Source: an uncultured Clostridia bacterium
Lineage (GTDB): Bacteria > Bacillota > Clostridia > Christensenellales > CAG-314
Length of the DNA stretch: 62,594 nt
Direction: 5' to 3'
NCBI GenBank assembly: GCA_947589685.1
Contig: CANQCN010000003.1
Coordinates: forward strand, 1-62,594
How positions within the stretch are numbered: position 1 is the stretch's first letter; every line of letters begins with the position of its first letter. Below, piece after piece: positions 1 to 62,594 of the stretch. The notes beneath the pieces are model-generated. The model searched no databases. It worked only from the letters and a program-made list of their open reading frames with translations, and was not told where the DNA came from. The position numbers and the translations under genes were made by a program.

Positions 1-5
1 CCTTA

Positions 6-26
6 CAAATCCCGTTCTCTCCGCCA
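6..26 (+). mobile_element. Putative att site: copy of a tRNA (Ser-like) 3' end
   Basis: CAAATCCCGTTCTCTCCGCCA resembles the T-loop, T-stem 3' side, acceptor 3' side and GCCA of tRNA-Ser. The bases before it (CCTTA) cannot form the T-stem, so it is not an intact tRNA. Confidence 0.55.
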
Positions 27-138
27 CTAATTTTTGCTTGCCGCGCAATGGCTCCGAGAACAGTATTTTCGAAATACAGTATCCTTTTTTTCAACAATAA
101 ACTCTACTTTCATAGATATTTACTTTGCGTATATGGAT

Positions 139-1029
139 TCAGTATTTCACCTTGAAGTAATCGAGCCAAACTTTGAATTTGTCCTGTGCGGCAAGGCAGG
201 TATCGCGCAAATATCCGCGTTCGCCGACCCATTCTTTCAAGCCGCGGTAGTAGAACAGCTTCAACTCCTCGTCGATGATGAACGGCACGATATTGTATTT
301 CAGGCACTCCTTGAAGAGAAGCAGCCGCCCGATCCTGCCGTTGCCGTCCTGAAAGGGATGGATACACTCGAAACGGTAATGGAAATCCAACAGGTCGTCA
401 AAGGACTTTTCTTTGTTTGAGTTGTATGCAACAAGCAGTTCCTTCATCTTTTTCGCAACTTCTTCGGGTCTTGCCGTGTACATATCCCCGACGGTGTTGG
501 GGAGCGTTTTGTAGTCGCCGACGGCAAACCAAGACTCACGCGAGTCGGTCGTTCCGTTTTTCAGTGTGCGGTGCAGTTCTTTGATGAAAGCCTCGGTGAT
601 CGGCTTTTTCGCGCTCTCGATCACAAGGTCGATACACCTGAAATGGTTCGCCGTTTCAACGATGTCGTCCACTTTTATCGAGCCGCCGTCGATCCCGATC
701 GTGTTCGTCTCGAAAATGTACCGCGTTTGGTCGTGCGTGAGGCGGCTTCCCTCGATATGGTTGGAATTGTAGGTCAATTCTATCTGGACTTTATGATAGA
801 TGCCGCCCGAAAGTTTCGCGTTTTTCTCGGCGGTCAGCACTTCCAAAAGAGTGGTGGGAGCGGTCGATTTTTTATTGATCCGATCGGGCTTTTGCGCGTT
901 TTCGGGGATATTCCACGTTTTTCCCGTCAGAAAAGCGCCGTCGATTTTCCCGTGCGCGCAGTAATTCCGAACGCTTCGTTCGGACAAATTCCACTTTTTT
1001 GCCGTTTCGGTCACGGACAGATATTTCAT
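139..1029 (-). CDS. Fic family AMPylase with N-terminal HTH (class II Fic)
   Basis: Canonical HPFQDGNGRIGR motif, inhibitory SNHIEG motif, N-terminal excisionase-like HTH (LSVTETAKKWNLSERSVRNYC) and GAGGTG RBS. Confidence 0.92.
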   Translation of the reverse strand: MKYLSVTETAKKWNLSERSVRNYCAHGKIDGAFLTGKTWNIPENAQKPDRINKKSTAPTTLLEVLTAEKNAKLSGGIYHKVQIELTYNSNHIEGSRLTHDQTRYIFETNTIGIDGGSIKVDDIVETANHFRCIDLVIESAKKPITEAFIKELHRTLKNGTTDSRESWFAVGDYKTLPNTVGDMYTARPEEVAKKMKELLVAYNSNKEKSFDDLLDFHYRFECIHPFQDGNGRIGRLLLFKECLKYNIVPFIIDEELKLFYYRGLKEWVGERGYLRDTCLAAQDKFKVWLDYFKVKY

Positions 1030-1459
1030 TCAAAATCACCTCACGATAAGTATAGCACAAAATCGGCAAAAAAACAAGAGCTATCGCTTCTGATTTTTGT
1101 TGTTTTTTGCCGTTATCGGCAATAGGCATTGCGAATTTTGCACCCGACGGTCACATCTACAAATTTTATCGGGGAAAGAGCGTTTCCGAACTGACTGCAA
1201 CGATCGGCAAAAATCGTTAAACGACAATAAAAGAGGCTCAAAACCGCGTTTTGTACGGGTTTTAAGCCTGAAATTCGTAAATCAAGTATCAGCATGATAG
1301 ACAATTGTCGGCAACAATAAACACGGTACGTGGTATTGAAAAATCGTTGGGGTGCAAGCCCACGGGCGTTCGCGCCCGTTTTGGGCGTAGATAAATAGGC
1401 GCGATCCTCAGTTGATTACAATTTGTCGACAACTGAAACTGTCTGCGCGCCGCGGCGGA

Positions 1460-2848
1460 TCAAGCCAGGTATATAGTCCCCGTCTTTTGCGCCTCGTCCA
1501 GCAAACCTTGGGTGTAGCCCGCCGTGCTGAAAACTATGTATCGAACATTGGTTGCGCCCGTCAGTTGGCATATCGCATTTGTCTTTGCTTGTAAGTCGTG
1601 CAATACGGATAGTCCCTTTGGCGAATCGGTAAATTTGCATTCTCCCAACACAAGATTTTTGCCGACCGTGTCAATGGCGACGATATCGATCTCTCCTGTT
1701 TTTGAGCCCCAATACCTGCCTACTTTATCAAAGCGGAAATCCCAGACGTTTGCCGCAGAAAGCTCCCACATTTTGTCTCGACAGACGTCCTCGTAAACAA
1801 AGGAAACAAAGTTTTGCACAAAGCCTTTTTTTATTTGCGACAAAACATATTCTGTTTCGCCCTTTTCGAGATAGGCTCTGTACGGATAAACAAATTTGAA
1901 CCAAAATGCGATGAAATTGTCCGTTATGCGATAAAGTCCGCTTTTGCTCTTTTCGGGCGCAGGCTCGGTGACGGGGACTTCGCGCTCTATCAAATCGAGA
2001 TCGGTAAGTACCTTCAAATATTTGGTCAGACTTGTTTGCTTGGCTCCCAAGCATGCGGCTATATCCGAAAGCTTGCGATTGCCCATTGCGATCGCCTTGA
2101 TGAGAGAAAAGTAACTGCCTATTTCGCTTACTTCCTTTTGCAACAAAAAGTAGGGCTCTTCGTACAGAAAGCTTTGTGCGTTTAATATATTTTGTCTTAT
2201 CGCGGTATATATATCGTCGTATCCGCGAAATGTTTCGATATACTTCGGGACCCCGCCCGTCACCGCAAAAAACGGCAACAGCTCTTTGTCGCTTTTTCCG
2301 TCATAAAACTCATTGTAGTGCTTAAAGGAAATTTGCTTCAACCTAATTTGCGCCGTTCTTCTGCCGTACAAAGGGCTTGCGTAGTCGAGCGTCTGCGATT
2401 TCATCAGCGACACGAGCGAACCGCACAAAATAAGCATTATATTTGCGTCTTTAAGCATTGTGTCCCAAATTTTTTGCAATACGGACGGAAAAGCCGAATT
2501 GGACTGCCCGATATATTGAAATTCGTCAAACACAACGATCTTTTTGCTTTCCGTTTGGTGGGCAAGCAACGTTTTGAATATGGTAAACCAATCCGCCGTC
2601 GCGGAACGAAGCAGCTCGTTGCCGACAAAGTCCGCGACCTGCGATTTGAAGTAATTCAGATTTTGGAGTTCGGATTCTTCGGTGGCAAGAAAATAAATCG
2701 AATCCTTGTGCAATTTCAGAAACTCGCTTAAAAGAGCCGTTTTGCCCACGCGCCTGCGCCCGTAAACTATTACCAATGACGACGATTCGCTGTTGTATTG
2801 TTTTTCAAGCGTTTCCAATTCTGTTTTTCGGTTTACGAATTTTTGCAT
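1460..2848 (-). CDS. Archaeal-type AAA ATPase with wHTH and C-terminal DUF234 / PD-(D/E)xK-like domain
   Basis: FVNRKTEL start, Walker A GRRRVGKT, Walker B VFDEFQ, C-terminal EIDIVA...LGECKF. Start moved to the ATG at 2848. Confidence 0.88.
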   Translation of the reverse strand: MQKFVNRKTELETLEKQYNSESSSLVIVYGRRRVGKTALLSEFLKLHKDSIYFLATEESELQNLNYFKSQVADFVGNELLRSATADWFTIFKTLLAHQTESKKIVVFDEFQYIGQSNSAFPSVLQKIWDTMLKDANIMLILCGSLVSLMKSQTLDYASPLYGRRTAQIRLKQISFKHYNEFYDGKSDKELLPFFAVTGGVPKYIETFRGYDDIYTAIRQNILNAQSFLYEEPYFLLQKEVSEIGSYFSLIKAIAMGNRKLSDIAACLGAKQTSLTKYLKVLTDLDLIEREVPVTEPAPEKSKSGLYRITDNFIAFWFKFVYPYRAYLEKGETEYVLSQIKKGFVQNFVSFVYEDVCRDKMWELSAANVWDFRFDKVGRYWGSKTGEIDIVAIDTVGKNLVLGECKFTDSPKGLSVLHDLQAKTNAICQLTGATNVRYIVFSTAGYTQGLLDEAQKTGTIYLA

Positions 2849-3115
2849 AATATCACCTTTTTTGTCCTTGTTTATTATTATACCCAAAATTATAATAATT
2901 GCAAGCATATTTTGATTTTTGTTGAAAATTTGTTTTCACAGCGAAAAAAAAGCCGTTTTTCCGCGCACGCGAGGCGACGCAAGTGCCAAACGACCCTTTT
3001 TGCTTGTTGCCGTCACGCCCGATTTATTTGTGGGTGCAAGTGCATTTTCGCTTGCAAAATTGCTCATACTGTTGTACAATAGCATTGCAAAAAAATTTCA
3101 ACAAGGAGATATGTC

Positions 3116-3298
3116 ATGATAACAAAGGATATGAAAATTGTCGAAGTGTTACAGGTGAAGCCTGAGGCTGCGCGCGTGTTCGGACGCTACGGCATGGGTT
3201 GCATTCATTGCCTCATGGCTCATACCGAAACCGTCGAAGAGGCTGCGGCAGTTCACGGCGTGGACGTAAACGATATGCTCGCCGAGCTTAACGCCTGA
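3116..3298 (+). CDS. DUF1858 family small protein
   Basis: 60 aa, MITKDM...GMGCIHC...ETVEEAAAVHG, AAGGAG RBS. Confidence 0.88.
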   Translation: MITKDMKIVEVLQVKPEAARVFGRYGMGCIHCLMAHTETVEEAAAVHGVDVNDMLAELNA

Positions 3299-3299
3299 C

Positions 3300-3344
3300 G
3301 CAAAAAATTTTCTTCCCGAAACCTTCGGGAAGAATTTTTTTTGC
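3300..3344. terminator. Intrinsic terminator
   Basis: TTCTTCCCGAA/TTCGGGAAGAA stem flanked by A and T tracts. Confidence 0.8.
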
Positions 3345-3415
3345 AAATTTGCGTATTGACTTTGTTTTTGCGCTTTGCTACAATATAATCAGCAATGCGC
3401 ACGGGAGGAAACGCT

Positions 3416-3892
3416 ATGGATAAACAGCAAATTTATGCAAGATCCTTGCAAGTAATGGAGGAAAATTTCAATCACGTGGTGGAGATGAGCGTGGCTTCCG
3501 CCGCCGACGGCGAAGTGGCAGCGCGGGATCTCAACGCTTACTATCATCAGGGCAAATTTTACGTGTTGGGCAAAAAGGGCAACACTTTGCTCGAACATAT
3601 CGCCAAGTGCCCCAATGTGGGCTTGTGCCACGGCTCGCACAATATGCAGGGAGTCGCCCGCAGCCTCGGTCATCCGTTGGATCAGCAAAACGCCTCCTTG
3701 CGCAAGACGCTCAAAAAGCAATTCGGGCTAAACTACTCCGATTACGTTACGGAGTCCAACCCCGATATGCGGATAGTGGAGATCACTCTCACAAAGGCGG
3801 AGACCTACACCCGTTATCATCGCTACGAAATCGATTTTGTGGCTCAAATCGCCGACCGCGATCACACCATACCGCTGTTTCTTTACAGATGA
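3416..3892 (+). CDS. Pyridoxamine 5'-phosphate oxidase-like FMN-binding split-barrel protein
   Basis: MSVASA...ARDLNAYYHQGKFYVL...IAKCPNVGLC pattern, GGAGG RBS before ATG 3416. Confidence 0.7.
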   Translation: MDKQQIYARSLQVMEENFNHVVEMSVASAADGEVAARDLNAYYHQGKFYVLGKKGNTLLEHIAKCPNVGLCHGSHNMQGVARSLGHPLDQQNASLRKTLKKQFGLNYSDYVTESNPDMRIVEITLTKAETYTRYHRYEIDFVAQIADRDHTIPLFLYR

Positions 3893-3917
3893 TCTCGCGG
3901 ATATGAATTTTTAAAAT

Positions 3918-3965
3918 AAAATTGTCCTGCAATATGAAGTACGATTCGTTTTGCAGGACAATTTT
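3918..3965. terminator. Bidirectional terminator between convergent genes
   Basis: AAAATTGTCCTGCAA / TTGCAGGACAATTTT inverted repeat. Confidence 0.7.
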
Positions 3966-4042
3966 GTGTTTGGGATTAAATTATTTTATTTACCACTATA
4001 TTTGTAATGCAAGGCAGTGCGGTCAAATCGGTATCGCGGCGA

Positions 4043-5269
4043 CTATGCCTTGTTGACGATTTTAGCTTTGTACACAAGGTACTTATGCTTACCGAACTCA
4101 AACAAACCTTTTTCCGTTACGCCGAGAAATCCGTTGTTCAGCACTTCAAATATATTGCAGGAAACGGCAAATTCGGGAAGCTTTCCCAGCAGCTTGCCGT
4201 CCTCATAGAGGTAGGCTGTCATAACGGGCATACTTATATCTCCGCTGGGGGTCATGTCTCCTCCGCCCGTATCGGAAATATATATTGCCCTGCCGGTTAC
4301 GATTTCGGCAAGATCCTTTGCCGTGTTTACTATGTCCAAACCGCTTGCGCCCACGTTGGGTACGCCGTTGTAGCTTGCGGCGGCGGAGCCAAGGTTCGCA
4401 GTGTTGTATTGCGCGGCGGATTTTTTGCAGGTGAGCAATCTTTCCAAAACGCCGTTTTTGACAAGGTAGTTTACATAGCCGTCGTTTACTACGCCTTCGG
4501 CATCGAAAAACGGCAAATTTATTTGCTCGGCGGGGTTGCGGTTGATTGCAAGCGAAAGCTTGTCGCTGAAAAGCTTTTGTCCCAGCTTGCCGTCAAACAG
4601 AGAAGCATGGTTGAAGTACAGATCGGCGATCAGGTGTTGGATAGCGTATTGCAACGGTTCAAATCCGCCTATCACCGTCACTTCCTCCTCTTGGACGTGG
4701 GGCAATTTTGTCAAAAAGGCGTCGCACACGAGCTTGACGTCGCGGCAAATGGCGTCCTCGTCGAAGTCGAGACTTTCGCAGCCGTAGCCTTCGTCCATTA
4801 TGTTGGGCGAACCTTTGAGCTTGATCGCCAACGAAAGCAAAAATTGATTGCCGCGATAGAGGTAGCGTTCGCCGTCGCTGTTTTCGTAGCTGTCCTCGCT
4901 GCTGTTGAGCTGTACCTTGTTGGAGAACAAAAACTGCGGATTTTCCGCCCCCAATCTGTCAAGAAGATGCTGAACGGCAGGAATAAAGTCTTGTTCGTCA
5001 AAAACGTGCTTTGTGGCGTCTATCGTCAAGGTGCGTTTGTCTGTATGCGTTTCGGGATAGTCGATTCCCTGCGCCAGCTTGGCGGTCGCCGACTGTTCCA
5101 GCTCTGTCCAATTTGCTTCGCCGAGAGAGCCTTCGACCCCTATCATGCCTTGGTCGTATATGCGAAACGTGTTTTGCGTGCTGTTGTTTATACGCAAGCT
5201 TTCTACGTGATTCGCCACTACGTTGAGACATCTGTTAGATTCTTTTGATATCAATTTTTCCGTTTTCAT
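4043..5269 (-). CDS. TldD/PmbA family, PmbA(TldE)-like subunit
   Basis: PFFDAEG...LVKNGVL motif, no HExxxH, directly downstream of tldD. Confidence 0.8.
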   Translation of the reverse strand: MKTEKLISKESNRCLNVVANHVESLRINNSTQNTFRIYDQGMIGVEGSLGEANWTELEQSATAKLAQGIDYPETHTDKRTLTIDATKHVFDEQDFIPAVQHLLDRLGAENPQFLFSNKVQLNSSEDSYENSDGERYLYRGNQFLLSLAIKLKGSPNIMDEGYGCESLDFDEDAICRDVKLVCDAFLTKLPHVQEEEVTVIGGFEPLQYAIQHLIADLYFNHASLFDGKLGQKLFSDKLSLAINRNPAEQINLPFFDAEGVVNDGYVNYLVKNGVLERLLTCKKSAAQYNTANLGSAAASYNGVPNVGASGLDIVNTAKDLAEIVTGRAIYISDTGGGDMTPSGDISMPVMTAYLYEDGKLLGKLPEFAVSCNIFEVLNNGFLGVTEKGLFEFGKHKYLVYKAKIVNKA

Positions 5270-5280
5270 ACGACGCCTCC

Positions 5281-6615
5281 TTATTGCACGTTCATTTTGG
5301 ACACGCGAATATGCGGTCCGCCCATTCCTACGTTGAGTGGGTATTGTTCCATTTTGCCGCAGCCGCCGGTTACAAAACTCAGCAGCTCTCTGTCGTTACC
5401 GACGCCGTCGATAAGTCCCAGCGTTTCAAACACGTTGCCGGTCAGTACTGCTATTTTGACGGGGTCTCCCACCTTGCCGTCCACTATTTCGTAGGCTATG
5501 CTGGGAGCGATCGTAAACGTTGACATTCCGCTGCCGTGCTTGACGTCGTAGATGTAGTAGCCGTGCTTTATCGGGGCGATAAGCTCGTCAAAGGTGCTGT
5601 CGCCCGCCTCCACAAAGGTGGTGGTCATGCGCACGATTGGTTCGTAGTCGCAGTTGATGGCGCGCGCATTTCCCGTAAGTTGTTCATTCAATGCGGCGGC
5701 GGTGGTTGCGCTGTGCAGCCTTCCGGAAAGAACGCCGTTTTTGATCAGATAGGTATCCGTAGCCGCGGTGCCTTCGTCGTCGTAGGGCACATAGCCGCTG
5801 CCCTCAAACACGCCGCTTTCGCGAATGGTAAGTATCGGGCTTCCCACCCGTTTGCCGATGGTCCATTCCTTTGCCATAGCCTCGTCGCCCAGCATAAAGT
5901 CGCTTTCCGACTTATGCCCGAAGCTTTCGTGCGCAAATACGCCCGTAACTATCGGAGCAAGCACCACGGGATAGCTGCCCGCCTCAACGGGCTTGGCGCG
6001 TTGTATGTAGTCCTCGCAGCGTGCGACAAAGTCGTGCAGCTCCTCGTCGGTGTATTTAAGCAGCGAAAATTCCGTGCGCGCCTTGCTCAGCTGTTCCTGC
6101 ATGGTATCCTCTCCATAAGCAAACGCCATACCGTAAGCTACGCCGCAGGTTTGAAAGTCGTATTTGATATCCGCACCCTTGGAAGAGTAAAATTCGTACA
6201 AGGAGTATCTGTCAAGATACTGTGCGCTTTTGTAATTGCACAGAGAACCTGTCAGCTTGCCATCCGTTTCCGTGATGAGCTTCAATTTTTGTTCAAACGG
6301 AACGTCTTTCACACAGCGATCGGCAAACACGATTTTTACGTCCTCGTTTACCTGGTAGCGCGAAACTATCGGATTGCTTTCGATATTTTCGTCGGCATGC
6401 GCGTAGGAGTACAATTCGTCCAGCGCCTGTTGAATTGCGTTAACGTCGTCGGTGGAAGTGTAGTACCACATTTTCCCGTCAAACACGCGAACAAAAGCTT
6501 TTTTCTCGGCGGTCACCTTGGCTTCGTGCAGCTGTCCGTTTTGCAAGCGGATTTGTGTTGCAAAGCGATCCTCTATACGCACGTCGGAGTAAAAGCCTTT
6601 TTGAAATTTGTACAT
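5281..6615 (-). CDS. tldD: TldD family metalloprotease
   Basis: HESFGH zinc motif, YDDEG, PIVRMTTT, GGCGK. GGAGG RBS before ATG 6615. Confidence 0.9.
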   Translation of the reverse strand: MYKFQKGFYSDVRIEDRFATQIRLQNGQLHEAKVTAEKKAFVRVFDGKMWYYTSTDDVNAIQQALDELYSYAHADENIESNPIVSRYQVNEDVKIVFADRCVKDVPFEQKLKLITETDGKLTGSLCNYKSAQYLDRYSLYEFYSSKGADIKYDFQTCGVAYGMAFAYGEDTMQEQLSKARTEFSLLKYTDEELHDFVARCEDYIQRAKPVEAGSYPVVLAPIVTGVFAHESFGHKSESDFMLGDEAMAKEWTIGKRVGSPILTIRESGVFEGSGYVPYDDEGTAATDTYLIKNGVLSGRLHSATTAAALNEQLTGNARAINCDYEPIVRMTTTFVEAGDSTFDELIAPIKHGYYIYDVKHGSGMSTFTIAPSIAYEIVDGKVGDPVKIAVLTGNVFETLGLIDGVGNDRELLSFVTGGCGKMEQYPLNVGMGGPHIRVSKMNVQ

Positions 6616-6770
6616 AGTGCCTCCTTTATATTTTTTTGTTAAATTATAATCTTTTTTGCGCATTGTGTCAATCGTATGTCCGCACACGCGCTTTGTCAAA
6701 ATGGTATGGACAAATCGGGCGATATAGTGTATACTTATAAAAAGTTATTTTGAAAGAAACGGAGAGAAAT

Positions 6771-7169
6771 ATGCTTTTTGCGACGGCTTTTGTCGATTGG
6801 TTTCCATGGGCGCTGTCGGTGATAGCGCTTGCGGCGTTGATCGCCCTTGCCGTGCGGTTTGTTTTGCTGTACCGCAGCATGAAGAGGGAAAAGCTGGATC
6901 GTATCGCCGCCTCGCGAGAGGAAAACGCCACTTTGCGGATAGAGGGCGACTTCTTTGTGATGACTGCGCTGCTTGCGTACCACGTGGGTGCGGGCAAGCA
7001 GCTTGCCGCGGGCAAATATACGCTTAAAACGCAGGATGGGGGCGAAATTTCATTGCAGATCAACGGCGTTGTGGCGGATTTTGCGGACGGCGAAACGATC
7101 TGTCTCAAAGAGGGCGACGTTATCCGTGCGGAAAAGGACGTCGGGTTGAAGGTTTCGGAGGATATTTGA
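6771..7169 (+). CDS. Hypothetical single-pass membrane protein
   Basis: N-terminal hydrophobic helix, GGAGA RBS, stop abuts ung start. Confidence 0.7.
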   Translation: MLFATAFVDWFPWALSVIALAALIALAVRFVLLYRSMKREKLDRIAASREENATLRIEGDFFVMTALLAYHVGAGKQLAAGKYTLKTQDGGEISLQINGVVADFADGETICLKEGDVIRAEKDVGLKVSEDI

Positions 7170-7829
7170 ATGGGGCGCAGTTACAACGGATGGGACGAGT
7201 TGTTTCTCGGAGAATTTGCCAAACCGTATTTTGTCGAGCTTAAAAAGTTTTTGGTGGAGGAATATGCCTCCAAGCGCGTTTATCCGCCCAAAAGACTTAT
7301 CCTCAACGCCTTCGATCACACGGCATACGACGACGTAAACGTCGTAATATTGGGGCAGGACCCCTATTACAATCCGGGACAGGCAATGGGAATGAGCTTT
7401 TCCGTGCCGCAAGGCGTCGACGTGCCTATGAGCCTCGTCAACATTTTCCGCGAGATAGAGAACGACACGGGCAGTCCCAGCTGTATAAAGGGCGGCGACC
7501 TCACTCCGTGGGCGGAGCAGGGCGTGTTGCTTATGAACACGGTACTCACCGTGGTGGAAGGACGACCCAATTCGCACAAGGACAAGGGTTGGGAGATATT
7601 TACCGACGCGGTGATAAAGTATCTTAACAAAAGACGGCGCGGAATGGTGTTTATGTTGTGGGGACGCAACGCCTACGCCAAAAAGTCGCTTATCGCCAAC
7701 CCGCAGCATTTGGTGCTTACTGCGCCCCATCCAAGCCCTCTTTCGGCATACGCGGGGTTTTTCGGCTGCAAGCATTTTTCCCAAGCAAACGAATTTCTTG
7801 CCCGACAGGGTAAATTTGTGAGGTGGTAG
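7170..7829 (+). CDS. ung: Uracil-DNA glycosylase family 1
   Basis: ILGQDPY, GVLLMNTVLTV and HPSPLSA motifs. Confidence 0.97.
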   Translation: MGRSYNGWDELFLGEFAKPYFVELKKFLVEEYASKRVYPPKRLILNAFDHTAYDDVNVVILGQDPYYNPGQAMGMSFSVPQGVDVPMSLVNIFREIENDTGSPSCIKGGDLTPWAEQGVLLMNTVLTVVEGRPNSHKDKGWEIFTDAVIKYLNKRRRGMVFMLWGRNAYAKKSLIANPQHLVLTAPHPSPLSAYAGFFGCKHFSQANEFLARQGKFVRW

Positions 7830-7845
7830 TACGAGTAAAGGAATT

Positions 7846-8613
7846 TTGTTGATACACGGTTATCTGACCACGACGGAGGACTTCGGCAGATTGTACGATT
7901 ACCTCGGTTGTTACGACGAGGTCTGTCCCGTGGAGATCCCCGGACACAACGGCAAAGTGGATATGCGCAAGTTTACGGTGGAAAGTACGCAAACTACCGT
8001 TATGAACGCTTTTGACGCGCTTGCAAGCAAGCACGAACAAGTGGACGTGGTGGGGTTTTCTATGGGCGGCGCATTGGCGAGCTGGCTGTGCGCGTTGCGC
8101 AAGGTACACCGCGCGGTGCTTATATCTCCCGCAAACAAGTTTCTCAATCCCGCTTTGCCGATAGAAGCGTTAAAGTTTTACGGCAAGCTTACCGAAAACG
8201 CTTACAAGAGTGCGGACGGCGTAATGAGCAGACGCGACGCAGTCAAAAAGGCATGGGCGCCGTACGAAGAGAATATGTCCGTGGCGGGCAAAATAGCCAT
8301 GCAGCGCACCTTTCGCTATATGACTCCGCGCAATCTGCACGTGTTTGACGAGTTGATGAAGCAAGCGGACGAGTGGGTGCAATCCACCGATCCGCAAACG
8401 CCCGTATTGATACTGTGGGGCAAGCTGGACGAGCTGGTTCCGCAAAAGTCGTCGGAGTTTTTGCTCAAACATTTTTCCAATGCGCAGGTAAAGATATATC
8501 CCGACGTGGGGCATGCCATGCTGTACACCAACCGCGACCACGTCATCATCAAGGACGCGATGGATTTCCTCACCGAAGGCGCGTTTGACGTCGAGGTGCC
8601 GCCGCGCGCTTGA
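7846..8613 (+). CDS. Alpha/beta hydrolase (carboxylesterase-like); true start may be ACG at 7831
   Basis: LIHG, GFSMGG nucleophile elbow, WGKLDELVP (Asp) and VGH (His). Confidence 0.88.
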   Translation: MLIHGYLTTTEDFGRLYDYLGCYDEVCPVEIPGHNGKVDMRKFTVESTQTTVMNAFDALASKHEQVDVVGFSMGGALASWLCALRKVHRAVLISPANKFLNPALPIEALKFYGKLTENAYKSADGVMSRRDAVKKAWAPYEENMSVAGKIAMQRTFRYMTPRNLHVFDELMKQADEWVQSTDPQTPVLILWGKLDELVPQKSSEFLLKHFSNAQVKIYPDVGHAMLYTNRDHVIIKDAMDFLTEGAFDVEVPPRA

Positions 8614-8631
8614 CATTTATCAAGGAGTACC

Positions 8632-11091
8632 ATGCTTCAACTAAAAAATATCACAAAAGATTACGTTGTTACCGACGAATTGACGGTACACGCTCTCAAA
8701 AACGTCTCGCTGACGTTTCGTCCGAGCGAGTTTGTTTCGGTGCTGGGGCCCAGCGGCTGCGGCAAGACCACGCTGCTCAATATCATAGGCGGCTTGGATC
8801 GCTACACGTCGGGCGACCTCGTCATCGACGGCACAAGCACCGAAAGCTTTCGCGACGCCGATTGGGACAGCTATCGAAATCGCTCGATCGGTTTCGTGTT
8901 TCAAAGCTACAATCTCATTCCGCATATGAGCGTGTTGGAAAACGTCGCGCTGTCCCTCACCTTTGCCGGCGCAGGCAAGGCGGAACGGCGCAAACGCGCC
9001 AAAGAAGCGCTTTGCAGCGTAGGCTTGGGAGAACAGATAAACAAACGTCCCAATCAACTCAGCGGCGGACAGATGCAGCGCGTGGCGATCGCTCGCGCGA
9101 TAGTAGGCGACCCCAAGATCATTCTTGCGGACGAACCGACGGGCGCTTTGGACACGGAAACGGGCGTACAAGTGATGGACCTGCTCAAAGAGATATCACG
9201 CGACAGACTTGTGATACTCGTTACGCACAACGAACAGCTTGCGGAGCAGTACTCCACGCGAGTAATAAAAATTTTGGACGGATGTGTGGTCGGAGACAGC
9301 GATCCCGTCGAGCAAACGGAAGAGGTTGAATTTGCCCTGCCGAATGTCGGCGACGCGTCCGTGAACGATACGCCCGAAAGGCAACCCGCCCGCGGCAAAA
9401 AGGGCAAATGGGGTAAGTTTTTCGCGTCGATAGTTGCGGCTTTCGGCATATCCTTCCGCAATTTGCGCAGCAAGCGCGGGCGCACTTTTTTGACGGCTTT
9501 TGCGGGCAGTATAGGCATTTTCGGTATAGCGATGGTGCTTGCCCTAAGCGGCGGAATGAGCAACTTTGTCGACTATATGCAGACGGAGGCGGTGGGAGAC
9601 AGCGCCGTCACGATAGGCGAAACGGCATACAGCGTCAGCCGCATTTTGTCAATAATGGGCGATATGGAGGGCGTAAACGAAAAACCGTATCCCGACGTCG
9701 ATTACGTCGTTCCGTACGAGCGTCAAAGCTTTCACACCTCCACGACCCTTTCCGACGAATTTCTCGACTACATCGGCAAGCTGACCGACGACCCCGAAAA
9801 AAGCAAATGGTGCAACGCCGTCACCTACGGCTACAATCTCAATATGAACGTTTTGATGGGCAACAAATACTTGGCTTCTTGGTCGTCGTACGCCTATCAA
9901 GCGGTGGACGGCGACGGACTGATAGAGGACAACTATGACGTGCTGTACAAGTCGGACGACTCGGCGACGGGCTATCCGCAAAATATAACGGAAGTGTGCC
10001 TGGTGGTCAACAAATTCAACAGACTTACACCCTCGGCATTGAGGGCGTTGGGCATGACTTTGGAAAACAACGAGGACGGCACTTACAAAGCGATAAGCTT
10101 CGAGGACATCATACGCAACGGCCGCTATACGGTGGTGCTTAACGACGGTTGGTACACCAAAAAAGAACGCGGTTACGCTTCTTTGTCGTCGTCCGTCAAC
10201 GGCAAGACGGGCATGCTGCCCGACGAGGCGGTTAGTTCGATAAAGGACGGCGACAAATTGGAGGTAAGGATCGTCGGTATTCTTCGCCCCAAAAACGACA
10301 ACAGCACACAGTGGCTTTCGTCGGGATTGGCATATCTGCCCGAATTTGCTTCTTTTTTGGTGCAAAACGCCACCGAATCGCAGATCGGCAAAGAACAGCT
10401 GGCAAACAAAACTGTCAACGTAATGACGGGAACGGAGTTTTCGCGACCTCAATTCGGCACCGACGAGGAAAAGGACTCCAACGTGCGCTATCAATACACG
10501 CAAGCGCTCAAAGCGATCGGCGCCTACAAAACGCCCACGACGGTAAAAATATATCCCAAAAGCATCGACTCCAAGCAGAAAATATCCGACTATATCGACG
10601 CTTGGAACGATGCGCACCCCGACGACGAGGTGCTTTATCTCGATCTGACGGGCTTGGCGCTGTCTCTTATGGCGACGCTCATCGACGTCGTAAGCTGGGT
10701 GCTGATAGCTTTTTCGGCGGTGTCGCTCATCGTGTCCACCGTGATGATCTCGGTAATAACCTACACGTCGGTGGTGGAGCGCACCAAGGAAATAGGCGTG
10801 CTGCGTTCTATCGGCGCAAGCAAGGGGGACGTGTCGAGCATATTCAACGCGGAAACGGCGATCATCGGCACGTTTGCCGGTCTGTTGGGCGTGGCTATGG
10901 CGCTGCTGTTGGGATTTGCCGTCAATCTGATCGTCGAGCGTTTTCTCGGCGTGGCAAAGATCGCCGCGTTTACCGTGTGGATAGTGTTGGGAATGTTTGC
11001 GCTGTCCGTTGCTCTCACCGTTTTTGCGGGGCTTATTCCCGCGCGGATAGCGGCAAAACGCGATCCCGTCAAGTGTCTGCGCACCGAGTGA
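8632..11091 (+). CDS. MacB-like fused ABC ATP-binding/FtsX permease
   Basis: GPSGCGKTT, LSGGQMQRV, ADEPTGALD and C-terminal SVVERTKEIGVLRSIGA. Confidence 0.93.
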   Translation: MLQLKNITKDYVVTDELTVHALKNVSLTFRPSEFVSVLGPSGCGKTTLLNIIGGLDRYTSGDLVIDGTSTESFRDADWDSYRNRSIGFVFQSYNLIPHMSVLENVALSLTFAGAGKAERRKRAKEALCSVGLGEQINKRPNQLSGGQMQRVAIARAIVGDPKIILADEPTGALDTETGVQVMDLLKEISRDRLVILVTHNEQLAEQYSTRVIKILDGCVVGDSDPVEQTEEVEFALPNVGDASVNDTPERQPARGKKGKWGKFFASIVAAFGISFRNLRSKRGRTFLTAFAGSIGIFGIAMVLALSGGMSNFVDYMQTEAVGDSAVTIGETAYSVSRILSIMGDMEGVNEKPYPDVDYVVPYERQSFHTSTTLSDEFLDYIGKLTDDPEKSKWCNAVTYGYNLNMNVLMGNKYLASWSSYAYQAVDGDGLIEDNYDVLYKSDDSATGYPQNITEVCLVVNKFNRLTPSALRALGMTLENNEDGTYKAISFEDIIRNGRYTVVLNDGWYTKKERGYASLSSSVNGKTGMLPDEAVSSIKDGDKLEVRIVGILRPKNDNSTQWLSSGLAYLPEFASFLVQNATESQIGKEQLANKTVNVMTGTEFSRPQFGTDEEKDSNVRYQYTQALKAIGAYKTPTTVKIYPKSIDSKQKISDYIDAWNDAHPDDEVLYLDLTGLALSLMATLIDVVSWVLIAFSAVSLIVSTVMISVITYTSVVERTKEIGVLRSIGASKGDVSSIFNAETAIIGTFAGLLGVAMALLLGFAVNLIVERFLGVAKIAAFTVWIVLGMFALSVALTVFAGLIPARIAAKRDPVKCLRTE

Positions 11092-11143
11092 CCGCTCTTC
11101 TTGCCGCAAAAACACGCAAAAACGATCAAAAGCAAAAAATCGC

Positions 11144-11251
11144 TTGATTTTTCGTTATATTTAATATATAATGTATCTTGCCCGAATAGGGGCACCCTTG
11201 CTGCGGGGAAGATCCGCAGCCAAACAGACCACAAGGAGGTAAAATTTCAGC
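11144..11251 (+). promoter_or_regulatory. sigma-A promoter and S6:S18 ribosomal protein leader RNA
   Basis: TTGATT-17-TATAAT. CCTTG (11196) pairs with CAAGG in the RBS, there is an inner GCTGCGG/CCGCAGC stem, and an ACC motif lies 5' of the SD, as in rpsF autoregulatory leaders. Confidence 0.75.
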
Positions 11252-11536
11252 ATGAACAGTTACGAATTGTTGTACATCCTTAACAACGACATGGCGGACG
11301 AAGCCAAGGACGCTTTGGTAGAAAAGCTCAATGCGGTTGTTACGGCAAACGGCGGCACTGTTGACAACGTGGAAAAATGGGGCACAAGACGTCTTGCATA
11401 TCCCATCGATTACAAAAACGAAGGTTACTACGTGCTTGTCAACTTTACGGCGCCCGCAACTCTTCCTCTCGAACTTGAACGCGTTATGCGTATCAACAAG
11501 GATGCGATCATGCGTTTTATGATCGTCAAGAGATAA
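11252..11536 (+). CDS. rpsF: 30S ribosomal protein S6
   Basis: YELLYIL...WGTRRLAYPI...EGYY. Confidence 0.98.
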   Translation: MNSYELLYILNNDMADEAKDALVEKLNAVVTANGGTVDNVEKWGTRRLAYPIDYKNEGYYVLVNFTAPATLPLELERVMRINKDAIMRFMIVKR

Positions 11537-11553
11537 CCAATAAGGAGCTACAC

Positions 11554-11961
11554 ATGAACAAAGTATTTTTGATCGGTAGATTAACACAAGACCCTCAGGC
11601 GTCCACGCCCACCGACGGCGGACACACCTATTGCCGTTTCAGCATTGCCGTCAACCGCAACTATTCGCGCGACGGAGACAATCGCGCCGACTTCATCAAC
11701 ATCATCACTTGGGACGCGCTTGCTTCCAACTGCGTCAAGTATCTTGTAAAGGGAAGTCAGGTCGCCGTTATCGGCAGTATCCAGACGGGCAGCTACGAGC
11801 GCGACGGCATAAGACGTCAATCCTTTGACGTTCGCGCCGACCAAGTGGAGTTTCTTTCCCGCGCGACGGGCGCTCCTCAACAGGGACAAGGCGCCGCTCC
11901 CGCAAAGGATCAGACAATCGACAGTCTCAAAGTAGTGGACGACGACGATATGCCTTTCTAA
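11554..11961 (+). CDS. ssb: Single-stranded DNA-binding protein
   Basis: MNKVFLIGRLTQDP, ADFI, acidic tail DDDDMPF, rpsF-ssb-rpsR order. Confidence 0.97.
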   Translation: MNKVFLIGRLTQDPQASTPTDGGHTYCRFSIAVNRNYSRDGDNRADFINIITWDALASNCVKYLVKGSQVAVIGSIQTGSYERDGIRRQSFDVRADQVEFLSRATGAPQQGQGAAPAKDQTIDSLKVVDDDDMPF

Positions 11962-11981
11962 GTTTTTAAGGAGAATGAAAA

Positions 11982-12227
11982 ATGGAAAATAAAGAAGTAA
12001 AAAGACCGATGAGAAGTCCCGCACGCCGCAAGGTTTGCAACTTCTGCGTAGAAAAATCCGAGTATATCGATTACAAGGATATTGCCAAGCTCAAAAAATA
12101 TATGGCGGAAAGCGGCAAAATTTTGCCTCGCCGTATGACGGGCGTTTGCGCTCATCACCAAAGAGAGCTTGCCGTGGCAATCAAGCGCGCGCGTCAGATG
12201 GCTTTGATCCCCTACGTTGCAGACTAA
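11982..12227 (+). CDS. rpsR: 30S ribosomal protein S18 (C+ zinc-binding type)
   Basis: CNFC...IDYKD...[17 protein letters not shown]. Confidence 0.98.
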
Positions 12228-12239
12228 ACAAAAGTTCTT

Positions 12240-12278
12240 CCGACCACACGTGCGGCGGTCGATTGCTTGCTGCTGCGC
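12240..12278 (+). repeat. Intergenic repeat, copy A (copy B at 14827-14861)
   Basis: CCGACCACACGTGCG-n-GCTTGCTGCTGCGC is shared by both copies. Confidence 0.7.
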
Positions 12279-12713
12279 AACGCATGCGCAATCGACGGTC
12301 AAATAAACATCATTTAGAAAATCGACTTCCTCGGCGAAAGTCGATTTCTTTTAATACTGCAAACACCCTGAACCAATGCGCTTACGCGCCGCCGCAGCTC
12401 GGTAGGGTACCCACACGATTTGAGCTTGCGAAAATTGTGTGGGAGAAGGCGCGCCCGTGTGTCAGCGGAACCGAGTACGCAAAGCGTGCTTGGTGCTGAC
12501 AAGCACGTGGTGCGCCGTGGGTGCACGCCCGAACTTCGCGGGATTTAATTGAAAGCTATATATTTGTTGCAAAACAATTTTTTCGCTGCATTGCAAGATC
12601 GATGGAAATTATCTGACAAAATTTCAACGTTGAAAAGGACGCAAGCGATCGCTTGCGTCTTTTTGCTTGCGCAGAGTGTTTACACCGACGGCAAAATATT
12701 GTATAATATTTTT

Positions 12714-13547
12714 ATGGACATCAAACAATTGCTGAAAACAAGCGGGTTTCGTTTCAACAAACAGTTCGGACAAAACTTTCTTACGGACGAAACGCTGCTT
12801 GACGACATTTGCCTCGACGCGCATGTCGACGGCGGCACCGTGTTGGAAATAGGCGCGGGCGCGGGCACTCTTACGCGAGCGCTTTCCCGTTATGCGGACA
12901 AGGTCGTCGCATTCGAAATAGACCGCAATTTGGAAAAGATCCTTGCCGTTACCCTTCAAGACCGTCCCAACGTCAGCGTTGTGATAGGGGACGTGATGAA
13001 GTATTCGATGTCGCAGATCGAACGGCTTTGCGGTTCGGACTACAAGGTGGTAGCCAACATTCCTTACTATCTCACGGGACCGCTCATCATGCGTTTTGCG
13101 GAGGAATCCGCAAATGCGTCGAGTCTCACGCTCACCGTGCAGAAAGAGGTGGCGGAGCGTTTGGCGGCAAGACCCTCCACAAAGGACTACGGCGCGATCA
13201 CGGTGGCGTTGCAGGCTGTTGCGGACGTGACCGTTGTTCGATCGCTGCCGCGCGAGTTGTTTTACCCCGTGCCCAATGTGGACAGCGCGGTCGTTACGGC
13301 AAATTTTCGCCGAGACAAGTTCGACCTGACCTCTCGCGAGTTGTTTCGCAAAACGGTGCGCGCGGCGTTTTCTATGCGGCGCAAGACGTTGTTGAACTGT
13401 ATCGCGGCGGGCTTCGGCTTTTCCAAGGAACGCGCCGCGGCGATAATTGCCGAATGCGGTTTCGAACCCGATTGCCGCGGAGAACAGCTGTCCGTCGAGC
13501 AATTTGTCATTCTTTACAAAACCATCGAAGGAGCGTTGTCGAAATGA
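12714..13547 (+). CDS. rsmA: 16S rRNA m6,2A dimethyltransferase
   Basis: KQFGQNFL, VLEIGAGAGTLT, VANIPYY, PVPNVDSAVV. Start at ATG 12714. Confidence 0.97.
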   Translation: MDIKQLLKTSGFRFNKQFGQNFLTDETLLDDICLDAHVDGGTVLEIGAGAGTLTRALSRYADKVVAFEIDRNLEKILAVTLQDRPNVSVVIGDVMKYSMSQIERLCGSDYKVVANIPYYLTGPLIMRFAEESANASSLTLTVQKEVAERLAARPSTKDYGAITVALQAVADVTVVRSLPRELFYPVPNVDSAVVTANFRRDKFDLTSRELFRKTVRAAFSMRRKTLLNCIAAGFGFSKERAAAIIAECGFEPDCRGEQLSVEQFVILYKTIEGALSK

Positions 13548-14815
13548 ACCCGCAGGACGATAAACTTTTTGCCCGAAACAAGCGTTACGCTCTTGCCGTT
13601 TCGGGCGGGGTGGACAGCATGGTAATGCTGGATATGTTGGCGCATAGCGAAAAAATACGCGATTTTTTCGTCGTTACGGTAAATCATTGCATACGTCCCG
13701 ATGCGGAGAGCGATTGCCGATTTGTCGCCGACTACTGCGACAAGCTGGGCGTGGAGTGCAGGATCTTTCGCGTGGACGTGCCCGCTTATGCCGCCGAACG
13801 CAAGCTTTCCACGGAAACGGCGGCGCGCATTTTGCGCTATCGCGTGTTTGACGGTCTTGATTGCGACTACGTTTGTTTGGCGCACAATGCCGACGACAAT
13901 GCGGAAACGGTGCTTATGCACATTATCCGCGGCAGCGGCGCAAAGGGAGCTTCCGGGATCAGACAAAAAAGCGGCAGATATATCCGTCCTCTGCTTCAAC
14001 TGACGCGCGCGGAGATCGAGAGGTATGCTCGCGAGCACGATGTGCCCTTTGTCAACGACAGCACCAACGACGACACCCGTTACGCTCGCAACTTTATCCG
14101 TCACAAGGTGATGCCCTTGCTCGAAGAACTCAATCCCGCAGTCAAGCAAAACATATTGCGATTTGCGCAAAACATCGCAAGCGACGATATGCGGCTGAAC
14201 GCGCAGGCGGACAAAAGCATTCGCCGCGTACGTTTTGACGACGACGGCGCTCATATACCCGCAAAACTGCTTGCGGACGGCGATCAAAGACTGTTGGATA
14301 GGGTATTCGCCCGCCTCGGAGTGCATTGCGACATAGAGCAAAAACATTATTTTTCCATTTTCGGTCTGGTAAACAATTGCGGCGGCAAAAAGATAAATTT
14401 GCCCTTCGGTTACGTAGCCTACAACGACTACGACTGCATAACCATACGTCCCGAAAAACAGCTCGCGACCTACCGATTTGAAATACCGTTCGCTTTGGGG
14501 CGGACCGAAACGCCTGTCGGCGTCGTCGAAGTCGGTCAGAACGGCTGCGGACTGCGTATCGACGTAAGCAAGCTCCCCGACGGCGCTGTTTTTCGCACAA
14601 GACGCGAGGGCGACGTTTTTACCAAGTTCGGCGGCGGCACCAAGCCGCTCAACCGATATTTGATAGACAAAAAGGTGCCCGAACGCGATCGCGACGGCTT
14701 GTTGCTGATAGCCGTCGGAAACGAGGTTTTTGCGATAATGGGATTGGAAATTTCCGAAAAATTGCGCGTGGACGAAGGCGCAACGCCCACTTATATCGAA
14801 CTTAAAACACATTGA
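13544..14815 (+). CDS. tilS: tRNA(Ile)-lysidine synthetase
   Basis: AVSGGVDS, AHNADDNAET, RPLL, RNFIRH. ATGA overlap with rsmA. Confidence 0.96.
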   Translation: MNPQDDKLFARNKRYALAVSGGVDSMVMLDMLAHSEKIRDFFVVTVNHCIRPDAESDCRFVADYCDKLGVECRIFRVDVPAYAAERKLSTETAARILRYRVFDGLDCDYVCLAHNADDNAETVLMHIIRGSGAKGASGIRQKSGRYIRPLLQLTRAEIERYAREHDVPFVNDSTNDDTRYARNFIRHKVMPLLEELNPAVKQNILRFAQNIASDDMRLNAQADKSIRRVRFDDDGAHIPAKLLADGDQRLLDRVFARLGVHCDIEQKHYFSIFGLVNNCGGKKINLPFGYVAYNDYDCITIRPEKQLATYRFEIPFALGRTETPVGVVEVGQNGCGLRIDVSKLPDGAVFRTRREGDVFTKFGGGTKPLNRYLIDKKVPERDRDGLLLIAVGNEVFAIMGLEISEKLRVDEGATPTYIELKTH

Positions 14816-14826
14816 ACGCGGCAGAC

Positions 14827-14861
14827 CCGACCACACGTGCGACGATCGCTTGCTGCTGCGC
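14827..14861 (+). repeat. Intergenic repeat, copy B
   Basis: Matches 12240-12278. Confidence 0.7.
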
Positions 14862-14990
14862 CGACGCTTTTGTCCTTACGACGCAAGCGTCGGCGTTTTT
14901 TTGTTTTTGCAAAAAATCCCGCAATAGTACGCAACACACACTTTTTTGACTTTTTTCGGCATATACTGAATAACGGTTGAGGAGTTTGCA

Positions 14991-15890
14991 TTGTTTCGGT
15001 ACGAGGATTTGCTCAAAGAAGTGGATTTGTTTTGTCGGTACGGCGTGGAAACGGGCGTAGTGGGCGAAAGCGAATTAAAACAGCGTATACCCTACATTTT
15101 CGTGGGGAAAAAGACCGGTTATTATATGATAGTGCAGGGAGCCATGCACGCGCGGGAGCACCTCACGGCGCTCTTGGTGGTGTGTCTTGCCAAGCATTTG
15201 GTAAAAAACGGCGATCTGCCTATGGAGGGCGGCATTTATTTTGTGCCTATGACCAATCCCGACGGCGTAAGGCTGTGTCAGGAGGGCGTGGGCTTCGTCG
15301 CCGACAAGGAGCGCAAAAGCAATCTTCTCACCATCAACGGAAGCAGCGATTTTTCGCTGTGGAAAGCCAACGCCGACGGAGTGGACCTCAACGTCAATTT
15401 CGACGCGCATTGGGGCGAGGGCGTGCAAAACGGTTACTACCGCTCCGCCTGCAACTATGTGGGCAAGGCTCCCTTTTCCGCCGCGGAAACGCGCGCGCTC
15501 AAAGAGTTTACCGAACGGATAAAGCCCTGCGTAACATTGAGCTACCACCTCAAAGGCGAAGAGATCTATTGGGAGTTTCATCAACGCGGACATCGCCGTT
15601 TTCGCGACAAGCGCTACGCCGAGGCGATAGCCAAATACACGGGGTATCCGCTCGTCACTCTTACGGGCAGCGTGGGAGGCTACAAGGATTGGTGTATCGA
15701 ACGACTCAAAATCCCCGCTTTTACCGTCGAGGTGGGAAAGGACAGCTTCGATCATCCCTTCCCCTACGGCGAATTGAAAACGATCTTGCAGCAAAATCTC
15801 GATCTGCCGCGCCGTTTGCTCAATACCGTTGCGCGAGACAAACAACGGCTCGTCGGCACTGGGCTCGAAGCTCTTTACGAGCAGACGTAA
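14991..15890 (+). CDS. M14 zinc carboxypeptidase (gamma-D-glutamyl-diamino acid endopeptidase-like)
   Basis: HARE, NPDG, GVDLNVNF, LSYH, FTVEVG. Upstream CATATACT (14960) resembles a sigma-E/K -10 box. Confidence 0.88.
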   Translation: MFRYEDLLKEVDLFCRYGVETGVVGESELKQRIPYIFVGKKTGYYMIVQGAMHAREHLTALLVVCLAKHLVKNGDLPMEGGIYFVPMTNPDGVRLCQEGVGFVADKERKSNLLTINGSSDFSLWKANADGVDLNVNFDAHWGEGVQNGYYRSACNYVGKAPFSAAETRALKEFTERIKPCVTLSYHLKGEEIYWEFHQRGHRRFRDKRYAEAIAKYTGYPLVTLTGSVGGYKDWCIERLKIPAFTVEVGKDSFDHPFPYGELKTILQQNLDLPRRLLNTVARDKQRLVGTGLEALYEQT

Positions 15891-15998
15891 ACGCCTTTAC
15901 AAATGCCGTTTGTTATTTTATAATATTGCCGTACCGTCAGGATACGCAAGGCGCTACTGCGTCAATACAAAATTCATCGAACGGCGGGCGCAAATATT

Positions 15999-16751
15999 AT
16001 GAAAGAACCTATCAAGTGCGATCTGCACGTACACACAAATTACAGCTTTGACGGCAACGCGACAATGGAGCAATATGCCCGCCGCGCCGTAGAGTTGAAG
16101 CTGGACGTCGTGTGCTTTACCGACCACATAGACATCAACGATCACCGCGACACCTTTCGCGATTTTCCCTTCGATGAGAGGCAGAGAGAGTTCGAGCGCG
16201 TACAAAAGCAGTTTGACGGGCAGATAAAGCTGCTGCTCGGCTTCGAAATGGGCGAACCTCACCTTCACCCTCGCGAAACGGCTTTTTTGCGCAGCTTGCA
16301 CCCCGATATGATCATCGGCTCGGTGCATGATTCTCCGTCGTTGGACGGCATTTCCGACCGCCGCGCTTACGAACGCGCCTACGACCGCTTGGTAAGGCAA
16401 ATGGTCGAGGACGGAGACTTCGACGTTCTCGGTCACGTGGACGTGTTGCGCAAGTGGCACGACGACTACGAGGAGGATACCGACTACGTGTACGGCACGC
16501 TGAAACTGTGCGTCAGCCGCGGCATTGTTCCCGAAGTGAACACCTCGTCTATGCGTGCAAAGGGCGTTTTGCCCATGCCCGATCCGAAAGCCGTCGCGTA
16601 CTACGTCGCTTGCGGAGGAAAATATGTCGTCGTCAACAGCGACGCTCACACGCTTTCCCAACTCGACGAATTTCCGCAAGTGCGGCAGTCTCTTCCGAAA
16701 GGGGCTCGGTTGTGCTTTTTCGAGGGCGGCAAGCTGCGCACGGAGGCGTAA
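15999..16751 (+). CDS. PHP family histidinol-phosphatase-like (HisJ family)
   Basis: DLHVHT, FTDH, IGSVH, GHVD, EVNTS, SDAH motifs. Confidence 0.88.
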   Translation: MKEPIKCDLHVHTNYSFDGNATMEQYARRAVELKLDVVCFTDHIDINDHRDTFRDFPFDERQREFERVQKQFDGQIKLLLGFEMGEPHLHPRETAFLRSLHPDMIIGSVHDSPSLDGISDRRAYERAYDRLVRQMVEDGDFDVLGHVDVLRKWHDDYEEDTDYVYGTLKLCVSRGIVPEVNTSSMRAKGVLPMPDPKAVAYYVACGGKYVVVNSDAHTLSQLDEFPQVRQSLPKGARLCFFEGGKLRTEA

Positions 16752-16979
16752 GCTCGCCGTTTGTTTGTTGTTCCGACTTCGGAGCGATTTTATCCATTTA
16801 TATTTCATTTTTATAATATTTTGGCAAATAATGACTTTTTGACGCAAAAAAACGCGAATTATCCGCCGTCGAAACCGTTGTTGTTCGTTCAAATCGTTGA
16901 CATTTCGGGACAAAAGACTATAATGAATATAATCTTAAAAGTATTAAATAATAAAAATTTGTCAAGGTTTGAAATAACG

Positions 16980-17420
16980 ATGCAAAAATTTTTCCGTTGC
17001 TTTCGCTCGTCGAAAAGCAATCGCGCGCAATCCATAATAGAAAAAACGGGCGACGTCCTTCGCGACGCCGTCGGGTTTTTTGTGACGTTTGCGGTCGTCG
17101 TTATGCTCGACCTTTGGCTCAGCAGACTTGTTCGTCACGCGTTTTGGCTCAATGTCAGATCGCTGCGTATGTTGGAGCGAAGCCTGCTCCTTGTGTTGGA
17201 GCGCAGCGCGCTTCCCGTCATACTGTATTTGTGCGAACACACCGTCACGGCGAAGCTTGTCGCGTTTTGCCTTGTATCGGCATTTGCCGCGGTTGTCGGC
17301 GCAAGCGCGTCGGCTTGTCTTGCCGCCCTGCATAAAACCGTCTGCAACGGTTGGGCGCAAATGGACGGCAAGCTTTGTTTCGCGGCGCTTTACCGTCACA
17401 AAGTCTGCTTTTTATCTTAA
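16980..17420 (+). CDS. Hypothetical membrane protein
   Basis: Hydrophobic ORF after a TTGACA-16-TATAAT promoter (16897-16924). Weak RBS, start uncertain. Confidence 0.4.
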   Translation: MQKFFRCFRSSKSNRAQSIIEKTGDVLRDAVGFFVTFAVVVMLDLWLSRLVRHAFWLNVRSLRMLERSLLLVLERSALPVILYLCEHTVTAKLVAFCLVSAFAAVVGASASACLAALHKTVCNGWAQMDGKLCFAALYRHKVCFLS

Positions 17421-17570
17421 CAAATAACTGCCGCAAGTCCGTGAGCTTGCCGATAGCGTATGCTCTCATATAACGCTCGGCGCTCGGACTGTCGCGGAAA
17501 CCGTATCCGTTTTGTCGCTCGCGTCGACTTTGGCAAGGCGGATTTTTTGATGTCTTTTATTCGAGGAAAA

Positions 17571-19853
17571 ATGACGGGTATATACTATTCGATCGGCGCA
17601 TTCGGAGCGGCCGCCGTGATAGTCGCGGGCTTGCTTCTGAACAAAAAACTGCCGACAAAACTGAATATTGCGCTTAAAGTTTTTTCGTTGACGCTTGCTG
17701 CGGCGCTGTTCTTCCGTTATATGTTGGGACGAGAAGCGATCGCCGACGTGACGAGTTTGCAGCCCAACGAAACCTTTGCCGTAAAGGGATTGATAGCGGT
17801 GGCATTTTTTCAGGTGTGGTTTGCTTACGCCGCGGAAATGCTTGTAATTCTCGCGCCCTTTTTCAAGGTAAAGTCGCTGCCCGCGCTTGTGGCGTACGTC
17901 GCCCTGCCTATTTTTGTGTTCAACGCATTTTTGCTGCCGTCGCACATCATGGCTACGGCGGGCAACGCCGCGTTTGAGAGCTTTGATGTGCGCGCCGCGT
18001 TGTTGGCTGCGGAAACGGGACTCGGTCTGGGCTTTTCCGTTGTGTACACGATCGTCAATTCGGACAAGCTTCGTATGCGCGGCTCTGAGCGGCTGTGGTT
18101 CGCGCTTGCCGCCGTCGGTTGTATTTTGGCGGCGTTTCCGAGTTACGGCTTTCATTTGATGCTCGAACCTTTGGCATTTTATCCCGTGGACTTCAATTTC
18201 TACCACCGTTTGATGCTGTATCCCGCGGTGATAATTCCCGTGGCGTTGTTTGTGCTGCTCAGGGACAAGAGCTTCGAAACGAGACGCTTTGCATTGATGT
18301 ACTATGCCTGGCTGGGATTGCTCAACTTTTCGTTCAGTCACCGTTTCGTTGACTTTTTCGGTCCCGATTGGGTCACGACCTTGCCGCTGCACCTTTGTCA
18401 CACGGCGATGTACATCACCCCGCTGTGTCTCACGTTCAAATGGAAGAGGATTTTCTACTTTACCTATTTCATCAACGTGTTGGGGGCGTTTCTCGCGTTG
18501 ATATTGCCCAATACGGGCAGTCAAGCCATCTTCGACACGGGGATATGGTTATTTTATATGAATCACTATCACGCCTTTTATATGCCGTTGTTGGTGGTGG
18601 GCTTGGGTATTTTCCGCCGCCCGCGCTGGAAGGAATTTAAGTACAGCATGATAGGTTTTTCCGTCTATTTTGTGCTTATGCTGATAGTAAACGCCTGGTT
18701 CGTCAACTACAACGCAAGCGTAGACTACTTTTATCTCAACGGCGATTTTATCGTAAACAAATTGGGCAATTGGGCGGAAAGAACGCGCGAAATAGTGTGG
18801 AGTTTTCGTATAGGGGAGCTTACATTTACGTTTTACCCGTTGTATCAATTTCTTTTTCTCGTCGTGTACTACGGGTTTGCGTTCGGAATGTGGTTCATTT
18901 ACGAATTGGGCTACAACGTGGTGTCCGGTTGGCTGGACATAGCTCAACGCAACAAAAAAATACGCGCGGACAAGCTGGCGTTGGAGGTCAGGCTTGCGGG
19001 CAGAAGTATCGAGGAGCCGATGAATATGGAAAATACAAACAAACTTGTTCTCAACAATTTTACCAAGCGGTACGGCAGTTCCGACGTATATGCGGTCAAG
19101 GACGCAAACCTCGAAGTTTGCGGCGGACAGATATTCGGTTTTTTGGGACCCAACGGCGCGGGTAAATCCACGATAATCAAAAGCATCGTCGGCATACAGA
19201 CGATAACCGAAGGCTCGATAGAGGTGTGCGGTTACGATGTGGCTACGCAAAGCGTGCAGGCAAAGCGTCAAATAGGCTTTGTGCCCGATCACTACGCGCT
19301 TTACGAACGCCTTACCGCGCGCGAGTACATCAACTATATCGCCGACCTCTACGAGGTTTCCAAGGAGGATCGCGACGCGCGCATAGCGGCAATGGCGGAG
19401 CGCTTCGAGCTGACGCAGGCTCTGGACAACCCGATACGCACCTATTCGCACGGAATGAAGCAAAAGGTCACCATTATGGCGGCGCTCATTCACGACCCCA
19501 AGGTGTGGATATTGGACGAGCCGTTGACGGGACTTGACCCCAACAGCATTTTCCAGGTCAAGGAGTGCATGCGCGAGCATGCCGCGGCGGGCAATATCGT
19601 GTTCTTTTCCAGCCACATCATCGACGTGGTGGAGCGCATATGCGACAAGATCGCCATCATTCGCAAGGGGCAGATCCAATGCGTGCGCGACGTACATCAA
19701 ATGGAAGCGGACGGCGAAAGTCTCGAAGCCTTTTATATGTCGGTGATCAACGGCAGCGACGTACAGCCCGTTCCGGTAGAGGGCGCCGACAGCGGTCTGT
19801 CGGAAGCTAAAAAACGCCGCAAGGCGCGCAAAGGCGCGGAGGAAAAGCGGTGA
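17571..19853 (+). CDS. YwaF/TMEM164-like multi-pass membrane domain fused to ABC ATPase
   Basis: Many TM helices with LPLHLCH and DYFYLN, then GPNGAGKST, YSHGMKQK and ILDEPLTGLD. GAGG RBS before ATG 17571. Confidence 0.85.
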   Translation: MTGIYYSIGAFGAAAVIVAGLLLNKKLPTKLNIALKVFSLTLAAALFFRYMLGREAIADVTSLQPNETFAVKGLIAVAFFQVWFAYAAEMLVILAPFFKVKSLPALVAYVALPIFVFNAFLLPSHIMATAGNAAFESFDVRAALLAAETGLGLGFSVVYTIVNSDKLRMRGSERLWFALAAVGCILAAFPSYGFHLMLEPLAFYPVDFNFYHRLMLYPAVIIPVALFVLLRDKSFETRRFALMYYAWLGLLNFSFSHRFVDFFGPDWVTTLPLHLCHTAMYITPLCLTFKWKRIFYFTYFINVLGAFLALILPNTGSQAIFDTGIWLFYMNHYHAFYMPLLVVGLGIFRRPRWKEFKYSMIGFSVYFVLMLIVNAWFVNYNASVDYFYLNGDFIVNKLGNWAERTREIVWSFRIGELTFTFYPLYQFLFLVVYYGFAFGMWFIYELGYNVVSGWLDIAQRNKKIRADKLALEVRLAGRSIEEPMNMENTNKLVLNNFTKRYGSSDVYAVKDANLEVCGGQIFGFLGPNGAGKSTIIKSIVGIQTITEGSIEVCGYDVATQSVQAKRQIGFVPDHYALYERLTAREYINYIADLYEVSKEDRDARIAAMAERFELTQALDNPIRTYSHGMKQKVTIMAALIHDPKVWILDEPLTGLDPNSIFQVKECMREHAAAGNIVFFSSHIIDVVERICDKIAIIRKGQIQCVRDVHQMEADGESLEAFYMSVINGSDVQPVPVEGADSGLSEAKKRRKARKGAEEKR

Positions 19854-21505
19854 AAACATATCTGCGCGATCTGAAAACGCTGGTGATGATGCAGCTCAAA
19901 GACAAGTTGGACCTGTCCTTTGTGCGAAGCGTACGCTCCACCGTCATCAAGGCGACGTTGTCCGTATTGAAGCTTGCCGTCGCCGTAGTTGCGTTTTATC
20001 TGGTGTTTTTCGTCAGCAAGCTGCTGTCGGTATTCCGTCCTTTCGGCTACGTGCCGGATACGGTCGTAAACCTCATTTTTTCGCTCATTCAGCTGATGTC
20101 TGTCGTCACCTGCACGGTGGGGCTTGCCAAGACGCTGTATATGACGGCGGACAACAAGGTGTTGCTCACGCTTCCCGTAAGCGGCACTTGCGTGTATATG
20201 TCCAAGCTGATACTGTACTACATTTTCGAGCTTAAAAAGAACATCTCGCTCACTCTTCCGCTGTTTGTGGCTTACGGACTTTCCAACGACGCCGTGTGGT
20301 ACTATTACCCGTGGCTGCTGTTCTGCTTTGCGTTCATTTCGCTGGTCCCCGTGGCTATCGGCGCGGTCCTGTCCATACCGGCTATGTTTGCGGGCAGGTT
20401 TGTGGGACGTTTCAAGTGGCTGCAAGCCGTTCTCGCTTTGGCGGGAGCGACCGCCGTCACCGTCGCGTTGGTTTACCTTATCCGATTGATACCCGACAAC
20501 ATCAACATATTGGGTCAGTGGGCGGCTATCGCCGACGGCATCGAAAAGTTTCTCAACAGATCGGCAAAGATCTTTGCGCCTTACTACTATCTCACCTTGA
20601 TGATAGCGGGCGGCACCATGCGCGTAGGGGGCAAGCTGTTGCAGGGCGACAACTTTGTGTATTTGGGCATAATGCTTGCCGTCGTTGCGGCTCTTGTCGC
20701 CGCGTCTTTCTTTGCGGCGAGACCGTTGTTCGTATATATGGCGTCCAAGCAATTCGAGTACGAAAAGCGCGCCGTCAAAGCGAAAAACAACCGCGTACAC
20801 CGTCGCAGGATTAGTCCGTTTTTCGAATCCATGCAAATGGATCTGCGTTCGGGCACATTTGTGATAGGTTCCTTTATCCAACTTGTGCTGCCCGCGATAG
20901 CGATATTGCTGCTCAACAAGCTTTATGCGGCGATGAACACCAACTATTCGGGGCAGGTGATGACCAAAACCTTCAATTTGCTCGTTATGCTCGTGATGAC
21001 GTTGGCGTTCAACAACAGCTACGCCTCGGTGTACAGCCGCGAGGGCGCGGCGCGCAATCTGTTGAAAACCCGTCCGCAAAAGCCCGTTTACACGCTGTTC
21101 GGACGTATAGCGTTTCGTGCCGTCGTCATTTTGCTTTCCTGTATAGCGGCAACGGCGGTGTATCTTGACGCTTCCACCGCGGAAAGCGACCAGATAATAC
21201 TAATGGGAGCAGTCACCTTGCTTGCGAGCGAATCGCACTTGCTGTGGTGCGCGGATATGGATCTGATGAACAGCTTTGCCGACCAATACCAAACGGTGGG
21301 CGTACAGTTCGACAGTCCCAACGAGCGCAACGCGACGGTCATCGGATTTTTGCTTGCGGCGGCGTTTGCGTTCTTTTACTACTTTTTGTCGGACAGGGGC
21401 GAGTTTGCGTCTCTTGTGAAAATCGCCCTTGCGGCTTTGGCGTTGCTGATAGTTCGGGTGTATCTGTTTGTCACCCGTTCCAAGCTGTACTTTGCGGAGA
21501 AATAG
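19850..21505 (+). CDS. Putative ABC-2 type exporter permease
   Basis: About 12 TM segments, DNKVLLTLP and SREG...LLKTRP motifs, GTGA overlap with the upstream gene. Confidence 0.8.
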   Translation: MKTYLRDLKTLVMMQLKDKLDLSFVRSVRSTVIKATLSVLKLAVAVVAFYLVFFVSKLLSVFRPFGYVPDTVVNLIFSLIQLMSVVTCTVGLAKTLYMTADNKVLLTLPVSGTCVYMSKLILYYIFELKKNISLTLPLFVAYGLSNDAVWYYYPWLLFCFAFISLVPVAIGAVLSIPAMFAGRFVGRFKWLQAVLALAGATAVTVALVYLIRLIPDNINILGQWAAIADGIEKFLNRSAKIFAPYYYLTLMIAGGTMRVGGKLLQGDNFVYLGIMLAVVAALVAASFFAARPLFVYMASKQFEYEKRAVKAKNNRVHRRRISPFFESMQMDLRSGTFVIGSFIQLVLPAIAILLLNKLYAAMNTNYSGQVMTKTFNLLVMLVMTLAFNNSYASVYSREGAARNLLKTRPQKPVYTLFGRIAFRAVVILLSCIAATAVYLDASTAESDQIILMGAVTLLASESHLLWCADMDLMNSFADQYQTVGVQFDSPNERNATVIGFLLAAAFAFFYYFLSDRGEFASLVKIALAALALLIVRVYLFVTRSKLYFAEK

Positions 21506-21508
21506 ACT

Positions 21509-21973
21509 ATGAAGAAATCTACCGTTATCATACTTTTGATAGTTTTTCTCGGCTCGGTACTTGTAGTGGGCATTTTCGGTATGAAATCCATTCCGTATGA
21601 CAATATTGTGTTTATGGAGGAGATCACTCCCACGAGCATTTCCGTTTCCGACGGCGAGACCCCGGATATATTGCAGTCGGAGGACGGCACCTATTACGTC
21701 GTTCTCAGCAAAAACAAATTCGAGGACGGACTCAAAGTCAACATCAGTTGGAGCACCGCTCCTTTGGATTGCACCTACAAGGATCTCAGCGTCAAGATAA
21801 TCACGGACGACATCAACGACATTCCCTGCGACCCCATTCCCGAAAGAGTAAGTCAATGGCGCGGAGCGCTTGTTTTTCACGAGCCGAGAGCGCTGCGTTT
21901 GCGCTTTTCCGCCACAGATAAGAGCCATGGCGCCACAATGGAAATACTGATAATGTTCAGTTCTCAGATGTAA
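21509..21973 (+). CDS. Hypothetical membrane-anchored beta-rich (Ig-like) protein
   Basis: N-terminal TM/signal segment, 3 nt after the permease stop. Confidence 0.7.
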   Translation: MKKSTVIILLIVFLGSVLVVGIFGMKSIPYDNIVFMEEITPTSISVSDGETPDILQSEDGTYYVVLSKNKFEDGLKVNISWSTAPLDCTYKDLSVKIITDDINDIPCDPIPERVSQWRGALVFHEPRALRLRFSATDKSHGATMEILIMFSSQM

Positions 21974-22062
21974 CAATGATAACGCGCGGCGCGTTTCGGG
22001 CGCATTTCGCGTTGTATTGTATAAAAACAACAAAAAGATTTAAGGAGTAAAAAGGAAAAGAC

Positions 22063-25000
22063 ATGAAAAAAAGATTATCTTTGTTGATAGCTCTTGTTCT
22101 CACAGCGGTAATGGTTTTACCTTTGATTACTGCCTGCGACAAAGACAAAACTGTCACAAATATCGACTTTGTCGACCCGAAAAAAGATTATCGCGTCGGC
22201 GAAACGATAGAATACGACGATCTCGAAGTAAAGATCACCTACGACGACGGATCGCAAGATACCAAAACGGTGGCGGAGCTTACCAAAAACGGAGCTACGC
22301 TTCACAAGGCGGATCTGTCCAAGGCGGGAAATACCTACTATTCGTTGTCCTACAAAGGGGCGATCGCCCGCGTGAATATTGTTGTCTCCGCAAGCTCGGA
22401 CACGCCCGTCGTTACGTACACGGTCACCTTCAAATACAACGACAACAAGACCAGCGACACGACCGAACAGGTGGAGGCAAACGGCGTTCTCGGCGACAAG
22501 CTGCCAACTCCCGAACGCGAAGGATACACCTTTGTCGGTTGGTTCACAGATATTGACGGCAACACCAAGTGGGACAAAACGACCCACGTTCAGGGCAACA
22601 CGACGCTCTATGCCCGCTGGCAGCAAAACGTAACGGAGAAAGTCACCGTCACCTATATGTTGAACGACGGCGAAAGCAGCGAGCCTTATTTCACAAAGGA
22701 GATCAACAAGGACACGGCGATAGATTCTCATCCCGCCGCGCCCGTTCGTGACGGATTTACTTTCGTCGGTTGGTTTACCGAGGCGGAAAACGGCTCGGAG
22801 TGGGATATCGAAGCTCTCGTGGAAGAGGATCTTACCCTTTACGCCCATTGGACGGAGGGCGGCGGCGCTCAGACGACGCAATTTACCGTTACTCTCAAAT
22901 ATTGCGACGGGACCACAAGCGACGGCTCGGTGGTGGTAAACGAGGGCGAGGCTCTCGGCGACAAGCTGCCGTCCGCACCCGTTTGGGCGGAGCACACGTT
23001 CCTCGGTTGGTATACTGCCGAGAGCGAGGGCGGCGACAAATGGGAAAGCGCAACTCCCGTAACGGCAAATCTGACCTTGTTTGCCCGTTGGCAGGAGATC
23101 GTTCGCAAGCAGTACACCGTGACGTTTGTATTTCACGACAACAAAACTGCGGATCTGAAAGTGGAAATTTACGAAAACAGCGCCATCGGCAACGCCTGGC
23201 CGCAAGATCCCGTTTGGAAGGATCACGAATTTCTCGGTTGGTTTACGCAAGAGCAGGGCGGCGACGAAAGGGACCGCGAGTTTATCGTCACCTCCGACGT
23301 CACCTTGCACGCTCAATGGGAAACATTGGTGCAGCCTCCCGAAATAATCGCCTTTGAGTTCAACCAGGGTTACAGCGACTACGTAGCCAAGTCCACCCGT
23401 GCCGACGACGTCGAAGAGGGACGCGCCGACTTCCGCGTGACGGGACTTCCCTACGAGGTGGGCAACGTCAACGGCTTCTCATTTGTGCCCAGAGTTACCG
23501 CGTCGATAGACGGAAAGATCGAAACGATACTCGATCCCGAAGTAAACGCCAAGGTGTACGCCAAAGATACCAAGGAAAGCGATTACGTTGAATTAAAAGG
23601 CGCGGAGCTTGAAAACATCGTGACAAAAACGGGCAACAACTACAAATTTACCGAGCAAGCCGCGGACAAATATATCCGTTTGGAGCTTTCGTTGGATCCG
23701 AGCGCGTACGATCTGGAAGCTCTTGCAAAGAAAACGCTCACCGTGGACTTTGTCGTTGTGGACAACGCCTACAATGTGTACGATCAAACGGGACTTTCCG
23801 TCATGGCGGACCTCGAAAAGCGCGCCTGGTCGGAGATATGGGGCTGCGACACGCGAATAAACGGCAACAATGTCGAATTGATACCCAACGCCGATTCCAA
23901 GCGTTTCCCCTGGGACGACGACTATCTCTGCAACTATGTGGACAAGATCGATTGGGTCATACTTCACAACAGTATCGAGTTGGATCCAGATGATATGCCG
24001 TCGCTGTATTTCTGGACAAGCGACGAGGGCAAGGAAACGAGCGTATTGTACAAAGAGGCTTACGACAGCCTTGCGCATGGCGGCACAGCCGCGGCGCCTT
24101 TTGCGGATAAGCTTGTCGGCACGCTGCGCGACGGCGCGAACCTAAGTGCGGACAGCTCGGAAAATATCTATGGCGACGCCAACTATTGCCGCGTAATGGA
24201 CGTCAAACGCGTGGAATACAGCGGCATTGAGATACAAGGTCAGCATGGTGTGGAGACAAACATTGAGCTCAACATGGCAAAGGGTCTGTTTACCACCAAG
24301 CGCGTAAGCGTTTCCGGCAACTACCAGACCGTATCCTACACAAAGCACGATCCCGATACAGAAAGAACCGAACACGGCAGATTGCTTGTGACCTATTGTG
24401 ATTACAGCGGAACAGCCGTCACCGATCCCGTATCTCATTGGAGCGTGTTCCAGATGATTCAAAGCCGTGTGCCGGGCGCAGAGCAACGTAAATTTGCGAT
24501 CAAGAATGTCGGATTTGACGGCAACAACGGCGTAAACGAAGTCGGTTCGTCCGATTTTCACTACGCGGGGCTTATGATGAGTTCCAGCTATACGTCGGAT
24601 ATTTCTTACAGCAACACTTATGCGAGCAATTTCTACGTCAACGTAGTGCAGGACAACTACGGCGATTTCACCTTTGTCAACGAAAAATTCGATGAAAACG
24701 GCCCCGCTCAAAACTCCGTGGTGTCGATCGAAAACAGCAAGTTCTACTACGCTTACTCCAACATGACCTTTATGTGGCGTGGACACATCATCGTCAAAAA
24801 CAGCGAAATGATCGGCTCCGGCGGTCCCATATTCATTATGTGCGATGCGAGTAATAGCGATCACGTCGGAGCCACATCAGCAGTTACGCCCAATCAAGAG
24901 GACAATCCCAAAGAACAAATAGAAGGGTATGGCAAAACCGATGTGGGAGGTCCCCAACTTGAAATGGACGCCAAGAGCGTATTCCAAGCGTATGCAACAG

Positions 25001-25707
25001 GTAGTGAAAGCTGGTACGGAATTTACCATGCGGAGCCATTGTTTACGTTGATAAAGAGTGAGCTTGACGGAAAACTTCTGCGGCAGCAACTTGGAAAAAC
25101 CGTGACTTTCTCCAATGAAAAAGGCGACGGATATGTAAATGTTATCGCAGTAATTATTCCCGACGCGGAAAATATTTTTAATGGCAAAAAGTTTGAAAAT
25201 GCGTCGGAAAAATTGGACGTTCGCGGTGTGGTCACACAAAGAGATGACGACGACAACGAGATAAACAAGTTCGCAATGCACAACAACTTCATTATGACTG
25301 CACGTCGATTTGCTTCGGGCAATGCCGCGAAATATCCGATATATATGGAGAGCGGCAAAGCTGCTTTGATTTATGATAGTAATGCTACCGGAAGAGGAGC
25401 TTTGTGGAACAATTCGCAAGTTGAACTGTCTTATTACTTTATGTTGCCCACGCAAACGGTTCCCGCTTATTACGCTATGCAAGGCATGCTTGCAATGGTG
25501 CAAAATGAAACAACTCAACAAAAGATTGCAGAGTATCAAGAAAAAGCAACATTTGGCGTAGCAGACTTACTTGCTTGGCGACAAGAAACCAGCGAGCTTG
25601 CGTGCTTGTATTTGTCCGCGGGAGCGCTTCCGGGGTCCAATGCACCCGACGCGCCCTATTTCGGCGTGGTGTTGCAGATAGGCGACTACACGCCCACGGA
25701 GGGTTAA
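22063..25707 (+). CDS. 1214-aa lipoprotein: Ig-like domain, four InlB B-repeats, large unknown C-terminal domain
   Basis: Lipobox ITAC, four YTVTF...P...F(V/L)GW(F/Y)T...TLxAxW units (about 22417-23319). Confidence 0.88.
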   Translation: MKKRLSLLIALVLTAVMVLPLITACDKDKTVTNIDFVDPKKDYRVGETIEYDDLEVKITYDDGSQDTKTVAELTKNGATLHKADLSKAGNTYYSLSYKGAIARVNIVVSASSDTPVVTYTVTFKYNDNKTSDTTEQVEANGVLGDKLPTPEREGYTFVGWFTDIDGNTKWDKTTHVQGNTTLYARWQQNVTEKVTVTYMLNDGESSEPYFTKEINKDTAIDSHPAAPVRDGFTFVGWFTEAENGSEWDIEALVEEDLTLYAHWTEGGGAQTTQFTVTLKYCDGTTSDGSVVVNEGEALGDKLPSAPVWAEHTFLGWYTAESEGGDKWESATPVTANLTLFARWQEIVRKQYTVTFVFHDNKTADLKVEIYENSAIGNAWPQDPVWKDHEFLGWFTQEQGGDERDREFIVTSDVTLHAQWETLVQPPEIIAFEFNQGYSDYVAKSTRADDVEEGRADFRVTGLPYEVGNVNGFSFVPRVTASIDGKIETILDPEVNAKVYAKDTKESDYVELKGAELENIVTKTGNNYKFTEQAADKYIRLELSLDPSAYDLEALAKKTLTVDFVVVDNAYNVYDQTGLSVMADLEKRAWSEIWGCDTRINGNNVELIPNADSKRFPWDDDYLCNYVDKIDWVILHNSIELDPDDMPSLYFWTSDEGKETSVLYKEAYDSLAHGGTAAAPFADKLVGTLRDGANLSADSSENIYGDANYCRVMDVKRVEYSGIEIQGQHGVETNIELNMAKGLFTTKRVSVSGNYQTVSYTKHDPDTERTEHGRLLVTYCDYSGTAVTDPVSHWSVFQMIQSRVPGAEQRKFAIKNVGFDGNNGVNEVGSSDFHYAGLMMSSSYTSDISYSNTYASNFYVNVVQDNYGDFTFVNEKFDENGPAQNSVVSIENSKFYYAYSNMTFMWRGHIIVKNSEMIGSGGPIFIMCDASNSDHVGATSAVTPNQEDNPKEQIEGYGKTDVGGPQLEMDAKSVFQAYATGSESWYGIYHAEPLFTLIKSELDGKLLRQQLGKTVTFSNEKGDGYVNVIAVIIPDAENIFNGKKFENASEKLDVRGVVTQRDDDDNEINKFAMHNNFIMTARRFASGNAAKYPIYMESGKAALIYDSNATGRGALWNNSQVELSYYFMLPTQTVPAYYAMQGMLAMVQNETTQQKIAEYQEKATFGVADLLAWRQETSELACLYLSAGALPGSNAPDAPYFGVVLQIGDYTPTEG

Positions 25708-25748
25708 GCGCAAACAAAAACCGCAAAAAATGCCAATGGGGTAAAAAA

Positions 25749-25780
25749 CAAGACGGAAGCCAACCGCTTCCGTCTTGCTT
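25749..25780. terminator. Bidirectional terminator
   Basis: CAAGACGGAAGC/GCTTCCGTCTTG stem between convergent genes. Confidence 0.75.
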
Positions 25781-25782
25781 TA

Positions 25783-26409
25783 TCAAATGGAATTTTTCGA
25801 GTATACGCACCCGCAATAGTGTTGCCTATACAGTCCGTATTTTTGCGACAGTCGTATGCTTTCGTTGTAGCCGTTTTGTTTTTTGAAGTCGCTCGGCAGC
25901 CATTTGAGCGAGGGCGTTTGCAGCGACAGTCCTATCTCGTTCAGCATTTGACTGTTTTTGTAGGGGGATACCGTCAAGGTGGTGCCGAAGTAGTCAAAAC
26001 CGTTTTGTTCGGCGTAGGCAGCGGCGTCGCCCAGCCTCAACGCAAAGCATTGCGCGCAGCGCGCTCCGCCCTCTCTTTCCTTTTCCAGCCCTTGTGCCCG
26101 CTCGAAGTAGCGTTGCGCGTCGAGATCTTGCACAACAAGCTTCAACGGTCGCAGCGGTCGGATCTCGAAAGCTCCGTCGTTGACTATCTGCGCCAGCTTG
26201 CGCACTTCGCCGAGACGTTTTTCCCACTCCTCCGCGTCGGTGATGTTGTCGTTGGCGTAGTAGAGGGTCACCTCAAACGCGTCCGCAAGGCGTAGCAGAC
26301 ACGCCGTGGCGCAGGGCGCGCAGCACACATGCAACAGCAACTTGGGCGGCTTGGACGCTTTTGCTTGGCTTTTCAGTTGTTCAAATTGTTTGTCGAAATT
26401 GATATTCAC
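25783..26409 (-). CDS. queH: Epoxyqueuosine reductase QueH
   Basis: LLLHVCCAPC, RCAQCF, TTLTVSPYKN, YRQHYCGC. Confidence 0.93.
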   Translation of the reverse strand: MNINFDKQFEQLKSQAKASKPPKLLLHVCCAPCATACLLRLADAFEVTLYYANDNITDAEEWEKRLGEVRKLAQIVNDGAFEIRPLRPLKLVVQDLDAQRYFERAQGLEKEREGGARCAQCFALRLGDAAAYAEQNGFDYFGTTLTVSPYKNSQMLNEIGLSLQTPSLKWLPSDFKKQNGYNESIRLSQKYGLYRQHYCGCVYSKNSI

Positions 26410-27002
26410 TATTCTTTTACTCGCACTCTCAACGGTATTCCGAGCTTTTGCGCCAATTTTTTACATTCGACTACGTCTTTGTCGCCTATGCTGTCCACAA
26501 CGGAAAAAATGACGTTGCCGCCCTTTTCCTTGCATTTTTGAGCAAATTCCAACAGCGCGTCGAAAGCCTTTTGCCCGAAAACGCTGTTGCAGTGCAGTTG
26601 ATATTTTTGCGCGTTGCACTCGTTTAGAGAGACGTTTATTACGTCGCAACTTGTAACTATGACGTCCGTCACGTCGCCGTTGTGTATCAAGTTGGCTTGG
26701 CCGTTGGTGTTTATGCGCGTTTTTTTGTCCACGCAGTGCAAGTAGCTTGCCACTTCGTCCAACGCTTCCAAGTTGTAGGTCGGTTCGCCGAAGCCGCAAA
26801 ACACGACTTCCTCGTCGTATTCGTTCAAGTTTGCGGGCAGTTGACTTATCACGTCCAAAGCTACGGGGTCGCGCGTTATCCACAGCGGAGTGTTTTCCAT
26901 ACCTTCTCGCCCTTGACGTATGCAAAAGTCACAGCTGTTACTGCAACGATTTGTCAAATTGATGTAAATTTTGTTTTTTATTGTGTAAACGTAGTTGTCC
27001 AT
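26409..27002 (-). CDS. TatD-associated radical SAM protein
   Basis: YINLTNRCSNSCDFC, EVVFCGFGEPT, RINTNG, downstream of tatD. Confidence 0.9.
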   Translation of the reverse strand: MDNYVYTIKNKIYINLTNRCSNSCDFCIRQGREGMENTPLWITRDPVALDVISQLPANLNEYDEEVVFCGFGEPTYNLEALDEVASYLHCVDKKTRINTNGQANLIHNGDVTDVIVTSCDVINVSLNECNAQKYQLHCNSVFGQKAFDALLEFAQKCKEKGGNVIFSVVDSIGDKDVVECKKLAQKLGIPLRVRVKE

Positions 27003-27016
27003 TGTTGATTTTTGCG

Positions 27017-27799
27017 TCAGTTGTTCAAATATTCGGCTATCTTGCCGAAGTATCTCAATGTGTTGTCGCGTATTTGCGTTTCCATTGCGGGGCAATCGAT
27101 TTGGTAAATTTCCGCGAGCTTTTTTACGATGATGGGAATGTTTAGCGGAGTGTTTATACTGCCGCGCAGCGGCACGGGCGCCATATAGGGGCTGTCCGTT
27201 TCGGAAAGCACTCTGTCAATGGGTATTTGCCGCAAAACTTCTTCTTTGTGCGCGTTTTTGAAGGTGATCGCGCCTCCGAATGCAAAGTAGTGTCCTTCTT
27301 TTACCGCTTGGCGCGCAAACTCCGCGCTTCCGCCGTAACAGTGCCACAGCACTCCGTTGTTGAGATATTTTTTTTGCGCGCGCAGTATGTCCCAAGCGTC
27401 GCCGTATGCGTCGCGTATGTGCAGCTGCAAGGGCAAGCCGTAGCTGTCCGCCAACTCTATCTGTGCGGCGAACACGTCCCTTTGCGTGGCTCTGTCGGAT
27501 ATATCGTAGTGGTAGTCCAAGCCTATTTCTCCCACGGCGACGACCTTCGGGTGCGAGGCAAGCTCCGTCATTTTCGCCGCGAAAGCGTCGTCGAAGCTTT
27601 TGCTGTCGTGAGGGTGCATGCCCACCGTGGCAAACACTATTTCAAAGCGTTCAGCCAATTTGACTCCCGCAAGCATTGTGGGCAGATCGCAGCTGTTGTT
27701 TATGACGAATTCTATCCCCTTTTGCTCGCATTCGGCTATTATTTTGTCAACGTCGTCGGCAAGCTTGGGGTCGTCGAGGTGTAGATGAGTATCCAGCAT
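27017..27799 (-). CDS. tatD: TatD family nuclease
   Basis: DTHLH, GMHP, VGEIGLDY, HCY, ETDSPY. Confidence 0.95.
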   Translation of the reverse strand: MLDTHLHLDDPKLADDVDKIIAECEQKGIEFVINNSCDLPTMLAGVKLAERFEIVFATVGMHPHDSKSFDDAFAAKMTELASHPKVVAVGEIGLDYHYDISDRATQRDVFAAQIELADSYGLPLQLHIRDAYGDAWDILRAQKKYLNNGVLWHCYGGSAEFARQAVKEGHYFAFGGAITFKNAHKEEVLRQIPIDRVLSETDSPYMAPVPLRGSINTPLNIPIIVKKLAEIYQIDCPAMETQIRDNTLRYFGKIAEYLNN

Positions 27800-29718
27800 T
27801 ATCTTACTTCCTTGCCGCTGTCCGTTTCCTTTTCCGGCGTCACAAACACGACGTTTTTGCCGTCCGCGGCGCACAGTATCATGCCGTTGGAATCCACTCC
27901 CCGTATTTTTGCGGGTTTGAGATTGCTTACTATGACGACGGTTTTGCCTATCATATATTCCGGCGAATAGTACTGCGCGATACCGCTCACCACCTGGCGT
28001 ACTTCGTCGCCTACTTGCAGTTTCATCACGAGCAGTTTGTCGCTTTTTGCCACCTTTTCGCAGCTTAGCACCTTTGCGGTGGCAAGCTTGACTTTTGCAA
28101 AGTCCTCTATGGATATTTGCGGCGTTTCGGGCTCGGCTTTTTCGGCTTGCTGCGCGGCAGCCAGCTTGTTTAACTCTTTTAGCTCCTTTTCTACGTCGAT
28201 ACGGTCAAAAAGGTTGTCTCCTTTGTGTACGGTCACTCCCTCTCCCGTTGCGCCGAAGCGGTCGAGCGCGCCGAAGTCTGTTGGTTGCGGCATGCCGATT
28301 TTGTCGAAAATGCGCGCCGCGGTGGCGGGGATAAAGGGTAGCAGCAATGTGGCGGCAAAGCGAATACACTCCGTCAGCACGTACATCACTGTCGCAAGAC
28401 GTTGCTTGTCGCCGTTTTTGTTTAGCGCCCAGGGCATTGTTTCGTCGATGTATTTGTTGGCGCGCTGGATTATGCGAAAAACGTCGCATAACGCGTCGGG
28501 CGCGGACAGCGCGTCCATATCTTTGCGTACTTGCGGCAGAGCGCCCTCGCAGATAGCTATCAACTCTCTGTCCAGATCGGTATATTCGTTCGGTTGAGGC
28601 ACCGTTCCGCCGAAGTATTGCGTTATCATTGCCGTGGTGCGGCTTACGAGATTGCCGAGGTCGTTTACGAGGTCGGCGTTGGTGCGCAGAAGCAAAGATT
28701 CGTCGGTGTACGTCCCGTCGCTGCCGAAGGGTATCTCACGCAGCAGATAGTAGCGTATGGCGTCCGCGCCGTAACGGTCGGCAAGCACCAGGGGATCCAC
28801 GACGTTGCCCTTGGATTTGCTCATTTTGTCATTGCCGAACAGCACCCAGCCGTGTCCGTAGACCTTTTTCGGCAGGGGCAGATCGAGCGCCATAAGCAGC
28901 GCGGGCCAGATAATGGTGTGAAAGCGCACTATCTCCTTGCCCACCATATGCAGATCGGCGGGCCAAAATTTGTCGAAAAGCGCGTGATCTTCCTGCAAAT
29001 AACCGAGCGCCGTGATGTAGTTTGTCAGCGCGTCTATCCACACGTATGCCACGTGTTTCGGGTCGAAAGGCAGTTTTACGCCCCAATCGAACGTGGTGCG
29101 CGACACGCACAGATCTTTCAGTCCCGGCTTGATAAAGTTGTTTATCATCTCGTTCATTCGGGATCTCGGACTGATAAAGTCGGGATTTTCCTTGTAAAAC
29201 TCTATCAAACGGTCTTGATACTTGCTCAGGCGGAAAAAGTAGCTTTCCTCTTTTTGCAGCTTGACTTCTCTGCCGCAGTCGGGACATTTTCCGTCTGCGA
29301 GCTGACTTTCCGTCCAAAAGCTTTCGCAAGGCGTACAGTACCAGCCCTCGTAGGTGGATTTGTACAGATCTCCGCTTGCAAGCAGTTTTTCGTACACTTT
29401 TTGCACCGTTTTTTCGTGGTAGTCGTCGGTGGTGCGGATAAATTTGTCGTAGCTTATGTTCAACGCTTTCCACAGCTTGGTTATCTGTTGGTGCAGATCG
29501 TCCACATATTGCTTGGGGGTCACTCCCGCCGTTTCCGCTTTTTGCTGCACCTTTTGACCGTGTTCGTCGGTACCCGTCAGATAAAACACGTCGTAGCCGT
29601 CCATTCGCTTGAAGCGCGCTATCGCGTCGCAAATGACCGTCGTGTAGCAGTGTCCGATATGCAGCTTGCCGCTGCTGTAATATATGGGCGTTGTGATGTA
29701 GTAGGTGGGTTTGCTCAT
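27799..29718 (-). CDS. metG: Methionine--tRNA ligase with C-terminal tRNA-binding domain
   Basis: YITTPIYY, HIGH, GTDEHGQK, KMSKSKGN, C-terminal NLKPAKIRGVDSNGM. Confidence 0.98.
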   Translation of the reverse strand: MSKPTYYITTPIYYSSGKLHIGHCYTTVICDAIARFKRMDGYDVFYLTGTDEHGQKVQQKAETAGVTPKQYVDDLHQQITKLWKALNISYDKFIRTTDDYHEKTVQKVYEKLLASGDLYKSTYEGWYCTPCESFWTESQLADGKCPDCGREVKLQKEESYFFRLSKYQDRLIEFYKENPDFISPRSRMNEMINNFIKPGLKDLCVSRTTFDWGVKLPFDPKHVAYVWIDALTNYITALGYLQEDHALFDKFWPADLHMVGKEIVRFHTIIWPALLMALDLPLPKKVYGHGWVLFGNDKMSKSKGNVVDPLVLADRYGADAIRYYLLREIPFGSDGTYTDESLLLRTNADLVNDLGNLVSRTTAMITQYFGGTVPQPNEYTDLDRELIAICEGALPQVRKDMDALSAPDALCDVFRIIQRANKYIDETMPWALNKNGDKQRLATVMYVLTECIRFAATLLLPFIPATAARIFDKIGMPQPTDFGALDRFGATGEGVTVHKGDNLFDRIDVEKELKELNKLAAAQQAEKAEPETPQISIEDFAKVKLATAKVLSCEKVAKSDKLLVMKLQVGDEVRQVVSGIAQYYSPEYMIGKTVVIVSNLKPAKIRGVDSNGMILCAADGKNVVFVTPEKETDSGKEVR

Positions 29719-29924
29719 AATTTTGCCTCTCTTTCGGGCGCGGCGAATGAAACCGCCCCAAATAATATTGCTAATATTGTATATCATTTGACCTTTTTTG
29801 TAAACAGTTATGCGGTCGGCTTGCGCAAATAGGGCGCAAAAGTGGCGAAATTCTATCCCGAACGCCCGTTGCGGCAAAGGCGGGCAGGGTACTTGTATTG
29901 CGCAGACTTCGCGGACGTATGTTG

Positions 29925-29932
29925 CATACAAT
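29925..29932 (+). promoter_or_regulatory. Putative sigma-E -10 box for spmAB
   Basis: CATACAAT 50 nt upstream of spmA. spmAB is sigma-E dependent in B. subtilis. Confidence 0.5.
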
Positions 29933-29981
29933 TGCGGCGGCAACAGTAAAATATAGCTATGAAACTGTTCGGAAGAGTGGA

Positions 29982-30536
29982 ATGAATATCGTTTGGACGG
30001 TGGTGACGGCGGCGGCGTTGATCGCATTGACCGTTGTCGACGCGCAAAGCGTGCTTACCGTGTGTATGAACAGCTGTTCTCAGGCGGTAAACGCCGCTTT
30101 GGGATTGTGCGGCGTGTACTGTCTGTGGCTGGGGATATTCGAGGTGGCAAACAGGTGCAAATTGGTGGAGAAGCTTTCGGGCTGTTTTCGCCGTCTCAAC
30201 AAATTTCTTTACGGCAACATAAGCGAAGTTGCGCAACGCTACATTTCCCTCAATCTCGCCTCCAACCTGCTGGGAGTGGGCAACGCCGCCACGCCGTCGG
30301 CGATAGCGGCGATACGCGAAACGGAGCATACGGACAAGCTGTCCCGCAGCGGGGCGATGCTTTTTGTCGTCAACGCGACAAGCGTACAGCTTATTCCCTC
30401 CACCGTGATGGGATTGCGCGCGCAGCTCGGTTCCGCCTCGCCGTCGGATATTCTGCTGCCCAATCTGATAGCCACCGCCGTCACGTCCGTCGTGGGCGCG
30501 GCGTTGGTTTTTTGCGCGTACGGCAGGGCGAAATGA
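29982..30536 (+). CDS. spmA: Spore maturation protein A
   Basis: NLLGVGNAATP, FVVNATSVQLIP. Confidence 0.93.
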   Translation: MNIVWTVVTAAALIALTVVDAQSVLTVCMNSCSQAVNAALGLCGVYCLWLGIFEVANRCKLVEKLSGCFRRLNKFLYGNISEVAQRYISLNLASNLLGVGNAATPSAIAAIRETEHTDKLSRSGAMLFVVNATSVQLIPSTVMGLRAQLGSASPSDILLPNLIATAVTSVVGAALVFCAYGRAK

Positions 30537-31036
30537 ACTACGTGGTGCCCGCGCTGCTCATCGCCGTGCTTGTCGCGGGCTTGATCAAGCGCGTAAACGT
30601 CTACGACAGCTTTGTGTTGGGCGCGCGCAAGTCTTTCGATCTGTCGCTGACGGTTTTTCCCTACCTTGCCGCCATTTTCGTAATGGTAAACGCCTTGCAC
30701 GCAAGCGGACTTGACGCGTACGTGACCAAATTGCTCGCGCCGCCCTTCCGATTGCTCGGTATTCCCGACGAGGTGGTGCAGTTGGTGCTGTTGCGGCCGT
30801 TCAGCGGCAGCGGCAGTCTTGCGATACTCACCGACGTGTACAACAATTACGGCGTGGACAGCTATGTCGGCAGATGCGCTTCCGTCATTATGGGCAGCAG
30901 CGAAACGGTGTTTTACGTTGCGTCCGTCTACTTTGCAGGCACAAAAGTGCGACATACGGGTTGGGCGATACCCATCGCGCTGTTTTGCAATCTTCTCGGC
31001 GCCGTCGTCGCCTGTCTGCTGTGCAGGATAATGTAG
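30533..31036 (+). CDS. spmB: Spore maturation protein B
   Basis: VYDSFVLGA, LRPFSGSGS, GSSETVFY. Confidence 0.94.
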   Translation: MNYVVPALLIAVLVAGLIKRVNVYDSFVLGARKSFDLSLTVFPYLAAIFVMVNALHASGLDAYVTKLLAPPFRLLGIPDEVVQLVLLRPFSGSGSLAILTDVYNNYGVDSYVGRCASVIMGSSETVFYVASVYFAGTKVRHTGWAIPIALFCNLLGAVVACLLCRIM

Positions 31037-31166
31037 ATCACGCGCTTTTTTCCGCTTGCTGTCGACGTAATAAAAACAAATAAAATCAAAAAAAGTCATT
31101 ACTTTACAAATACCCCTGTACTGCCTGTTGTACCATTGCCGCAGACGACTATCGGAGAACAAGGCA

Positions 31167-33446
31167 ATGAAAGTAAAAACGGACGGGCTGAAAAACAAAC
31201 TTACTGTAAAAACTATCCTGCTGTACGTGCTGTATGCGGCGCTGGCGGTATGTTCGGGCGGCGTGATGGGCGGCAATCTTACCTTCGGGCTGTTTGTGGG
31301 GGCGGTGTATTCCGCCAATCCGCTCATCGCGTTGGTTATCTATTTGGGCGGCAGCGCCGTTTACGGGTGGAATTGTCTGCTGCATGCGGGGGTAAAGTCG
31401 GCTATCGTGATGTTGGTGGCGACAGTCTACCGTTTTGCCAAACGCAAAATAGGCAAAATGATGTTGCTTTTGTACCTTGTAGCCGCAAATATTTTTTATC
31501 TTGCGTACGGTTTTACCGATTATTTCGACCTTTTCGACAAATTTATTTTTGCGGCTTGCGGGATAGCCTTTGCGTACGTGTCTATCTACACCTTTCGCGC
31601 CGTGTTCGTGCGCGGGCTCAACTACCGCCCCGCGTTGGACGAGACGGTTTGCATAGGGCTGTTTGTCGTGGTGTCGGCGTACTGCGTTTCTCAAATAACG
31701 TTCGGACAGTTTCAGCTGATATATTTCATAGCGCCCTTTGCGCTGCTGTTTTCCGCGGTATGCTTCGGCGACAAGGCGAGCTTGTGCGCCGCGATACTCA
31801 TCGGAATTGGCAACGTGTTTGCCACGGGAGACTACGGTTGCTGCGTCTATTGCGCCGTGGCGGCGCTCGTTGCGGTAACGCTGTGCCGCGTAAGCAGGTA
31901 TCTCGGCGCGTTGGCTGTGCTTATGGCGGATGTGTTGATGAGCTATTTCCTCGATCTGCACGGCGCTTTCAATGTGGTGACGGTGGCTCCGACGTTCGCT
32001 TCGGCGCTCGTATTTGTCGTGATCCCCACCAGGGTGTTTACCTATCTGCACGATTACTGCGCGGGCAATGCCGACAGGTATCTGAGCAAAACGGTGGTGG
32101 AAAAAATGGGCGATACCGTTTCCAGACGGCTTGTGCGCCTTTCGGATATTTTTCTGTCTATGAAAAACGCCTTTTTCACGATGTCGGCGGGCACGGTGTC
32201 GCCGGAAGAGGCGGAGCGCGCCATTGTCAAGCAGTGTTCGGAAACGGTCTGTCGCGATTGCGAGGGACGGGTGCGGTGTTGGCGGCAAAATCTCGCCCAA
32301 ACGGAACAAAACCTGTTGCAGTTGGGCGTATGCGCCGTCAAGCGCGGCAGATGTACCATTCTCGACGTGCCGCAGTCCCTTTCCGTGCGGTGCGACAGAG
32401 TGTCGGGCTTGCTCAGCGAGGTAAACGCGCAAGCGCAGGTGTATCGCAGCTACAAGGAGCGCGCCGAAACGGCGGACAACGGCAAGGTGCTTTTGGGCGA
32501 GCAAATGGGCGGCGTTTCCGATCTGCTGATGCAGTTGGCAAACGAAACGAAAAACCGCTCCACGTGCGACCGCAATCGGGAACAGGAGCTGGTGGAAAAG
32601 CTGGTTTTTCACAACGTTTTGTGCAAAGGGGCTGCGATAGCTCAACAAAAGGAGATCGTCACGGTGGTGCTTACCGTTTCGGCAAAGGACGTGGACAGAG
32701 AAACTATCGAAAAGGTGGTCTCGACAACGCTCAAACAGCCCGTCGCTGTGGAGCGAGTCGAGCAAACGGAAAGCGACGCCTGGGTAAACGTGTTGCTTGC
32801 CGTCAAACCGCGCTACAACGTCGTTTTCGGAGTCAGCTCCGCGCCCAAGTTTGGCAACGACGTCAGCGGCGACACTCACAGCGTTACGCAGACGGACAAC
32901 GGCAAATGTATCATCGCGCTTTGCGACGGTATGGGCAACGGCGCCAAGGCGGAGGCGATGTCCGCTACCTCCATCAGTCTGGTGGAGAGCTTTTACCGCG
33001 CAGGCTTCGACAACGACACCATTTTGTCCTGCGTCAACAAGCTGTTGGTGGGCAGCGGAAACGAGATATTTTGCGCGGTGGATATGGTGGTGCTGGATCT
33101 GTACAACGGCTTGGCGGATTTCATCAAGTTGGGGGCTTGCTCCGGCTTGGTGCGCTCCGCCGGCAAGGTGGAGATCGTCAGCGGCAGCAGTCTGCCTCTC
33201 GGCGTGTTGGAGGAGATGACTCCGTCCGTAACGAAAAAGGCGCTTTTGGGCGGGGATACGGTGGTGCTGATGTCCGACGGAGTTGCCGATTGCTTCAAAG
33301 ACCCCAACGCGATCGCGCAGGCGTTTGCCGAAGTGGCGCTCAACGTGCCGCAAAGCGTGGCGGAGGTGCTGCTCAACAGAGCGCTCAAACTGTGCAACGG
33401 CAAACCGACGGACGATATGACGGTGATCGTGGCAAAGCTGTCCTGA
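31167..33446 (+). CDS. spoIIE: Stage II sporulation protein E (membrane PP2C phosphatase)
   Basis: N-terminal TM domain, CRDC...C..CW, SGD, CDGMGNG, MSDGV, DDMTV. Confidence 0.93.
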   Translation: MKVKTDGLKNKLTVKTILLYVLYAALAVCSGGVMGGNLTFGLFVGAVYSANPLIALVIYLGGSAVYGWNCLLHAGVKSAIVMLVATVYRFAKRKIGKMMLLLYLVAANIFYLAYGFTDYFDLFDKFIFAACGIAFAYVSIYTFRAVFVRGLNYRPALDETVCIGLFVVVSAYCVSQITFGQFQLIYFIAPFALLFSAVCFGDKASLCAAILIGIGNVFATGDYGCCVYCAVAALVAVTLCRVSRYLGALAVLMADVLMSYFLDLHGAFNVVTVAPTFASALVFVVIPTRVFTYLHDYCAGNADRYLSKTVVEKMGDTVSRRLVRLSDIFLSMKNAFFTMSAGTVSPEEAERAIVKQCSETVCRDCEGRVRCWRQNLAQTEQNLLQLGVCAVKRGRCTILDVPQSLSVRCDRVSGLLSEVNAQAQVYRSYKERAETADNGKVLLGEQMGGVSDLLMQLANETKNRSTCDRNREQELVEKLVFHNVLCKGAAIAQQKEIVTVVLTVSAKDVDRETIEKVVSTTLKQPVAVERVEQTESDAWVNVLLAVKPRYNVVFGVSSAPKFGNDVSGDTHSVTQTDNGKCIIALCDGMGNGAKAEAMSATSISLVESFYRAGFDNDTILSCVNKLLVGSGNEIFCAVDMVVLDLYNGLADFIKLGACSGLVRSAGKVEIVSGSSLPLGVLEEMTPSVTKKALLGGDTVVLMSDGVADCFKDPNAIAQAFAEVALNVPQSVAEVLLNRALKLCNGKPTDDMTVIVAKLS

Positions 33447-33489
33447 AAAACATATTTATATACTGTTTCGGGCACAAAGGAGCGTTATT

Positions 33490-34089
33490 TTGTCACAGTA
33501 CGTTTTGGGATCCGCCGTCAAGGTCGGGCGCGGGGTGACGATCGAGCCGTATGCGGTCGTCAAGGGGAACTCCGTGTTGGGCGACAACTGCACGGTGGGC
33601 AGTTTCAGTTACATAGAAAATTCCGTTATCGGCGCTTACACCGAGGTGAAAGCCTCGCGCGTTACGGACAGCATGGTGGGAGAGCATTGCACGGTCGGTC
33701 CCAACGCCCATTTGCGCGACGGAGCTATCGTCGGCGACAACTGTCGCGTGGGCAACTTTGTGGAGATCAAGCGCAGCGTTTTGCACGATGGCGTAAAGGC
33801 GTCGCACCTGAGCTACATCGGCGACGCGGAGGTGGGCGCGCGCACAAATATCGGCTGCGGAGTTATCTTTGTCAATTTCGACGGAAAAACCAAGCACCGC
33901 ACCTCCGTGGGCGAGGATTGCTTCATCGGTTGCAACGCCAATCTCGTCGCGCCCCTCAGCATAGGCAAGGGCTGTTTTGTGGCGTGCGGCACCACGGTGG
34001 ACAAGGACGTCCCCGACGGCGCGTTCAGCATCGGGCGCAGTTATCTCACGGTAAAGGAGGGTCGCGCGCGCAAGTATCTCGACAAGTGA
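33490..34089 (+). CDS. Stand-alone GlmU C-terminal acetyltransferase (left-handed beta-helix) domain
   Basis: VGPNAHLR, VGNFVEIK, HLSYIGDA, NIGCG, VNFDG..K, FIGCN. AAGGAG RBS before TTG. Confidence 0.88.
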   Translation: MSQYVLGSAVKVGRGVTIEPYAVVKGNSVLGDNCTVGSFSYIENSVIGAYTEVKASRVTDSMVGEHCTVGPNAHLRDGAIVGDNCRVGNFVEIKRSVLHDGVKASHLSYIGDAEVGARTNIGCGVIFVNFDGKTKHRTSVGEDCFIGCNANLVAPLSIGKGCFVACGTTVDKDVPDGAFSIGRSYLTVKEGRARKYLDK

Positions 34090-34123
34090 TTGACATTTGA
34101 CCGCATTTTGCTAAAATAGTGGT

Positions 34124-34714
34124 ATGACTTTTCTTTCTGTCAACAACGTCGAGGCGGGCGGAGCCGAGGTGTGGCTGGCGCAATTCGATCCCGCACTGAC
34201 CGTGCGCGCGGTGCAGCCCGCTTTGCGCAACGACTACATACTTGCGGCAACGGATCCGCTTCTTCGCCGTCAGCGCTACGCCGTGTGGCGGCTGTTGGAC
34301 GTGGCTCTCGCCGCCAAGTCGGGCAAGGGCGCCGACGAGCGGCAATTTCGCCGTCTGCCAAGCGGCAAGTGGGTGTGCGATCCGTCCGAATGGTATTTTT
34401 CGCTAAGTCACAGCGGCAACGTCGTCGCGGTGGCTTTGTGCGACGTTCCCGTCGGCGTGGACGTTCAGCGCTTGGAGGATTTCGTCGGGCGCGACGAGCT
34501 TGCCCGCCGCATACTCGATAGCGACGAGCGGGCGCGCTTCGATACCCTCGCGGGCGACAGCCGCGTTCGCTACCTTGCCGAAATGTGGGCTGCCAAGGAG
34601 AGCCTTTTCAAGCAAAGCGGCGGCGAAGTTTTTGTCCCTTCCGATTGGCAAGGTTCTTCCGCGCTTACGCTGTCCGCTCCCAACGGATACGTTGCGGCGG
34701 TGGCGGCAAAGTGA
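34124..34714 (+). CDS. Sfp-type 4'-phosphopantetheinyl transferase family protein
   Basis: FSLSHSG, VGVDVQ, WAAKESLFK. Confidence 0.88.
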   Translation: MTFLSVNNVEAGGAEVWLAQFDPALTVRAVQPALRNDYILAATDPLLRRQRYAVWRLLDVALAAKSGKGADERQFRRLPSGKWVCDPSEWYFSLSHSGNVVAVALCDVPVGVDVQRLEDFVGRDELARRILDSDERARFDTLAGDSRVRYLAEMWAAKESLFKQSGGEVFVPSDWQGSSALTLSAPNGYVAAVAAK

Positions 34715-34983
34715 CGTTTTTGCCCTTTCGTTATGCGCCGCTACTTAAATGTTATGGTTTGGAAATAAGTATTGTATATACTATATATACGAAACGCGAA
34801 TTTGCATACTTTGTTTTCATTTTTATCTTTTTGTATTGAAAGAGTGAAGAGTAGGGTGTAAAATTCCATATGTACACGTATGCGTGCCGAAAGGGGAGTT
34901 TTATCCTTTTAACATAAGCGGCTCGGCGGTGTACAATTACATACGAAGATTTTTTGCAACATTGCAGGGACCGCCTGCAGGCG

Positions 34984-35118
34984 GCTTTTCGTTTTGCAAA
35001 ACGAAAAGCACGTTGGTTACAAGTTCGGGAAAGTGGAAAAACGCAGCAAGCGAGCTGAGAGGAACAAGTAACATCAACCCTTTTCGTTTTACGAAAACGA
35101 AAAGCACGTTGTCTACAA
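34984..35118. repeat. Two direct copies of a palindromic element upstream of the starch operon
   Basis: GCTTTTCGTTTTGCAAAACGAAAAGC (34984-35009) and CTTTTCGTTTTACGAAAACGAAAAG (35080-35104), each followed by CACGTTGnnTACAA. Confidence 0.8.
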
Positions 35119-35244
35119 AGCAAAACAATGTGCATAGGCGGAAGCGGTATATGCGAGATAAATACAAATATGTGTTTTACGATAAGGTTTTTGCGGCGTA
35201 AGCCGAAAAAATAAAAAAACAAATTTAGAGGAGAAAAACAAACA

Positions 35245-36732
35245 ATGAAAAATGTAAAAAGAATTTTGACCCTGTTGGTCGTTCTTGCTATGGTTTTCGG
35301 ATGTCTTTTCGCTATCGCGGCTTGCAAGCCCGATGAAGAAGACCCCAACAAAAAACCGCCCGTTGGCGGCGACACTACGGACATTCCGACAGCCGATGGA
35401 AAGGTAACGCTGTATCTCACGGCGGAATTCGGCGAAACGCCTGCCGAATATGTTTCCATTTTCTATTGTGGCGGTGCAAATGGATGGATAGACGGAGCTA
35501 GTAAACCTGGTGATGTTATGGGAGTGTCTGCTATGACTCGTCTCGGCACAACCAACACCTATTACATCCAAGTTGCTTTGGATACCACAGCAAGTCAGTA
35601 CAACGAGTACAAAGTCGGCTTTGGCTACAACGACAAGAGTCCCTTGCCCAAAGATAAGTGGGGTATGCAAAACTATGGATATTGCTCCGACGAGTGTCCC
35701 ACAGATATGACCAATGTCACCTTCGAGTGGGACGGCAGCGCCAAGACGGTAGATCTCGGCACTCACCACTTCAACAAAACGTTGCCCCCTGCCGAAAGAG
35801 CTAACTTCACGTTGGCAGTCAGATTCTCCGAGCCTCTCGGCGAAAATGCGGAAGTGTACTTTATGGGCGCTTTCACCACCCCCGGTTGGAATGCAGCGGC
35901 AGGAAAGGCAACTATCAGTGAAGACCGCACGATGGCTACCCTTGATCTTACACAAGTAGTTATCGCTTCCTACGAGTACAAGGTAGTTGTTTGCGAAGAT
36001 GTTACGAAAATCGAACCCGAATTCATAGACGCCGACGGCAACATCGACGTTTGGAACGCTCTTTACAAAACCGATTACAAGAGCGAGGACGGCAAACCCG
36101 TCAGAGCGTTTATTGAGCTTAACGCGGGCGGCGGCAACATCAGTGTATTGTTTACCCGTCTTAACAAAAACTCTACCGTTTACCTTGCGGGAACCACTGC
36201 TGCCGACGCGGATGAACCCGTTGCTATCGATCTCGGCGAGGCTGTTGTTTCCGAACACCAAAACAGTGGTGTAGGCGACGGAACATACGATCGCAAGATC
36301 GACATCAATGCTACCGCGGCAAAGAATACCGTACAATTCCAAATTAAATTTGCGGCGGCTGTGGCTGAAAATTTGCATGTATATCTTGTTGGCGATTTCA
36401 ACTCTTGGACGGCAGTTGAAATGAAAGCAAATGAAGATCGCACTGTTTTCACGGTATCGATTGAAATGCTTGCAAAGGATACGGCAGGTTTGCTTTCCGG
36501 CGCCAATAACAAGCGTCCCGACGGTAAATGCCAATACAAGGTCGTTGTTTCTGCCAACGAGTTCAGTTGGGAAGATTCCACGCGTATCGACATTGGTTGC
36601 TCCGGTGACTCAGACGGCGGTAGCACGGTTCTTGCACAACAAGGCGCTAAAAACTTTGGACAAAGCGGATTTACGGCTGATGGCGTCAATAAACTCTTTG
36701 ACGACGCAACTATCACTCTCCCCGCTGCATAA
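35245..36732 (+). CDS. Lipoprotein with tandem putative starch-binding (CBM-like) domains
   Basis: Lipobox IAAC, three repeats of the type VYLVGDFNSW...M...YKVV, first gene of the starch locus. Confidence 0.7.
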   Translation: MKNVKRILTLLVVLAMVFGCLFAIAACKPDEEDPNKKPPVGGDTTDIPTADGKVTLYLTAEFGETPAEYVSIFYCGGANGWIDGASKPGDVMGVSAMTRLGTTNTYYIQVALDTTASQYNEYKVGFGYNDKSPLPKDKWGMQNYGYCSDECPTDMTNVTFEWDGSAKTVDLGTHHFNKTLPPAERANFTLAVRFSEPLGENAEVYFMGAFTTPGWNAAAGKATISEDRTMATLDLTQVVIASYEYKVVVCEDVTKIEPEFIDADGNIDVWNALYKTDYKSEDGKPVRAFIELNAGGGNISVLFTRLNKNSTVYLAGTTAADADEPVAIDLGEAVVSEHQNSGVGDGTYDRKIDINATAAKNTVQFQIKFAAAVAENLHVYLVGDFNSWTAVEMKANEDRTVFTVSIEMLAKDTAGLLSGANNKRPDGKCQYKVVVSANEFSWEDSTRIDIGCSGDSDGGSTVLAQQGAKNFGQSGFTADGVNKLFDDATITLPAA

Positions 36733-36873
36733 TCAAAAGAGGAACTAAGTTTACACTGCTACGGCGGAGCGATCCGTTGTAGCGGTGCAAACTCTTTTTT
36801 GGAGAAAAAACAAATTGTACCGCCACGGGCGGAAATTTATCCCGCAAGGGAAATAAAAAAAACGGAGAATTTT

Positions 36874-38421
36874 ATGAAAAAAATATTGAAAATTATGTGC
36901 GTTGTGCTTGCAGTTGCCTTGATGGCAGGCGTTATCTGCGCATTGGCGGCATGCGACAACGGCAAGGTGATAATGGTTTGGGGCCCCTCCGACCATAAAG
37001 ACATCTACCTTGAAGCGCTCAGAGAGTTTGAAAAAACTCACAAGGAGCAATTGGGCGGTTATCACTTCGAATATGCCGGAAGCGGCGACTCGGGAGCATA
37101 TTCGGCAATGAACAGAGACCCGACGACGGGCGCGGGCGTTTACACCTTTGCAAACGACCAAATGGCAAACCTCAAAAACTTGGGCGCGCTTGCTCCCCTT
37201 CGCGGAGAAAACCTTCAATGGTCTATCGAAAACAACGATCCCTTTGCCGTACAGGCTACTATCCTCGGTGAAGACGCAAACGGCGATCCCACGTATGTGG
37301 CGTATCCTCTTCAAGCGGACAACGGCTACTATATGTACTACAACAAGGCTGCTTTCCGTGGCACGAAAGTGTGGGATGAGACTACCGACAGCCTCAAATC
37401 CGACTACACGTTCCGCGATCTCTATGCCGCTCTCGACCAAAAGGGCGGAGAATGGGCAAACGGACTTGTTACCTGGGCATTGGGCGACAGCTGGTATGTT
37501 TCCGGCGTGTTCTTTGCAGTGGGCGGCGACTACTCCATCACCTACAACGACAAAGGTCAGCAAACGGGCTCTTCCTGCTGGTTCAGCTATTCCGACAATT
37601 TTGCAAACGGTTGGGCTGCTCCCAGCGAGACGCTCGGCTGGGACAGCAAGTCTGCCAACTACACCGTAGGTCGCGACGCTTACGAATGTCTCAAAAACTC
37701 ATTTACCAATGTGGACGGCACCGTCAACAAGCACTATCTGTACAGCGACGGCGACAAGGATCCTTTGAACGACTACATCGACGATTACACCGATCCCAAC
37801 AGCGCCAATCACGCAAAGCGCCCCATGGCGGCGGCTGTTTGCGGAACCTGGAAGGCTAAGATCCTCCAAACGAACTGGGGCGAAGATTACGGCGCAACGA
37901 TCCTTCCTATGCTGGAAACAGACGACGGCGAGCTGTTCCGTATGAAGAACTTCCGCGGATACAAGCATATGGGCGTCAACCCGATGTGCGAATTCGCTCA
38001 GATTTCCCCGGAAAACCTTCAACTGCTCCACGAAGTGGCTCAGTACCTTTGCAGTGAAGAGATGTGCTTGGCACGTTTCCGCACCACGGGCGCGGGTCCC
38101 GCTTTGAAAGCGGCTCTTGAAAACGAAGAGATCAAAAATGCTCCCGCTATCCAGGCTTTGAACAATCAGTACAATTTGGAATGCACATATCCCGGCAATT
38201 ACAGTATCGAAGCGCTGAGAGGCAAGCCGATAGGAAACGGATTGGGCTTCCGCGATCAGGACAGCGTTCCCGCAAACTATTGGACTCCCATTCAAAACTT
38301 CGGTAACACGTTGTTTAAGGAGCTTAACGGCGATACAGAGAAAGAAAGATTTGCGAGCGACAACTCCATCAAGCAATATCTTGCGGAGCTTCAATCGGAG
38401 ATCTACACGGCTGCGCAATAG
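36874..38421 (+). CDS. Maltodextrin ABC transporter substrate-binding lipoprotein
   Basis: Lipobox LAAC, YTFANDQ, AYP..ADNGYYMYYNK, GTWK. Confidence 0.85.
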   Translation: MKKILKIMCVVLAVALMAGVICALAACDNGKVIMVWGPSDHKDIYLEALREFEKTHKEQLGGYHFEYAGSGDSGAYSAMNRDPTTGAGVYTFANDQMANLKNLGALAPLRGENLQWSIENNDPFAVQATILGEDANGDPTYVAYPLQADNGYYMYYNKAAFRGTKVWDETTDSLKSDYTFRDLYAALDQKGGEWANGLVTWALGDSWYVSGVFFAVGGDYSITYNDKGQQTGSSCWFSYSDNFANGWAAPSETLGWDSKSANYTVGRDAYECLKNSFTNVDGTVNKHYLYSDGDKDPLNDYIDDYTDPNSANHAKRPMAAAVCGTWKAKILQTNWGEDYGATILPMLETDDGELFRMKNFRGYKHMGVNPMCEFAQISPENLQLLHEVAQYLCSEEMCLARFRTTGAGPALKAALENEEIKNAPAIQALNNQYNLECTYPGNYSIEALRGKPIGNGLGFRDQDSVPANYWTPIQNFGNTLFKELNGDTEKERFASDNSIKQYLAELQSEIYTAAQ

Positions 38422-38538
38422 TCGTTACCGAATATTTGACTGAAAAGCCAAGTGTAACAACCCCTACCCCGAGCACTGGCTCGGGGTAGTGTGGTAATAA
38501 AATCAAAAGCAACAAAAGTTTGCAAATAAGGAGAATCT

Positions 38539-40056
38539 ATGCGACAAATTTCATCACTGGAATATTTGTCTATGTCCCGCGTAACAAGGGCGTGGTACAA
38601 ATTTCTTTCGTTTTTTGCAGGGATTCCTCGCGCCATAGGCAGATTTTTCCGCTCTTTGCCGGCAAAGTTTGCCGCCTTGGGCAGAAAAATAGGCGATATG
38701 TTTGTCGGAGTGTGGGACGCAATACGCTACGGCAATTGGAAGACCCGTTTGTCCTTGCTGTTTTGGGGGACGGGCTGTTTTGCCTATCGCCAAATTGGCA
38801 GAGGTATCATTTACCTGCTGTATGAGATATTGTTTGTGTTGTTTATGACTTTCTTCGGTGCGGAGTACCTTGGAAAATTGGGTACGTTGGGCACCGTTGA
38901 AACGCAGGAATTGCCCAGCGGTTTCAAGATCGTCGGAGACAACTCATTTGCTATTTTGCTGTACTCGATGCTTACGATAGTGGTAATAGTCTTTACCGCT
39001 GTGGTGATGCTCAAATCGCTGAAAGACGCGTACAGCAATCAGCTCGGCTATTCCATTGCGCAGCGCGCCGCGACAATGAAGGACGACGTGGGACAGCTTC
39101 TTAATCACAAGTTCCATTTGACGATACTTGCATTGCCCAGCTTGACGCTTGCGTTGTTTACCATTGTTCCGTTGATGTTTATGATCTTGGTGGCGTTTAC
39201 CAACTTCAACCGCAACACCCTTCCTCCCGAACACCTGTTCAGTTGGGTCGGATTCGACAACTTTACGGCAGTGCTTACGGGACAGGCAAAAGGTTTAAGT
39301 CAAAATGCCGCCAAATGGAGCTACACATTCTGGACGATACTTTTGTGGACGTTGGAATGGGCGGTGTTGGCAACGGTTTCCAACTTGATTTTGGGTATGA
39401 TCCTGGCGTTGGTTATCAACAAAAAGAGCATCAAACTCAAAAAGTTCTGGCGTACATGCCTTGTTACCGTTGTCGCCGTTCCGCAATTCATCTCACTGCT
39501 GCTCGTTTCCAAAATGTTTTTGTCCAACGGCGTTATGAACACGATACTCGGTTATATGGGACTGGAACCCGTGCGGTGGATGAACGGTTCCACCAACCTT
39601 ACCAAAGCTATGGTAGTTATCGTAAACCTTTGGGTCGGCGTTCCTCACACGGTGCTTACCTGCACGGGTATTCTTATGAATATCCCCGACGACCTCTATG
39701 AGGCGGCAAAGATCGACGGAGCCAACCCCGTCAAAATGTTTACGAAGATCACATTCCCCTATATGATGTTTGTTCTCGGACCAAGTCTTATCACCACGTT
39801 CGTCGGCAACATCAACAACTTCAATATCATCTTCCTGCTTACGGGCGGTTCTTCGGGTATCCCCAACGCCAAACTCGCAAGCAGCGCGGGCGACGTCGAC
39901 CTGCTGATAACCTGGTTGTACAAACTGACCGTTAACGATTCGCAGTACGACATCGCGTCCGTAATAGGTATTTTGATATTCATAGTCGTAGCCTTCTTCT
40001 CGTTGGTTGTCTATTCGAGGATCGGCTCCGTCAAAAACGAGGAGGATTTCCAATGA
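38539..40056 (+). CDS. Sugar ABC permease (MalF/MdxF-like)
   Basis: WVGFDNF, DLYEAAKIDGA EAA motif, NINNFN. Confidence 0.92.
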   Translation: MRQISSLEYLSMSRVTRAWYKFLSFFAGIPRAIGRFFRSLPAKFAALGRKIGDMFVGVWDAIRYGNWKTRLSLLFWGTGCFAYRQIGRGIIYLLYEILFVLFMTFFGAEYLGKLGTLGTVETQELPSGFKIVGDNSFAILLYSMLTIVVIVFTAVVMLKSLKDAYSNQLGYSIAQRAATMKDDVGQLLNHKFHLTILALPSLTLALFTIVPLMFMILVAFTNFNRNTLPPEHLFSWVGFDNFTAVLTGQAKGLSQNAAKWSYTFWTILLWTLEWAVLATVSNLILGMILALVINKKSIKLKKFWRTCLVTVVAVPQFISLLLVSKMFLSNGVMNTILGYMGLEPVRWMNGSTNLTKAMVVIVNLWVGVPHTVLTCTGILMNIPDDLYEAAKIDGANPVKMFTKITFPYMMFVLGPSLITTFVGNINNFNIIFLLTGGSSGIPNAKLASSAGDVDLLITWLYKLTVNDSQYDIASVIGILIFIVVAFFSLVVYSRIGSVKNEEDFQ

Positions 40057-41099
40057 AAACATTACTTTTGTTGACGCTCGGCAAGAGCGCCGCGATTGCG
40101 ATTGGCGTAATCCTCGGCTTGATAATCATTGCTCAAATATGCGCTGTGGCGTATTTGTTGATAACGCGTTCAAAGCACAGCTCCGCAAAGGTAAGCGCGC
40201 GCAGCGTGTTGCATGTGGGACCGGGAAGATTTTTCAACAGTCACCGCAGAAGCGCAAAAAACGCCATCGTCGATACGTTTATATACCTGCTGCTCGTTGT
40301 TATCAGCGTGGTGTGGGTGTTCCCCTTCTTCTACCTGATTTTGACGTCTTTGCGCGCGGGTACGTTTACCGCTTCGACGCTGTGGCCCAAGCAATTTACC
40401 TTTGACAACTTTGTGTGGCTGTTTACCGACAAGGAGTACAACTTCCTCAGTTGGTACATCAACACGCTGCTCATTGCGATAGTGGTGTCTGTGATCAACA
40501 CGCTTATCACGTTGCTCACCGCTTACGCGTTAAGCCGTATGCGCTTCAAGGGGCGCAAGGCGTTGATGAAGTTTATGCTGATACTTGGCATGTTCCCCGG
40601 ATTTTTGGGAATGATCTGTATCTACTACATCCTCAAAATGCTGGGTATGATAGGATCTCAAATGTCCATTGTCGGACTTATGCTTGTGTATGTATCCGGC
40701 ACGATGATGGGCTACTATGTATCCAAGGGCTTCTTCGACACGATAAGCAAATCATTGGATGAAGCGGCTATGATAGACGGCGCCAGCCGCGCAAGGATAT
40801 TCTTCTCTATCATTTTGCCCCTGTCCAAACCTATTATCATTCAGACCATACTCGGCGCATTCGTCGGTCCCTGGGGCGACTATATGATGGCAAGCTACAT
40901 CGTCGGCGCAGGCGGAACAAATTTCAAAACGGTCGCTATCGGCTTGTATCAAATGATCGATACGCAGCAAAAAATGACCGAAAACTTCTGTCGATTCTGT
41001 GCGGGCGGCGTGGTGGTTTCCATATTGCCGATAGTGATGTTCTTCTTTATGCAACGTTACTATGTGGCAGGCGTAACGGGCGGTTCTGTAAAGGGTTGA
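40053..41099 (+). CDS. Sugar ABC permease (MalG/MdxG-like)
   Basis: AYALSRMRFKGR, KGFFDTISKSLDEAAMIDGA, GVTGGSVKG. Confidence 0.92.
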   Translation: MKTLLLLTLGKSAAIAIGVILGLIIIAQICAVAYLLITRSKHSSAKVSARSVLHVGPGRFFNSHRRSAKNAIVDTFIYLLLVVISVVWVFPFFYLILTSLRAGTFTASTLWPKQFTFDNFVWLFTDKEYNFLSWYINTLLIAIVVSVINTLITLLTAYALSRMRFKGRKALMKFMLILGMFPGFLGMICIYYILKMLGMIGSQMSIVGLMLVYVSGTMMGYYVSKGFFDTISKSLDEAAMIDGASRARIFFSIILPLSKPIIIQTILGAFVGPWGDYMMASYIVGAGGTNFKTVAIGLYQMIDTQQKMTENFCRFCAGGVVVSILPIVMFFFMQRYYVAGVTGGSVKG

Positions 41100-41103
41100 T
41101 GTT

Positions 41104-42732
41104 ATGACAAAGAAAAGAGTTTTTTCTGTTGTGGCTGTGATGATGATCCTGGCGCTGTGCCTTGCGTTTGTCGTTGCTTGCAGCGCTCGCGAAAAGCCCA
41201 TCGAGGACATTCCTCAAACCACGGACAACTATCGTACCTACTATCAGATATTTCCCTACTCCTTTGCCGACAGCGACGGCAACGGGATCGGAGACATTCG
41301 GGGTATAATAGACAAGCTGGACTACATCGCCGATATGAATTTCGACGGGCTGTGGTTGACGCCGATACACAAGTCCACTACATACCACAAGTATGACGTG
41401 GTGGACTACAAGAGCGTCGACGGTCAGTTCGGAACGATGGAGGACTACGACAAGCTGGTGGAAGAGTGCCACAAGCGCGGAATGACCATCATTCTCGACC
41501 TGGTGCTGAATCACACCTCTGCTCAACACGAGTGGTTTTTGGATTGTATGGCGGCTCACGAGGCGGGTATGACCGACTACCGCACCTACAATTACTACAA
41601 CGTTCAGTCGGGACATTCCACATCTTCCACTTGGCACGACTACGGCAGTTGGAGATACGAATGTCAGTTTTGGGATCAGATGCCCGATCTGAATTGGCAG
41701 TACATCCTGGACGAACCGGACGGATACCTTGCAAGCGATATAAAGGATATTATGAGCTTTTGGCTCATAGATCACAAGGTGGACGGTTTCCGTTTGGACG
41801 CGACCGCCGAGTTCTTTTCGGGCAACGACGCCAAAAATAAAGAATGTCTCAAATGGATAAACGACGCAGCCAAGAGCATAAAGCCCGATTGTTACATCGT
41901 CGGCGAAGGACCTTGGGGAACAAAGGCATACGGTTATCACGAATCCGGCATTGACAGCTTTTTCCTGTTCAATCACGGATACCAAGGTACGGGAACTATA
42001 TCGATGTCCGCTCGCAATATGGACAACAGCGGTTTTGAGTACTTCTCGAACATCGACGCCCGAAACGAAAAAGAACTGAGCGATTTCAACATGCCCGCAT
42101 TGTTTGTGGCAAACCACGACACCCCGCGCGCATACGGAATATTGTTGGGCGGAGTTAAAAATCAAGGACTCAACAATATGAAGCTCGGCTACGGCGTAAT
42201 GGCAATGTCCGCAGGCAGTACGTTTTGGTACTACGGCGACGAGATAGGAATGAACGCATTTCCGTCCACTACGGGCAAAAAAGAAGTGATAGACGAACAT
42301 AAACGTCAGCCGATGCCTTGGGGCGACAGCTATCAATGCAGACCCGTATCCGGTACGGATATGACTGTGGAGGATTCGGTAAAGTATCCTTGGGGCGACG
42401 TTAACAAAAATCTCAAAAACGACGATTCGTTGCTCAACTACATCACTCGTGCAAACGCGTTGAGACGCGCTTTCCCGCAGATAGCGCGCAATTACGGCAA
42501 AGTGGTGTACAACGGCGAATTTGTCGGGATCGTATCGAAGGGTAGCGGCGACGACGTCATTTACATTGCCGTCAACCTGTCTCACAACGAGGAAAGCTCG
42601 ATTCAACTATCCCAATACATCAGCGGCAATGTAGAGATCGCGGGCACGCTGTCCGTGGATCAAATAGCCTCTATCAAAGACGGCGTTCTCAATTTGCCGC
42701 CAATGGCATTTGCAGTGTTAAGGGCTGCCTAA
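41104..42732 (+). CDS. GH13 alpha-amylase lipoprotein
   Basis: Lipobox VVAC, SFADSDGNGIGD, DLVLNH, DGFRLDA, VGE, NHD. Confidence 0.93.
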   Translation: MTKKRVFSVVAVMMILALCLAFVVACSAREKPIEDIPQTTDNYRTYYQIFPYSFADSDGNGIGDIRGIIDKLDYIADMNFDGLWLTPIHKSTTYHKYDVVDYKSVDGQFGTMEDYDKLVEECHKRGMTIILDLVLNHTSAQHEWFLDCMAAHEAGMTDYRTYNYYNVQSGHSTSSTWHDYGSWRYECQFWDQMPDLNWQYILDEPDGYLASDIKDIMSFWLIDHKVDGFRLDATAEFFSGNDAKNKECLKWINDAAKSIKPDCYIVGEGPWGTKAYGYHESGIDSFFLFNHGYQGTGTISMSARNMDNSGFEYFSNIDARNEKELSDFNMPALFVANHDTPRAYGILLGGVKNQGLNNMKLGYGVMAMSAGSTFWYYGDEIGMNAFPSTTGKKEVIDEHKRQPMPWGDSYQCRPVSGTDMTVEDSVKYPWGDVNKNLKNDDSLLNYITRANALRRAFPQIARNYGKVVYNGEFVGIVSKGSGDDVIYIAVNLSHNEESSIQLSQYISGNVEIAGTLSVDQIASIKDGVLNLPPMAFAVLRAA

Positions 42733-42767
42733 CAAAATCAGTTACAAATAAACGGAGGAAATAATAA

Positions 42768-45383
42768 ATGTCCAATTTAAGTTTAAGACACATATACAAG
42801 GTGTATCCTAACGGAGTCAAGGCAGTAAACGACTTCAATATGGAAATAGAGGACAGAGAGTTTATCGTTTTCGTCGGTCCGTCCGGCTGCGGCAAGTCCA
42901 CTACGCTCCGCATGATCGCGGGCTTGGAGGAGATAACCGCCGGCGAATTGTACATCGGCGACAACTTTGTAAACCGTATGGAACCGAAAGACAGAGATAT
43001 AGCAATGGTGTTCCAAAACTACGCTCTGTATCCTCATATGACTGTTTACGAAAATCTTGCTTTCGGTCTGCGTCTCAGACACGTACCGCAAGCGGAAATT
43101 CACAAAAAGGTTCTTTGGGCGGCAAAGATACTGCGCCTCGAAGAATACCTCGACCGCAAACCCAAGGCTCTTTCCGGCGGACAGCGTCAGCGCGTATCCC
43201 TCGGCAGAGCGATACTTCGTACGCCCAAGGTTTTCTTGTTGGACGAACCGTTGTCCAACCTTGACGCCAAGCTGCGTACCGAAATGCGCGCGGAGATCGC
43301 CAAGCTGCACAACGAACTCAACACGACGTTCATCTACGTTACCCACGACCAAGTGGAAGCTATGACAATGGGTACCCGTATCGTCGTTATGAGCATGGGT
43401 TACGTTCAACAGATCGATACCCCGCAAAACCTTTACAATTACCCCGAAAACAAGTTTGTCGCGGGCTTTATCGGAACGCCGCAAATGAACTTTTTCAATG
43501 CCACGCTTAAACGCGAGGGTGACATTGTCAAAGTAAAGTTCGACGGCGTGGAAAAGATATTGGAGGTCCCCTTCCATCAGATGCTGAAAGTTCGCCCCGA
43601 ATATTTCAACGGGGACAAAAAGGTTATCGTCGGTCTGCGTTGCGAACATATGTCGGTAGACCCGGAGATCGTTGCAAAAAGCAACAACGTGATCCCCATC
43701 AAAATATCCATTTTCGAAGAGTTGGGTAACGAAACGCTTATTTACGGCGATATGAACACGCAGGTGAGCGACCTCGTGGAAAGCGGCACGCGTCTTATCG
43801 TCAAGCAGTACGGCGGCACGCACGAATCCAAGCGCGGCGACATAATAAACGTTGCGTTCGATATGAGCAAGGCGCACTTCTTCGACGCGGAAACAGAGCA
43901 TACGATCGCTCCGCGTATTCCCACGGACAACGTGTTTGACGTACAGCTGGACGGCGCGGAAATGACGGTTCTCGGCACAAAGGTGCATTTGCCCGAAGCC
44001 GTTGCCGAACAAGTGGGCGGTCGCAAATTTGACAACGCGTCCTTGATCATTCCCACAAACGCGCTTCACGAAGGCGGCAGCGATCTCATCGCAAACGTAG
44101 CCGAAGAGGAAATCATCAACGGCACGCGTATCACCCATTTGCGCATAGACAGCCGTACGTTCTTTATGCTCAACGGCAGCGAACACAAGTTCGGCGACAG
44201 AGTGGCGCTGGGCATCGACTTCAAGAAGATATCCGTCAGCGCCGACAACGAAGCGGTGATAACGCCGTTGCCCGAACACGACGTGTTCCTCGGATCCTAT
44301 TTCGACAGAGCCAATGCGGTACGTTCCGCAAACCGTTTGATAGCGCATTACAACGAACTTAAAAAGAAGGAAACGGGCGCTCTTTCAAAGGAAATGGAAG
44401 GCAAGATCGCAGAAGTGGTGCTTCAACCCTCCGCGTTGCAGGCGATCAAGCAGGAATATGCCGAAAAACGCAAGGAGATCAACGGCAATCTGAGCTATCG
44501 CCTGGGTACGGAAAACTTGGGCAAGGAGGGCAAAAAGAAAGTGCAGATCGAAGCCAAACAAGCCCTCGAAGTTACCAAAGCCGAGTACGAAGCCAATGTC
44601 CGCGACTACAATGAAAAGAAAGCGGCTTACGACGCGCTTCCCGACGAAGAAAAGGCGGAGCGTATGGCGCAGGAAAAGAATATTCGCGATGAATATGCCT
44701 CCAAGATAGCCGCGGTAGAAGCAAGATACGGCGAGATCATCGCAGAAGTACAAGCAAAGCTTCCTGCCGTGAGCGATATACTTGCACCCATCGAGCGTCA
44801 AAGAGCGGAAGCTGCCGCAAACGAAATAAACGAAGTCAACGAAAAATATGCCGCTTTGAAAGTTAAATGCGAAAAAGAGCTTACCGAAGCGGTCGAACAA
44901 GCCAAGGCAAAGGTCCAAACTTCCGAGGGCTCGGCAAAGGACACGGCGGTAATCGAACTGAAAGAAGCCAAGATTGCCAAGAAGGATCAACTTGCCAACT
45001 TGCAGGCAGAACACAATTCCGCAGTGGACGACGTATTGTTCCGCTCCAAGGTATTTGCCGCCTACATCAACGGTTGCACGATAGAAACAACTCTCGACAT
45101 CAACAAAAAGATCGTCAAGGGCTTGGGCGCGCAGCTGTTTATCAGTCACTACCGTTTCGAAGTTCCCCACGACGCCTACACGCTTTCCGACGACGGAATT
45201 GCCGTAACGGTGCAGGATAACATCAATTACGGTAGCGAGCAGTATGCGCGTTGCACGTTGCACGGCGATACCGTCTATGTCAAGGTGGACAAACCGTATG
45301 ACAAAGGCGACGTACTCAACATTCGCATCGACATAGCAAGGGCACGCATCTACGAGAATATGTTCGATATCAGACTGTACTAA
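42768..45383 (+). CDS. MsmX/MalK-type sugar ABC ATPase with about 500-aa C-terminal extension
   Basis: GPSGCGKST, VFQNYALYPH, LSGGQRQRV, LDEPLSNLD, followed by TOBE-like and coiled-coil regions. Confidence 0.92.
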   Translation: MSNLSLRHIYKVYPNGVKAVNDFNMEIEDREFIVFVGPSGCGKSTTLRMIAGLEEITAGELYIGDNFVNRMEPKDRDIAMVFQNYALYPHMTVYENLAFGLRLRHVPQAEIHKKVLWAAKILRLEEYLDRKPKALSGGQRQRVSLGRAILRTPKVFLLDEPLSNLDAKLRTEMRAEIAKLHNELNTTFIYVTHDQVEAMTMGTRIVVMSMGYVQQIDTPQNLYNYPENKFVAGFIGTPQMNFFNATLKREGDIVKVKFDGVEKILEVPFHQMLKVRPEYFNGDKKVIVGLRCEHMSVDPEIVAKSNNVIPIKISIFEELGNETLIYGDMNTQVSDLVESGTRLIVKQYGGTHESKRGDIINVAFDMSKAHFFDAETEHTIAPRIPTDNVFDVQLDGAEMTVLGTKVHLPEAVAEQVGGRKFDNASLIIPTNALHEGGSDLIANVAEEEIINGTRITHLRIDSRTFFMLNGSEHKFGDRVALGIDFKKISVSADNEAVITPLPEHDVFLGSYFDRANAVRSANRLIAHYNELKKKETGALSKEMEGKIAEVVLQPSALQAIKQEYAEKRKEINGNLSYRLGTENLGKEGKKKVQIEAKQALEVTKAEYEANVRDYNEKKAAYDALPDEEKAERMAQEKNIRDEYASKIAAVEARYGEIIAEVQAKLPAVSDILAPIERQRAEAAANEINEVNEKYAALKVKCEKELTEAVEQAKAKVQTSEGSAKDTAVIELKEAKIAKKDQLANLQAEHNSAVDDVLFRSKVFAAYINGCTIETTLDINKKIVKGLGAQLFISHYRFEVPHDAYTLSDDGIAVTVQDNINYGSEQYARCTLHGDTVYVKVDKPYDKGDVLNIRIDIARARIYENMFDIRLY

Positions 45384-45469
45384 TTGCATACATTATTCGA
45401 TCAAACGCATAACCACCGATCTTTCGGTGGTTATGCCTTGCAAAAAAACAATAAAAAAACGAGGTTTTT

Positions 45470-48145
45470 ATGAAAAAATATTACTTAATTTTGTTGCTGG
45501 CGGTGGTGATGGTGCTTTCACTTGCTTTGACTGCCTGTGAAAAACCCAAAAACGACCCCGCATTCGAATGGGACGAATACGCTGCTCCCGCGCCGAGTCA
45601 AGGCACCGACAGCGTCGATTTGCCGACCGTTCCCGCAGGCAAGGCGTCCTCTCCGTCCGTTCAGATCCACTATCAAAGAAAGAGCGCTTCCGATTACGGC
45701 AATTGGAGCTTGTGGCTGTGGACGGAAAGCGGCTCAATAGGTTCGGAAAATATCGGTTGGGCGTTCAACTACAAGGACGATTGGGGCGTTATCGCAATGT
45801 ATTCGCTGGAAGATTTGGGCAAATTGCAGGGCGGTTCGGGCAATTACCAAACCTCCGAAGCAATAGGTTTTCTTGTTCGTGATAAATCTTGGGGCAAGGA
45901 TATCTCGGCAGACAGATTTTGGACGTTGGGCGATATCGACGAAAACAATTACTATCATCTATATTTGGCACAAGGAGATTCAGGTTTGTACAGCTCGGTC
46001 GAAGACATTCAATACGGCATGTCGGCAGGATTTGTCAACGAAAAACAGATAACGATAAATACGAGTACTCCCGTCACCTATGTGGCGATCTACGAGGGCG
46101 ATTCCGTTATTGCCGAAACGAATACGGACGAAACGACGTCTATCCGCTACAACATTCCCGATACCGTCAAGTTGGATCTTTCCAAAAATTACAAGACGAA
46201 GGTAAAATTTGTGGCAGGCAACAAAGAAAAGGAGTGCGACCTTTCGATAATTCCCCTTTACGGTACCAAGATGTTCGAGGACGCTTATTGCTATGACGGT
46301 GAATTGGGCGCGATCTACACTTCAACCGCCACCGAGTTTAAGGTTTGGTCACCCTTCTCCTCCAAAATAGAGCTCAAACTTTACGAAGCGGGCAACGGCG
46401 GCAGCGCGTATAAGACCGTTTCGATGACAAAGGGCGAAAAAGGTGTTTGGTCGGCGACCGTGGAGGGCGATCTGAAAGAAAAATACTACACCTACACGGT
46501 AACAAACGATTCCTACAACGGAAAGGAGATCGTAGACCCGTATGCCAAGAGCGCGGGTCTCAACGGTCAGCGCGGACAGATCGTCAACTTTGCGGAAACA
46601 AATCCCGTCGGTTGGGACGCAGTTAATCCCATAGCCTACGATCGCAACGAGTTAGTAGTGTGGGAAACGCATGTGGCGGACGTAACGTCCTCCTCCACCT
46701 GGAACGGACCGGCAGATCACGCCAAAAAATTTCTCGGCTTGATCGACGAGGGGACAAGACTTCCGGGATACCCCGAAGTTACTACCGGCTTCGATCACAT
46801 CAAGGAGTTGGGCGTCAACGCCGTTCAGCTTGTGCCTATTTTCGACCAGGCAAACGATGAGTCCGACCCGCAGTTCAACTGGGGATACAATCCGCTCAAC
46901 TACAACGTGTTGGAGGGCTCGTATTCCTCCGACGCCACGGACGGCTACGCACGCATAAGAGAATTCAAGCAAGTGGTGCAAGCCTACAATAAAGCGGGCA
47001 TCAACATCATAATGGACGTAGTTTACAACCACGTTTCCGCCGCTATCGGTTCCAACTTCGACGTGCTTTGTCCGGGCTACTACTTCCGTTACAATGCAAA
47101 GGGCGGTATGGCGGACGGCTCCGGTTGCGGAAACGAAACGGCTAGCGACCACTATATGTTCCGTAAGTTTATGATCGATTCCGTAAGCTTCTGGGCAAGC
47201 GAGTACAAGCTCGGCGGTTTCCGTTTCGACCTGATGGGACTTCACGACATCGACACGATGAATCAACTGTACGCAGCATTGAAGGAGATCAATCCCTCTA
47301 TCGTTGTTTACGGCGAGCCTTGGACGGGCGGTACGTCTCCTCTTGCCTCCGACAAAATGGCTAACCAAGCCAACGGCAACAGCCTGGTGGGAGTGGGACA
47401 GTTCAACGATCAAATGCGCGACGCTCTCATCAAGGGCGGAATGAACGCCGCCGAAAAAACAGGTTGGGTCACCGCGGGAGAATACAACAGCGGCGATTTC
47501 AACAAGATCCTTTACGGTATGAGGGGCGCAGTGGACGTGGGCTCTATGCAGATAGACGACATCACAAAGGTCGTCAACTATGTGACTTGTCACGACAACT
47601 ACACCTTGTACGACCGCGTTTTCGCAGCACTCGGCAGCGACAGCAAACCGTACATTGAAAAAATGTGCGTCTTGGCGAACTCGGTAGTTCTCACCTCCAA
47701 CGGTATCGGCTTTATGCTCGCAGGGGAAGAGTTTCTTCGCAGCAAGCGCGAGCTTGGCGCCACGGGCGACGCGATACACAACAGCTACGAGGCGGGATAC
47801 AAGGCAAACGAGCTTGATTATTCTCGTAAGATCAAGTATGCAAAGGTATTTGACGCTTACAAGAAGCTTGTTCAATTCAAAACTTCGTTTGCAGAACTCG
47901 GTCTCGAAGCAGCCAAGGTAAACAGCGATATGTACAGTGTGGAACAGGCAAAAGGCGGAGCCGTTGTCGTTGCGACGATCAAAACCGCCGACCGTACCTA
48001 CAAGATCATTCACGCCAATTTCGATGTTGACGGTTACACTGCCAAGCTTGACGGCTACACACTGTTGCTCGACACTATCGGTGAAACGGAGTTGACGGCC
48101 TCGACGGCTATTCAGCCTTTCCAAACGATCATTGCCTACAAATAG
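45470..48145 (+). CDS. pulA: Type I pullulanase lipoprotein (CBM41-like, CBM48, GH13)
   Basis: Lipobox LTAC, FNWGYNP, MDVVYNH, GFRFDLMG, YGEPW, CHDN. Confidence 0.93.
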   Translation: MKKYYLILLLAVVMVLSLALTACEKPKNDPAFEWDEYAAPAPSQGTDSVDLPTVPAGKASSPSVQIHYQRKSASDYGNWSLWLWTESGSIGSENIGWAFNYKDDWGVIAMYSLEDLGKLQGGSGNYQTSEAIGFLVRDKSWGKDISADRFWTLGDIDENNYYHLYLAQGDSGLYSSVEDIQYGMSAGFVNEKQITINTSTPVTYVAIYEGDSVIAETNTDETTSIRYNIPDTVKLDLSKNYKTKVKFVAGNKEKECDLSIIPLYGTKMFEDAYCYDGELGAIYTSTATEFKVWSPFSSKIELKLYEAGNGGSAYKTVSMTKGEKGVWSATVEGDLKEKYYTYTVTNDSYNGKEIVDPYAKSAGLNGQRGQIVNFAETNPVGWDAVNPIAYDRNELVVWETHVADVTSSSTWNGPADHAKKFLGLIDEGTRLPGYPEVTTGFDHIKELGVNAVQLVPIFDQANDESDPQFNWGYNPLNYNVLEGSYSSDATDGYARIREFKQVVQAYNKAGINIIMDVVYNHVSAAIGSNFDVLCPGYYFRYNAKGGMADGSGCGNETASDHYMFRKFMIDSVSFWASEYKLGGFRFDLMGLHDIDTMNQLYAALKEINPSIVVYGEPWTGGTSPLASDKMANQANGNSLVGVGQFNDQMRDALIKGGMNAAEKTGWVTAGEYNSGDFNKILYGMRGAVDVGSMQIDDITKVVNYVTCHDNYTLYDRVFAALGSDSKPYIEKMCVLANSVVLTSNGIGFMLAGEEFLRSKRELGATGDAIHNSYEAGYKANELDYSRKIKYAKVFDAYKKLVQFKTSFAELGLEAAKVNSDMYSVEQAKGGAVVVATIKTADRTYKIIHANFDVDGYTAKLDGYTLLLDTIGETELTASTAIQPFQTIIAYK

Positions 48146-48886
48146 ATGAAACGAATTGCGATAGTATTGATCGTATTGTTGTCGGCGCTTACGCTTGCAG
48201 GCTGTGAAGAAACTTATACGCCCGATCCCGCCGTCGAACAGTATTTGAATACCGGTTTGACGGCGGAAAAGGCGTTTGACAAGCTGGATGGCGCAAGCTA
48301 CACTACGGTCGAAACAAAACAGAATAAACAAGGACATATCTTGGGGAAAACGGTCACGGAAGTCGCCATAGACGTCGCGGACAAAAACAATATGTCCATG
48401 GAAATGAACGTGGTGTATTCCGGCGAGAACGTTAAGGACAAGATAGTGAGCGTCCGCACCGACTTGCGAAAGACGGAGGGCGTATACGTGTATAATACCG
48501 AAACGTCCTACTCCGACAAGGACAAACCCGTTGCAAGCGCAAAAGAAATGGACGAAACGGAAGCGACCGATCTGATAAGGTCGGTAGTCTACTTGGACAA
48601 CGGAACTTACGACGAGGGCGGTTTGTACTACGGGGACTATTTCTTGATGATAATTTACAAGTATCCTACCGAATTCTTCTACATCGACGAAGACAACCTG
48701 CTGGTTTTCGACGCGAAGCTTTATCTCGTAAGAGACGATATCGGAGATGTCAAGGTACTCCAAAAGGTAAAAATCAACGATATGGGGTTGATAATTTCCG
48801 AAAGCGAAAATTGGGAAAGCGTCAAGGAGGATCTTGTCATCACAAGCGAGACGGTGCCCGTCTACAACTTTTCGCAAGCAAACTGA
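48146..48886 (+). CDS. Hypothetical lipoprotein
   Basis: Lipobox LAGC, abuts the pulA stop. Confidence 0.8.
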   Translation: MKRIAIVLIVLLSALTLAGCEETYTPDPAVEQYLNTGLTAEKAFDKLDGASYTTVETKQNKQGHILGKTVTEVAIDVADKNNMSMEMNVVYSGENVKDKIVSVRTDLRKTEGVYVYNTETSYSDKDKPVASAKEMDETEATDLIRSVVYLDNGTYDEGGLYYGDYFLMIIYKYPTEFFYIDEDNLLVFDAKLYLVRDDIGDVKVLQKVKINDMGLIISESENWESVKEDLVITSETVPVYNFSQAN

Positions 48887-49208
48887 ACATATGGAAATTT
48901 TCAAACAAGCGGTTTGGCAATCGGCTGAACCGCTTGATATTATGTATACGACCGTATTTGCAAAAAGCGGTCCGAAAGACAACGACCGAATACAATAAAG
49001 CCGTGAGTGAGTTTTATGCTATGCTCCTACCTGTTCAAGCGAAAAATCCGTTTGGAATGTGAAAAATGTTATGATAATACCCGCCGTCCAATTTTGAAGA
49101 TATATAGAAGAGCGCAAAAAAAACATATTCCGTAAAAAAATTTTTACGGAATATACTCCAAAAGATGTTTTTTGTTTGCATATATATCTTTTTTGTTTTA
49201 TAATATTA

Positions 49209-49703
49209 TTAAATAATAGCGATCGATCCCGATTCGTGTCGGAACGTAAAAAAGTAAGCCGCGGTAAAAGCGAGATTTACAAAAATCATCAGCAGTATTC
49301 CGAATATCATCTGTTCTACGTTAAACGGAAGTCCGAGCCAATTGAAGAAATATGCCGATAAAAACATTACCACGGTAAGGGCAAGCGCCGCTACGGCGGA
49401 CAAGCTCACCGACACAATGCCCACAATGTACGGGGTCCCGTCCCACTTGAAAACGAGATTTTTCATAAGTAATGTCGGTTCTTTGAACGAGCGTATGATA
49501 AATCCCGCAATGGAGCCTTCGAAAAGCAACGAAAAAAGCACCGTTATCAACACCAAAATGTCGTCGAATTTTACCCCGACTCTAAAACATTGGACAAGAT
49601 TTGCCACAAGCTGGTATACCATAAACAAGCCTACCGCTACGGTACAGCATAGGTAAATTATTTTGAATACAATGGCTTTGCGAGGTATATATTTGTATTG
49701 CAT
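49209..49703 (-). CDS. Hypothetical four-TM membrane protein
   Basis: Four hydrophobic helices, GGAG-like RBS. Confidence 0.7.
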   Translation of the reverse strand: MQYKYIPRKAIVFKIIYLCCTVAVGLFMVYQLVANLVQCFRVGVKFDDILVLITVLFSLLFEGSIAGFIIRSFKEPTLLMKNLVFKWDGTPYIVGIVSVSLSAVAALALTVVMFLSAYFFNWLGLPFNVEQMIFGILLMIFVNLAFTAAYFFTFRHESGSIAII

Positions 49704-49786
49704 TTTCTCACCCACAAAAGAATTATCACAATTATACAACGTAAATCACAGCCTGTCAATATCAAGCTCGAATCAAGGAGATACTT

Positions 49787-51481
49787 ATGGAAAAAAGCGC
49801 AATTTTACATCAAAGCGACTCTAAATTTTCTTTCCCCGTCAGCGCTACAAAAGCGGTAGTGCGTTTGCGCGCCAAGCGCGACGACAACATCAAGAGCGTC
49901 GTCGTCATCTGGAATACGTCGCACAAGTTTTGGCAAAAGCAATTGCGGCTGCCCATCGAGGTCAAGTTCAGCGACGAGCTTTTCGATTGGTACGTGGGCG
50001 AGCTGGACAACGGCGCGCCGGGATATTCTTATCTGTTTGAAATAACCGACGGAGACGGCACCGTGTGGTACTACAACGAGAGCGGCTTCGATACCGTTAT
50101 GCGCGTGGAGCATGCCTTTGAAGACAATTTTACCGTAGTGTTTCCCAACGAGTTGGACGCCGTCGTTCCCAACAGACAATTCGAGGGACGCGTGTTCTAT
50201 CAGATATTTCCGGAGCGTTTTGCAAAAGCCGCGGGCAAAAAGGCTGCGTATATCAATATGGATTGGAATACCGACAAGCCCGACAATATGCGTTTTGCGG
50301 GCGGCGATCTCGTCGGTATCCGCGAAAAATTGCCCTATCTCAAACAATTGGGCGTCGGCGCCGTGTATATGACCCCCATTCACAGATCCCTTTCCGCCCA
50401 CAAATACGACGTCAACGACTATTTTTCGGTGGACGAGATGTTCGGCACGCTTGACGATCTCAAAGCGTTGGTAGCTTCGGCGCACGATATGGACATCAAG
50501 ATCGTGATGGACCTTGTATTCAACCATTCGGGCTACTACAATCCGATCTTTCAGGACGTTGTAAAGAACGGCAGCAAAAGCAAGTACTACAAGTGGTACT
50601 TTGTAAACGGCGACAAACCCGACAAAAACAAACTAAACTACAAAACGTTTGCCGACGTGTGGTCGATGCCCAAGCTGAATACCAACAACCCCGAAGTACA
50701 GGATTACCTGTGCCGCGTCGGAGAGTTCTATTTGCGCGAGTGCAATGTCGACGGCTACCGTCTGGACGTGGCGTTCGACGTTTCTCACGACTTTTGGCGT
50801 ATTTTCAAGCGCCGTTGCAGGGCGGTAAATCCCGACGTATTCATCATCGGCGAGGATTGGCAAAACTCCGAATCCTTCCTCGGCAACGATCAGTGGGACA
50901 GCGTGATGAATTACGCCTTCAAATACGCTTGCGAGCGCTTTTTTGCGGAACAGCGCTATGACGCCAAGGCGTTTTGCAACTATCTCAACTCTGCCCTGAT
51001 GCGCTACAAGGACGGCACAAATATGATGATGCTCAATTTGGTGGACTCTCACGACACGCCGCGCTTTTTTGAGCAAACGGGACGCAGCAAACCGCTGTTT
51101 TTGATGACAGTCGCCGCCTTGATGTTCTATCCGGGCAATCCGATGATATATTACGGCGACGAAATTTTTATGGACGGCAAAATGGACCCCTACAACCGCA
51201 AGTGCATGCGTTGGGACAGCGCGGAGTACGCAAGCCCGGAACACAAAGTGGTGTGCGATCTGCTGCAAATGCGCAAGCAGGACGTGCTGAAACGCGGCTC
51301 GACGCGTATTTACGAACGGGACGGCTTGGCGTTCATCGAGCGCAGTTTGGACGGCAAAACGCTTGTCTTGGCGTTAAATCGCAGCGGCAAGGACATGGCG
51401 CTTGACAAACGACTCGTCTACGGCTTCAACTGCGCGGAAAGCACGCTGCACAGCGACGGTTTTGCCGTATTGCAAAAGTGA
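49787..51481 (+). CDS. Cytoplasmic GH13 neopullulanase/cyclomaltodextrinase-like
   Basis: N-terminal domain, FYQIFPERF, DLVFNH, DGYRLDVA, IGE, SHD, no signal peptide. Confidence 0.92.
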   Translation: MEKSAILHQSDSKFSFPVSATKAVVRLRAKRDDNIKSVVVIWNTSHKFWQKQLRLPIEVKFSDELFDWYVGELDNGAPGYSYLFEITDGDGTVWYYNESGFDTVMRVEHAFEDNFTVVFPNELDAVVPNRQFEGRVFYQIFPERFAKAAGKKAAYINMDWNTDKPDNMRFAGGDLVGIREKLPYLKQLGVGAVYMTPIHRSLSAHKYDVNDYFSVDEMFGTLDDLKALVASAHDMDIKIVMDLVFNHSGYYNPIFQDVVKNGSKSKYYKWYFVNGDKPDKNKLNYKTFADVWSMPKLNTNNPEVQDYLCRVGEFYLRECNVDGYRLDVAFDVSHDFWRIFKRRCRAVNPDVFIIGEDWQNSESFLGNDQWDSVMNYAFKYACERFFAEQRYDAKAFCNYLNSALMRYKDGTNMMMLNLVDSHDTPRFFEQTGRSKPLFLMTVAALMFYPGNPMIYYGDEIFMDGKMDPYNRKCMRWDSAEYASPEHKVVCDLLQMRKQDVLKRGSTRIYERDGLAFIERSLDGKTLVLALNRSGKDMALDKRLVYGFNCAESTLHSDGFAVLQK

Positions 51482-51524
51482 CTTGCTTCGTTTGCGTCAC
51501 TTTTGCAAAACAGCGCAAAAGTTG

Positions 51525-51553
51525 TTGACAATATTCGTTTTCTTTGTTACAAT
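51525..51553 (+). promoter_or_regulatory. sigma-A promoter of the tRNA cluster
   Basis: TTGACA-17-TACAAT with extended TG. Confidence 0.8.
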
Positions 51554-51585
51554 AAATAGGCTTTTGACAGTAGCGGAAGCAGTAT

Positions 51586-51662
51586 GGCGGCGTAGCTTAG
51601 TTGGTTATAGCGGCCGGTTCATACCCGGCAGGTCGTTGGTTCGAATCCGACCGCCGCTACCA
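51586..51662 (+). tRNA. tRNA-Met (CAT), elongator-type
   Basis: Cloverleaf, anticodon arm GCCGG-TTCATAC-CCGGC, encoded CCA, no initiator GGG/CCC stem. Confidence 0.93.
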
Positions 51663-51669
51663 CAAATAT

Positions 51670-51745
51670 GGCTCCTTGGTCAAGCGGTCTAAGACATCGC
51701 CCTTTCACGGCGGTAACACGAGTTCGATTCTCGTAGGAGTCACCA
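51670..51745 (+). tRNA. tRNA-Glu (TTC)
   Basis: Anticodon loop CTTTCAC, TTCG T-loop, CCA. Confidence 0.95.
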
Positions 51746-51747
51746 AT

Positions 51748-51823
51748 GGGGAGTTAGCTCAGTTGGGAGAGCATCTGCCTTACAAGCAGGGGGTCACAGG
51801 TTCGAGCCCTGTACTCCCCACCA
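51748..51823 (+). tRNA. tRNA-Val (TAC)
   Basis: Anticodon loop CTTACAA, TTCGA T-loop, CCA. Confidence 0.95.
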
Positions 51824-51854
51824 AGCGCGCGGGCTCGCTTTGAGGTCGCACAAG

Positions 51855-51886
51855 AAAGGAACGCACAGGTTTGCGTTCCTTTTCTT
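51855..51886 (+). terminator. Terminator after the tRNA cluster
   Basis: AAAGGAACGCA/TGCGTTCCTTT stem plus T tract. Confidence 0.8.
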
Positions 51887-52232
51887 ATGCTCCTATTTGC
51901 TTCGCCCGCCGCGCGGTGTCTCGTGCAGGAAGTTGAAATAATGTAGCGCTTCGTGCTTGTCGCATTTAGCGTATCATCGCGAAAAAATAATTGTTGCTTT
52001 CTACCACTGCGGGCGGCATTTGGAAAGTCGCTTGCGCAAAAGCCCGCCCTTGTGCATTTGACTACCAACTGCACACTGTGCAGATTGGCTTTACGCCAAA
52101 TGTGATTACTCAGCTGACACGGAGACGAGTCCTGTATCGATAGAAAAACAATCACACAAAACACCTCTTTATTGACTTTTGTCGAACGTTGTGTTATGCT
52201 TTGATTATATTCTATTATTTGAGGTAATCGCC

Positions 52233-53132
52233 ATGGATATGAATGAAAGGTGGGACAAAATTTTGGCTGCTGTAAAAGAAAGCTATCAAGAAGCTATTGC
52301 AATCGCTACCACGAAGGGTGTTACTCAGACTTGTGCGGTGGCAATGCGTACAACCATTGAAGGGCTGGTTAAACTTTTTTATTTGAAGTTTTATAGAAAA
52401 ACATTCGAAAATGAAAAATTCAAACTGGGTAAGGCCATACGGGATCCGAATTTTACCCGACATATTCCGCGAACTTCTCCTAAATGGCAAGAAATAGATG
52501 ACATACGGTTTGCTGGAAATAACCAAGTGCATTTTGTTTTTGACCAAAACACTGTTCAGAATAACATAAAAAAATTTAATAGTGCCGTGCAAACGCTACA
52601 AAACAAATTGGAAATCAATATTATGTCCGACGTACCCGCAGAGGATAAACCTAATGGACCCGTATTGGAAACACAAAGTAAAAGTCCAATCAAAAATCCC
52701 TCAGAACCAAACATCAAAGGAACTGTTCAACGAGGAGAAGAGTTTCATGTACAAACAAATGCGGCATTGCTCAATTTATTATTGGGTACAAACTATAAAG
52801 CATGGATGAAATGTTGGATATATTTAACTAAAGATCCTGATTACCAGCTTGTAATGCTTTCGGAAGGAGAAGTCATCAATGGCTGGACCAATACTTTTGA
52901 AGAGTCTGCAGGGATTTTTCGTGAAGATTTTGTGGATGCACGTGATGAAAAACTTCCTAACCACGAAGGGCTACCTCCGACGTATAGGGCGATTTTCATG
53001 AAATGCGGTAAGGGTAAAGACCGTTATTTTGTTTTTCGTGGTATATACGAGTTGTCAAGAGAAAGTACACCAAATCATAGAATTAGCAAAAGAGTTGCCG
53101 ACAAAGCAGATTTTTCTAAATATCGCCTATAA
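52233..53132 (+). CDS. AT-rich protein: DUF4145/HEPN-like N-terminus, linker, unknown (possibly SRA/PUA-like) C-terminus
   Basis: MRTTIEGLV and IRFAGNNQVH (RxxGNxxxH) motifs. TTGACT-17-TATGCT promoter at 52172-52200 and GAGGT RBS. Confidence 0.7.
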   Translation: MDMNERWDKILAAVKESYQEAIAIATTKGVTQTCAVAMRTTIEGLVKLFYLKFYRKTFENEKFKLGKAIRDPNFTRHIPRTSPKWQEIDDIRFAGNNQVHFVFDQNTVQNNIKKFNSAVQTLQNKLEINIMSDVPAEDKPNGPVLETQSKSPIKNPSEPNIKGTVQRGEEFHVQTNAALLNLLLGTNYKAWMKCWIYLTKDPDYQLVMLSEGEVINGWTNTFEESAGIFREDFVDARDEKLPNHEGLPPTYRAIFMKCGKGKDRYFVFRGIYELSRESTPNHRISKRVADKADFSKYRL

Positions 53133-53250
53133 ATAGACCTGACTATAAGCTGTAAGATATATTACGCGATAAATACAATAATAAGCAACAGAAGGGTATT
53201 GCCTATTTGAATTAATGCGACCGGTAATCGTAAAAATTTTCAAATTTGAG
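53133..53250 (+). promoter_or_regulatory. CRISPR leader ending in ATTTGAG
   Basis: AT-rich, ends ...CAAATTTGAG flush with repeat 1, a known type II-A leader-end motif. Confidence 0.75.
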
Positions 53251-53484
53251 GTTTGAGAATGGTGTAATTTCAAATAGGTCTAAAACCTTGTCAACAGCAG
53301 ATTGATAACGATCATAGTTTGAGAATGGTGTAATTTCAAATAGGTCTAAAACCGTACGGAATAGAAATTCGTCAAATATGACGTTTGAGAATGGTGTAAT
53401 TTCAAATAGGTCTAAAACAACCAATATTTTCATATTTTCCTCCTTTGTGTTTGAGAATGGTGTAATTTCAAGTGAGCTTAAAAT
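53251..53484 (+). CRISPR. Orphan type II-like CRISPR array: 4 repeats, 3 spacers
   Basis: 36-nt repeat GTTTGAGAATGGTGTAATTTCAAATAGGTCTAAAAC at 53251, 53317 and 53383, degenerate copy at 53449. Three unique 30-nt spacers. Confidence 0.95.
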
Positions 53485-53615
53485 TCTGCCGATATAAGAT
53501 CCGCAAGGCGTGCTTACGTCGGGTCGACGAGAAGTTGAAATTGAAATTTTTGTGTTTTGCGATATTCGTTTGCTAATCGGCGTAAAAAATGGTATCATTG
53601 TAGCGGAGGAAAGAT

Positions 53616-54413
53616 ATGACCAAACGAATTTGTACAATGCAGGATCTGTCTTGCGTGGGGCAATGTTCTCTTACGGTTGCGTTGCCCATATTGTCCCGTT
53701 ACGGCATAGAGACATGCGTGCTGCCGACGGCGGTGCTGTCCAATCATACGCAGTTCAAAAGTTGGAGCTATCTCGATCTGACGGACGAAATACCCAACAT
53801 TTATCGCGAGTGGGCAAACAGCGGCATAAGCTTCGACGGCTTTGTGCTGGGATACCTTGGCAAGCGGCGTTTGATGAAGCTCGCGGAGGAGCTTTTCGAC
53901 CGTTTCGGTAACGAGGGCGCTCCCGTAGTCATCGATCCCGTGTTTGCCGACGACGGCAAGTTGTACAGCGGTTTTGACGAGCAATACGTGCGCGAAATGG
54001 CAAAGCTAATTGCCCGCGCCGACATCATCGACCCAAACGTCACCGAAGCGTGTTTTCTTACCGACACGCCGTATCAAGCGGACCACGGCAAGGAGTTTGC
54101 GCAAGAGCTTGCGGTCAAGCTCTCGCAACTTACCTCCGCGACGGTGATAATAACGGGCGTGGAGTTTGACGGCGACATCGGCGAGCTTATTTATTCTCAC
54201 GGCAGTTGCACGTACGTCATGCTGCCCAAGCTGGACGCAAAATACCACGGTACGGGCGATATTTTTACGTCGGTGATGAGCGCGCACTATTTTGCGGGAG
54301 AAACGCTTGCAGCAAGCTGTCTTAAAGCGGGGCAATTTGTGGCGGACTGCATGCGCGGTACCGACAAGGCGCACTTTTACGGCGTCAATTTCGAAAAGCA
54401 ATTGGCAAAGTGA
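53616..54413 (+). CDS. pdxK: Pyridoxal/pyridoxamine kinase
   Basis: QDLSCVGQCSL, LPTAVLSNHT, DPVFADDG, PNVTEA, GTGD. Confidence 0.9.
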   Translation: MTKRICTMQDLSCVGQCSLTVALPILSRYGIETCVLPTAVLSNHTQFKSWSYLDLTDEIPNIYREWANSGISFDGFVLGYLGKRRLMKLAEELFDRFGNEGAPVVIDPVFADDGKLYSGFDEQYVREMAKLIARADIIDPNVTEACFLTDTPYQADHGKEFAQELAVKLSQLTSATVIITGVEFDGDIGELIYSHGSCTYVMLPKLDAKYHGTGDIFTSVMSAHYFAGETLAASCLKAGQFVADCMRGTDKAHFYGVNFEKQLAK

Positions 54414-54949
54414 CGGCAATGGAAAAGCTCGCGATAAGACTTTGCCGACAGCGCGAGGCGGAGGCGGTGGGCGCGTTTTACGACGAAGTAGTCAAGTACC
54501 TCGTCCAACACGTCAATTGGCCCAAGTGGACGTACAAGGTGTATCCGTCGACGACCTTCGTGCGGCAAATGACGGAGCAAAACAGTCAGTTTGTGTGTAC
54601 GCTCGACGGTAAACTCGTTGCGGCGTTTGTTATCAACGATGATCCGCAAGGCGCTTACGATCGCGTAAATTGGAGCATACCTCTCGACAGAGGCGAGTAT
54701 TTGGTTTGTCACGCAGTGGCGGTGGCGACGGATATGCAAAACAAGGGCGTAGGCGGGCGGATAGTGGATTTTTGCAAGCAATTCGCCTCGTCGCACGGCT
54801 ACAAGGCGATACGTCTCGACGTTGTGCCGAGCAACATTCCCGCAAAAAAGCTGTACGAAAGCTGCGGTTTCCGTTATTGCGGCGACGTCGATCTGTCGCG
54901 CGGTTACAAGGATATTCCCTTGTTCAGTATGTACGAATACAATTTATGA
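54410..54949 (+). CDS. GNAT acetyltransferase
   Basis: AV...QNKGVG, IRLDV..NIPAKKLYESCGF. Confidence 0.9.
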   Translation: MTAMEKLAIRLCRQREAEAVGAFYDEVVKYLVQHVNWPKWTYKVYPSTTFVRQMTEQNSQFVCTLDGKLVAAFVINDDPQGAYDRVNWSIPLDRGEYLVCHAVAVATDMQNKGVGGRIVDFCKQFASSHGYKAIRLDVVPSNIPAKKLYESCGFRYCGDVDLSRGYKDIPLFSMYEYNL

Positions 54950-55240
54950 TTTCACTTCAATGAACGCGTTTGCGCGTTCTTTTTTTTGCAAAAATGCGAT
55001 ATGGGGTACAAAAAATCGCTTGTAAATTCGTTGTTTTGTGCGTCGCGCGCACAAATGCTTTGCGAAAAAGCGCGTTTTTGATTGCGCTCGGTCGCCGTTT
55101 GTTGATTTTTGAAAACATATATGCTACAATTATATATAATACAATAATTGCACGGCGCCGTTGACGTTTTGTTTACCGACAGAATTTACAATGTTTTCAT
55201 ACGGACGATTGCGGCTTTTGAGGGCGCAAAGGAGATAAAG

Positions 55241-55915
55241 ATGATTTCCGTAAAGGGATTGACAAAGAAATACGTAACGGGCAAAACGGACTTTTTTGCT
55301 TTGAGCGGAGTGGATATGGAAATCGGCGACGGCGAATTTGTTGCTATCACGGGCAAATCGGGCAGCGGCAAATCCACACTGCTCAATATCATCGGCACGT
55401 TGGACGAGCCCACGAGCGGCGTCGTGACGGTGGACGGCGAAGATATCTCGAAATTTCGACCCAAAGCGGTGGCCGCTTACAGAAACAAAACCGTCGGGTT
55501 TGTGTTTCAAGCTTTCTATCTCGAACCGAGCTACACGGTGTACGACAACGTCGAGCTGCCCTTGATACTCGCAGGCAAAACGGGCGACAACGGCGACAAA
55601 ATAAACGCCGCCCTCAATATGGTGGGGCTCGGTCATAAATCCGCGGAAAAAGCCCGTACGCTTTCGGGCGGCGAGCAGCAGCGCGTGGCGATAGCGCGGG
55701 CGATAGTCAACGATCCGAGGTACATCCTTGCAGACGAGCCTTGCGGCAATCTCGACACGACCAACAGCGACAACGTTATGAAGATACTTGCCGATTTGCA
55801 CGCCCAAGGCAAAACGGTGATAATGGTTACTCACGACGCCGAGGACGCGGCAAAGGCGAGTCGGATCGTAACAATGTCCGACGGCAAAATAGTAAAAGAT
55901 GAAAAAACTGCTTAA
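55241..55915 (+). CDS. ABC transporter ATP-binding protein (LolD/MacB-like)
   Basis: [36 protein letters not shown] before ATG 55241. Confidence 0.93.
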
Positions 55916-57065
55916 ACTCAGCCTGTTGGAGGCTTCCTTCCTAAAAAGGACGCTTGTCGTCATATTCGTTATATTTACGGCGTTCGGCGCGGCGTTTCTT
56001 GCCGTGATTTCCGTAATGTTGGATACCCCTCGCGGCATGATCGCGGGCATTGACGCTTCCAAGCAGTACTACGCCAATCTCTACGGAGGAGAGTGCTTTG
56101 CGTTGCAAACGGAAAACCGATCCGCCGACTTTGCCGAACGGTATTCCGCTTGTTTGTGTTACGGCACGTTGGCGGGCACGACCTTCGACGCGGAGCTTCG
56201 GCGCGACGACGCCGTATTTTTGACGGATCTCGTCACGCAGTTGGGAAACGGCGATCACAAGTTGGAGTATCGCGTGGAACGACACGGATATTTCATTCCG
56301 CGGCAATACGCCTCCCGCGCGCAATTCGGTTTGCCGCAAAACGCCGAAAGGGGGATATGGCTTTGCTCCGAAATAGCTTCGGCGCTCGGCGTTCAGTCAC
56401 GCGACGAGATATTTTTGGGCGACAGACGGCTGTCGGTATTGGGCGTTTACGAAAGGGGCGGCGTAATACATTCCTACGCCGAAGATGAACCCGTGTTGCC
56501 CTCCGCGTGGTTTTACGTTGTGGACAACGCCGAAAACGCGGTGTTCGATACGCTGTATCTTGCCTATACAAGCACGCGGGATATTTTCGACGTTTGGCAA
56601 CGCGCCGACGAAAACCTGCGTCTCAGCGATATTTTGACGCAGTGGCACGATGACATTGCGTTGGTGCAGACATATTACGGCTATCTTGCCATCTTGTTGG
56701 GCGCGTTGATACTGTTTTTGCTGTATGCGTTGTTTGCCTTGCTGTACCGCTCGCGCAAGGCGCAGATGTGCCGATTTGCGCTGTTGGGCGCAACGGGAAC
56801 AACTGCTACTTTCATTTACGCGGCAATCGCGCTGGGCGTAATTTTGTGCGCCACCGTGTTGGCGTCGGCGTTTTCGGTGGTGCTGAGCAAATTTTTGTTG
56901 CGGGTGTGTACCCGTTTGTTCAACGTGACATATCCATATCGTTTTCGGGTGTGGTTGCCCTTTGCTCTTTTGGGCGGGTGCGTACTTGTTGTCGGCATAA
57001 CGTTCGTTTGGCTGCACAAGCGCATGTCCCGATTGCCGATAGCGCAGGAGGTGCGCCATGAGTAG
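55899..57065 (+). CDS. Divergent FtsX-like ABC permease
   Basis: One TM, large loop, then three TM. Overlaps the ATPase gene. Confidence 0.75.
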   Translation: MKKLLKLSLLEASFLKRTLVVIFVIFTAFGAAFLAVISVMLDTPRGMIAGIDASKQYYANLYGGECFALQTENRSADFAERYSACLCYGTLAGTTFDAELRRDDAVFLTDLVTQLGNGDHKLEYRVERHGYFIPRQYASRAQFGLPQNAERGIWLCSEIASALGVQSRDEIFLGDRRLSVLGVYERGGVIHSYAEDEPVLPSAWFYVVDNAENAVFDTLYLAYTSTRDIFDVWQRADENLRLSDILTQWHDDIALVQTYYGYLAILLGALILFLLYALFALLYRSRKAQMCRFALLGATGTTATFIYAAIALGVILCATVLASAFSVVLSKFLLRVCTRLFNVTYPYRFRVWLPFALLGGCVLVVGITFVWLHKRMSRLPIAQEVRHE

Positions 57066-58356
57066 CCGCATTCGTCAACCGATCTTTCGTCTTGCCGCTT
57101 CCGCCTTCAAAGCGCACGTTTGGATCAACGTAAAGCTATGCGCGGTGTTTGTGTGTTTATCCTTGTTGGCGTGTCTTTTTACCGCCTTTACAATGTCCGT
57201 GGACAATCATTGCGACGATATTTTTGCGCAAAACACCTCTTCCAACTATATGTACGGTCCCTCCGATCAAACGGAGCTGCTCAATGCGTCGGGGCTTGTG
57301 AATTTTCGTCATTACTCGGTGCAGCGTTACAATCTCGGCAATCGGCTCAAAGAGGAGATAAACGCGGATATTCCCACCGTAACGACCAACTACATCACGC
57401 TTAAAATCGGCGCAATTTCCTACTATTTCGACCGCGACCAAACTCCGGAATTGCTTTGGCTCTACAAGGGCGATCCTTTTTCCGAAATAGATCTCGGCGA
57501 GATGCGCAGTCGTTTCGGCTCGGACAGCTTGTATTCGGGCAGATTTCCCCAAAACGGCACCAACGAGGTGCTTATTTCGGAAAGATTGATCGAGCAGTAC
57601 CATCTTGCGCCCGGCGACGTTCTCGACACGTCCGTTGCTATTCTGTTGGGGGACAGAGATCTTAATTTTACCCTCAAAGTGGTGGGGATAATTTACAAGG
57701 AATACTATCTTCTTTCCGGACATCGCGAGGCGTGGCAGATAACCCCGTCCGTCGTTGCGGCGGAGACAAACAGTATTCCCGCGGTAAACGTGGGCGTGGA
57801 TACCTTTCACGTCTACGCTTTCGACGAATGGACTACTCTGTCCGTTGACGAACTCAACCGAGTTTCCTCCGAGGGAGGGCTTACCTACTGCGGCATAGGC
57901 AGTTACCAACAACGCATTTTTTTGGAAAATATCCGCACTGTGGTCATCAACGTCTATTGCGTCGTGGGCGCGGTGCTGGCGGGCGGCTTGCTGCTGACCG
58001 TAATGCTGATGACGGACAAATTTGTGGCGATATTCTCCCGTTTGGGCGGCATTTTGCTCAGCGGCGGATTGGAACAAGGCAACCTTACAAAGCTTTTGCT
58101 GACGCAATTGCTGCTTGTGTTTTTGTTGTCGACGCCCTTCGCGATAGCGGGCTCGTTGGTGGGGTATGCCGTCATCGTGGATCTTGTCGAGTTGGGCACG
58201 GGCATGTCGATGAGCGTATCTACCGCTACGCTGGCGACATTGTCGGCACTGTCGGCGGCGGTGGTGTTTGCCGCGGTGTTGATATTTTTCGGCATAGCGT
58301 CGCTGCGGCTGCGCAAACGAAGCGTCAAACAACTGTTGACGGCGGAAGCGGGGTGA
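57058..58356 (+). CDS. Divergent FtsX/MacB-like ABC permease
   Basis: SGRFP...NEVLISE, LKVVGI, C-terminal TMs. Confidence 0.78.
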   Translation: MSSRIRQPIFRLAASAFKAHVWINVKLCAVFVCLSLLACLFTAFTMSVDNHCDDIFAQNTSSNYMYGPSDQTELLNASGLVNFRHYSVQRYNLGNRLKEEINADIPTVTTNYITLKIGAISYYFDRDQTPELLWLYKGDPFSEIDLGEMRSRFGSDSLYSGRFPQNGTNEVLISERLIEQYHLAPGDVLDTSVAILLGDRDLNFTLKVVGIIYKEYYLLSGHREAWQITPSVVAAETNSIPAVNVGVDTFHVYAFDEWTTLSVDELNRVSSEGGLTYCGIGSYQQRIFLENIRTVVINVYCVVGAVLAGGLLLTVMLMTDKFVAIFSRLGGILLSGGLEQGNLTKLLLTQLLLVFLLSTPFAIAGSLVGYAVIVDLVELGTGMSMSVSTATLATLSALSAAVVFAAVLIFFGIASLRLRKRSVKQLLTAEAG

Positions 58357-58369
58357 TAGGGAGAAGTTT

Positions 58370-58885
58370 ATGAAAATACAGATAATCGGTTATTCGGGCA
58401 GCGGCAAATCCACGCTTGCGGCGCGCTTGGGCGAAATAGCGGATATCCCCGTTTTGCACCTTGACAGCACGCACTTTTACGGCGATTGGCAGGAAAGGAC
58501 CGAGGAGGAGCAAACGCAAATCGTGCGCGATTTCATTAACAGCCGCGACAGTTGGATAATGGACGGCAATTGGGGCAAGATCGCGCCCGAACGGTTCGAA
58601 ATGACGGACATTACCGTGCTGCTTATGCTTAACAGATGGTCATGCTTCTTTTCCGCCTACAAAAGATCCCGCAAGTATCGCAACGAGGCGCGTCCCGATC
58701 TCGGCTGCCCCGAAAAGTTCGACAGGTCTTTTCGCCGTTGGGTATTTTGGGATGGCAGAAAACGGGCGCGCAAACAAAGCCTTTTCGACAAGCTCAACGC
58801 GACCCGCGGCGAAAAAGTGGTGCTGAAAACCCGCCGTCAGGTCAAACGGTTCGTGAAAGTGTTCGCGGAGCGTTTCGGTAAGTGA
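58370..58885 (+). CDS. FlaR-like P-loop kinase (topology modulation protein family)
   Basis: [29 protein letters not shown]. Confidence 0.85.
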   Translation: MKIQIIGYSGSGKSTLAARLGEIADIPVLHLDSTHFYGDWQERTEEEQTQIVRDFINSRDSWIMDGNWGKIAPERFEMTDITVLLMLNRWSCFFSAYKRSRKYRNEARPDLGCPEKFDRSFRRWVFWDGRKRARKQSLFDKLNATRGEKVVLKTRRQVKRFVKVFAERFGK

Positions 58886-58952
58886 TTTTACGTTTACATA
58901 GCGGCGTTTTTGTGATAAAATGATATACGCTATTTTTGACAAAAGGTAAAAT

Positions 58953-59651
58953 ATGAGCAAAAAAGAAAAAAACAAGAAAAAATACGTTTCCGCCTTTTTT
59001 TCGCTGCTGATGTTTGTCGCGGGTATCGCGCTGGACATCGTTTACGCGGCGGTGCCCTTTTTGCAAACGACAGAGGGCGCAATGTGGGGAAACGTGTGTT
59101 TGTATTCGGGTATAGGGCTTATATGCGCGGGTATCCTTGCGATGATCATTTGCATCACGGTCTCAGGAAGGTCGGATCGTCGCAGGCGTTTCGACGCCGA
59201 ACCTATCCCCGAACAGATCTCCCCCTCCAACGCCACGTATATCCCCGCGCAAGACAGACCCTCTCTCGTGACCGTGGGCGCATATCAGTCATTGGAGGAC
59301 AAATTTGCCGAGATCGCCAAAATGGACAGAACGCAGTTCGTCATATACGTTGCGCGTCTGTTCAGTCACAAGGGCTATCAAGTCAAGCTTACGCCCGTGA
59401 TCGACAATCACGACGTGGATCTCATTGTGGAAAAGCTCGGCGCCGTTACGGCGGTGGGCTGTATGATCGCCGACCGTATTCTCACCAAAGAGGACGTTGC
59501 GCGCGTGTACGAGGGCAAAAATTATTACTCTGTCAACGGCTGCATGGCGCTCACCAATATGTATTTCGACCGCAGCGCCGTGGACTTTGCCAAGGCGCAA
59601 CGCATTTCTCTCGTTGACAGAAACATACTCGCAAACGAATTTATGGATTGA
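58953..59651 (+). CDS. Two-TM protein with Mrr-like restriction endonuclease fold, degenerate active site
   Basis: F...VARLFSHKGY.V..TP...VDLI...TNMYF...A...A...ISLVDR pattern. Confidence 0.75.
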   Translation: MSKKEKNKKKYVSAFFSLLMFVAGIALDIVYAAVPFLQTTEGAMWGNVCLYSGIGLICAGILAMIICITVSGRSDRRRRFDAEPIPEQISPSNATYIPAQDRPSLVTVGAYQSLEDKFAEIAKMDRTQFVIYVARLFSHKGYQVKLTPVIDNHDVDLIVEKLGAVTAVGCMIADRILTKEDVARVYEGKNYYSVNGCMALTNMYFDRSAVDFAKAQRISLVDRNILANEFMD

Positions 59652-59666
59652 TTTTTATTTTTTTCG

Positions 59667-59700
59667 ACCCCATGTCGCATTTTTGCGGCATGGGGTTTTT
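59667..59700. terminator. Terminator between convergent genes
   Basis: ACCCCATGTCGCA/TGCGGCATGGGGT plus T tract. Confidence 0.75.
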
Positions 59701-59786
59701 AGACTCTGCGTCAAATGTCGGGGTGTGTCGTAAAAAACGACGTCAAACTCTTTTGTATGCTCCCGACATTCGGTATTTAAGCGTTT

Positions 59787-61625
59787 TTATCGCGGCAAAA
59801 ACAGACTTCCCAACCGATAAACGAGCAGCGACAGCGCATATGCTACGGCTATTTGAAACGCGGCGGACAACACGCCCTTTTTTCTGCTGCCTTGCTCGGC
59901 GAAGCTTGCTGAACAAGCGGCGACGCACGGCACGGTAAGCAAATTGTAAAGCACAAAGCTGTACGCTCCGAGGGGCGAAACCGCGTCGGCGATCCCGCTC
60001 GGCAGCAAAATTTGCAGCGTCGTCACTACCGTCTCTTTTGCCGCAATTCCCGAAAGTGTCGCCACAGCCAGCTGCCAGCCGCAGCCTCTGTCGTTGAAGC
60101 CGAGCGGGGCAAACAGCGGAGAGATCAACTTTCCCAATCGCGCCAGCATGCTGTTTTCGACGTTTGCGGGGGCAAAACGCACGTCGAAATTCGTAAGCGT
60201 CCACAGCACGACGGACGCGGCGAGAATGATCGTCCCCGCTTTGACCAAAAAAGCTTTGCACCTTTGCCACATTTGGCGCAGCACGTTTCGGGCGCGCGGC
60301 ATACGGTAGGGCGGCAGCTCCATCAAAAACACGTCCCCGCCCTTTTCGCGCACGAACAGCTTCAACAGCAGTCCGCCCACGATTATCGCGGCGATGCTTG
60401 CAAAGTAAAAGCTGACGGCAAACAGCGCGTTTCCGTCAAACGCATACGTTGTAAAAAACGCTATCACAGCCAATTTAGCCGAGCATGGCACAAAGGGCGT
60501 CAGCGTTATCGTAACGTCGCGTTCGCGCGCGTTTTTTATCGTGCGCGTCGACAGTATCGCGGGCACGCTGCAACCGCAGCCCAATATCATGCACACAAAG
60601 CTGCGCCCGCCGAGTCCCAAGCTGTGCAGCATCTTGTCTGTGATGAAAGCGATCCGCGACATATAGCCGCAGCCTTCGAGCAGCGCGATACAGCCGAACA
60701 AAATAGTTATCTGCGGCACAAAGCTCACAACGCTCATCACGCCGCCTATCATTCCGTCGCACACAAGAGAGGTAAGCCAAGGTATTTTCGTGTGCGACAG
60801 CGCGCTCTCTGCGGCAAGTTGAAGCAGCGGAGTAAGCTTGTTTTCTATCAGATCCGTCAGCCCTCCGCCCACGCCGCCCACCGACAGAAAAAACACCGCC
60901 GTCATCACCAACGCGAATATGGGAAACGCCAACCATTTGTTGAGTACGATCTTGTCTATCTTGTCCGTAAGCGTCGACGCGTCGGTTTTCGGTGAGCGGA
61001 CGGCGAGCTTTACGGCTTTTTCTATCAAGGCGTACTTGTCGGCGGCGCTTTCGCTTTGTGCCGCAAGTGGCTCCTGTTTGCTTTTTGCCACTTTCAGGCA
61101 AGCTTTCGTCAGCTTGTCCATACCGTCGTTTTTTGCCGCGGATACGGGTACAAAGGCGCACCGAAAAATTTTTTCCAACGCCGCGCCGTCCACGGCGATC
61201 CCCTTGGCTTTCGCTTCGTCCTGCATATTGAGAGCAACTACCAACGGAATGTTCAGCTCTTTCAACTGCGCGGTAAGCAAAAGATTGCGTTCCAAATTGG
61301 TGGAATCCACAACATTGAGTATTACGTCCGGTTTGCCTTCGCGCAGATATTGCGCGGATATTTTCTCTTCGGGAGTAAACGGTTGAAGCGAGTAACATCC
61401 CGGCGTATCCACGATGTGAAGCTGCGGGGCTTTTCGGCATATTCCCGTTTTGCGTTCCACGGTTACGCCGGGCCAATTGCCCACTTGCTGATCGCTGCCC
61501 GTAAGCGCGTTGAACAGCGTCGTTTTGCCGCTGTTGGGATTGCCCGCAAGAGCGACCACTGTGGGCGGCGCGGCAACGTTGTTTTCGACGGTTTTTATAT
61601 TATTATATATATTTAATTTTTTCAT
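59787..61625 (-). CDS. feoB: Ferrous iron transporter B
   Basis: GNPNSGKT, NWPGVTVE, DTPG, NMQD, GCSVPA, FLMELPPY. Confidence 0.95.
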   Translation of the reverse strand: MKKLNIYNNIKTVENNVAAPPTVVALAGNPNSGKTTLFNALTGSDQQVGNWPGVTVERKTGICRKAPQLHIVDTPGCYSLQPFTPEEKISAQYLREGKPDVILNVVDSTNLERNLLLTAQLKELNIPLVVALNMQDEAKAKGIAVDGAALEKIFRCAFVPVSAAKNDGMDKLTKACLKVAKSKQEPLAAQSESAADKYALIEKAVKLAVRSPKTDASTLTDKIDKIVLNKWLAFPIFALVMTAVFFLSVGGVGGGLTDLIENKLTPLLQLAAESALSHTKIPWLTSLVCDGMIGGVMSVVSFVPQITILFGCIALLEGCGYMSRIAFITDKMLHSLGLGGRSFVCMILGCGCSVPAILSTRTIKNARERDVTITLTPFVPCSAKLAVIAFFTTYAFDGNALFAVSFYFASIAAIIVGGLLLKLFVREKGGDVFLMELPPYRMPRARNVLRQMWQRCKAFLVKAGTIILAASVVLWTLTNFDVRFAPANVENSMLARLGKLISPLFAPLGFNDRGCGWQLAVATLSGIAAKETVVTTLQILLPSGIADAVSPLGAYSFVLYNLLTVPCVAACSASFAEQGSRKKGVLSAAFQIAVAYALSLLVYRLGSLFLPR

Positions 61626-61772
61626 AACATTATTAAATAGCGGCTGTGCGGAAAACCGCGATTTTGTCGTGCGCACAAAGTCGTGCGTCGTTTGCGTGTT
61701 GCCCGCACGGCGCAAAATCCGAAACGGGCTGCGCCGCAAGCTTTTCCGTCGCGGCGGTTCGGGGCGAAAAAT

Positions 61773-62045
61773 TCATTTCGGAGGGTCGCCGAATTTTCGT
61801 ACGCGTATCTGCCTTGCCGTTTCTTTGCGCAGGCACAGTCGATAGCCCCTCAATTGGATCTCCATCGGGTCTCCCAAGGGCGCCGTTCGCAGCACTTTTG
61901 CGGCGACTCCCGCGGTCAGCCCCAGCTCGGCAAGCCTTATTTGCGCAACGCCGCTTATCGCGACGACCACGCCCGTCTCGCCCGCTTTCAGCTCGTCGAG
62001 ATTTTTTTCGAAATTGCTTTTTTCGTGTGACGAATCGTTTGACAT
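61773..62045 (-). CDS. feoA: Ferrous iron transport protein A
   Basis: RLAELGLT.G, APLGDPMEIQLRGY. Confidence 0.92.
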   Translation of the reverse strand: MSNDSSHEKSNFEKNLDELKAGETGVVVAISGVAQIRLAELGLTAGVAAKVLRTAPLGDPMEIQLRGYRLCLRKETARQIRVRKFGDPPK

Positions 62046-62265
62046 TTTTCAACGCTCGGTAGTATAATATGAGTACTTTCCGCTCGTTAGAGCGTTTTTT
62101 GTTAACAAAGCTTGTCGGGCGATATGCCCGTCGGCACGAAAAACGTCGTTCGGAAAGAAAAACGCCTCGGTCGGACGAGATGTCGGCGCTGTTTCGCGCA
62201 AAATTTGCGGGGAAAATTTTTCCGCAAAAAGCGCAAAAAACTTGTAAAAAGTTGGTTAAAAACAG

Positions 62266-62358
62266 TTGACACCTTTTGAGGGCTGTGGTATGATTAGTAG
62301 GCTGTTGATTAGGACAGCGCCGCTGTTTTGCGGCAGAAAGGAACATTGACAACTGCAT
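62266..62358 (+). promoter_or_regulatory. rRNA promoter and boxA/processing-stem element
   Basis: A-tract UP region, TTGACA-17-TGnTATGAT (62266-62294), GAACATTGACAACTG at about 62341. Confidence 0.75.
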
Positions 62359-62492
62359 AAAACAATATAAGTTTAGAGTAATCAAATATTAATCGAGTGT
62401 TAATATGCAATAAATCAAAACGATTTTTGCTGCAATGACGCAGAGTTAATAAGAGTTAATTATTCAAGGATCTAACATTGACGTAATTATAC

Positions 62493-62594
62493 GATCAAGC
62501 TACGAAGAGCGTATGGAGGATGCCTTGGCACTAAGCGCCGAAGAAGGACGTGACAAGCTGCGATAAGCTGCGGGGAACTGCAAATAAGTGTCGA
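62493..62594 (+). rRNA. rrl: 23S rRNA, 5' end (runs off window)
   Basis: GATCAAGCTAC...GGATGCCTTGGCACT...GAAGAAGGACGTG...GCTGCGATAAGC matches the conserved 23S 5' region. Confidence 0.95.

Follow-up and report, generated by a model that had tools for sequence, protein, structure and literature searches.

A CRISPR array that follows a single HEPN-like gene and has no cas genes beside it raises the question of whether gene and array make up one device or are neighbours by accident. The array considered here lies in the window (the whole stretch of 62,594 nucleotides that was analysed), which belongs to a genome referred to as G000 (C3, C11, C20, C24, C26 and C30 below are contigs of G000). The sequence-only reading of the window had left two possibilities, namely a compact unit in which a HEPN effector is co-transcribed with or controlled by crRNAs, possibly using Cas9 in trans, or a defence hotspot in which the cas operon was replaced. 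If true, a cas-less array serving a single HEPN effector would be a new kind of CRISPR system, whereas the evidence favours an orphan array of the ordinary kind at a defence hotspot. We consider it likely that, in a hotspot behind tRNA-Val, an orphan type II-A array stands beside an independent HEPN defence protein that is encoded by a single gene and would sense modification, and the adjacency of the two is most likely an accident of the gene-swapping at such a site. The features of the locus are as follows.

51586-51823: cluster of tRNA-Met, tRNA-Glu and tRNA-Val (ARAGORN, Rfam)
51748..51823, + strand: tRNA-Val (TAC), last gene of the Met-Glu-Val tRNA cluster (ARAGORN; Rfam tRNA, 70.3 bits)
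51824..52140, strand not assigned: conserved post-tRNA segment, including the terminator hairpin of the tRNA operon; outside the islet, GC 51.4%
52172-52200, + strand: promoter-like TTGACT-17-TATGCT with extended TG, upstream of the ORF; a consensus match only, at 9/12 positions
52233..53132, + strand: ORF P0001, 299 aa, start at 52233; HEPN-like N-domain, linker and SRA-like C-domain
52233..52640, + strand: N-domain of P0001, residues 1-136; all-helical HEPN fold in the AF2 model
52506-52532, + strand: motif R92-x2-G95-N96-x3-H100, within the N-domain of P0001
52710..53129, + strand: C-domain of P0001, residues 160-299; SRA-like (PUA-superfamily) fold by structure matches
53133..53198, + strand: unique 66 nt from the ORF stop to the conserved leader, with a weak promoter-like site at 53134-53163 and without a terminator
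53199..53250, + strand: repeat-proximal 52 nt of a type II-A leader, ending ATTTGAG; likeness to the leaders of relatives starts exactly at 53199
53251..53484, + strand: CRISPR array, four 36-nt repeats and three 30-nt spacers
53251-53286, 53317-53352 and 53383-53418, + strand: identical repeats (pattern search)
53449-53484, + strand: degenerate fourth repeat
53287-53316, 53353-53382 and 53419-53448, + strand: spacers
53485..53543, strand not assigned: trailer, unique to G000
53616..54413, + strand: pdxK-like kinase (Phos_pyr_kin), the conserved right flank

Most of what had been described for this stretch was borne out. The islet behind tRNA-Val (52141-53543) is AT-rich, with a GC content of 36.5% compared to 50.5% for the genome, and it holds one 299-aa ORF on the same strand as the array, with no + strand terminator-like site predicted between the two by the terminator scan. 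The gap from ORF to array is 118 nt, and the 151 nt around it fold no better than shuffles (z 0.08). The protein begins MDMNERW, its first codon lying at 52233 and not at 52234, and GAGG is located 8 nt 5' of the ATG. The claim that the ORF has its own promoter stood only in part: the TTGACT-17-TATGCT site with its TG is present, but the promoter scan gave 10 promoter-like sites in the region versus 4.1 +/- 1.8 in shuffles, and because such sites are this common the one at 52172-52200 is weak evidence. On the left, the post-tRNA segment (51824..52140) shares 84% identity with the stretch behind the tRNA-Val of the genome G036, and dispersed copies of it occur in several congeners. On the right, similarity to the closest congener, G039, picks up again at 53544, in the pdxK promoter region. 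An inverted repeat at the borders (52141-52164 / 53552-53575) was rejected as chance, since it is 75% complementary in AT-rich DNA and its right arm lies within sequence common to G039, whose site holds other sequence.

The array itself is of a familiar kind. Three exact 36-nt repeats were found (3 matches versus 0 expected in 100 shuffles) with a period of 66 nt and spacers of 30 nt, and the end of the leader reads ...CAAATTTGAG, which agrees with the original account of a leader ending ATTTGAG and a 36/30-nt array whose first three repeats are identical. ATTTGAG at the leader-repeat junction, which we take to be the leader-anchoring sequence of type II-A, is common to the window, G030, G027 and G070. 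The repeat occurs in 7/82 family genomes, G000 included, and in the four same-family genomes examined (the congeners G030, G036 and G027, and G070 from another genus) repeat and leader stand directly behind cas9-cas1-cas2-csn2. The ORFs ahead of the leader in G036 match Cas9_REC (4.9e-104), Cas1 (5e-24), Cas2 (7e-14) and Csn2 (3.3e-15), and the same four-ORF pattern was seen in the other three. The 36/30-nt units and the company that the repeat keeps in these relatives make the array type II-A, as had been proposed, and the P0001 ORF does occupy the place that csn2 and the other cas genes fill in relatives. The type II-A loci of the relatives lie at differing chromosomal sites, their flanks mapping to C20, to C11 plus the start of C3, and to C26/C30 of G000. 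Recent horizontal transfer as the source of the near-identical repeat and leader was rejected, because the Cas9 proteins of the four relatives are only 52-62% identical; constraint on the repeat explains the near-identity better.

The window leader is identical to that of G030 at 51/52 positions and shows no similarity to it further upstream, and the 53198/53199 junction has the look of a scar left by rearrangement within the leader. The locus would then have lost tracrRNA-cas9-cas1-cas2-csn2, and the array would have retained the 52-nt repeat-proximal leader, three full repeats, three spacers and the degenerate terminal repeat. On this reading the locus would show plainly how, in nature, type II-A can be stripped of its entire cas operon when the break falls within the leader.

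An intact leader and three identical repeats also fit an array that continues to function. Cas9, tracrRNA and adaptation genes would then act in trans, from the unassembled part of the genome, from sister strains or through transfer, and the array would be a retained memory bank like CRISPR2 of Enterococcus faecalis, an orphan that can work with the Cas9 of CRISPR1. We regard this as unlikely, though several observations speak for it. The leader is nearly that of a working locus, congeners have Cas9 loci of near-identical repeat, and the G000 assembly is a draft (1.48 Mb in 79 contigs, 94.88% complete), so a cas locus could be unassembled in the missing 5% or so. Sequencing runs of other samples, compared throughout as assembled contigs, add to this. 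Gene-side contigs of two runs match the window to 53198 and diverge exactly there, continuing as unlike sequence for 694 and 121 nt, and a 4509-nt contig from another sample matches 53391-53700, has a differing spacer in the last position and runs on for 4203 nt of unmatched sequence upstream. With its differing last spacer and 4.2 kb of unmatched sequence, this contig suggests that the species may hold cas-plus strains. One contig from another run spans the 53198/53199 junction as in the window. Together these contigs give hints of strain-level variation at the leader break.

Against an array in use stand the searches of the assembly and the content of the array. The absence of cas9, cas1, cas2 and csn2, first remarked for the window, holds for the whole G000 assembly: TIGR01865 and PF01867 had 0 matches each, and tblastn with a relative's Cas9, Cas1, Cas2 and Csn2 returned chance-level matches only (best E 0.019). 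A genome-wide search for cas9 and for the same repeat, which the sequence-only reading had recommended, yielded neither cas9 nor a further copy of the repeat at up to 3 mismatches. Apart from a solo degenerate repeat copy (30/36) on C24, beside a type I RM system, the assembly yielded no tracrRNA-like anti-repeat, and Rfam gave no tracrRNA match within 51500-53700. The 1001-aa ORF beside the solo repeat was considered as a small Cas9 and rejected, as its product is a type I HsdR. With 3 spacers the array is short next to those of five relatives, in which 7 to 46 were counted, and no protospacer was found for it: GenBank phages gave chance-level short matches only, the exact 30-mers of the three spacers had 0, 0 and 0 matches in IMG/VR, and spacer 1 at up to 3 mismatches occurred in 0/81 other family genomes. 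Within G000 itself no spacer matched beyond 17 exact bases (or 20 of 22). When the 133 spacers from the arrays of the five relatives were compared, none differed from any of the three window spacers by 8 mismatches or fewer, and none was common to two relatives. As an orphan, the array would be unable, in this assembly, to acquire spacers or guide interference, and any transcription of it would at most yield an unprocessed extension of the upstream gene's transcript or start from its own weak promoter.

The surroundings point to a hotspot, and tRNA-Val is the anchor of this variable site. About 11 kb separate tRNA-Val from a GNAT gene in G036, with a PDC-S53 helicase (1.9e-276) and a TIR protein of the PDC-S66/ThsB type as cargo, while G030 carries a type I RM methylase, a specificity subunit and a KAP NTPase behind tRNA-Val. 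An integrase occupies this position in G034, and in G029 the interval from tRNA-Val to pdxK contains 8 kb of other cargo. Comparison of what follows tRNA-Val, another check that had been suggested, finds other defence or mobile cargo there in congeners. These data agree with the second of the two original possibilities, a defence hotspot from which the cas operon has gone.

What the islet encodes can be approached through its two domains. The N-domain had been called HEPN-like and DUF4145-like, and the HEPN fold matches and an invariant RxxGNxxxH motif agree with both terms. Its AF2 model has a pLDDT of 86.5, and the top VIA matches are HEPN (2hsb Z 12.5, 1wol 10.6, 1ufb 10.5, sacsin HEPN 10.2 and Csm6 9.3), and a Z of 12.5 can be reached by helical bundles through a shared arrangement alone. 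Nearly all top Foldseek rows were HEPN as well, with probabilities of about 0.9-1.0 but E values of 0.04 or more. DUF4145 (PF13643) scored 17.2 bits (E 0.0054) on the isolated N-domain and 14.4 bits on whole P0001, and because these scores are under the gathering cut-off of 23.1 bits the domain is called DUF4145-like and not a Pfam member. The same family was matched by 7/16 relatives at E up to 0.1, the best with 22.2 bits and none above the cut-off. R92, G95, N96 and H100 were invariant in 9/9 aligned sequences, and R92 was nearly invariant (at least 90%) in a 16-sequence alignment.

The C-domain had been put forward as a possible nucleic-acid sensor, which can now be sharpened to a predicted SRA-like reader of modified cytosine. 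In its model, most of which reaches a pLDDT of 80-95, 9 strands are assigned (7 of them five or more residues long), along with 2 helices. The leading VIA matches were PvuRts1I (4oky, Z 11.8, 126 aligned, rmsd 3.4) and AbaSI (4par, Z 11.5), both well above the next rows, and further matches were AspBHI (7.9), LpnPI (7.6), MspJI (6.6) and the SRA domain of SUVH5 (6.4). Foldseek also matched AbaSI (E 2.2e-5). Sequence identity of P0001 to PvuRts1I/AbaSI and to the MspJI-type enzymes is 8-18%. PF18491, an SRA family with a cut-off of 30.2 bits, was matched by 10/16 relatives; P0001 itself had no match at E up to 10, P0002 (72% identical to P0001) scored 29.9 bits, and P0003, P0019, P0036, P0055 and P0084 passed the cut-off with 32.4 to 63.5 bits. 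A search of G000 for C5 DNA methylases (PF00145) gave none, so the host's own DNA would offer no target to a 5mC reader.

Proteins of the same short two-domain form recur in several clusters at 38-72% identity. They include P0002 (the 72% relative), P0008 and P0009, and the more distant P0019, P0036, P0055 and P0057 of about 300 aa. In relatives of 470 aa the same two domains flank an HSDR_N_2 / PD-(D/E)xK nuclease, and in the alignment P0001 shows a clean absence of this PD...(D/E)xK block of about 165 aa. The same C-domain is also fused to TIR (P0025) and HTH (P0015), in addition to the PD-(D/E)xK of the 470-aa forms. Word-index searches with the N-domain alone and the C-domain alone added only P0101. 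The JGI metagenome contigs gave 593 pattern matches and IMG/VR 48, with 0 relatives of P0001 in either; tblastn found no match for P0001 among GenBank phages and PLSDB plasmids, the ESM Atlas had no usable match, a sequence profile of P0001 had 0 matches in the PDB at E up to 10, and PADLOC and NCBIfam assigned 0 families.

These comparisons bear on the suspicion that P0001 is a decaying, functionless remnant of a type IV enzyme whose PD-(D/E)xK nuclease has been lost. The nuclease of the 470-aa relatives is indeed missing, PADLOC and NCBIfam do not recognise the protein, and it adjoins another relic, the orphan array. However, the reading frame is uninterrupted and is preceded by a promoter-like site and an RBS, the seven short-form proteins named above share its architecture, and both domains keep invariant residues, including the R92, G95, N96 and H100 found in 9/9 sequences. 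The TIR and HTH swaps on the same C-domain moreover suggest a modular sensor-effector family, and decay is in our view distinctly improbable.

The relationship between gene and array can be judged from where each occurs without the other. The full-length ORF was found in 0/81 other family genomes, the P0001 gene was matched in 1/81 and there by the C-domain only, and it is missing from 6/6 relatives that hold the repeat. The association of homologs with arrays that a joint unit had led one to expect did not appear: arrays or cas genes were present at 0/2 homolog loci (L033 and L034, both 470-aa forms with housekeeping genes as neighbours), and relatives carry a full cas operon or other cargo. 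Tandem units upstream of the L034 homolog were rejected as a CRISPR array, being hairpin repeats interspersed with tRNA genes. HEPN RNases serve as effectors in other CRISPR types, as Csm6, Csx1 and Cas13 do, and the HEPN-SRA gene and the array share a strand with a gap of 118 nt and no predicted terminator, but the idea that they form one compact unit, with crRNAs guiding or controlling the HEPN effector or with Cas9 in trans, is close to refuted and has very little probability left, as repeat and leader are part of a canonical Cas9 system in relatives that lack the gene, neither Cas9 nor an anti-repeat was found in the assembly, the two homolog loci have no array, the C-domain is predicted to read modified DNA and is of no type known to bind crRNA, in other samples the gene is followed by different sequence beyond 53198, and the junction there looks like a scar within a leader. 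We infer that gene and array have no functional link.

An orphan array beside an independent protein leaves P0001 to be explained by itself. It would be a stand-alone, horizontally acquired defence-type protein. The prediction for its SRA-like C-domain is that it detects a modified cytosine (5mC, 5hmC or glucosyl-5hmC) by flipping the base out of incoming DNA. The DUF4145-type HEPN N-domain would be the only candidate effector, and by analogy with RAZR it may cleave RNA. The 470-aa relatives look like ordinary type IV modification-dependent restriction enzymes, and the short form would keep the sensor and trade DNA cutting for an RNase response. As a tentative extension, which we rate as possible and not as probable, P0001 and the other short forms may be modification-triggered RNases: a flipped modified cytosine in phage or plasmid DNA would activate the HEPN domain, the output would be at the RNA level (abortive or plasmid-clearing), effectors would be swapped on one sensor, the proteins might belong to the class of Ishtar, and the array would be unrelated. 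This small family would thus combine an SRA-like reader of modified cytosine with varied effectors, including a DUF4145 HEPN without a DNase. If the short form is active, modification-dependent defence would be extended from DNA cutting to RNA cutting, and a function might also be assigned to the C-domain of the recently described HEPN anti-plasmid proteins (Ishtar).

Compared to known systems, the array is closest to the canonical type II-A loci of G030, G036, G027 and G070, with which it shares the 36-nt repeat (0-1 mismatch), 30-nt spacers, a degenerate terminal repeat and a repeat-proximal leader ending ATTTGAG. Unlike them it has none of the four cas genes, the search for a tracrRNA-like anti-repeat gave none, and its leader breaks off 52 nt ahead of the first repeat. 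CRISPR2 of Enterococcus faecalis is likewise an orphan, cas-less type II-A array kept in the genome (PMC4580645, PMC5491264). The E. faecalis array differs in being species-wide and fixed in position, while the search of G000 gave no Cas9 and any use of its array in trans would be hypothetical.

The protein resembles several groups in parts. PvuRts1I/AbaSI and MspJI/AspBHI/LpnPI, which are type IV modification-dependent endonucleases, have the SRA-like fold of the P0001 C-domain, and these enzymes and the 470-aa relatives of P0001 alike have a PD-(D/E)xK nuclease beside the reader. P0001 differs in having no DNase domain and a HEPN-like domain in its place; it would work like the sensor half of a type IV enzyme but is not one. 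Among single-gene defence proteins with a DUF4145-type HEPN effector, RAZR / PD-T7-4 is presented as a zinc finger joined to a DUF4145 HEPN RNase that cleaves ssRNA and needs the DUF4145 residues R146 and H154 for defence (PMC13017515), and BxaP is reported to have an N-terminal DUF4145 (PMC10799925). R and H stand 8 residues apart as in P0001, R146/H154 in RAZR having the spacing of R92/H100, and the sensor parts differ: RAZR has a zinc ribbon, which binds phage ring proteins, BxaP a HEAT-like domain and P0001 an SRA-like one. Unlike these two proteins, P0001 has a DUF4145 score under the cut-off.

The Ishtar proteins Ist1/Ist2 are described in a preprint as monogenic and patchily distributed anti-plasmid proteins that are often near other defence genes, with an N-terminal HEPN domain (DUF4145 or DUF3644) and a C-domain of 5-7 strands and 3 helices without an assigned function (bioRxiv 10.64898/2026.07.06.735840). 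Compared by this described architecture only, Ishtar and P0001 both have an N-terminal HEPN, followed by a C-domain for which the P0001 model has 9 strands (7 of five or more residues) and 2 helices, though the Ishtar C-domain is not described there as SRA-like. A further preprint reports PUA-like sensors fused to swappable effectors, namely HEPN, TIR, HNH and McrB (bioRxiv 10.64898/2026.01.15.699771). Those sensors belong to a different PUA-like family that binds a free modified nucleotide (m6-dAMP), but they share with the P0001 family the logic of a (for P0001, predicted) modified-base reader combined with alternative effectors.

The observation that a 299-aa ORF (P0001) lies behind tRNA-Val in a low-GC islet, followed by a leader and a 36/30-nt array, is real, and as a system it is ordinary: a tRNA-linked defence hotspot that holds an orphan array of type II-A. 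The islet between tRNA-Val and pdxK (52141-53543) has a GC content of 36.5% compared with 50.5% for the genome, and the following features were found in and beside it.

Features of the islet and its left flank
51586-51823: tRNA-Met, tRNA-Glu and tRNA-Val
52172-52200: promoter-like TTGACT-17-TATGCT with TG
8 nt 5' of the P0001 ATG: GAGG
52233-53132: ORF P0001, 299 aa
53251, 53317 and 53383: three identical 36-nt repeats
53449-53484: fourth repeat, degenerate

The 36-nt repeat matched three times where none was expected (100 shuffles), the spacers are 30 nt long, the leader has ATTTGAG at its 3' end, and 118 nt separate the P0001 stop from the first repeat. The sequence-only reading also credited the islet with its own sigma-A promoter and saw no obvious terminator before the array. 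The promoter-like site is present, but it is weak evidence because the AT-rich stretch scanned yields 10 such sites compared with 4.1 +/- 1.8 in shuffles. The second statement held, as a terminator scan found no terminator-like site on the + strand between the ORF and the array and shuffled versions fold as well as this gap does (z 0.08). Spacer 2 ends in 18 nt (53365-53382) that equal the final 18 nt of the leader (53233-53250) at 13 positions, and leader plus repeat is 91% identical to spacer 2 plus repeat over 54 nt; either coincidence in AT-rich sequence or a past duplication of leader and repeat could explain this. At the right border, similarity to G039, the closest congener, restarts at 53544. 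The islet borders (52141-52164 and 53552-53575) form an imperfect inverted repeat of 24 nt with 75% complementarity, probably by chance because the right arm is within sequence common to G039, whose site differs. A second low-GC patch (49000-49750, 33-45%) lies upstream of an amylase gene and carries a 176-aa ORF on the - strand (49209-49739) that has several hydrophobic stretches and no Pfam match.

The array represents a type II-A locus whose cas operon has been lost. Seven of the 82 family genomes, G000 (the assembly under study) among them, contain the repeat, with 20, 42, 23 and 46 matched repeats in G027, G030, G033 and G036 of the same genus, 8 in G070 of another genus, and one degenerate copy in G032. 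Directly 5' of the leader in G036 are ORFs of 1397, 290, 114 and 226 aa; the first matches Cas9_REC (4.9e-104), Cas9_PI and HNH, and the next three match Cas1 (5e-24), Cas2 (7e-14) and Csn2 (3.3e-15). The same four-ORF pattern occurs in G030, G027 and G070, which confirms that the cas operon sits in relatives where the ORF sits here. The 52 nt 5' of the first repeat are identical to the G030 leader at 51 positions and clearly alignable to the leaders of G027 and G070, and no similarity to the relatives' leader regions was found upstream of 53199. The leader match starts at 53199, so the break lies within the leader and leaves 52 nt of it before the first repeat; the 3' flank of the ORF replaces the relatives' stretch with promoter-like sequences and csn2. 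The near-identity of repeat and leader reflects constraint, and recent transfer was rejected as its cause, because identity among the Cas9 proteins of the four examined relatives is only 52-62%. No spacers are common to species, and none of 133 spacers from five relatives' arrays resembles the three in the window.

The absence of cas9, cas1, cas2 and csn2 noted for the window extends to the entire assembly (1.48 Mb, 79 contigs, 94.88% complete; the window is the whole of contig C3). Cas9 (TIGR01865) and Cas1 (PF01867) profiles gave no matches in G000, and tblastn with a congener's Cas9, Cas1, Cas2 and Csn2 gave chance-level matches only (best E 0.019). Absence from the genome is not proven because about 5% of it is unaccounted for. 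The repeat occurs at <=3 mismatches in this array only, and the proposed genome search for the same repeat returned, when loosened, a solo degenerate copy (30/36) on contig C24 (about 6689-6724, locus L036). It borders a low-GC island that encodes a type I RM system (HsdM 627-2261, HsdR 2236-5238, HsdS-like 5162-5758) and is a second CRISPR relic within G000. The same locus holds an ORF (8091-8924) that matches Pfam Antibiotic_NAT, an aminoglycoside 3-N-acetyltransferase (2.4e-85), with a MatE transporter gene beside it. Across the genus, relics of this type of CRISPR are common: two degenerate repeats of the same family lie upstream of cas9 in G036 (C8, L012, about 7100-7200), and two more lie in G032 (C38, L015, 1857-2021), in which no array matches the repeat at <=3 mismatches. 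Orphan type II-A arrays have precedents, among them E. faecalis CRISPR2.

The suggestion that this is a defence hotspot from which the cas operon has gone fits both the leader break at 53199 and the varied cargo behind tRNA-Val in related genomes. In G036 about 11 kb of cargo separates tRNA-Val from a GNAT gene and includes a 1116-aa SF1 helicase protein (PADLOC PDC-S53, 1.9e-276), an SPFH/zinc-ribbon protein and a TIR protein (PDC-S66/ThsB type). G030 has a type I RM methylase with a specificity subunit and a KAP NTPase, G034 has an integrase, and in G029 tRNA-Val and pdxK are separated by 8 kb of genes that are mostly unassigned. On G000, the flanks of G030's CRISPR-Cas locus map to C20, those of G036 to C11 and the start of C3, and those of G027 to C26/C30. 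The tRNA-Val site is a hotspot, and CRISPR-Cas is itself mobile within the genus. ORFs of 1116 aa with the same SF1-helicase domain matches adjoin cas9 in G030 (C10, L011, 16470-19820) and sit in the tRNA-Val hotspot in G036 (C21, L019, 4247-7597). The 317 nt 3' of tRNA-Val (51824-52140) are conserved with G036 and lie outside the islet. This segment of about 300 nt recurs in several congeners; on C21 of G036 it stands behind three tRNA genes (Val, Val, Ala) within 8 kb (7-487, 2376-2717 and 7752-8104), more copies are dispersed in G032, G034, G038 and others, and G000 has only short partial copies elsewhere (C20, C53, C58, C30, C11). It had no match in Rfam and may belong to integrating elements as an att-like or tRNA-linked repeat.

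The P0001 gene does not travel with arrays. It is found in 0 of the six relatives that hold the repeat, and P0001 as query matched in only one of 81 other family genomes, by the C-domain alone (residues 166-282, 31% identity). Among species-representative genomes there are only two loci with relatives of P0001, both 470-aa forms in uncultured Clostridia assemblies, and neither has a CRISPR array or cas genes (small sample, n=2); their neighbours are housekeeping genes (HisRS, sigma factor, STAS, ABC transporter, tRNA genes). Upstream of one of these homologs (L034, 1-900) a tRNA cluster is interspersed with 65-80-nt units, each built round a CTCCTCTTCCCAAAAAA...TTTTTTGGGAG hairpin, which were rejected as CRISPR and are REP- or terminator-like in look. 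DNA runs that contain the stretch come from three studies, on rabbit-gut and gut metagenomes. A 563-nt contig of run X4 equals 52671-53233 with no difference and extends 35 nt past the 53198/53199 junction, which is therefore more than an artefact of the window's assembly. Contigs of X1 and X3 (954 and 933 nt) match the gene perfectly to 53198 and then continue with 694 and 121 nt unlike the window. A 4509-nt contig of X1 equals 53391-53700 except that its last spacer differs, and 4203 nt upstream are unmatched; in the pdxK-covering contigs of X3, X7 and X4 the match ends at 53493-53495. In the plainest reading, gene and array can come apart within the species, and strains differ in what the array contains. 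The array is quite probably an orphan with no functional tie to the P0001 gene. A compact unit of HEPN protein and crRNA is very unlikely; the array may be transcribed by read-through, which would be meaningless by itself.

Scoring of P0001 against the full database gave 94 representatives at E <=0.001 among 1.84 billion, of which 55 are proteins of <200 aa that match the C-domain only and 8 match both domains (counted from the table). The nine closest sequences align throughout, except that five (470-480 aa) have an additional block of about 165 aa with a PD...(D/E)xK pattern that matches HSDR_N_2, and this block is cleanly missing from the other four (282-305 aa), P0001 included. The N-domain, modelled alone from a 16-row alignment (pLDDT 86.5, pTM 0.83), has almost exclusively HEPN proteins as top structural matches (2hsb Z 12.5, 1wol 10.6, 1ufb 10.5, sacsin HEPN 10.2, Csm6 9.3, AbiA 8.5), though for helical bundles such values are not decisive alone. 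Nearly all top Foldseek rows are HEPN as well (probability about 0.9-1.0, E >=0.04), the catalytic-type motif R92-x2-G95-N96-x3-H100 is invariant in 9/9 sequences, and DUF4145 is the best Pfam match in 7 of 16 relatives (best E 1.5e-4), with every score below cut-off. This agrees with the HEPN-type N-domain first proposed.

The possible nucleic-acid-sensing C-domain also gained substance, as its predicted fold is SRA-like. In the full-length model its pLDDT is 80-95 over most of its length, and structurally it comes closest to the SRA-like DNA-binding domains of PvuRts1I (Z 11.8, 126 aligned, rmsd 3.4) and AbaSI (Z 11.5; Foldseek E 2.2e-5), both 5hmC-specific enzymes, followed by AspBHI, LpnPI, MspJI and plant SRA domains. 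PF18491 (SRA) is matched by 10 of 16 relatives, several above cut-off, and not by P0001 itself. Elsewhere the C-domain is fused to TIR (P0025) or HTH (P0015). P0001 and its relative P0002 form a mosaic, with 86-88% identity over linker and C-domain (C-domain 86%) and 56% over the N-domain; this 56% is the same as against the 470-aa forms (alignment A1). This pattern points to recombination by domain or to a HEPN part that evolves faster. It is possible, though tentative and based on the models, that modified cytosine in incoming DNA is what the SRA-like domain senses, with the HEPN domain as output; once assembled on the target, the latter would probably cut RNA, leading to growth arrest or loss of the invader. 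No match to the PF00145 C5-methylase was found in G000, a result that fits a genome with a modified-cytosine reader.

Parts of this design have precedents in the portions of the literature available. DUF4145 has been placed in the HEPN superfamily, with fusions to restriction endonucleases noted (PMC3710099), and in another PUA-like family modified-base readers are fused to alternative effectors, HEPN and TIR included (bioRxiv 10.64898/2026.01.15.699771); the available part of that PUA-Cal-HAD preprint does not describe an SRA-HEPN fusion, nor was a DUF4145-SRA protein described in the accessible literature mentioning DUF4145. P0001 occurs alone, patchily and in low-GC DNA, and some of its relatives have a DNase inserted. 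Single-gene DUF4145 defences include RAZR (PMC13017515), BxaP (PMC10799925) and Ishtar (bioRxiv 10.64898/2026.07.06.735840). RAZR cleaves ssRNA and needs for defence an Arg and a His 8 residues apart, the same spacing as in P0001 (PMC13017515). Ishtar proteins are described as having an N-terminal DUF4145 or DUF3644 HEPN domain and a C-terminal alpha/beta domain of unknown function, a layout that, likened by description only, resembles that of P0001 (bioRxiv 10.64898/2026.07.06.735840). With a predicted SRA-like sensor, P0001 is a candidate new member of this expanding class of single-gene HEPN defences.
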